Shown in pieces: positions 1-32,000 of a DNA stretch of 32,000 nt. The stretch lies in contig NC_017039.1 of NCBI RefSeq assembly GCF_000284455.1, forward strand, positions 1,080,001 to 1,112,000. The letters run 5' to 3'. How positions within the stretch are numbered: the stretch's first letter is position 1; each line of letters opens with the position of its first letter. Source of the stretch: Synechocystis sp. PCC 6803 substr. PCC-P. Lineage in GTDB: Bacteria; Cyanobacteriota; Cyanobacteriia; Cyanobacteriales; Microcystaceae. The notes beneath the pieces are model-generated. The model did no database searches and was not told where the DNA came from. It saw only the letters and a list, made by a program, of their open reading frames with translations. The position numbers and the translations under genes were made by a program.

Positions 1-756
1 AATTTAGGCATTTCTCCCCAACGATTTCAGACCTTGATGGACGATGGTTTAGCTTTTCAGTTGGGTATTGACCCCCAGCAAAGGTTGGAAAAGAACCCCA
101 ATACCAATGGTGCCCCTCTGAGCCTCGGCTCCCCAGAGCAACAGATGGCCATGACCATCACTGTGTTGGATGCCTTGGAAAGTTTGAGTCGAGAAGCTAC
201 GAGGGATTTTGCCCAAAACAATTCCGGCGATCGCCGCCGCTGGATTCCGAGGGTAAATCAATTGCGCCTCAGCAGTCGTAGTTTTTACGATTTGGTCAAT
301 GCCCGTTTCCATCACTATTTACCCATGGTCAGCCCTGCTTTATTGGGGGAACCGGAATTTGAGCAACGCCCCCTGGCCCAGGTATGGAATGCCATGGCCT
401 TTGACAGCTTGGCAAGCCTGGAGGATGAAAGCCATTACCAAAGACTGAGTTTTGACGATACCAATCAGCTCAACCTCAATGGCACCCTGGAGCCAGGAGA
501 AGGCTATGCCTATGCTGTTACCATTCCCCCCACAGAGGAGTTCAGCCTACAATTAACCGCCCCTCCCACCGCTCGAATTTCCTTCTATCCCCCCACCGGG
601 CCGGAGGTAATTCTGCAAAATTCTGCCATGCACCGCTGGTCTGGCCCCACTGACCAAGCCGGTTATTACGAGTTGGTAATCACATCGGTAGCGGAGGAGC
701 CGATCGCCTTTGAACTGGAACTCAGTATCATTCCCGCCAGTGCTCAACCATTTTGA
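1..756 (+). CDS. C-terminal part of a larger protein of unknown function (5' end outside the window)
   Basis: The frame of the 34..756 ORF has no stop back to position 1 (NLGISPQRFQTL precedes the listed TTG start). The C-terminal ~110 aa look like a beta-rich domain (GTLEPGEGYAYAVTIPP...YYELVITS). No catalytic motif recognised. Confidence 0.6.
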   Translation, partial: NLGISPQRFQTLMDDGLAFQLGIDPQQRLEKNPNTNGAPLSLGSPEQQMAMTITVLDALESLSREATRDFAQNNSGDRRRWIPRVNQLRLSSRSFYDLVNARFHHYLPMVSPALLGEPEFEQRPLAQVWNAMAFDSLASLEDESHYQRLSFDDTNQLNLNGTLEPGEGYAYAVTIPPTEEFSLQLTAPPTARISFYPPTGPEVILQNSAMHRWSGPTDQAGYYELVITSVAEEPIAFELELSIIPASAQPF

Positions 757-949
757 ACCGATGTGGAATAATCAATTTTCCCTTGGATGCACACAAAATA
801 TCGCCACAACAGTAAACGACGAATCGGGAGAATTTTCCCCAGAACTTGCCTGTCCAACCAGACTTCTTAACCTATTCATAATCTTGTCAAAGACCCAAAT
901 TCCTATCCTACGATGGAGACAACGGAGCATTTAGGGTGATTTATTTGAC

Positions 950-1951
950 ATGGAAACAACACATAGCTTTGGCGATCGAGCAGTTTTCGCCTTCGGGAAA
1001 CACACTGGAAAAATTTTTAAATATGCCCCTAGGGTTTTAAAAGATCAAGACCCAGAGGATCTGCATCAGTTGCGGGTGGGGGTACGACGGTTAAGAACGG
1101 CGGTCATTGGTTTTATGCCAGCCGTGCAATTACCCCAGGGCATTACGGAAAGAAAAATCGGAAAAATAGGTCAACAGTTGGGAGTGCAACGGGACAATGA
1201 TGTTTTGCAGGAAATTTTGCTCCATAAATATTTACCCCATTTACCAACATCGGAACAAGGTTGTTTGGAAAAAGTTTTAAAACGTTTACAAAAGGAGCGA
1301 AAACAGGCGTTTAAAGCCACCTATAAATTGTTAACCCACGACAAATTTACTCAATTTAAACAGAGCTGGGAAATATGGCTAGAACATCCCCACTTCACTA
1401 GCCTCGGTGGTTTGGCGATCGCCGATGTATTACCTGATTTACTTCTGCCCCAACTGAGCCAATTTTTTCTTCATCCCGGTTGGTTGGTTGGTACAGAAAT
1501 TGACCCCGATACTAACAGTTCAAACCGACAACGTCGCTGTATTGACCTCAGTCCTACCGCCATTGAAACTTTGTTAGACGGGGAAGAATCAATTTTGCAC
1601 GATTTACGTAAAGAAGCAAAACGCACCCGCTACCAAATGGAGCTATTTAGCGATTACTTTGGGGAAGAATATCAACAATTATTAGCCCAGGTAAAAATGA
1701 CCCAAGAAATCCTCGGCAATTTGCAAGATAGCTTCGTTTTGAGGGCCATGGTGGAGCAGTACCTGGATGTAGACCTAAAGCAACTCTGTCCCCAATGGAG
1801 TGCTATTTTCCATGGCGATCGCCTGGGATATTGGGACCAATGGCAACCATTGCAGAGCCAGTTTATCGACCCCGTATATCGTCACCACTGTCGTCAACTG
1901 GTGCAAAATCCCCTTGTAAACAGTGACCAGCCAACTTCTAGCAACCTTTAA
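950..1951 (+). CDS. CHAD domain-containing protein (polyphosphate-granule-associated family)
   Basis: ATG start. Paired CHAD-type basic helix motifs LHQLRVGVRRLRTA and LHDLRKEAKRTRY. All-helical, 333 aa. Confidence 0.75.
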   Translation: METTHSFGDRAVFAFGKHTGKIFKYAPRVLKDQDPEDLHQLRVGVRRLRTAVIGFMPAVQLPQGITERKIGKIGQQLGVQRDNDVLQEILLHKYLPHLPTSEQGCLEKVLKRLQKERKQAFKATYKLLTHDKFTQFKQSWEIWLEHPHFTSLGGLAIADVLPDLLLPQLSQFFLHPGWLVGTEIDPDTNSSNRQRRCIDLSPTAIETLLDGEESILHDLRKEAKRTRYQMELFSDYFGEEYQQLLAQVKMTQEILGNLQDSFVLRAMVEQYLDVDLKQLCPQWSAIFHGDRLGYWDQWQPLQSQFIDPVYRHHCRQLVQNPLVNSDQPTSSNL

Positions 1952-2141
1952 AGTTGGTGCCTGATGGTTTCCCAAACTGACAAAGCAATCATCCTCGCCC
2001 CGGGTTAGGGAATTTACGATGGTCTGGAGACGCCATTATGCTTGGGACACTCTTTAGCATCTATGGTTTAGCTTCTTTTGAAATCTGGGCTGCCACTACA
2101 ATTAATCCAGGGGCGCTAGTACCTCCGCAAAAGGAGACTCC

Positions 2142-2396
2142 ATGACTAACAATGACAATATTCGCTTAGAGCAGATCTCCGAAGATCTTGAAGCTCAAAG
2201 ACATAGCTTGAATGAACAGGGGCAACGCCTAGACCGAATTGAAACGATTCTTACTAACCTAGTGACAGAAATTAAAATCTATGACAGCAAACTAGATACT
2301 TACCAGAAAGCTTCCCAGCAAATTGTCAATATTGCCTTTGGCCTTTTGGCCACCTCGGCCCTCGCCATAATCATTCCCGCCGTTCTTAACCGCTAA
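2142..2396 (+). CDS. Small coiled-coil protein with a C-terminal transmembrane helix (hypothetical)
   Basis: Good Shine-Dalgarno (AAGGAG, GGAG at 2133-2136) 5 nt before the ATG. N-terminal heptad-like region, then hydrophobic tail [22 protein letters not shown]. Confidence 0.6.
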
Positions 2397-2552
2397 GGTT
2401 GGCGTACAACTCCATGGAGTTGCCACGGGAAAAATCACCTTGCCATCAAGGGTTAGTGAGCTTTATTTCTACTCCCCATGCTCGACTAACTCAGAAAACG
2501 GAAAAACCCTGAAAGCCCATAACATCCAGGTAGAAAAACTCTAAACTAGAAA

Positions 2553-2626
2553 TGGCTCGGGGCGGATTTGAACCGCCGACCTTGGGCTTATGAGTCCCCT
2601 GCTCTAACCAACTGAGCTACCAAGCC
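2553..2626 (-). tRNA. tRNA with CAU anticodon (elongator Met or lysidine-modified Ile2); no encoded CCA
   Basis: The reverse complement folds as a cloverleaf by hand. Acceptor stem GGCTTGG/CCGAGCC, D arm GCTC-AGTTGGTTA-GAGC, anticodon loop CTCATAA, T arm GGCGG-TTCAAAT-CCGCC. The anticodon stem has only 3 G-C pairs, flanked by G.A and A.G. Confidence 0.85.
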
Positions 2627-2655
2627 TTGTCTGTTTCTCCAACGGACAGTTAACA

Positions 2656-2683
2656 ATGATACACTAAATTCCCAGCATCGCAA
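2656..2683 (-). promoter_or_regulatory. Candidate sigma70-type promoter for the tRNA(CAU) gene
   Basis: On the minus strand: TTGCGA (2683-2678), 16-nt spacer, TATCAT (2661-2656). The -10 element ends ~29 nt upstream of the mature tRNA 5' end, just after the recJ stop. Confidence 0.3.
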
Positions 2684-2691
2684 AATAATTT

Positions 2692-4971
2692 TCATGGCTT
2701 GTCGGGTACGGTGGCCAAAAGCTCGGGGGTTAGGGACACCTGGCTGAAATATTGCTTTTGGAATTGTTCTTCTGCAATTAAAGTTTCAATTTGGCGGACC
2801 AAAGCTTTCGGCCAAGCACTGCCTGAGTTTAACGCTGGGCCGTACTCTTGGATTAGGACCAGAATTTGACTTGCTAAGCCATGGCTAAAATCCCATTGTT
2901 TTTGCAAGCTGAGGGGAGAAAGTTGGGCCGTTTCCCGCCCATGCCATTGGGCTTCTAGTTCGGCCACTAAGCTACTAGGGCATTGGGGTAAGAAATGATA
3001 ATCCAACACTAGGGGTTGCTGGGCGGCGATCGCCTGTTGGTAGGCCCGGCGCAATTCTGACCAACTGCTGGGACAGGTGCGGAGGACATGACCTTGGGGA
3101 GAAAGATCCTGGTCTGGGGCATGGGGGGAACGGCGGTCAATTAAATTGGTACTAGTTTGACTAGGGGCAATTCCTTGGGGTTGATGTAAGCGGAAATCGA
3201 TCAGGCGCACTTCATACTGCCGGTCGTAGGTGTTGAAGTCTAATTCCACCACCAGATCCAACGGTTCATTTTGGGGCAGTTCATCGGGATGGTGGCCCCA
3301 CCAAACCCCAGGGCATTGAACAACTTGGCCATCGTCATCGGTTTTAGGCGGATAGTCCGTTACCCGAAAGCTGGTTTTTAGGTAGGACACTTTATTACCA
3401 GTGCGGTCTTTGATATTGCGAAAGCTGGGCCTCCCGACTTGCACATTTTCCAGTAGTAGTTTGGGTGCGGGGTTACCCATGCCATAGGGTTCAAGCAAAT
3501 TAAATTCCCGAAAGAGGTCCTGTCCTAAATCTGCCACCTTCACTTGGAGATCCACTGCCAGAATCGGATCCAAGCTGATCTGGGCTCCGTAGCTTTGCCA
3601 AAACTGTTGATTGACCGCTTCCGTGAACAACGGCAATTTATCCAAAGGCAAGCTCAAACCGGCGGCAAAGGGATGGCCTCCAAAGCCCAGCATTAAATGT
3701 CGTTGACTGTGCAGTAGGGCATAAAGGTCAATGTTGGCCACAGAACGGGCTGATCCTTTGGCAATTTTCCCATCTTGGGTGTTGAGCAAAATGGCCGGAC
3801 GGCCACAGGTTTGGGCTACATGACTGGCGGCTAGGCCCAAAACCCCTGTAGGCCACTGGGGATCGGTGAGTACTACTACCCCGGTGGTGGATAGGTCAAT
3901 GTTTTGGAGTCGTTGGTCAATTTCGATAATGACAGATTTCTGTAATCCCTTGCGTCTACTGTTGAGGGTTTCCGCTTCGGCCGCCAATTGGTTACAAACT
4001 TTTGTGTCCCGACTGGTGAGTAGTTCTACTCCAAAGCTAGCATCCCCTTTAATGCGACTGATGGCGTTGATGCGGGGGCCAATACCAAAACCAATGTCTG
4101 TGGGCCGATCGCCGTTGCGATTGCAAAGGTTAAGTAGGGCATGGATGCCAGGGCGGGTGGCAGTGGCTGGATCTTTTTGGGTACGGAGTTGGGCAATGCC
4201 CCGTTGGGCTAGGTAACGACAATCACCTTGCAGGGTAACCAAATCGGCAATTAGACCGATCGCCACTAAATCTAGTAAATCCTCCAAGGGTTGTTGGGGC
4301 ACTGTGGGATATTGGTTGTAGAGAGCTTCCACCAACTTAAAAGCCACTGCTACTCCGGAAAGGTTAAACAGGGGATGGCCATCGGCAAAGTAACGGGGGT
4401 TAATAATGGCCACCACCTCCGGGCGATCGTCTGGCAACGTATGGTGGTCGGTGACAATTACATCCATGCCCAACTGCTGGGCATAGACAATTTCGTCCAA
4501 ATTTGTACTGCCAGTGTCGCAGGTGACAATTAACTTTGTACCCTGGGTTGCTAAGCGTTCTAGTCCCGGTCGGTTGAGGCCGTGGGACTCCCGTAAACGG
4601 TTAGGGATGGTGTAGGTCAACTGGCTATCCTGGGGAAAAAATTGCCCCAATCCTTCCCATAACACTGCAGTGGAAGTAATGCCGTCGGCATCGAAATCCC
4701 CCCAAATGGTGACTTTTTCCTTCTGGGCCATGGCCTGGCCCAACCTTTGTACAGCCCATTTCATTTCCTGGCCAAATTCCCAAGGGCTGGTGGGAGTATA
4801 ACAATCCGGGGAAAGAAACCCACCCAACTGATCCGCTGACTGAATGCCCCTTTGCCACAGTAATTGGGCGGCAAATTGACCGCTGGATTGGCCACAATGG
4901 CGACGCACCTGTTCGACAAAAATAGCCGGGGGAGTAACAGGGGGAATTAACTGCCAACGAAATTGGGCCAT
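2692..4971 (-). CDS. recJ: Single-stranded-DNA-specific exonuclease RecJ
   Basis: 759 aa. DHH-family motifs (GDFDADGITS, VIVTDHH) and DHHA1-type GGHPFAAG. Long C-terminal extension. Confidence 0.9.
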   Translation of the reverse strand: MAQFRWQLIPPVTPPAIFVEQVRRHCGQSSGQFAAQLLWQRGIQSADQLGGFLSPDCYTPTSPWEFGQEMKWAVQRLGQAMAQKEKVTIWGDFDADGITSTAVLWEGLGQFFPQDSQLTYTIPNRLRESHGLNRPGLERLATQGTKLIVTCDTGSTNLDEIVYAQQLGMDVIVTDHHTLPDDRPEVVAIINPRYFADGHPLFNLSGVAVAFKLVEALYNQYPTVPQQPLEDLLDLVAIGLIADLVTLQGDCRYLAQRGIAQLRTQKDPATATRPGIHALLNLCNRNGDRPTDIGFGIGPRINAISRIKGDASFGVELLTSRDTKVCNQLAAEAETLNSRRKGLQKSVIIEIDQRLQNIDLSTTGVVVLTDPQWPTGVLGLAASHVAQTCGRPAILLNTQDGKIAKGSARSVANIDLYALLHSQRHLMLGFGGHPFAAGLSLPLDKLPLFTEAVNQQFWQSYGAQISLDPILAVDLQVKVADLGQDLFREFNLLEPYGMGNPAPKLLLENVQVGRPSFRNIKDRTGNKVSYLKTSFRVTDYPPKTDDDGQVVQCPGVWWGHHPDELPQNEPLDLVVELDFNTYDRQYEVRLIDFRLHQPQGIAPSQTSTNLIDRRSPHAPDQDLSPQGHVLRTCPSSWSELRRAYQQAIAAQQPLVLDYHFLPQCPSSLVAELEAQWHGRETAQLSPLSLQKQWDFSHGLASQILVLIQEYGPALNSGSAWPKALVRQIETLIAEEQFQKQYFSQVSLTPELLATVPDKP

Positions 4972-5011
4972 GGTTAGAGAATTGAAAGGGATTCCATACT
5001 AACTTTTTTGC

Positions 5012-8008
5012 CTACTCGGAAGCATGCTTACCATCCACTCCGGCAGAAACTTCCGTCAGACTAGCTCTATATTGGGGAAATTGACCCATAAGTTGCTCCA
5101 ATCGACGGCTATCAAAATTTTCCAAAGCCTTGATAATGCTCTGACCATAGGTGTGTAAATCTTCCCAGCCATATTCGTTCCCCCAACTTGAAAGGCGATC
5201 GCCAAAGTTTCTTATTTGCCGGGAAATGAGGGTATGGCGTAATTTATTCCAAACATTAGTTTCTTCCTGTTCCAGCAGAGAAATCAATTGTTGTCGTTGG
5301 GCTTGGTCAATGAGGGGGACTGCCCTAGGGAAGCCTTGGCTAGGCCCGTTGTGGTTGCCTAAGGAGTTGTTGTCAGGGGCCATATTCCCAACCCTAGTGG
5401 GCAAAAGTTTTTCCGTTGTATTGGCGGAAGATGAAGACATCGACCCTAGGCGATCGGTTAAATTTCCCCCATCACCATTGGTGAGGTCGGACTTGAGTGA
5501 ATTTTCCACCAAACGTACCGCTGGGAAATGCAAAATAAACGTGCTCCCCTCCCCCAGCCGACTGGAAAGACTTATTTCTCCCCCTAATAATGCAGTCAAG
5601 CGCCTAGTAATGGTCAAGCCCAAACCTGTGCCCCCATATTTGCGAGTGCTCTGGCCCTGACTTTGGGTGAAAACATCAAAAATCTTCGCTTGGTCTTCTG
5701 GAGCAATGCCGATGCCCGTGTCAGTGACTTCAATGGCTAGAGAAATATAGGTGCCCTGGGAACGGACTTGAATGCCTTCCACGCCAATGTAAATAAAAAC
5801 CTGTCCCTCCTCCGTAAATTTAAGAGCATTACCCACTAAATTAAATAAAATTTGTCGCAGACGTACCGCATCAAAATAAATAGCTTGGTTTAAGGTTTCA
5901 TCTATTTGGATAGTTAACAACAAACTCTTGCTTTCAGCTTTGTAATCAAAAATTTGTTTGATTTCCCTAATTATTACCCTTAAATCTACTGGCTCTAGAT
6001 GGATGACTAATTTGCCTGCTTCAATTTTAGAAATATCTAAAATGTCATCGATCAGTGCCAACAAAATCTTACTACTAGAACCAATGGCATTGAGATATTT
6101 CTTGGTTTGGGACAAACTAAGATCTTTTTGTAAAAGTAAGTCGCAAAAACCCAAAATAGCATTCATTGGAGTCCGAATTTCATGGCTAATATTAGCTAAA
6201 AACTCACTCTTAACACGGTTGGCTAATTCGGCACTTTCCTTTGCTTCCCTCAACTTAATTTCAATGCGCTGACGTTCTTCGATTTCCCCCGCTAGTTGCT
6301 TATTAATCACAATTAAAGTGTGGGTTCTTTCCGCCACTCTCATTTCTAAGTTATCCTTGGCCTGCTTAATGATTTTAAACTGATTTTGCAAAGTAATCAG
6401 CATTTCATTAAAGTTTTCATTCAGAGTAATTACTTCGCTGACTTCACTACGGAGAGCAATGGGAGTTAAGCCTTGGTATTGCATTTTAGTGGGAATGTCA
6501 GTGGTGATTTTAGCTAAAGTTAATAATGGATTAGCTACCCGCTTACTCACACCAATGGCAACCACCAAACCCACTAGACTTAAAAATAATAGCAAGCCCA
6601 ATTTTTGTACTGATTGAGCCTGTAGTTTTTCGATGCTTTCCCGAGCGGGCAAACCAAGCACTAATTGCCAATCATTAATTTTATCCAAGGGCAAAATATG
6701 ATAATAATAGGAGTCGCGCCAGCGGATGGTAGGATTAGCCGGTGTATCGGGATACCAATGGTAATTTGATGAGCCTAAATCCCGAGGGTCTCCCCCCTCA
6801 AAAGGTTGATAGATTTCCAATGGTAATACATTAGCAATGGTGCTGGCTACCACTTGATTTTGCCCATTGATGAGGGTAATATTTAATTCCTTACTGACCC
6901 TATTTGCATATAGAAGGTCTTTCATTTTAGCCAGGTTTAAAGAAGCATTAATAAAGCCCTCAAAGCTATTGTTAGCCACTAGTGGAATAGTGATAGCCAC
7001 ATGGGGATCGACGTTCACATTGGTGCGGTGTAGTGGAGATACTTGTATTTGCGAGGGAATGGAAAAACCAGCTATTTTTTCTGCTTGAATCAGTCCTAGT
7101 CGTGATTCTCCCACTTCATTAAATTCAGGAGAACTGGCAATAATTTGCCCCTGGCGATCGCCGACATAAATATTACTAAAGCCAGTAAAAGCTGTTTGTA
7201 TGGTGTGGGTCATAAGGCTAAGGGCAGGTAGTTGCGCCCCATTACCCTGGTTGATTGCAGCTACTAAAGGTAAGATTTCGGTGGCAAAAACCTCTGCTCC
7301 TTCCAGATGACTTTGATACCAATCCTCAACAGAATTTTGAATGGGTATGGATAAAGCTGTTAGTTCTTGGACTGTTTGCTTTTCCATTTGTACAAAAGCT
7401 TCTTGACCATTAACAACAGTGATAAAAAAGAGGGGGAAAAAGACAAATGCCACCAGCAAATTAAACAAAGTCTGCTCAAAAGACAGTTTTTTCCAGGGAA
7501 AAAAAGCTGGATTAGTCGAGGGGGAAAACTTCTGCTTCGACAAACCAAAGCCAGTGATTAAAAAACTGGCAATTAAACTATTAAAAATGCCATTGGTAGC
7601 TTGCTTAAGAGTGATTAAACTGGTGGTAACCGAGGTCATATTTAAGCCCCAACGGTAAAAAATATAAACCAACGGTATGCCAATTAATAGCCAAAAGAGA
7701 CTATTAATTAGGACTAAGTTTGTTTGCCGGCGGCGCAACATCAAGCCCACCACCAGGGCTTCCAGGATGATTATTAATATGCCGTAGCCATGGCGCCAAA
7801 TGATCAGGGTGTGACTACCGGCGATCGCCGCACTAACTAGACCCCAGGGCAAGCTATAGCAAACCAAAACCAGTAAAGTGGCAATGCTGCCAAAAAGAAA
7901 ATCAACTCCAAAAAATATATGTAACTTGAAATAGTTTCCCCCGTAACCCGCTAGCAAAAGGCAGGGCAAAAGCCAGTATTTTTGTAGGAGATCAAGAAAT
8001 TTGCCCAT
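5012..8008 (-). CDS. Membrane-bound sensor histidine kinase (multi-TM N-terminus, extracytoplasmic sensor region, HisKA+HATPase, extra C-terminal helical tail)
   Basis: H-box SHEIRTPMNAILG, N-box LFNLVGNALKFT, G-boxes DTGIGI and GGTGLGL. About 6 N-terminal hydrophobic helices plus another TM before a coiled coil. 998 aa. Confidence 0.9.
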   Translation of the reverse strand: MGKFLDLLQKYWLLPCLLLAGYGGNYFKLHIFFGVDFLFGSIATLLVLVCYSLPWGLVSAAIAGSHTLIIWRHGYGILIIILEALVVGLMLRRRQTNLVLINSLFWLLIGIPLVYIFYRWGLNMTSVTTSLITLKQATNGIFNSLIASFLITGFGLSKQKFSPSTNPAFFPWKKLSFEQTLFNLLVAFVFFPLFFITVVNGQEAFVQMEKQTVQELTALSIPIQNSVEDWYQSHLEGAEVFATEILPLVAAINQGNGAQLPALSLMTHTIQTAFTGFSNIYVGDRQGQIIASSPEFNEVGESRLGLIQAEKIAGFSIPSQIQVSPLHRTNVNVDPHVAITIPLVANNSFEGFINASLNLAKMKDLLYANRVSKELNITLINGQNQVVASTIANVLPLEIYQPFEGGDPRDLGSSNYHWYPDTPANPTIRWRDSYYYHILPLDKINDWQLVLGLPARESIEKLQAQSVQKLGLLLFLSLVGLVVAIGVSKRVANPLLTLAKITTDIPTKMQYQGLTPIALRSEVSEVITLNENFNEMLITLQNQFKIIKQAKDNLEMRVAERTHTLIVINKQLAGEIEERQRIEIKLREAKESAELANRVKSEFLANISHEIRTPMNAILGFCDLLLQKDLSLSQTKKYLNAIGSSSKILLALIDDILDISKIEAGKLVIHLEPVDLRVIIREIKQIFDYKAESKSLLLTIQIDETLNQAIYFDAVRLRQILFNLVGNALKFTEEGQVFIYIGVEGIQVRSQGTYISLAIEVTDTGIGIAPEDQAKIFDVFTQSQGQSTRKYGGTGLGLTITRRLTALLGGEISLSSRLGEGSTFILHFPAVRLVENSLKSDLTNGDGGNLTDRLGSMSSSSANTTEKLLPTRVGNMAPDNNSLGNHNGPSQGFPRAVPLIDQAQRQQLISLLEQEETNVWNKLRHTLISRQIRNFGDRLSSWGNEYGWEDLHTYGQSIIKALENFDSRRLEQLMGQFPQYRASLTEVSAGVDGKHASE

Positions 8009-8026
8009 GGGAAACCGGAGCTGAAA

Positions 8027-9445
8027 TTAGGGAATAGAAGGGGCCCGTCGATAAAGAATTACCTCGTTCTCTTGATATTCTGGCGTAAAAGCTGAATCCT
8101 GACTCACCCGCTGGGCTAGGGCTTCCACCGTGCCCTGGGAATTTTCCCAACCAGCGTAGTTAGTCTGCAACAATACGGCATCAAAACGGTTCAGATCGAA
8201 GGGAGCTTCCGCTTCAATGGCTAATTCCAAATCTGGTCGATGGCTCAGGTGGGCCGCCAGGTGGGGCGAAGTCAAAACCCGATCACCTGGTTGCACTAAG
8301 GACACCGCCGTTTGTAGGTTAGCCAATTGTCCCCAATGGTGCCAATACCGGCCGAAAAAATAAGTGTATTTCCCCAAAGCTAAAAAGGCGATCGCCGTCC
8401 AGAGAATAATCCACCGGAGCTTTTTTAACCAACTACTGCCCTGATACCAATGGGTCATCACCACTAGGAGCAAAAAGGGCAAAATTGGCAATGAATATTG
8501 ATGAATTAAATCTTTTTGGGGCAGATAATCGGTGACCAAATTAACAAATAGGGCGGGAATGGCGGGGATAAACATAGCCCAAGCTTTGCCCCAAATTCCC
8601 CAAATAACCGGCGCAGTTAATAGCACCAAATAAAATAAATTATCCAGGGTAAATAACATCCCTAAAACAATTTGGGGTTTAAGAATTAAATTTAAAATAA
8701 TTTCTGCAACGGAATCCCCCAGGAAACTATAACGACCCACCGCCGCTGCTTCCTCTCCGCTAAAAGCAGGAATAATACCTTTGGTGGTAATGATAAACCA
8801 GGCAATGCCCGCCACGGTGGTAATGAGTCCCATTAACCTTTTTCTTTCCCAAATCAATAACCAAATGCCTAGCATAAATACGGTGAGGGAAAGTACTGCT
8901 TTGCTAGCCAAGATTGTGACTAAACTAATTAAGAAAATCCCCCACTTATTCGCCCTAGCGCTCCACACGGCCCAAAGCAGAGCAGGTACGGCGATTACTT
9001 CAGTGTGAAAGTCAAATAAATTGATGTTAAAAATTAGGGGATATAGGCCATAAACCAAGGCCATGGTTAAACTTTCTTTTTCCCCCAGTCCCGTTTGTTT
9101 TGCCAATTGCCAAGTGGGCCAAGCTCCCAAGGCTAAGGCGATCGCCTGGATCAGAAATAACCAATAAACGGAGGGATAAATTTTGTAAAAAATCGCTATG
9201 GGATAAACCAAAAAGGCGGCGTGGTCCCCCAAAATATGGAAACCCCGAAAGGAAACTCGGGGATATTCCCCCTGACTGATCAGATAAATAGCCTGGTCAA
9301 AGAAACCCAAATCGAGAGCAGTGGATTGGAACAGCCAATGGCGCACCGTGGCACAGATGAAGAGAATGACTGCACCGATCGCCATCCCGACCAGCAAAGA
9401 ACGGGGGGGCAAAAATCCTTCAGGCTTGCTCTGGCTTACTTCCAT
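8027..9445 (-). CDS. Polytopic membrane protein, DUF2079-like (glycosyltransferase-C-like fold suspected)
   Basis: 472 aa with about 10 or more hydrophobic helices and a soluble C-terminal ~90 aa. The family assignment is from memory of similar cyanobacterial proteins and is not verified. Confidence 0.6.
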   Translation of the reverse strand: MEVSQSKPEGFLPPRSLLVGMAIGAVILFICATVRHWLFQSTALDLGFFDQAIYLISQGEYPRVSFRGFHILGDHAAFLVYPIAIFYKIYPSVYWLFLIQAIALALGAWPTWQLAKQTGLGEKESLTMALVYGLYPLIFNINLFDFHTEVIAVPALLWAVWSARANKWGIFLISLVTILASKAVLSLTVFMLGIWLLIWERKRLMGLITTVAGIAWFIITTKGIIPAFSGEEAAAVGRYSFLGDSVAEIILNLILKPQIVLGMLFTLDNLFYLVLLTAPVIWGIWGKAWAMFIPAIPALFVNLVTDYLPQKDLIHQYSLPILPFLLLVVMTHWYQGSSWLKKLRWIILWTAIAFLALGKYTYFFGRYWHHWGQLANLQTAVSLVQPGDRVLTSPHLAAHLSHRPDLELAIEAEAPFDLNRFDAVLLQTNYAGWENSQGTVEALAQRVSQDSAFTPEYQENEVILYRRAPSIP

Positions 9446-9654
9446 GGTGACTCAAGTACGGCTAAAAACGGGGCAAAATTTGCCAAAACTCCTCCAACAT
9501 TAGCAAACCAAGGGCGTCCTATTGCCCTATTCGGAAAGGCTGAGGGCTTAATTGCCATTGCGGACTGGGCAAACATGATCCTTGCAAGCTCTTTCAGTCC
9601 CCAGGCTAGGATGAAAGGGAATTAGCAATGAATTTTGGAACAGGTTAAGTATCC

Positions 9655-10578
9655 ATGGCTGAGGTTGTCTGTTTTGGAGAAATGCTCTTCGACTGTTTGG
9701 CAGACCAGTTGGGAGTCCCCTTGGAACAAGTTAAATCCTGGACTAACTACGCCGGTGGTGCCCCTGCCAATGTGGCCTGTGCCCTAGTCAAACAAGGTGT
9801 TAGCGCCGCTTTTGTTGGTCGTTTGGGGGCAGACCAGGCCGGACAAGAACTTAAAAATGTTCTACAGCAATGTCAAGTTAATACCGATGGGCTCCAAATC
9901 GATCCCCACCGGCCCACCCGTTTGGTTTATGTGACCCGGACAGGGGACGGCGATCGCCATTTTGCTGGGTTTGGGGAATATCACACCGGGGATTTTGCCG
10001 ACACAGCGATGCAGGGAGAAACCATTCCCGAATCCCTATTCACCTCAGCTCAATATTTGGTGATGGGCACCATTGCCCTGGCCTATGCCCCCAGTCGCAC
10101 TGCCACGGAGCGGTTAGTGGCATTGGCGAAAAAGCACCAGGTAAAAATATTTTTAGATGTCAACTGGCGATCGGTTTTTTGGGACGATGAAGCACAGGCA
10201 AAGGAAAGAATTCCCGCCCTGATTACCCATGCCCAAATTTTAAAATGTACCGACGAGGAAGCAGTGTGGCTGTTTGGTCACCAAGATCCGGTCACCATCC
10301 ACCAGAAACTACCCCACCTCCAGGGAGTATTGGTCACCGCCGGGGACAAGGGTTGTTCCTACTCCTTAGGCAAAAACCATGGGGAAGTCCCTGCTTTTAA
10401 AGTTAATGTGCGGGATACTACCGGGGCTGGGGACAGTTTTGTGGCCGGATTTTTGGCCCAGGCCCTGACCCACGGAGAGAATTTATTCATAGACCCTCAT
10501 CTCAGTTGCCAGGCAGTGACCTATGCCAGTGCCATAGGAGCCTTGACCACTCTCCACCCAGGGGCGATCGCCAGATAG
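9655..10578 (+). CDS. PfkB-family carbohydrate kinase (fructokinase-like)
   Basis: N-terminal GGAPANVA motif and C-terminal DTTGAGDSFVAGF motif typical of the ribokinase/PfkB family. Ends abruptly at GAIAR* inside or just after a HIP1 site. Confidence 0.8.
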   Translation: MAEVVCFGEMLFDCLADQLGVPLEQVKSWTNYAGGAPANVACALVKQGVSAAFVGRLGADQAGQELKNVLQQCQVNTDGLQIDPHRPTRLVYVTRTGDGDRHFAGFGEYHTGDFADTAMQGETIPESLFTSAQYLVMGTIALAYAPSRTATERLVALAKKHQVKIFLDVNWRSVFWDDEAQAKERIPALITHAQILKCTDEEAVWLFGHQDPVTIHQKLPHLQGVLVTAGDKGCSYSLGKNHGEVPAFKVNVRDTTGAGDSFVAGFLAQALTHGENLFIDPHLSCQAVTYASAIGALTTLHPGAIAR

Positions 10579-10934
10579 GAAAAAAGAGCAGAAGAAATGG
10601 CTCCGACTACCAACCCGGACAAGCGTTGGATGAGTTAGAAGTCTTGGCCCACAGCAATTCAGAAAATACTATCGTTGCGGCCAGCTAAAAAACACGCATT
10701 TTAGCCATCTCAGTCCATACTTTTGATGATTTTCTCGACCATAACCCTGATTTTGCCCGACGGGTTTTGGAATTAGAACGTCGGCAGTTACAGCGGTTTG
10801 TGCGATCAATACAGCCCCTTTAGGCTAATCGATTGAACACTCCACCCCCATAACGCATCGGTCAACATCGGAAAAAGTATAGAATATGGTCAAAAATACG
10901 ATTGTTAACGGTAAAATTCTAACCCTTTTCCGTA

Positions 10935-11534
10935 GTGACAATGAATCCTCTCCCATTACAGAAGGAAGCAGAGAAACGCTCGCCAAGGCTTAATTCCCCA
11001 TTTAAGTCACTAATGCGAATCCATTGGTGGATGGCCCTTGCCTATCTAATAGTTTTTTGCACTGGAACTTTAATGGTTAACTTAGAAAGGGGACAATTTT
11101 TACGCAGTGAACTATACGACTTCCACAAATCCATCGGTATATTAACCATGGCATTATTAACCTGGCGAATTTTCACCCTCTTACAGGTTTGGTGGCGTAA
11201 ATATACTAAACGTCCCCCAAAGTTATCTCTGGCTTGGTGGCGCACCTTTACTCTCCACCTGAGCCTATATGTATTTATGGGAGTGATCCCAATTTCTGGC
11301 TTTTTACTCTCAAATTCCTTTAAAGCTAATAATGTCAGATTTTTCTCCATCACATTGCCCGATATTTTTCCCCAAAACGAAGCCATGGTAGAAATTGGCC
11401 GTAATGCCCATTTTTGGTTAGCTTATACTTTTCTAATTTTTATCTTTATACATATGCTAACTTACTGGAAAGTAATCAGGGCTAATTGGCGACGGTGGGT
11501 CAACTTTATCGGTAAATTTCAACAGCAGACCTAA
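10935..11534 (+). CDS. Cytochrome b561-family membrane protein
   Basis: Four TM helices with conserved His positions (FHKSIG, NAHFW, FIHM), typical of prokaryotic cytochrome b561/CybB. GTG at 10935, alternative ATG at 10941. Confidence 0.65.
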   Translation: MTMNPLPLQKEAEKRSPRLNSPFKSLMRIHWWMALAYLIVFCTGTLMVNLERGQFLRSELYDFHKSIGILTMALLTWRIFTLLQVWWRKYTKRPPKLSLAWWRTFTLHLSLYVFMGVIPISGFLLSNSFKANNVRFFSITLPDIFPQNEAMVEIGRNAHFWLAYTFLIFIFIHMLTYWKVIRANWRRWVNFIGKFQQQT

Positions 11535-11571
11535 TTTTTTTGTCTTAAGTCAATCAACCAGAACTGGCATT

Positions 11572-11886
11572 ATGTTCAACTTTTTTGTCAGACTGTCCGC
11601 CATTGGTGGTATGGGAGTGGGAGCTGCGGTGGCCATAGTCAGTGGTGCTTGTAGTGTTCTGGATATGGTCCGCTTAACAGAGGCTAACGCCCTGGTTCAA
11701 CAGGAAGTTCGTCGATCTTCCCCCGCTAGGGCAGATTACCTTTACAGCCGGGAAATGACCCACCGCATTAATGTCTTTGCCGAAGGGGTATGGGCCCTGG
11801 GGGGCTGTATTTTGTACATCAACTCCTTGGCCCTACTGCGACAAACCGCAACAAATAACAAAGGCGATCATTCCCTTCATTCGTAG
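11572..11886 (+). CDS. Hypothetical small membrane protein
   Basis: ATG ORF of 104 aa with N-terminal and C-terminal hydrophobic segments, 37 nt after the cytochrome b561 gene. No motif recognised and no clear RBS. Confidence 0.4.
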   Translation: MFNFFVRLSAIGGMGVGAAVAIVSGACSVLDMVRLTEANALVQQEVRRSSPARADYLYSREMTHRINVFAEGVWALGGCILYINSLALLRQTATNNKGDHSLHS

Positions 11887-11952
11887 GAGAAGCTAACAGG
11901 TTGAAAATTGTTTCATTAATTCTCTACCTAACCTTTTTGCTCTTTCAATCAT

Positions 11953-13155
11953 TCATCGATCAAGACGATTTTCGATTCCTTCACAGCCGCCGGGGATAGT
12001 TTTTCTGGTTAACGTTCCTCCCCAGGCACAGCAATAGCACCTCTGCTCCTCACTCATGTTCTTAGTCTTACTAAAATTGGCATTTTCCACCACTGCGCCC
12101 GTATATTCGCCGGTTTCGTAGTTGGGAATATGGTTGCGGCTGCGGGGACTAGCCTGGTCCCAGGTGCCGTAGAATAGCCTAGTTCCCTTGAGGTCAGCCC
12201 CATCAAGATTAGCCTCGTATAGCACTGTCCTGGATAGATTAGCTTTGACCAAATCCGCTTGGCTGAGGTTTGCCCGGATGAGGTAAATCTCGCTCAGATC
12301 CACCCAGCGCAGATCCTGGCCGACTAAATCCGCCGCCACTAGCATCACCCCCAGATTGATTACCCTCAGGCCGTGAATGCGGTCCTCTTGGTAGCCCCCC
12401 ATGCCGTCAAAAATAGGGCGACCGAGGTAATAGTCCCGCTTTAGGGGAGTGAGTAAGCGGGATTGGGAAAGAAAGCGGAGAATTTTTGCTTTACCACCGG
12501 AATCGACGCTGGCGAGGATTGCTGCTGTTCTACCTTCGGCAAAGGCCCGTTCCTGGGGCCAATCCTCCAACATGCCTTCATCACTTAAAGCTAGGTCTGA
12601 GATGCCCTGGAAATAGGCGTCAACGGTTTGTTGCTGGGTAATACGATTTTGCTGAATGGTCAAATCCTTGGAAATGACATATTGTTGCCAAGCCACGTAC
12701 ACAGCTAGAACAGCAATCATAATTTGCCCTAGGGCTCCCACCCATTCCGCCCAGGAACCAAATTCGTCGTATTTAAACTGATTGAGCCAATATTTGAGGG
12801 AACTGTAGACACCTAGATAGTGGGCTAGGGCACCGATCGCCAGGACAAAACCTAAACCCCCGAGCAGGGAACGGCGCTCCTGAACAGTGAGGTAATGCTG
12901 TACCCAGGATTTGATGGTGGGGAGAATGACCTGGAGGGAAAACATCAGGGCCAACACCGCCGAAGTAAATCCCAACCAAGAGGACTGGAAAATTAGCCCC
13001 AGCCCGATGCCCACCACCGTAACCACTAGTAACCAGGGCATGGCCGGTTCAACGGACTCTTGAAATACCCATTGGGGCAAGGAACGACGGGGTGCAATGG
13101 TTTCCTCCGATCCTAGGACTGGAGGTAAATTGGACAACTCATTGGGCATGGCCAA
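11953..13155 (-). CDS. Membrane-anchored pentapeptide-repeat protein
   Basis: About 4 N-terminal TM helices. The C-terminal half has tandem A(D/N)LXX repeats (ADLVGQDLRWVDLSEIYLIRANLSQADLVKANLSRTVLYEANLDGADLKGTRL). Confidence 0.8.
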   Translation of the reverse strand: MAMPNELSNLPPVLGSEETIAPRRSLPQWVFQESVEPAMPWLLVVTVVGIGLGLIFQSSWLGFTSAVLALMFSLQVILPTIKSWVQHYLTVQERRSLLGGLGFVLAIGALAHYLGVYSSLKYWLNQFKYDEFGSWAEWVGALGQIMIAVLAVYVAWQQYVISKDLTIQQNRITQQQTVDAYFQGISDLALSDEGMLEDWPQERAFAEGRTAAILASVDSGGKAKILRFLSQSRLLTPLKRDYYLGRPIFDGMGGYQEDRIHGLRVINLGVMLVAADLVGQDLRWVDLSEIYLIRANLSQADLVKANLSRTVLYEANLDGADLKGTRLFYGTWDQASPRSRNHIPNYETGEYTGAVVENANFSKTKNMSEEQRCYCCAWGGTLTRKTIPGGCEGIENRLDR

Positions 13156-13179
13156 AACTATTCAGGACAAGGGCAATTC

Positions 13180-13845
13180 CTAGGATTTTAATGGATACCA
13201 GCGATGGTTATCCAAGGAGGCGATCGCCGTAAGCAGTTCTTTGGGCTGATGTACCAAAAAATCCGGCTCATATTCCTGCAAAATGGCCGGTGGACTAAAT
13301 CCCCAAGCCACGGAAACCATCGTTAACCGACTTTTTTTAGCGGCGCTGATATCTCTGGTTTCATCTCCCACATAAATTACCTCATCAGTTCCAAACTTAT
13401 GCTCCTTCAACACCCGATTGATAATGCGGTTTTTGCCAAATAGGGTGGTGCCAGCTTTGACAAAAGCAAAAATATCTTCTAGACCATTGTTGTGTAAAAA
13501 TGATAGTACGTTATCTTTGGAGTTGGAAGTGACAATGCCCAAAACGTAGCCCTTTTGGTTGAGCAGAGTTAATACTTCTTTAATGTCGCCATAGGGTTTG
13601 AGGTCTTTGATTTCTTTGCCCAATTCTTTTTTGAAGCGCTTGAGAATAAAAGGAATTTTAAACGGAGAAATTTGGGAATATTTGATAATTTCGGCGGAGC
13701 TTAGTTTTTTTAGGCGGGCCAACTCTGTTTTATCCACCGCTGGGTAGCCAAACTCGTCTGCCAAGCGATTGACGATGGCAAAAAAAGCATCGTGGGTATC
13801 GGCAATGGTGCCGTCAAAATCGAACAATACAGCTTTAATGGCCAT
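13180..13845 (-). CDS. HAD-superfamily hydrolase (phosphoglycolate-phosphatase-like)
   Basis: HAD motif I DFDGTIADT, motif II VTSNS, motif IV GDETRD. Confidence 0.8.
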   Translation of the reverse strand: MAIKAVLFDFDGTIADTHDAFFAIVNRLADEFGYPAVDKTELARLKKLSSAEIIKYSQISPFKIPFILKRFKKELGKEIKDLKPYGDIKEVLTLLNQKGYVLGIVTSNSKDNVLSFLHNNGLEDIFAFVKAGTTLFGKNRIINRVLKEHKFGTDEVIYVGDETRDISAAKKSRLTMVSVAWGFSPPAILQEYEPDFLVHQPKELLTAIASLDNHRWYPLKS

Positions 13846-13880
13846 GGTGAGGAGGATGGGCCAAATAGTTGGTCAGTCCT

Positions 13881-14813
13881 TCATTGTAGATTAGCCTGGG
13901 CGTTCCGCCGTAACATAGCTGGTTTTATTCGCCTCAAGGCCGAAGCGGTGAACTGTTGCTGCCAATCAGCTTCGGTGATATTGGCTAAAGTTTCTAACTC
14001 TGGGTTGAGATTGCCCTCGTAGGGATCAAAATCCGCCACATCGGTGGGTTGGGCAAAACGCTGATTCCAGGGGCACACATCTTGGCAAATGTCGCACCCT
14101 GCCACCCAACCTTGCAAATTGTCGGCGATCGCCGTTGGTAGGATTTCTGCCCGATTTTCAATGGTGTGGTAAGCAATGCATTTATTGCTGTCCACCACGA
14201 AGGGTTCCACAATGGCCTGGGTGGGACAGGCTTCTAGGCAACGGGTGCAGGTGCCACAATGTTGGCTATGGGGGCGATCGCCTTGGAGAGTGATATTAGT
14301 GACAATTTCCCCTAAAAATAACCAACTGCCGTAATCCCGACTGATCAAATTACCGTTTTTTCCTACCCAACCAAGACCGGCCCGTTCCGCCCAAGCTTTT
14401 TCCTGGATGGGGCCCGTATCTACGTAATAACGGCTCTGTAAATCTGGCACCTGTTGTTCGAGCCAGAGATTAAGGGCTTTTAGCTTTTTAGTTAACACCC
14501 GATGGTAATCCCTTCCCCAGGCATAGCGGGAAATTTTGCCATGGGCGGGGTCTCCACTGCGCTGGTGGGGAGTGTAATAATTCAAACCCACCGCAATTAC
14601 TGACCGGGCTGAGGGTAAAAGCTCCCGAATATTTTGCCGTTTGGGATTAGCCATCCAAGCCATATCGGCGTTATAGCCCAGGGCAATCCAACTCTGTAAT
14701 CTTTGGGCAGCTTCATCATTCTCCGTTTCCGACACTGGCGCAATGCCCACCCGATGGAAACTGATCGCCAACGCTTGGGCTTTAATACGTTCTTCTAGGG
14801 ATGCTTGGGACAA
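13881..14813 (-). CDS. queG: tRNA epoxyqueuosine(34) reductase QueG
   Basis: Two ferredoxin-type clusters ([12 protein letters not shown] and [11 protein letters not shown]) in the QueG arrangement. TTG start; an upstream in-frame stop excludes a longer ORF. Confidence 0.8.
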
Positions 14814-14903
14814 GGGCGCAGGAAAAATAAAATTTGAGAGCTACAATTTCCCAGGGTTAACCGGTGACTGACTTAAGCTAACCTTTGACCACCTACTTTT
14901 TAC

Positions 14904-15398
14904 TTAACCTTCCGTCAAAGGAGCCATGGCCCGCATCAAACTAGCCATTTCCAATGCATTCATGGCGTAGCCCCAGCCGTGGTTACTCTTAATCCCCGCC
15001 CTTTCTAGGGCCTGTTGCATGGTATCCGTGGTTAAAATGCCAAAAATTACCGGTACCCCAGTCTGGCTGGCGATCGCCGCAATGCCCTTGGCCGCTTCTC
15101 CGGCCACAAAATCAAAATGGGGGGTTTGTCCCCGAATCACCGCCCCTAGGCAGATAATGGCATCATACTGCCCCGACACTGCCAACTTACGGGTTACCAA
15201 TGGCACCTCAAAGCTACCGGGAACCCAAATATAGTCCACCTGGGTACCGGCGGGGTCCACATCAATGCCATGACGTTTGAGGCAATCTTGGCAACCAGAA
15301 AGTAGCTTTTCCGTTACTAAATCATTGAAACGGGCAATTACAAGGGCAAAACGAAATGGCCGGGCCGGAGGAGTAAACGACCCTTCATAAACTGTCAT
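14904..15398 (-). CDS. ribH: 6,7-dimethyl-8-ribityllumazine synthase
   Basis: 164 aa, characteristic lumazine synthase sequence ([37 protein letters not shown]). Confidence 0.9.
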
Positions 15399-15502
15399 GG
15401 TGTAGTTCCCTAGATCGGGTTAGCGGTAGATCAGAGTTTTTCGGGGCTATCCCCCACAGCCCAGGCCATGGGGAAATTACCGGGATAGGGCGATCGCCTC
15501 CC

Positions 15503-16938
<1,436 letters not shown>

Positions 16939-17235
16939 TGTTCAAATTCTATTGTTTTCTGAGCGGGAGGGCATTGTGGCAGCAACTATTAACCAGGGCC
17001 CCCGGGCAACATCAAAGGGCGGGTTTGAGCAACTCACCCAATCTCTAAATTTTGGGAAAAGTTAGAGAAAACTCTCCCTTTGTCTTGAAATTTAGGAGAC
17101 AAACTAAGAATTTTGCAAACAAAGCCCAAGCGCCATTTCACCCGGCGATCGCCTGAGGCTAAAGTCGGCCCGAAGACGGCGCTCAAAATTGTCCATCCCG
17201 GTGGTGGTCTTGCCCCCTTTGTCCAACGCGTACTG

Positions 17236-17241
17236 TATAAT
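17236..17241 (+). promoter_or_regulatory. Candidate -10 element (TATAAT) of the rpsA promoter
   Basis: Perfect TATAAT preceded by TG, about 90 nt upstream of the rpsA ATG. No convincing -35, which is common in cyanobacteria. Confidence 0.35.
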
Positions 17242-17331
17242 TGAGAGTCTGTATCCTGGCTTGTACGGTAAGTAACAGGAGGCACGCATATTCACTAAAC
17301 GGAGACTAAGGGATTAGGACTTAAAACTTAC

Positions 17332-18318
17332 ATGGTCAGTCAAACTTCTACAGCAACTATTGGATTCACTCTCGAGGACTTTGCCGCCCTTCTTGACAAG
17401 TACGATTATCACTTTAGTCCTGGGGACATTGTCGCTGGGACCGTTTTTAGCATGGAGTCCCGGGGGGCTCTGATTGACATTGGGGCGAAAACCGCCGCCT
17501 ACATTCCCATTCAGGAAATGTCGATCAACCGTGTGGATGACCCTGAAGAGGTGCTCCAGCCCAATGAAACCCGGGAATTTTTCATTCTGACCGATGAAAA
17601 CGAAGATGGTCAGCTCACCCTCTCCATCCGCCGGATTGAATATATGCGGGCTTGGGAACGGGTCAGACAACTCCAGGCAGAAGATGCCACGGTGCGCTCC
17701 AATGTTTTTGCCACAAACCGTGGTGGTGCCTTAGTCAGAATTGAAGGACTGCGGGGCTTTATTCCCGGCTCCCACATCAGCGCTCGGGAAGCGAAAGAGG
17801 ATCTAGTAGGGGAAGATCTGCCCCTGAAGTTTTTGGAAGTGGACGAAGAGCGTAATCGCCTCGTGCTCAGCCACCGTCGGGCTCTGGTAGAGCGGAAGAT
17901 GAACGGTTTAGAAGTGGCCCAGGTAGTGGTGGGTTCCGTCCGGGGCATCAAACCCTACGGTGCTTTCATCGATATCGGCGGTGTCAGCGGTCTGTTGCAC
18001 ATTTCTGAGATTTCCCACGACCACATTGATACTCCCCACAGCGTCTTCAATGTCAATGATGAAATCAAGGTGATGATTATTGACCTGGATGCGGAACGGG
18101 GTCGTATTTCCCTTTCCACCAAGCAATTGGAGCCAGAACCCGGTGCCATGCTAAAAGACCGGGATTTAGTCAACGAAATGGCGGACGAAATGGCGGAAAT
18201 TTTCCGGCAAAAACGTTTAGCGGAAGCCCAGGGCATTCCCTATGAGCCCCCCACTTCCGTTGATGACACCGATGATGAGGAAGATGAGTCCCTGGCTGTC
18301 AGCGCTGTGGATGAATAA
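17332..18318 (+). CDS. rpsA: 30S ribosomal protein S1 (short cyanobacterial form, three S1 domains)
   Basis: Repeated S1 OB-fold signatures (GDIVAGTV..., GFIPGSHIS, GSVRGIKPYGAFIDIGGVSGLLHISEIS) and an acidic C-terminal tail. Confidence 0.9.
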   Translation: MVSQTSTATIGFTLEDFAALLDKYDYHFSPGDIVAGTVFSMESRGALIDIGAKTAAYIPIQEMSINRVDDPEEVLQPNETREFFILTDENEDGQLTLSIRRIEYMRAWERVRQLQAEDATVRSNVFATNRGGALVRIEGLRGFIPGSHISAREAKEDLVGEDLPLKFLEVDEERNRLVLSHRRALVERKMNGLEVAQVVVGSVRGIKPYGAFIDIGGVSGLLHISEISHDHIDTPHSVFNVNDEIKVMIIDLDAERGRISLSTKQLEPEPGAMLKDRDLVNEMADEMAEIFRQKRLAEAQGIPYEPPTSVDDTDDEEDESLAVSAVDE

Positions 18319-18408
18319 TAAACAATTGGCTGCCTAATGCTTGCACAGTTAGGCTGGGCCTGAATCTATAGATCCAATCAGATCAATCCCAATAGTGATC
18401 GCCAAATT

Positions 18409-18438
18409 CCCTGGGTTTTAAGCTGCTCAGGGTTTTTT
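18409..18438 (+). terminator. Intrinsic terminator after rpsA
   Basis: CCCTGGG...CTCAGGG stem (7-8 bp including wobble pairs) followed by TTTTTT at 18433-18438. Confidence 0.55.
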
Positions 18439-18505
18439 CTTGCCATTTTGAAAACCATCAGCAATTACCACTGAAGAATCTACAGAGGTTGAGGCTTTGT
18501 TTTTA

Positions 18506-19452
18506 TAGTCATTTCAATTAACGATGAGAGAATTTAATGTAAAATTATGGAGTGTACAAAATGAACAGGTTTAAACAATGGCTTACAGTTTAGATTTGAG
18601 GCAAAGAGTAGTAGCTTATATAGAAGCTGGAGGAAAAATAACTGAGGCTTCCAAGATATATAAAATAGGAAAAGCCTCGATATACAGATGGTTAAATAGA
18701 GTAGATTTAAGCCCAACAAAAGTAGAGCGTCGCCATAGGAAATTAGACTGGGAAGCTCTAAAAAAAGACGTAGAAGAAAATCCCGATGCAAGATTGATAG
18801 ACAGAGCCAAGAAATTTGGAGTGAGGCCGAGTGCCGTATATTACGCATTAAAGAAAATGAAAATAAACAGAAAAAAAAAAGAACTACGTTATCGAGAAAG
18901 AAACCGGGAGGAACGAGTTAAGTACTATAGAATGTTAAGAGAACTAATTAAGCTCTATGGTAGTCAAGCTATAGTTTACATAGATGAATCTGGATTCGAA
19001 GCAATCCAGGCTTGTATTTATGCCTGGTCAAAAAAAGGAAAAAAAGTTTATGGAGATAGACAAGGAAAAAGGGGAGTCAGAGAAAATCTAGTAGCAGGGA
19101 GAAGAAAAGGAAAAAAAGATTTGATTGCGCCGATGGTTTTTACCGGGAGTTTGAATGCAGAAGGCTTTGAAGGATGGTTAAATTTATATTTGCTATCCTC
19201 CCTCGACATTCCATCAATATTAATAATGGATAATGCTCCTATTCATCGTAAAACTGCCATTAAAGAATTGGCTAAAGAAGCAGGTCATGAAGTTCTTTTT
19301 TTGCCGAAATATTCTCCTGATTTAAATGATATTGAGCATGACTTTAGTGCCTTGAAACGAGCTAGAATGTACGCTCCTATTGACACGTCTCTTGATGAAA
19401 TTATCCGTTCTTACTGTGGCGTTTAGCGTCTCAGCTTTATTTGAAACTACTA
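18506..19452 (+). mobile_element. ISY100-type insertion sequence (IS630/Tc1-mariner superfamily), apparently intact
   Basis: 947 bp between TA dinucleotides. Imperfect terminal inverted repeats TAGTCATTTCAATTAACGATGAGA (left) and TAGTAGTTTCAAATAAAGCTGAGA (right, reverse complement), with 19 of 24 positions matching by eye. Single transposase ORF. AT-rich and free of HIP1. Confidence 0.85.
18578..19426 (+). CDS. IS630-family (ISY100) DDE transposase
   Basis: 282 aa. N-terminal HTH region, then DDE-type residues in DESG, MDNAPIH and DLNDIEHDF contexts. Confidence 0.9.
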   Translation: MAYSLDLRQRVVAYIEAGGKITEASKIYKIGKASIYRWLNRVDLSPTKVERRHRKLDWEALKKDVEENPDARLIDRAKKFGVRPSAVYYALKKMKINRKKKELRYRERNREERVKYYRMLRELIKLYGSQAIVYIDESGFEAIQACIYAWSKKGKKVYGDRQGKRGVRENLVAGRRKGKKDLIAPMVFTGSLNAEGFEGWLNLYLLSSLDIPSILIMDNAPIHRKTAIKELAKEAGHEVLFLPKYSPDLNDIEHDFSALKRARMYAPIDTSLDEIIRSYCGV

Positions 19453-19468
19453 CATTATCGGAACAACA

Positions 19469-20623
19469 TTAATCAATTTCGGACGGCCACCGTTCCTCTA
19501 GTTGACCAGCATTAACTTTGAGAATCTGGGCCGATCGCCGCCAGCGGTCATCAAAACGACTTAAATGGGTGGTGGTGATCAGGGTTTGAAAACGATCCTC
19601 AATGGCCATTAACAATTGTCCCTGGCGATCGAGGTCTAATTCCGCCAAGACATCGTCCAATAACAACAGTGGTGGTTCTCCAATAACCGTTTCAATCAAG
19701 CTCAATTCCGCCAATTTTAATGCTAGGACTAGAGTTCTTTGCTGTCCCTGGGAGCCATAGGTTCTAGCGGGAGTGTCGTCGAGGACAAACCCCACTTCGT
19801 CCCGATGGGGCCCCACCACCGTTGTCCCCAGATGTAATTCTGCCGATCGCCGTTGGGCTAATTTTTCTAAAAAAGCCTGGTGCACCACTTCCGGATCATC
19901 CCCCACCCAGGTGACATTGGGTTGATAGGTAACGGTCAGGGTTTCATTGCCACCGCTAATGCGCCCATGCCATTCCTGGGCCAAAGGAGCAAGACGGGCT
20001 AAACCCCTCGCCCGACGGCGGACTACCCTAGTGCCCATTTCCACCAACTGCTGGTCCCAGAGAGACAAAGAAGCTGTCGACTCTTCCCCCAAAGCTAGTC
20101 CCGTTTCCCATTGTTGTCGTAGGCTTTTTAGTAGAGCATTTCTTTGCTTAACAATGTGCTGGTACTGCCCCAACAGATGGGCATAGAGGGGTTCTAGCTG
20201 GGTTAACAAAGTATCTAGCCATTGACGGCGACAATCGGGCGCTCCCCGGACTAAATCCAAATCTAAACAGGAAAATTCCACCGCATTTAAACAGCCTAAA
20301 AAATCCAACTGACGACGACATTGATTTTGGTTAATGCGTAGGTTGCGCCGCCCCGATCGCCGTAGGTCAATTTCTAACTCCGCCACACTGTATTGCCTTT
20401 CCAGTAGGGCTTTAATTTGCCCATTGGCCGCCCCGTCTAGCACCAATTCCTGATCCCGACTAGTGCGATGGCTTTTGAGCGTTGCCAACAGTTCCACCGC
20501 TTCCAATAAGTTAGATTTCCCCTGGGCATTATTGCCCACCAAAATGGTTTTTTGAGCAGAAAATTCCACCTCTTCTTCGAGGTAATTGCGAAAGGCCCGT
20601 AAATAGAGTTTTTTCAGGTACAT
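19469..20623 (-). CDS. recF: DNA replication and repair protein RecF
   Basis: Walker A GNNAQGKSNLLEA, SMC-like signature GSQGQQRT, Walker B LLLLDDVLAELD. ATG at 20623 (MYLKKLYLRAFRNY) is preferred over the TTG at 20653 used in the ORF track. Confidence 0.85.
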   Translation of the reverse strand: MYLKKLYLRAFRNYLEEEVEFSAQKTILVGNNAQGKSNLLEAVELLATLKSHRTSRDQELVLDGAANGQIKALLERQYSVAELEIDLRRSGRRNLRINQNQCRRQLDFLGCLNAVEFSCLDLDLVRGAPDCRRQWLDTLLTQLEPLYAHLLGQYQHIVKQRNALLKSLRQQWETGLALGEESTASLSLWDQQLVEMGTRVVRRRARGLARLAPLAQEWHGRISGGNETLTVTYQPNVTWVGDDPEVVHQAFLEKLAQRRSAELHLGTTVVGPHRDEVGFVLDDTPARTYGSQGQQRTLVLALKLAELSLIETVIGEPPLLLLDDVLAELDLDRQGQLLMAIEDRFQTLITTTHLSRFDDRWRRSAQILKVNAGQLEERWPSEID

Positions 20624-20664
20624 TTTCCAACTAAACGGGGCAAAAATTGGCAATATTTTCTAGC

Positions 20665-22404
20665 TTAGGAAGCAAACTGTTGGGCGTGGAAACGAGCATA
20701 ACGACCTTGGTGGGCCATTAACTCCTGATGGCTACCCATTTCGACAATTTCTCCCCTTTCCAACACCACAATGCGGGTGGCTTTACGCACGGTGGCTAAA
20801 CGGTGGGCAATGACAAACACAGTTCTTTCTTGGACAATGCGCTCCAAGGCTTCCTGCACCAAAGCTTCCGACTCCGAATCAAGGGCAGAAGTCGCTTCGT
20901 CCAAGATTAAAATGCTGGGATTTCTTAAAACCGCCCTAGCAATGGCAATGCGCTGACGTTGGCCGCCCGAAAGGGTAACCCCCCGTTCCCCCACATAGGT
21001 ATAATACCCTTGACTTAATTCAGTGATAAATTGGTGGGCATTGGCAATGCGGGCCGCCTCCTCAATCGCTGCCAAATCTAAATCAGTTTTGCCGAACGCA
21101 ATATTTTGGGCGATCGTGCCGGAAAAAAGGATATTTTCTTGGGGCACAATGGCAATTTGTTCTCGCAAACTTTTCAACGTAATGCTATCAATGGCATGGC
21201 CGTCAATACGTAAACAGCCGCCAGTCACGTTATGGAGTCGCATTAACAAGTTTACCAGGGTACTTTTGCCCGCCCCCGAAGCCCCCACCAAAGCGATCAT
21301 TTCCCCCGGCTGGGCTTGTAAATTAATCCCTTTTAAGACCAGTTTATCTTCTAGATAGGCAAAGTCCACATGGTCATAATCCACCGCTCCTTGGAGATGG
21401 TCAATGGCGATCGCCGTGGGGCTATCTTCCACCGAAGGTTGCAGGTCGAAAATTTCAAAAATGCGGTCAACGGAGGCTTCTCCCTGTTTGAACAAATTGT
21501 AATTGCTGGTGATGTGACTAATGGGGTCAATCAACATTGCTACCCCGGTGACGTAGCTAATAAATTCAATGCCAGTTAAATTACCGAGGGAAATTTGCCA
21601 AGCCGCCAGGCAAAATAAAACCACCACTCCCATAGCTTCTAAAAAACCCACTACGACAAACTGTAACGCCTTCATCCGTTCGGCCAAAAACTGCGATCGC
21701 CGATGTTGTTGGGCCTCTTCCCGGAATAAATCTAACTGATAATCTTCTGCGGCAAAGGCTTTAACTAAACGGATGGCTCCCAACGTTTCCGTCAACAAAG
21801 AAGACAGATTAGAAATCCGAGTCTGGCTACGGCGACTAAACTTTAATAACTGTTCTCCAAAAAAGCCAATTAGCACCGCCATTAAGGGAGCAATTACCAA
21901 TACCGCACAGGTCAGGGCCCAGTTGAGATAGAACATGTAACCAAACACCACCACCAGTTGCAACGCCGAAGGGACAAAATCGTGGAATAACTTATTCACC
22001 ACTTCCCCAATGCGGTCAATATCCTCCGTCAGCCGGTAGGACAAATCCCCCGTTTTTGCTTCTTCAAAATAGCTCAGGCTTAGTCGTTGCAGATGGGCAT
22101 AGGTCTGTTCCCGCAGAGTTAATGCCATATTGAGGGCAGCCTTGGCCATGAGGGTATCCTGCCCATACTGGGCCATGCCCCGCACCAGAAAAATCCCCGC
22201 TGCGACCCCCGCCATGATTAAAATGGAGCGCACATCCCCTGCACCGATATATTTGGCCATGCGCCCCACCAACCAGGCTAGAATGGGCCAAAAAACAGTG
22301 AATAGCAGAGTACAGAGGAAAGCCAGCCCAATAGTCCGCCGATGGGGACGAATATAGGGGATTAACAGCCAGTAGCGGGATTTAAGGGAAGATTTTTTCT
22401 GCAA
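20665..22404 (-). CDS. ABC transporter, fused permease/ATP-binding protein (MsbA/MdlB-like exporter)
   Basis: Six-TM N-terminal domain. Walker A GASGAGKST, signature LSGGQRQR, Walker B ILILDEATSALD. TTG start forced by an upstream stop. Confidence 0.9.
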   Translation of the reverse strand: MQKKSSLKSRYWLLIPYIRPHRRTIGLAFLCTLLFTVFWPILAWLVGRMAKYIGAGDVRSILIMAGVAAGIFLVRGMAQYGQDTLMAKAALNMALTLREQTYAHLQRLSLSYFEEAKTGDLSYRLTEDIDRIGEVVNKLFHDFVPSALQLVVVFGYMFYLNWALTCAVLVIAPLMAVLIGFFGEQLLKFSRRSQTRISNLSSLLTETLGAIRLVKAFAAEDYQLDLFREEAQQHRRSQFLAERMKALQFVVVGFLEAMGVVVLFCLAAWQISLGNLTGIEFISYVTGVAMLIDPISHITSNYNLFKQGEASVDRIFEIFDLQPSVEDSPTAIAIDHLQGAVDYDHVDFAYLEDKLVLKGINLQAQPGEMIALVGASGAGKSTLVNLLMRLHNVTGGCLRIDGHAIDSITLKSLREQIAIVPQENILFSGTIAQNIAFGKTDLDLAAIEEAARIANAHQFITELSQGYYTYVGERGVTLSGGQRQRIAIARAVLRNPSILILDEATSALDSESEALVQEALERIVQERTVFVIAHRLATVRKATRIVVLERGEIVEMGSHQELMAHQGRYARFHAQQFAS

Positions 22405-22537
22405 AGGACTAAATTACGTCGGGAAAAGAACCCCGTTGATTCTACCAAAATGTTACTGTTCCAGGGGGTGGGGAATGGGAACTCCATTGGGATGATGCTT
22501 CCTGTTCTCGCCCTGTTACTGGGTCCCTAATTATTCC

Positions 22538-24313
22538 CTATCCTTTGGACACCGGGGGTAATGCACCGGAATAAATCAGTCCTTTTTGGGCATCGATGGT
22601 GACAATGGCTCCATCTCGAATCTTTTGGGTAGCGCCTTTAAAACCCACAATGACCGGCACCCCCAGCCGCAAACCAATAATGGCCGCATGGCTAGTCAGG
22701 CTTTCTTCTTCGGTGATAATGCCCGCCGCCCGTCGCATCATGTCCACACAATCAGCGTTGGTAGAGGGAACTACTAAAATTTCTCCCTGGGTAAATTGGG
22801 CGATCGCCTGGGGACGACTGGCAACCCTGGCCCGGCCACTTACAGCTCCTTGGCCAATACCTACACCCCGACCAAGAATGGCCTTGACCACTTCCACTTT
22901 GATTAAATCCGTCGAACCGGCAACTCCCTGCAATGTCCCGGCGGTCATCACCACCAAATCTCCATCCCGGAGAAAATGGTTTTCCTGGGCCACGTTAATG
23001 GCGGCTTGGAACGTTTGGCTGGTGGAAGGTAAATCCAATACCAACAGGGGCTTAACTCCCCACACCAACTGCAACTGACGGGACACATCCACATGGGGCG
23101 TAACGGCCAGAATGGGGGTTTTGGGGCGGAACTTTGACACATGGCGGGCGGTGGATCCGGTCTTAGTCAAAGACATAATAGCCGCCGCGTTGAGGGTTTC
23201 CGCAATCTGGCTAACGGCGCTGGAAATAGCATTGGGAATAGAAGTGCGACTGGCTTCCGCTTGGGAAGGATTGATATCTTCCTGTTCAATGCGCTCCGCA
23301 ATTTTGGCCATAATAGCCACTGCTTCCACGGGAAATTTACCGATCGCCGTTTCGTTGGAGAGCATCACCGCATCGGTACCATCGAGGATGGCATTGGCCA
23401 CGTCGGACACTTCAGCCCTAGTAGGTCGGGGGCTGTTGACCATACTGTCCAACATTTGGGTAGCAGTAATGACAGGAATGCCCAACCGGTTAGCAGTGGC
23501 AATGAGTTTCTTTTGCAAAATAGGTACATCTTCTGCGGGTAGTTCTACCCCCAAGTCCCCCCGGGCCACCATGACACCGTCACATTTTTCCAGCACCGCC
23601 TGCATATCCTTAATCGCTTCGTGCTTCTCAATTTTGGCGATTACCGGCACGGATTTCCCTGCCGCCGCAATTAACCCCTTAATCTCATCAATATCCTGGG
23701 GATTACGAACAAAACTCAGGGCCACCCAGTCCACCCCTTGGTCCAGCCCGAACATCAAATCTTCCTTATCTTTATCGGTCATGGCCTTAACGGAAAGGCA
23801 GACCCCGGGAAAATTAACCCCTTTATTGCTGGAAAGGGTTCCCCCCACAATCACCCGACAGTGGAGATCCCGGGCAACAGTGTCCACTTCCTCCACCAAC
23901 ATTTCCAGTTTGCCGTCGTCGAGCAAAATTCTTGCCCCAGAAGGTACTTCGTCGGCTAAATATTCGTAGCTAATGGAACTAATGGTTTCCGTACATTCCA
24001 CCGGGCGACTGGTGAGGGTATAGGGATCACCGTTTTTGAGTTGCACAGAGCCGGCATCATTGAGAAATTTGCCCACCCGAATCTTTGGCCCCTGTAAATC
24101 CTGGAGAATGCCCACTGGTTGGTTCAGTTCAAAGGCAATCTGGCGAATCAAACGGATACTTTGTTGGTGGTAAGCGTGGTCTCCGTGGGAAAAATTGAGG
24201 CGGAAAGTGGTAGCACCGGCTTGGATCAGTTGTCTCAGCACTTCCTTGCTTTGGGTCGCGGGGCCAATGGTAGCGACGATTTTGGTACGACGGGGAAGGG
24301 GAGACGTTTGCAT
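22538..24313 (-). CDS. pyk: Pyruvate kinase with C-terminal PEP-utiliser mobile domain
   Basis: Pyruvate kinase core (TKIVATIGPA, MVARGDLGVE). The C-terminal ~110 aa carry the TSHAAI phospho-histidine-type motif of the PEP-utilising swivel domain. Confidence 0.9.
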   Translation of the reverse strand: MQTSPLPRRTKIVATIGPATQSKEVLRQLIQAGATTFRLNFSHGDHAYHQQSIRLIRQIAFELNQPVGILQDLQGPKIRVGKFLNDAGSVQLKNGDPYTLTSRPVECTETISSISYEYLADEVPSGARILLDDGKLEMLVEEVDTVARDLHCRVIVGGTLSSNKGVNFPGVCLSVKAMTDKDKEDLMFGLDQGVDWVALSFVRNPQDIDEIKGLIAAAGKSVPVIAKIEKHEAIKDMQAVLEKCDGVMVARGDLGVELPAEDVPILQKKLIATANRLGIPVITATQMLDSMVNSPRPTRAEVSDVANAILDGTDAVMLSNETAIGKFPVEAVAIMAKIAERIEQEDINPSQAEASRTSIPNAISSAVSQIAETLNAAAIMSLTKTGSTARHVSKFRPKTPILAVTPHVDVSRQLQLVWGVKPLLVLDLPSTSQTFQAAINVAQENHFLRDGDLVVMTAGTLQGVAGSTDLIKVEVVKAILGRGVGIGQGAVSGRARVASRPQAIAQFTQGEILVVPSTNADCVDMMRRAAGIITEEESLTSHAAIIGLRLGVPVIVGFKGATQKIRDGAIVTIDAQKGLIYSGALPPVSKG

Positions 24314-24500
24314 AATGGGCTGAAATTAGGGGCAGTTAAATATAATAGTTAAGGCCGTCTGCTTTTAAGCGGTGTTAGGGAAATATTCTCATTATCCGCC
24401 ACGATCGCCGTTTCAGTTGCATCGGCTTACAGGGCCAACGATGGTAGGCTGGGCTTTGGGCAATTTTTCCCAATAGTCTGCACAGTTTGATGGGTTTGCT

Positions 24501-24902
24501 ATGAATGCTTCCGCTCAGTTGACGTTGTTAAAGGATTACAGTCGTTTAGAAATCCGTATTCCCCAGAATGACCAGGAAAGGGAAGATTTACGCCAAGCCA
24601 TTGTCTGGATTTGTGGCCAGAGTGAAGCGGAAAATTTTGGCATTTGTGCCGACGACCAAGCTAGTGCGGAAAATGCTTTGGGGCAATATCTACAGGGGTT
24701 GGATTACGGAGAGGCGATCGCCATGGAACCAGGTAAAACCATTGAAGGGCCAGTGTATTTGAAATGCCAGAGCCAATCCCTGCGCTTTTATCTCGACAGT
24801 TATGACGGGGATTATCGGGGAGTATTAATTTCCTGTCAGGCGGAGGATGATACCTTAGCGGGAACCTACGGTTATTTTCCGCTGGATTTGTTTGCCGGTT
24901 GA
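24501..24902 (+). CDS. Conserved hypothetical protein (possibly DUF1824 family)
   Basis: 133-aa ATG ORF with normal codon usage and an internal HIP1 site. The family name is recalled from memory only. Confidence 0.55.
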   Translation: MNASAQLTLLKDYSRLEIRIPQNDQEREDLRQAIVWICGQSEAENFGICADDQASAENALGQYLQGLDYGEAIAMEPGKTIEGPVYLKCQSQSLRFYLDSYDGDYRGVLISCQAEDDTLAGTYGYFPLDLFAG

Positions 24903-24983
24903 GCTGAATTTAGGAACCCTGGCAAAACTCCCATCCCCAAGAATTTGTTTGAAAAGTTTTATTTTGCTCCCTAAATTTCCTCG

Positions 24984-25213
24984 CTAAGAGCATGTTTGGA
25001 AAGTTGAGTTTTGGCTGTTTAATCCCCCCTAGCCCCCCTTGGGAAGGGGGGAATTGTCGCAAAAGTCCCCTTTTTTAAAGGGGATTTAGGGGGATAAATA
25101 CCTAGCCTTGCACTTTTCAAACACTTTCTAAAGCTCCGGCAATACTGGGGGAATTTTACTTAACTTCCCCCCAAACTTGGGGGCCAGGGGGGCTTTTGAA
25201 ACACGCTCTAAAG
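24984..25213. repeat. MITE-like / small dispersed hairpin repeat cluster
   Basis: The ~20-nt motif CTAAGAGCATGTTTGGAAAG (24984) recurs inverted at 25111-25133 and 25191-25213. Between these lie G/C-run hairpins CCCCCCTT-GGG-AAGGGGGG (25033-25051), TCCCCTTT-TTT-AAAGGGGA (25066-25084) and CCCCAA-AC-TTGGGG (about 25169-25182). Confidence 0.65.
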
Positions 25214-25284
25214 GTGAGTTACCGAGTCCACTTTCCCGTCATTGTTGAAACTGTTCCTCACTTTTCTCGCTGGGGAGGGAAGCC

Positions 25285-25800
25285 CTAATCAAATAAACGG
25301 AAATAGGGATAGCGCTTGGGAATACCCTTTTCCTTTTCCAGATCAAAGTTAATTACCTGCCAACAATCGTCCGCTGTACCTGGGGCACTGAATTCCACTG
25401 GTAAACCGTAAAGACGAGGCAGAGGACTATCCTTATCTTCGGGATTGCGCCAGCTACCTTGCCGTTGCAGATAAACGCTGACTAGATCGTAGTAACGGTG
25501 GGCGATGATGACCTTGGTGGCCCGGTAACCTTCCGTGTAGAGCCGGTCCAAGGCTTCGTGAATTTCAAAGCGGATACCGTCGGGGTGGGTGTGTTGCCGG
25601 TACCATTCCCCCTGCCATAGCCGCCAGTGGCGACCCGATTGCAAATGGACTAAATCCTCTGTGTCGGGGTTAACTTCAAAGGCTCCATGGCGATTACAAA
25701 GGTAAGTGTCCGTCAGGGTCAAGGCCGGAATAGTTTGCCGACAGTGGGGGCACTGGATTTCTGGGCCGAAAAGGGGATACTGTAAACCGAGATTTTGCAT
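25285..25800 (-). CDS. Conserved cyanobacterial hypothetical protein with an N-terminal zinc-ribbon-like motif
   Basis: 171 aa, CPHC...CNRH near the N-terminus. ATG start. No enzymatic motif recognised. Confidence 0.6.
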   Translation of the reverse strand: MQNLGLQYPLFGPEIQCPHCRQTIPALTLTDTYLCNRHGAFEVNPDTEDLVHLQSGRHWRLWQGEWYRQHTHPDGIRFEIHEALDRLYTEGYRATKVIIAHRYYDLVSVYLQRQGSWRNPEDKDSPLPRLYGLPVEFSAPGTADDCWQVINFDLEKEKGIPKRYPYFRLFD

Positions 25801-25920
25801 GGAAAACCGTTGAAATGGGCGGTTAAAGCAGAGGCCCCCACATTATAACCAAGGGATCTTTTCCTGGGTTTCTGGCTTAAACTGAGGCTGACCATCATTT
25901 TTTTCCCCCGGCGATCGCCT

Positions 25921-27423
25921 ATGTTAGACGCCCTCGACCTTTCCCTTAATCTGGACAAACAGAGTTACAAGGAACAGTTGGAAGATTTAATGCAACAGTT
26001 GCGGAGTCTACAACAGTCCTGTTGGGAAGAAAAAATTCCGGTGATTATTGTTTTGGAAGGTTGGGCCGCCGCCGGTAAGGGTACATTGCTGAAGAAAATT
26101 GTTAACTATATGGACCCGAGGGGATTTTCCGTTAATCCCATCTTTGCGGCCAATGAACAGGAGAGGATGTATCCCTTTCTTTGGCGTTTTTGGCAAAAGC
26201 TTCCCCCCAAGGGGAGTTTGGGCTTTTTCTATCATAGTTGGTACACCAATTGTCTAGAGGAGCGGTTATTTGGTCGTATTCCTGCCGTCCAGGCTCCCTT
26301 AGTAATGCGGGATATCAACGCTTTTGAGCGTCAGTTAGTGGAAGACGGAGCGGCGATCGCCAAATTTTGGGTACATATCAGTCAAAAAGAATTAAAAAAA
26401 CGTCTGAAAAAGTACGAAGCTGACGAGCTAGAAATGTGGCGGGTGCGGCCAGAAGATTGGCAACAGGAAAAACGCTACCAGGAATACTCCAGTCTAGTGG
26501 AGGAAATGCTCACCTACACCAGCACTGGCTATGGTCCCTGGACTCTGGTGGAAGGGGATTGTGAACGGTGGTCCAGGGTAAAAGTACTTTCCCAACTGGT
26601 GGCGGTAATCGTCCAAGCCCTAGACCAAAAACGGGCCAAGGCCAACGCCAAAATTGAACCCATCCCTCCCCAAAAAGAATTGCTCCCCACTGAGCCCAAT
26701 TTCCTGGCCAAGGTGGATTTGAGTGTGCAACTGAGCAAGGATGACTATCGGCAACGGTTGCGGGACAGCCAGATTGAATTGCGTAAACTACAGGCGAAGA
26801 TTTACCAAGAAAAAGTGCCAGTAATTGCCCTGTTTGAAGGTTGGGATGCCGCCGGAAAGGGAGGAGCGATCAAACGTTTAACCGACACCTTGGACCCCCG
26901 CAGTTACCAGGTCAACACCTTTGCCGCCCCCACGGAGGAAGAAGCCCAATTCCATTACCTCTGGCGCTTTTGGCGTCGTATTCCCCCCGGCGGGAAAATC
27001 AGTATTTTTGACCGCAGTTGGTACGGTCGGGTGATGGTGGAAAGAGTAGAAGGTTTTGCGAGGGAAAAGGAATGGTTACGGGCTTACCGGGAAATCAATG
27101 AGTTGGAGGCGGAATTGACAGCGGAAGGCTATGTGGTGGTGAAATTTTTCCTCCATATCAGCCCCGAAGAACAATTGGCCCGGTTTGAAGAACGGCAAAA
27201 CAATCCCTTCAAGCAATATAAACTCACGGATGAAGACTGGCGCAATCGGGAGAAATGGCCTCTCTATGACGTTGCCGTGAATCAGATGATTGCCCGCACC
27301 AACACCCCCGTCGCTCCCTGGACAGTGGTGCCTGCCAACGATAAATATTTCGCTCGGGTCCAAGTGATTCAAACGGTGGTAGATGCAGTGAAAATGGAAC
27401 TCAAACGCCGGGGCAAGGATTAA
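25921..27423 (+). CDS. ppk2: Two-domain polyphosphate kinase 2 (polyphosphate:AMP phosphotransferase type)
   Basis: Two tandem PPK2 modules, each with a P-loop (EGWAAAGKG, EGWDAAGKGG) and the downstream FLWRFW/YLWRFW and SWY motifs. Confidence 0.85.
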   Translation: MLDALDLSLNLDKQSYKEQLEDLMQQLRSLQQSCWEEKIPVIIVLEGWAAAGKGTLLKKIVNYMDPRGFSVNPIFAANEQERMYPFLWRFWQKLPPKGSLGFFYHSWYTNCLEERLFGRIPAVQAPLVMRDINAFERQLVEDGAAIAKFWVHISQKELKKRLKKYEADELEMWRVRPEDWQQEKRYQEYSSLVEEMLTYTSTGYGPWTLVEGDCERWSRVKVLSQLVAVIVQALDQKRAKANAKIEPIPPQKELLPTEPNFLAKVDLSVQLSKDDYRQRLRDSQIELRKLQAKIYQEKVPVIALFEGWDAAGKGGAIKRLTDTLDPRSYQVNTFAAPTEEEAQFHYLWRFWRRIPPGGKISIFDRSWYGRVMVERVEGFAREKEWLRAYREINELEAELTAEGYVVVKFFLHISPEEQLARFEERQNNPFKQYKLTDEDWRNREKWPLYDVAVNQMIARTNTPVAPWTVVPANDKYFARVQVIQTVVDAVKMELKRRGKD

Positions 27424-27496
27424 CCTCTCCTGGCACCTCTGCCCACCGTGATAAAATGCCCTTTAATTTGATCCAGACCCCTAACCCCATATTGCC

Positions 27497-28585
27497 GTGG
27501 TTCTAGCATCTTCCCGTCCCCCTTCCCCCACCAATTCCCCGGCCGATCGCCAGGGGACTTTGCAAGCCTGGTTAACAGGTCTCAGTCAGCGCATTATTGA
27601 CGGCGATCGCCTAACCCGGGAAGAAGCATTACAGTTGGCGGCGATCGAGGGGGAAGAGAATATTCTTTTGCTCTGTGAAGCAGCCAATCGCATTCGGGAA
27701 GCCTGCTGTGGCAATGTGGTGGATCTGTGTAGCATCATCAATGTTAAATCCGGTAACTGCTCGGAAAACTGCGGCTTTTGCTCCCAGTCTAGTCACCATC
27801 CCGACCCCAATTCCCCCATTTACGGTCTGAAAACGGAAGCAGAAATTTTAGAACAGGCCAGGGCGGCAGCGGCGGCGGGAGCTAAACGCTTTTGCTTAGT
27901 TAGTCAGGGTCGGGGCCCCAAATACCATAGCCCCAAGGATCGAGAATTTGAGCAGATCCTGGCCACAGTGCGGCAAATTATCCAGGAAACCAACATCAAG
28001 CCCTGTTGCGCGTTGGGGGAAGTGACCCCGGAACAGGCCCAGCAATTGAAGGAAGCTGGGGTGACTCGTTATAACCATAACTTGGAAGCATCCGCTACCT
28101 ATTACGACAAAATTGTCAGCACCCACACCTGGCAAGACCGGGTAGATACGGTGAAAAACCTTAAGGCAGCGGGCATTCAAGCTTGCACTGGCGGCATTTT
28201 AGGCATGGGAGAAACCTGGGAAGACCGCATTGATCTAGCTTTGGCTCTGCGGGAACTGGAAGTGGAATCCGTGCCCCTGAATCTACTCAATCCCCGCCCC
28301 GGTACTCCTTTGGGGGAACAACAAAAGTTAAATCCCTACGATGCCCTCAAGGCGATCGCCATTTTCCGGTTTATTTTGCCCCAACAAATTATTCGCTATG
28401 CTGGGGGCCGGGAAGCGGTGATGGGAGAATTACAGGATTTAGGGCTAAAAGCGGGCATTAACGCTATGCTAGTGGGCCATTATTTAACTACCCTGGGCCA
28501 GCCTCCCGAACGGGATCAAAAATTATTGGCATCCCTTGGCCTCGAAGGGGGAGAGGCCCCTATCCCCGGTGAATACCAATCCTGA
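27497..28585 (+). CDS. bioB: Biotin synthase
   Basis: Radical-SAM motif CSENCGFCSQ and the BioB-typical YNHNLE motif. GTG start with a Pro/Ser-rich N-terminal extension. Confidence 0.9.
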   Translation: MVLASSRPPSPTNSPADRQGTLQAWLTGLSQRIIDGDRLTREEALQLAAIEGEENILLLCEAANRIREACCGNVVDLCSIINVKSGNCSENCGFCSQSSHHPDPNSPIYGLKTEAEILEQARAAAAAGAKRFCLVSQGRGPKYHSPKDREFEQILATVRQIIQETNIKPCCALGEVTPEQAQQLKEAGVTRYNHNLEASATYYDKIVSTHTWQDRVDTVKNLKAAGIQACTGGILGMGETWEDRIDLALALRELEVESVPLNLLNPRPGTPLGEQQKLNPYDALKAIAIFRFILPQQIIRYAGGREAVMGELQDLGLKAGINAMLVGHYLTTLGQPPERDQKLLASLGLEGGEAPIPGEYQS

Positions 28586-29222
28586 ACCTGACCTGGACCT
28601 TGTGACGGAGGAGATTGAACTCCCCAAGCCTTCCCTGCTAGCAGAAGTCCTGTTGGCGATCGCCGGACTGCTGTTGACTGTTTTCTGTACGTTCGTGCAG
28701 GTATTTGCCACCAATCCCCCTTGGCAATGGTGGGAGGATGGCATTTATTCCAATCCCCTGGGCACAACCTACCAGGTGGGGGCCGTATTGCTCACCGCCT
28801 GTTTGGGAGGGGCTAGAGCCGGGGCGATCGCCCAGTTAGGTTACATTATGCTGGGCCTAGCTTGGTTGCCAATTTTTGCCCATGGCGGCGGCTGGGACTA
28901 CTGGCAACAGCCCACCTTTGGCTACCTATTAGGTTTCATTCCGGGAGCTTGGGTCTGTGGTTGGTTAGCCTACCGTTCCCAAACCAAAATTGAAACCCTG
29001 GCCCTAGGTTGCCTAGTCGGTTTGGGAGTCATCCACGGTGCGGGTATAGTTTATCTAGGCATGATGGCTGTGTTGAAACTGGGTAATCCCCCCATTCTGT
29101 CCCTGGCAGACCTGCCCCAAGCTTTGCTGACTTTTTCCCTCATGGCATTGCCCGGCCAGATTATTCTGGTCTGTCTGACTGCTGTGCTGGCCTACTTTTT
29201 GCGGAGAATTTTATTCTATTGA
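28536..29222 (+). CDS. bioY: Biotin transporter BioY (start codon uncertain)
   Basis: Five or six TM helices. BioY-like segments GGARAGAIAQLGYIMLGL and PTFGYLLGFIPGAW. The TTG at 28536 overlaps bioB by 50 nt. In-frame GTG codons at 28569 and 28602 are alternative starts. Confidence 0.7.
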   Translation: MASKGERPLSPVNTNPEPDLDLVTEEIELPKPSLLAEVLLAIAGLLLTVFCTFVQVFATNPPWQWWEDGIYSNPLGTTYQVGAVLLTACLGGARAGAIAQLGYIMLGLAWLPIFAHGGGWDYWQQPTFGYLLGFIPGAWVCGWLAYRSQTKIETLALGCLVGLGVIHGAGIVYLGMMAVLKLGNPPILSLADLPQALLTFSLMALPGQIILVCLTAVLAYFLRRILFY

Positions 29223-29707
29223 TGGCCCGGTCTTTTTCCCTCGCTAAAAACCCCCTCTTCTGGCAAGTGGCGATCGCCGGCATTATCCTGGATCAGCTCA
29301 GTAAACTTTGGGTGAGTCAGGCCATGGACCCCGTGGGCACCACTTGGCCGTTGTGGTCTGGAGTGTTCCATTTCACCTATGTGCTCAATACCGGGGCAGC
29401 GTTCAGTGCTTTTCGGGGCGGGGCTGGCTGGTTAAAATGGCTTTCCCTCGCAGTAAGCGTCGGCCTAATTATCTTTGCCGGCAAAGTTCCCCTCCGCAAG
29501 TTAGAACAGTTGGGTTACGGTTGCATTCTAGCGGGGGCGGTGGGCAATGGCATTGACCGTTTTTTATTCGGTCATGTAATCGACTTTTTGGATTTTCGCC
29601 TGATTAATTTCCCCATTTTCAACCTGGCCGATGTTTCCATTAACATTGGCATTGCCGCCCTGCTCTGGGCCAGTTTTTTCCCAGTTTCTTCCCGCAAGGT
29701 TGATTAA
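29222..29707 (+). CDS. lspA: Lipoprotein signal peptidase (signal peptidase II)
   Basis: LspA motifs NTGAAFS and FNLADVSI, four TM helices. ATG 29222 shares its A with the bioY TGA stop (TGATG); a TTG lies at 29219. Confidence 0.9.
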   Translation: MARSFSLAKNPLFWQVAIAGIILDQLSKLWVSQAMDPVGTTWPLWSGVFHFTYVLNTGAAFSAFRGGAGWLKWLSLAVSVGLIIFAGKVPLRKLEQLGYGCILAGAVGNGIDRFLFGHVIDFLDFRLINFPIFNLADVSINIGIAALLWASFFPVSSRKVD

Positions 29708-29874
29708 AACTTAAAGCAACTGCCAGAGACGACCGCCTATAAATCAGTGGTTTGAGTCTCAATGAAGATTAGCGTTAGGATCGAAAGGATGGGAGTCTTA
29801 ACTTTCCTGCTGGATTCCCATGAGTTACATCAGCCCTTTCAGAATGAAATACATAAACTTATACAAGTCAAGCT

Positions 29875-31299
29875 TTATGATCGAGTTTCTCTAATGTTAA
29901 GCCCTTTATAGAGACTTTGATGGATATAAACAGAACCTACCGCTGGAAGCAGTAAATCTGCATCTTCACAACGAAACCTAGCAGTTCCGGCATTACCAAG
30001 CCTAACACCAATGATTGATGCATCAAAGAGACGCATCATTAGCTCTCGTGAACTGTATTTTTCGCAGAGACTTTTAGCCTTCTCTTCAAGAAGAGCGAGA
30101 AATTCATCGACGGAATCATAACGATGTTGCGTTTGTCGCAACGATTCGACAAGATCACCGAAGTAAGGGAAAAGACGACGATATTCTTGCTTAAGATCTT
30201 CCACCTTCCAGCTACTGTATCGTTCTTCAGATTCCCTAATAGTATCTTTAGACACTTCTATTGCATCACTAGCTGATCTTTTCTGGCACTCTTGAAGAAA
30301 CTGAATTACTTCTCGTGGCCTCAAGAAAGTGCGTTTTACTATGTAATTAAAAGGTGCAATACCACCACGCATATCTCCCTCCTCAAATATCTCATCAACA
30401 GATATATTATTAGGAAGTCGAGCATTGATCATATCTTTTAAAAGTTCTGGACTCCAAATTATTTCTTCTTCGATTGCTCTATGCTTATCTTTGTCATCAA
30501 ATTGAAGACCTTGATAAATATCTGACCGAAGAAAAGTAATCACATGAATACCTTTTCCTGTAGCCAATGAATATTTATCATTTATTTCTTTAGTTGCTTT
30601 AAGAAGTCCAATCATTAAACTTTTTGATACCTCTGAACCATCCCATGAGTCATCGAGGCGATCTATCGCAACTATAACACCAAGGTCATTACATACGGCA
30701 TTTATCGCGTCGAGGAGCAAATCAATAACTTGAGGCGTTAACATTTGTTGCTGCTTGTCACGTTCGAATCCAATACCAAACCCAAAAGCTTCAAGATTGA
30801 ATGCGTTCAAGCCTTTTAGTAATGTCCTTACAGTATTTGTTGGTGTTGGTGCATTCTCGCCAAAGTTATTTGTAACAAATTTACAGATACGATCTAATGC
30901 CTTCCGAGCATTTTCGTCAAGCCTTTCAGGAGACACGTCTAACAAGACTGCTGAGGCATCAACTGCAATAGTAAATTTCCAAGCATTAGTATGAGCCTGT
31001 TCTAAAAGTAAGCCTTGCTCTTGGTAATCTTTCATTGCCCCCCAAGCATATTGATCTGGTGTCATTAAGCTTACTCGAACACTTTCTTTGTAGCGTTCCG
31101 TAGCCAATCGCAAGAGTTGAGTAAAGATTGCAGACTTTCCAGCTCCCTTTCGACCAAGAAAATGGGCACTACGAAAACGAAGAGATTGGTCTACCTGTGG
31201 TGTACTAATGAAGTAGTCCGCTAACCTCCGGTCAGCTTCTGCATCAACTGTGCCAAAATCTAAATCTTTAATAGTAAGACCTTTATCGGATAATTTCAT
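29875..31299 (-). CDS. Stand-alone P-loop NTPase (STAND/ORC-like AAA; possibly the family named after Synechocystis Sll1717), function unknown
   Basis: Walker A GRKGAGKS (nt 31132-31155), Walker B VIVAIDRLDDSWDG, and a possible sensor motif VITFLRSD. The C-terminal ~200 aa are helical with no recognisable nuclease, protease or TM domain. AT-rich codon usage unlike neighbouring genes. Confidence 0.75.
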   Translation of the reverse strand: MKLSDKGLTIKDLDFGTVDAEADRRLADYFISTPQVDQSLRFRSAHFLGRKGAGKSAIFTQLLRLATERYKESVRVSLMTPDQYAWGAMKDYQEQGLLLEQAHTNAWKFTIAVDASAVLLDVSPERLDENARKALDRICKFVTNNFGENAPTPTNTVRTLLKGLNAFNLEAFGFGIGFERDKQQQMLTPQVIDLLLDAINAVCNDLGVIVAIDRLDDSWDGSEVSKSLMIGLLKATKEINDKYSLATGKGIHVITFLRSDIYQGLQFDDKDKHRAIEEEIIWSPELLKDMINARLPNNISVDEIFEEGDMRGGIAPFNYIVKRTFLRPREVIQFLQECQKRSASDAIEVSKDTIRESEERYSSWKVEDLKQEYRRLFPYFGDLVESLRQTQHRYDSVDEFLALLEEKAKSLCEKYSSRELMMRLFDASIIGVRLGNAGTARFRCEDADLLLPAVGSVYIHQSLYKGLNIRETRS

Positions 31300-31439
31300 A
31301 TTGATTTCACTGAAAAATTGAAGAATTTACTGTCTTTGTAAGTGGTGCCCGCCGCATAACGCCAAGAGTCAGAAGCAGGTCGAAGTCTATGAAAAGACAG
31401 ATCGCGGCTGCTCTCGTCTTCTACATCTTGATATTAGCT

Positions 31440-32000
31440 CTAGTCCGCGGCCCTTGAATAATAAAAGCGATCTTCAATTGGAAGAACCTCACTCCCGTCG
31501 CTGAGCGTCATTTTACGATCAGTGCAGACTCGCATAAAGTGAATGCCAAATAAGGTGAGTGAGACATGAGCCTTAAAGCTCCTATTTCCATCTTGCATAT
31601 ACCATATACTAATCCTTGCTTCTTCATCGACCGGAGTGTCATCGTATTTATGGATTATCAAGAGGCCCAGACGCTCCAAGTTGTTCAGTGCAACGCTTAT
31701 CTGAACTATATTATATTTACGGGAGTCATTAGCATATGTGAATTCATCCGGTTTTGCCATTACTCTTAAGTGCAGAAGATATAGGACGTTCAACAGTTCA
31801 GCATCGACAATATCAACTTGTTTTAAGACTTCTACAAAAGACTTTGTTGAGTTAGTGCGATCAGATTCTGTTAAAGCAGAGGCAAGTAGGTTTGCCCAGA
31901 GGGTTTGCAGGTTTTCATCATCTTCGGAAAGTGCTGCACCCAGAAGTGGAAGACCAATCCGCAGAGGAAGACTAGAGATTTCTGGATTGCCCCGTTCAAT
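31440..32000 (-). CDS. Abi-alpha / DUF4393-like protein (5' end outside the window)
   Basis: The minus-strand frame of the listed 31440..31793 ORF stays open to position 32000 by manual translation: ...IERGNPEISSLPLRIGLPLLGAALSEDDENLQTLWANLLASALTESDRTNSTKSFVEVLKQVDIVDAELLNVLYLLH... The segment LLGAALSEDDENLQTLWANLLASAL matches my memory of the conserved core of the Abi-alpha family. Confidence 0.55.
   Translation of the reverse strand: MERGNPEISSLPLRIGLPLLGAALSEDDENLQTLWANLLASALTESDRTNSTKSFVEVLKQVDIVDAELLNVLYLLHLRVMAKPDEFTYANDSRKYNIVQISVALNNLERLGLLIIHKYDDTPVDEEARISIWYMQDGNRSFKAHVSLTLFGIHFMRVCTDRKMTLSDGSEVLPIEDRFYYSRAAD

Follow-up and report, generated by a model that had tools for sequence, protein, structure and literature searches.

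Two AT-rich genes lie side by side at the end of the window, as we call the whole 32,000-nucleotide stretch of Synechocystis sp. PCC 6803 DNA that was analysed, and they raise the question whether they form one defence system or were acquired separately. The first-pass annotation had proposed that an Abi-alpha protein and a stand-alone NTPase together make up a two-gene defence or abortive-infection system. In our analysis the two genes look like two independently mobile single-gene candidate defence cassettes, not one two-gene system.

The locus and its composition

The downstream gene (29875..31299, minus strand) is a complete ORF with an ATG start that encodes a P-loop ATPase of 474 aa. It is probably sll1273 of Synechocystis PCC 6803, a tag deduced from the coordinates in PMC5714215, and the protein is identical to an ATPase encoded on the 3.57-Mb chromosome CP129343.1. 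The upstream gene, probably sll1272, belongs to Pfam PF14337, and the window holds its 3' part (31440..32000, minus strand; 186 codons plus the stop codon at 31440-31442). A spacer of 140 nt (31300..31439) lies between both genes and holds the junction of two homology blocks described below. Gene order, common orientation on the minus strand and spacing are as described in the first-pass annotation. The biotin/lspA cluster was also correctly named as the neighbour, as domains of BioB (Radical_SAM and BATS), BioY and LspA (Peptidase_A8) were recovered. The lspA and ATPase genes are convergent and are separated by a spacer of 167 nt with 40.7% GC (29708..29874), which is the right-hand boundary of the AT-rich insert.

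Both genes had been described as foreign-looking in composition, and this view was confirmed (39-43% GC versus 53% in the neighbouring genes). The ATPase gene has 39.4% GC with a GC3 of 27% and the part of the Abi-alpha gene within the window 42.8% GC with a GC3 of 39%, compared to 53.2% GC and a GC3 of 55-60% in the bioB-lspA stretch. Both look horizontally acquired, and both ORFs are intact and of full length against their homologues. No phage genes were seen flanking the Synechocystis island. Further AT-rich segments of the window, considered as additional defence genes, turned out to encode an IS630 transposase, a histidine kinase, a DUF2079 membrane protein and a recF-like gene. A literature search on sll1272 and sll1273 returned an intragenic NtcA ChIP peak in sll1273 and a computational listing of sRNA targets only, neither of which is informative on function.

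The Abi-alpha gene

The upstream reading frame is open for 186 codons over 31440..32000 and runs off the window; it carries LLGAALSEDDENLQTLWANLLASAL at residues 19-43 (31872-31946). The full gene encodes 256 aa (L001:9090-9860) and reaches the window-equivalent position 32210. L001 and L002 are two near-identical Synechocystis-type loci, and a window coordinate equals 41300 minus the L001 coordinate. The truncated protein matched the Pfam family Abi_alpha (PF14337, formerly DUF4393) with E=7e-25 and 88.6 bits against a cutoff of 29, and the alignment spans positions 23-196 of the 196 profile positions. The conserved core WANLLA (L-W-A-N-L-L-A) is present, and W105, A106, N107, L108 and L109 were invariant in alignments of 17 and 20 homologues. 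In a PADLOC search run without the PADLOC thresholds, the truncated protein also gave a partial match to the profile PDC-S47 (E=2.4e-12), which was covered at positions 100-213 of 263 only. Judged from its sequence, the upstream ORF clearly encodes an Abi_alpha family protein, in agreement with the first-pass annotation. That annotation placed the first description of the family in Lactococcus, which has to be corrected, as AbiAlpha was defined in prophage 6 of Enterococcus faecalis V583, where it works as a single gene (PMC6356687).

The single-gene phenotype of cell death or premature lysis with reduced plaquing was shown for EF2833 in E. faecalis only (PMC6356687), and the action of this protein has been characterised as far as premature lysis. 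EF2833 (272 aa) and the Synechocystis protein (256 aa) share the family-wide WANLLA core. AbiAlpha relatives are cargo of prophages or defence islands, and in PADLOC the family is entered as a single-gene candidate, PDC-S47. However, the Synechocystis protein is only distantly related to the enterococcal one, and its gene is situated in a chromosomal islet without phage genes. By analogy to E. faecalis AbiAlpha, the Synechocystis protein may act alone, killing or prematurely lysing the infected cell.

Members of the subfamily come from cyanobacteria and proteobacteria and are 40-80% identical to one another, and all homologues were already annotated as PF14337. Relatives were found in P2-like and P22-like prophages, in an island with an integrase and a type III R-M system and in a TIR-containing island. 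The closest homologue (80%) is followed after a gap of 141 nt by a different gene with a DACNV 'probable sensor domain', a term for which a literature search found nothing. A jackhmmer search with the Synechocystis protein against the ORFs of 34 genome loci recovered the Synechocystis copies only. For the structure, a model was made from the 80% identical protein P0122 as a proxy; Foldseek found nothing significant in the PDB, with weak matches to winged-helix proteins at E>0.1.

The ATPase and its relatives

The proposed 474-aa NTPase with Walker A GRKGAGKS and Walker B VAIDRLDD could be verified, as both motifs were confirmed and are invariant in 17 homologues. Walker A covers residues 49-56 (31132..31155, minus strand), where G49, R50, K51, G52, G54, K55 and S56 are invariant and K55 is the Walker lysine. 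The Walker B region VAIDRLDDSW covers residues 210-219 (30643..30672, minus strand; VAIDRLDD at residues 210-217) with D213, L215, D216, D217, S218 and W219 invariant. Its LDDSW part presumably resembles the STAND-type hhhhDD(V)W motif. The motif RTFLRPRE (residues 323-330; 30310..30333, minus strand) is likewise invariant among homologues and is a candidate sensor-2/lid arginine region. Overall, the ATPase has about 150 invariant positions and is strongly conserved across phyla.

The protein scored 269.3 bits, with a cutoff of 75, against the NCBIfam model NF047389 "P-loop ATPase, Sll1717 family", and residues 15-467 aligned over the full length of the profile (1-454 of 454). By this profile match it is a member of the Sll1717 family, which comprises about 4,200 clusters at 50% identity across bacteria and archaea. 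RefSeq already gives this name to homologues in E. coli, Klebsiella, Aeromonas and others; the name carries no function, and no papers mentioning the family were found by literature search. The ATPase had no match in PADLOC, and a profile search of PDB sequences returned nothing beyond a trivial P-loop match to CFTR. Sub-threshold scores for the Pfam ORC-CDC6-like family were obtained in relatives only.

The first-pass annotation described a stand-alone NTPase with a helical C-terminal half and no effector, and the AF2 model (pLDDT 84, pTM 0.81) together with the Pfam scan, in which no domain passed the threshold, agrees with it. The C-terminal half of the model is mainly helical, and the protein consists of the core ATPase architecture only, without an effector domain. 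A conserved helical insertion of roughly 125 residues is located within the P-loop domain. The top Foldseek matches of the model were Cdc6/Orc1, BrxC, RdrA, TnsC and plant NLRs, with low TM-scores (0.3-0.4). The best one, 2qby_A (Cdc6/Orc1), had an E-value of 2e-4, but a TM-score of 0.35-0.42 and an rmsd of 10.5, and the NLR matches were weak (E 0.07-0.08). The closest structural relatives would be ORC/Cdc6- and STAND-type defence ATPases, comprising BrxC of BREX, RdrA of RADAR and Avs/NLR-like proteins. The likeness to STAND proteins lies in the LDDSW-like Walker B and in the N-terminal effector or adaptor domains of some relatives. However, the ATPase has neither sensor repeats nor an effector and gave no PADLOC match to Avs, and it is accordingly not classified as a STAND protein. 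The helical insertion inside the P-loop domain also distinguishes it from both ORC- and STAND-type proteins, and BrxC and RdrA function only inside multi-gene systems.

A further comparison concerns DS-41 (WP_033812887.1, 'AAA2', NF053860), a single-gene anti-phage ATPase that was validated in the DefensePredictor study and protects E. coli. DS-41 is of similar size (502 aa versus 474 aa) and shares the single-gene organisation. The P-loop architectures are co-linear with matching Walker A, Walker B (IDKLDE in DS-41, IDRLDD here), KHR and (S/R)PRE motifs. NF053860 was the second-best family for all 14 Sll1717 members tested, including the ATPase of the window, with E-values down to 1e-16 and co-linear alignments up to near full length. 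Sll1717 relatives scored 20-60 bits against it; the window ATPase reached 32 bits (E=6e-8) in a partial alignment, well below the cutoff of 370, and is not a member. In an hhalign comparison (E=1e-3, probability only 21%) the Walker B, KHR and PRE motifs matched, with the RTFLRPRE region aligned to SPRELI of DS-41. The two sequences share very little identity, and neither the helical insertion nor the C-terminal region of the ATPase has a demonstrable equivalent in DS-41. From these alignments DS-41 appears to be a remote relative, at best a sister family. Moreover, DS-41 has a phage-protection phenotype, whereas defence by the Sll1717 family is a candidate role.

Some ATPase relatives are fusions that bear EAD7, TIR-like or VWA domains, the EAD7 and TIR-like domains at their N-termini. 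Such domains are typical of effector-recruiting sensor NTPases, and the ATPase of the window has no effector domain itself; both points are consistent with a protein that is only a sensor or adaptor and needs an unlinked effector encoded by host or phage, with Abi-alpha being irrelevant. We regard this as distinctly unlikely. The core-only forms travel alone across distant phyla and into size-limited P2 hotspots, which argues for single-gene self-sufficiency, and DS-41, of about the same size, works alone in the heterologous host E. coli.

In P2-like prophages of Klebsiella and E. coli, close homologues of the ATPase (68-81% identity) stand alone in the gpA-gpQ hotspot; one such E. coli/Klebsiella homologue is WP_089660321.1. 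In Klebsiella, a relative with 70% aa identity is a single gene between gpA/DinI and the portal gene gpQ. Homologues of this Klebsiella gene with about 81% nt identity were present in P2-like prophages of 2 of 5426 E. coli genomes, and P2-like loci of IMG/VR hold an ATPase homologue at the same gpA-gpQ position. The P2 gpA-gpQ locus is an experimentally supported defence hotspot (PMC9122126). Its cargo includes old, tin and others (Rousset et al. 2022), and the homologues at this locus from Klebsiella and IMG/VR share 68-70% aa identity with the ATPase. In contrast, the Synechocystis copy lies outside any prophage, and the ATPase homologue is absent from the systems reported as tested in PMC9122126.

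Further homologues adjoin the Thoeris genes ThsA/ThsB, genes of the MNT/PemK TA type, or, on a conjugative plasmid, pifC and a P-loop NTPase gene that is probably PifA. Among the neighbours, PADLOC matches included MADS, UvrD/NERD, type I and type IV restriction enzymes and DRT. In Klebsiella plasmids, distant relatives were found beside a resolvase within Tn3-type transposon contexts. No match to the ATPase turned up when 50,697 genomes of isolated phages were searched with tblastn. The identity of 70-77% across phyla points to horizontal transfer. Homologues of both the ATPase and Abi-alpha thus recur in known defence hotspots or beside known defence systems. In support of the first-pass annotation, relatives of both genes were found in prophages, defence islands and plasmids.

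Linkage of the two genes and their possible roles

Both genes were searched for with an HMM scan over 114 loci; the locus sample comprised 34 genome, 20 viral and 42 metagenome loci and a few look-ups, with many short contigs. Outside L001/L002, the two genes never occurred together: the other loci numbered 61 for the ATPase, of which 51 extended at least 900 nt upstream, and 51 for Abi-alpha, of which 28 extended at least 900 nt downstream. In the loci examined, no recurrent neighbour was found for the ATPase beyond the P2 portal and terminase genes, and none for Abi-alpha beyond occasional TIR or DACNV genes. The gene downstream of most Abi-alpha relatives is unrelated or lies on the opposite strand. 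The first-pass annotation had itself named missing co-localisation in other genomes as refuting its two-gene claim, and since the pair is absent from all other loci examined, the claim is not supported.

The DNA homology falls into two blocks. The ATPase cassette (29836..31360, minus strand; blastn of L001 9940-11464 versus L003 and L041) is common to Nodosilinea (86% nt) and a metagenomic contig. The 5' leader accounts for about 60 nt of this cassette and the 3' flank for about 40 nt, and homology to other ATPase cassettes stops about 40 nt beyond the stop codon. The Abi-alpha block (L001 9069-9890, with weak similarity to about 9950) has different relatives. Counted from the ATPase start, the two blocks abut about 50-60 nt upstream, with the junction at about 31350-31410. 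Judged from these blocks, joint transfer of both genes as one DNA unit is not supported. Small ORFs 5' of the ATPase were considered as a hidden conserved partner and rejected; they encode 85 aa in Klebsiella, membrane-like proteins of 143-149 aa in L003 and L004 and 81 aa in Synechocystis, are mutually unrelated and have no family matches.

The missing shared loci, the lack of a conserved neighbour, the separate blocks and the GC3 of 27% versus 39% therefore argue for independence of the two genes. We consider it probable that the region represents a small island, acquired horizontally, with two independent single-gene cassettes as they occur in anti-phage hotspots. A co-transcribed two-gene system with the NTPase as sensor and Abi-alpha as mutually dependent effector is very improbable. 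Such a system would fit the common orientation, the AT-richness relative to the flanks and the spacer, in which a scan found no terminator-like hairpin and no sigma-70-like site. An effector in trans is also conceivable for an ATPase that lacks one and has relatives fused to effector or adaptor domains, and the DACNV gene 141 nt from the closest Abi-alpha homologue could hint at interchangeable sensors. However, the pairing is restricted to L001/L002, the NTPase of P2 hotspots is the sole cargo gene or has no conserved partner, and AbiAlpha and DS-41 each function alone. Because of the co-orientation, the 140-nt gap and the lack of a predicted terminator, co-transcription and local cooperation are possible in Synechocystis, although such a local coupling is less likely than independence.

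The genomic context suggests that either gene may act in actual phage defence. Alternatively, one or both could be mobile-element cargo with a non-defence role, as in maintenance or addiction, control of replication or partition or competition between elements, or they could be decaying passengers. P2 hotspots also hold partition systems and toxins (PMC9122126), and in its fold the ATPase is similar to replication initiators (Cdc6/Orc1) and to a regulator of transposition (TnsC). The Tn3-type contexts in Klebsiella plasmids, the lack of flanking phage genes and the intragenic NtcA peak as the sole mention of sll1273 found in the literature point in the same direction. Nevertheless, we regard this explanation as unlikely, given that both ORFs are intact, that about 150 ATPase positions are conserved across phyla, and that defence genes recur in the neighbourhoods. 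Besides, the Sll1717 family is homologous to DS-41 and membership in Abi_alpha is clear. For P4 hotspots, 6 of 8 randomly chosen unknown loci were defensive (PMC13586616).

For two independent cassettes, we infer every step of both mechanisms. The Sll1717 ATPase, with its probable ORC/Cdc6- and STAND-like AAA+ fold, would be a stand-alone nucleotide-dependent switch that rests as an inactive monomer. Recognition of a phage component would lead to ATP binding and oligomerisation, and the oligomer would then directly stop the infection. It might act on nucleic acid of phage or host or on replication complexes, or it might be toxic to the cell, and as the ATPase has no recognisable effector, such a direct output is speculative. 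It is conceivable, though we hold it to be doubtful, that the core-only ATPase is sufficient on its own as an anti-phage system and represents a new type of mechanism. This ORC/Cdc6-like AAA+ protein (about 475 aa), with a conserved intra-domain helical insertion and no separable effector, would stop infection alone, for example by assembling in an ATP-dependent manner on phage DNA or on intermediates of replication. It has spread among cyanobacteria, P2 prophages of enterobacteria and numerous other phyla.

Adjacency and a common foreign composition are thus insufficient for calling a multi-gene system, and in the present case the genes travel separately. Compared to Abi-alpha, the ATPase family offers the more interesting lead. 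If the Sll1717 ATPase defends alone, it would represent single-gene defence in a compact format (about 1.4 kb) from a broad family, and an effector-less AAA+ defence protein would pose a clear mechanistic question. The model cyanobacterium Synechocystis 6803 would thereby gain two annotated candidates for defence (probably sll1272 and sll1273), which are relevant to cyanophage work and strain engineering.

The two genes and their surroundings

The ATPase gene occupies 29875-31299 on the minus strand and encodes a P-loop NTPase of 474 aa with the Walker A motif GRKGAGKS at residues 49-56 and the sequence VAIDRLDD at residues 210-217. Upstream of it, beyond a spacer of 140 nt, the Abi-alpha frame (31440-32000, minus strand) is open for 186 codons and continues past the window. 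The complete gene, at positions 9090-9860 of L001, one of two near-identical Synechocystis-type loci, encodes 256 aa. Both genes are AT-rich, with a GC content of 39.4% (GC3 27%) for the ATPase gene and 42.8% (GC3 39%) for the window part of the Abi-alpha gene compared to 53% (GC3 55-60%) for the bioB-bioY-lspA stretch. On re-examination the ORFs, motifs, spacing and composition described in the first-pass annotation were all present, including the motif it had cited in the Abi-alpha frame. An identical 474-aa ATPase with the same neighbours is encoded on the 3.57-Mb NCBI chromosome CP129343.1.

Judged by coordinates listed in a ChIP-seq study of NtcA, the gene for the ATPase is very probably sll1273 (PMC5714215), and therefore the Abi-alpha gene is probably sll1272. 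Under nitrogen starvation an intragenic NtcA peak was reported in sll1273 (record coordinates 1109887-1110178), together with a mild down-regulation of the gene (log2 -0.89) (PMC5714215). The peak corresponds to about 30400-30690 of the window, inside the ATPase gene.

An ORF of 81 aa (L001:8570-8815, equivalent to about 32485-32730, outside the window) lies between the genes for an OprB-type porin and Abi-alpha. It had no Pfam or NCBIfam match and may be part of the same inserted islet. Where the window is richest in AT (about 36% GC), it contains an IS630-family transposase gene (HTH_Tnp_IS630 and DDE_3; 18578-19426, plus strand), adjoined by a recF-like SMC_N/AAA_15/AAA_23 gene (19469-20653, minus strand). 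Two tRNA genes were identified by Rfam (2553-2626 and 15967-16048, both minus strand); neither adjoins the AT-rich islet and therefore no tRNA-linked integration site for it is present inside the window. The second Synechocystis-type locus, L002 (assembly SRR27213188), carries an identical islet and diverges from L001 past a DUF2396 gene, from about position 16100 onwards (below about 25200 in window-equivalent coordinates). There, L002 contains ACPS, homoserine dehydrogenase and epimerase genes whereas L001 contains DUF1824 and pyruvate kinase genes, which indicates a rearrangement between Synechocystis-type strains.

Families and predicted structures

The Abi-alpha (DUF4393) identity proposed earlier for the upstream ORF was borne out by a score of 88.6 bits against Pfam Abi_alpha PF14337 (cutoff 29), and judged by its sequence the ORF is a bona fide member. 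It also matches PDC-S47 of PADLOC, a single-gene candidate, and is assigned to a PHROG family without known function. The lactococcal origin ascribed to the family was not upheld: its defining member is EF2833 of Enterococcus faecalis V583 prophage 6, a stand-alone gene of 272 aa that makes infected cells lyse prematurely (PMC6356687). As a structural proxy we modelled the homologue P0122, which is 80% identical. In the model (pLDDT 80) the N-terminal half is helical and the C-terminal half alpha/beta; it had no significant match in the PDB, the weak matches being winged-helix proteins. The Abi-alpha gene adds a new member to a family that is known but little understood.

For the ATPase, neither a Pfam domain above threshold nor a PADLOC match was found. 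It is assigned to a PHROG family without known function and matches NCBIfam NF047389 ("P-loop ATPase, Sll1717 family") over its full length with 269 bits (cutoff 75). The Sll1717 family comprises about 4,200 clusters (50% identity) at E<=1e-3 and about 2,100 at E<=1e-10. In the AF2 model, which was obtained with good confidence (pLDDT 84, pTM 0.81), a short N-terminal segment bears the invariant motif DAE(A/S)D, and the P-loop core is split by a helical insertion that is conserved, roughly 125 residues long (about 83-200) and contains the invariant motifs TPDQYAW, EQAH-NAWK and FGFG. Walker B is of the LDDSW type, and the C-terminal half, in which the motif RTFLRPRE is invariant, is predicted to be helical and to include small beta-hairpins. 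The best Foldseek matches were Cdc6/Orc1 (E 2e-4), BREX BrxC, RADAR RdrA, TnsC and NLRs, with low TM-scores of 0.3-0.4, from which we infer that the ATPase, as modelled, is an ORC/Cdc6- and STAND-like AAA+ protein outside every solved family.

The window ATPase is the bare core of the family. Some relatives carry extra domains, namely two EAD7 adaptor domains or a weak CAP12/Pycsar-type TIR at the N-terminus, or a VWA at the C-terminus; among the fused proteins P0238, P0282, P0196 and P0225 EAD7, TIR, VWA or a second P-loop domain is found. Such fusions may hint at the family's outputs and suggest that the ATPase module serves conflict systems as a switch or sensor. Homologues of ~600 aa with 50-54% identity (P0084, P0094, P0111, P0117) share a C-terminal extension of about 120 aa (columns about 575-700 of alignment A1, LP.QDLTFL...TP...), which has no Pfam annotation and is absent from the window ATPase.

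Separate relatives of the two genes

The first-pass annotation had put both genes forward as a candidate for one new two-gene defence or abortive-infection system. Co-transcription in Synechocystis may occur, since a scan of the spacer detected no terminator or promoter. We collected ATPase relatives with flanks (34 genome and 20 IMG/VR loci), Abi-alpha relatives with flanks (42 metagenome loci) and further loci from look-ups and annotated records of individual homologues of both genes, and ran HMMs derived from the homologue alignments A1 and A5 on all ORFs of 114 loci. Outside the Synechocystis-type loci the genes never occurred together (0/61 ATPase and 0/51 Abi-alpha loci), in a modest sample with many short contigs; flanks of at least 900 nt were available upstream in 51/61 ATPase loci and downstream in 28/51 Abi-alpha loci. 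Clustering of neighbouring ORFs gave no conserved partner gene for either.

The Abi-alpha DNA block consists of the gene with short flanks (L001 9069-9890, with weaker similarity extending as far as about 9950) and has homology to the cyanobacterial-looking contigs L042-44, in which the gene downstream of Abi-alpha is not the ATPase. The ATPase block (L001 9940-11464) includes a leader of about 60 nt and a trailer of about 40 nt and is 86% identical to a Nodosilinea locus, where an unrelated 149-aa ORF lies upstream. These blocks are separate and have different relatives, and they meet some 50-60 nt ahead of the start codon of the ATPase gene. By sequence comparison, two cassettes seem to have come to lie side by side locally. 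With the pair absent from the other loci collected, no conserved partner and separate homology blocks, a genuine two-gene system is very improbable, and two independent single-gene cassettes are the best-supported reading.

The closest Abi-alpha homologue (L042:3106-5286; also L043 and L044) shows 80% aa identity. The next gene, 141 nt downstream, encodes 420 aa with the Pfam DACNV "probable sensor domain", whereas in Synechocystis the ATPase follows after 140 nt. DNA similarity to Synechocystis extends across the Abi-alpha gene, reaches partway into the spacer and then ends, a pattern that resembles an exchange of cassettes behind a conserved Abi-alpha unit. Two genes upstream, the L042-type locus has a TIR_2-DUF2188 gene.

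Genomic contexts and proposed function

ATPase homologues with 70-77% identity occur in Chromatiaceae, Opitutales, Armatimonadota, Klebsiella, Aeromonas and Serratia, and this identity across distant groups indicates frequent horizontal transfer. In Klebsiella, E. coli (only 2/5426 complete genomes) and IMG/VR contigs the ATPase is located between gpA/DinI (replication) and portal gpQ of P2-like prophages, at this site with no conserved partner. The gpA-gpQ site is a documented P2 defence hotspot, occupied in phage P2 by old and tin (PMC9122126), and in a follow-up on P4 hotspots six of eight randomly picked unknown loci were defensive (PMC13586616). Elsewhere, relatives lie directly upstream of Thoeris ThsA/ThsB, beside MNT/PemK TA-type genes, on a conjugative Klebsiella plasmid with pifC and an adjacent P-loop NTPase gene (probably PifA), and among HNH/NurA/DUF3696 genes on a Nostoc plasmid. 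Several of 136 neighbouring proteins from 47 loci matched PADLOC models, including MADS, UvrD/NERD/GajB-like, PbeA, ThsA, DRT reverse transcriptase and type I and type IV restriction enzymes. Abi-alpha relatives were found in P2-like (Cellvibrio) and P22-like (Delftia) prophages, in an integrase island that also holds a type III R-M system, and in an island with a TIR protein. Mobile contexts of this kind would also suit non-defence cargo of mobile elements or inert passengers, which, beside these defence neighbours, we consider unlikely.

A distant Sll1717 member of 596 aa (L116:4425-6782, about 22% identity) occurs on Klebsiella/Enterobacter conjugative plasmids (>100 records) and is widespread on IncF-type plasmids of Enterobacteriaceae, with 229 plasmid records matched in all. 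A resolvase-type recombinase lies directly upstream of it, in Tn3/IS5 contexts.

When 14 Sll1717-family members including the window ATPase were scored against NCBIfam, NF053860 (DS-41 anti-phage protein) was the second-best family for all 14 (20-60 bits, E down to 1e-16), one alignment covering profile positions 11-414 of 448. DS-41 (WP_033812887.1, 502 aa) is a single-gene system from E. coli which lowered plaquing of several BASEL phages in the DefensePredictor study (PMC13092281). The Walker B, KHR and (S/R)PRE motifs of both proteins are co-linear in a profile-to-sequence alignment of modest support (E 1e-3, probability 21%). From the profile matches we conclude that DS-41 is at best a remote sister family; with 32 bits, where 370 are required, the window ATPase does not belong to DS-41 itself.

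By analogy with EF2833, Abi-alpha may be an abortive-infection protein acting alone. The ATPase would be a nucleotide-dependent switch that oligomerises once a phage component is sensed and might then stop infection by itself. We propose self-sufficiency because the bare core is what spreads across phyla and enters the size-limited P2 hotspots, and because the similar-sized DS-41 works alone; dependence of this bare core on an unlinked effector is quite improbable. The ATPase family had been named already without an assigned function. Homology and gene neighbourhood place it here in defence hotspots and beside DS-41, and the ATPase is a reasonable candidate for a new variant of single-gene ATPase defence.
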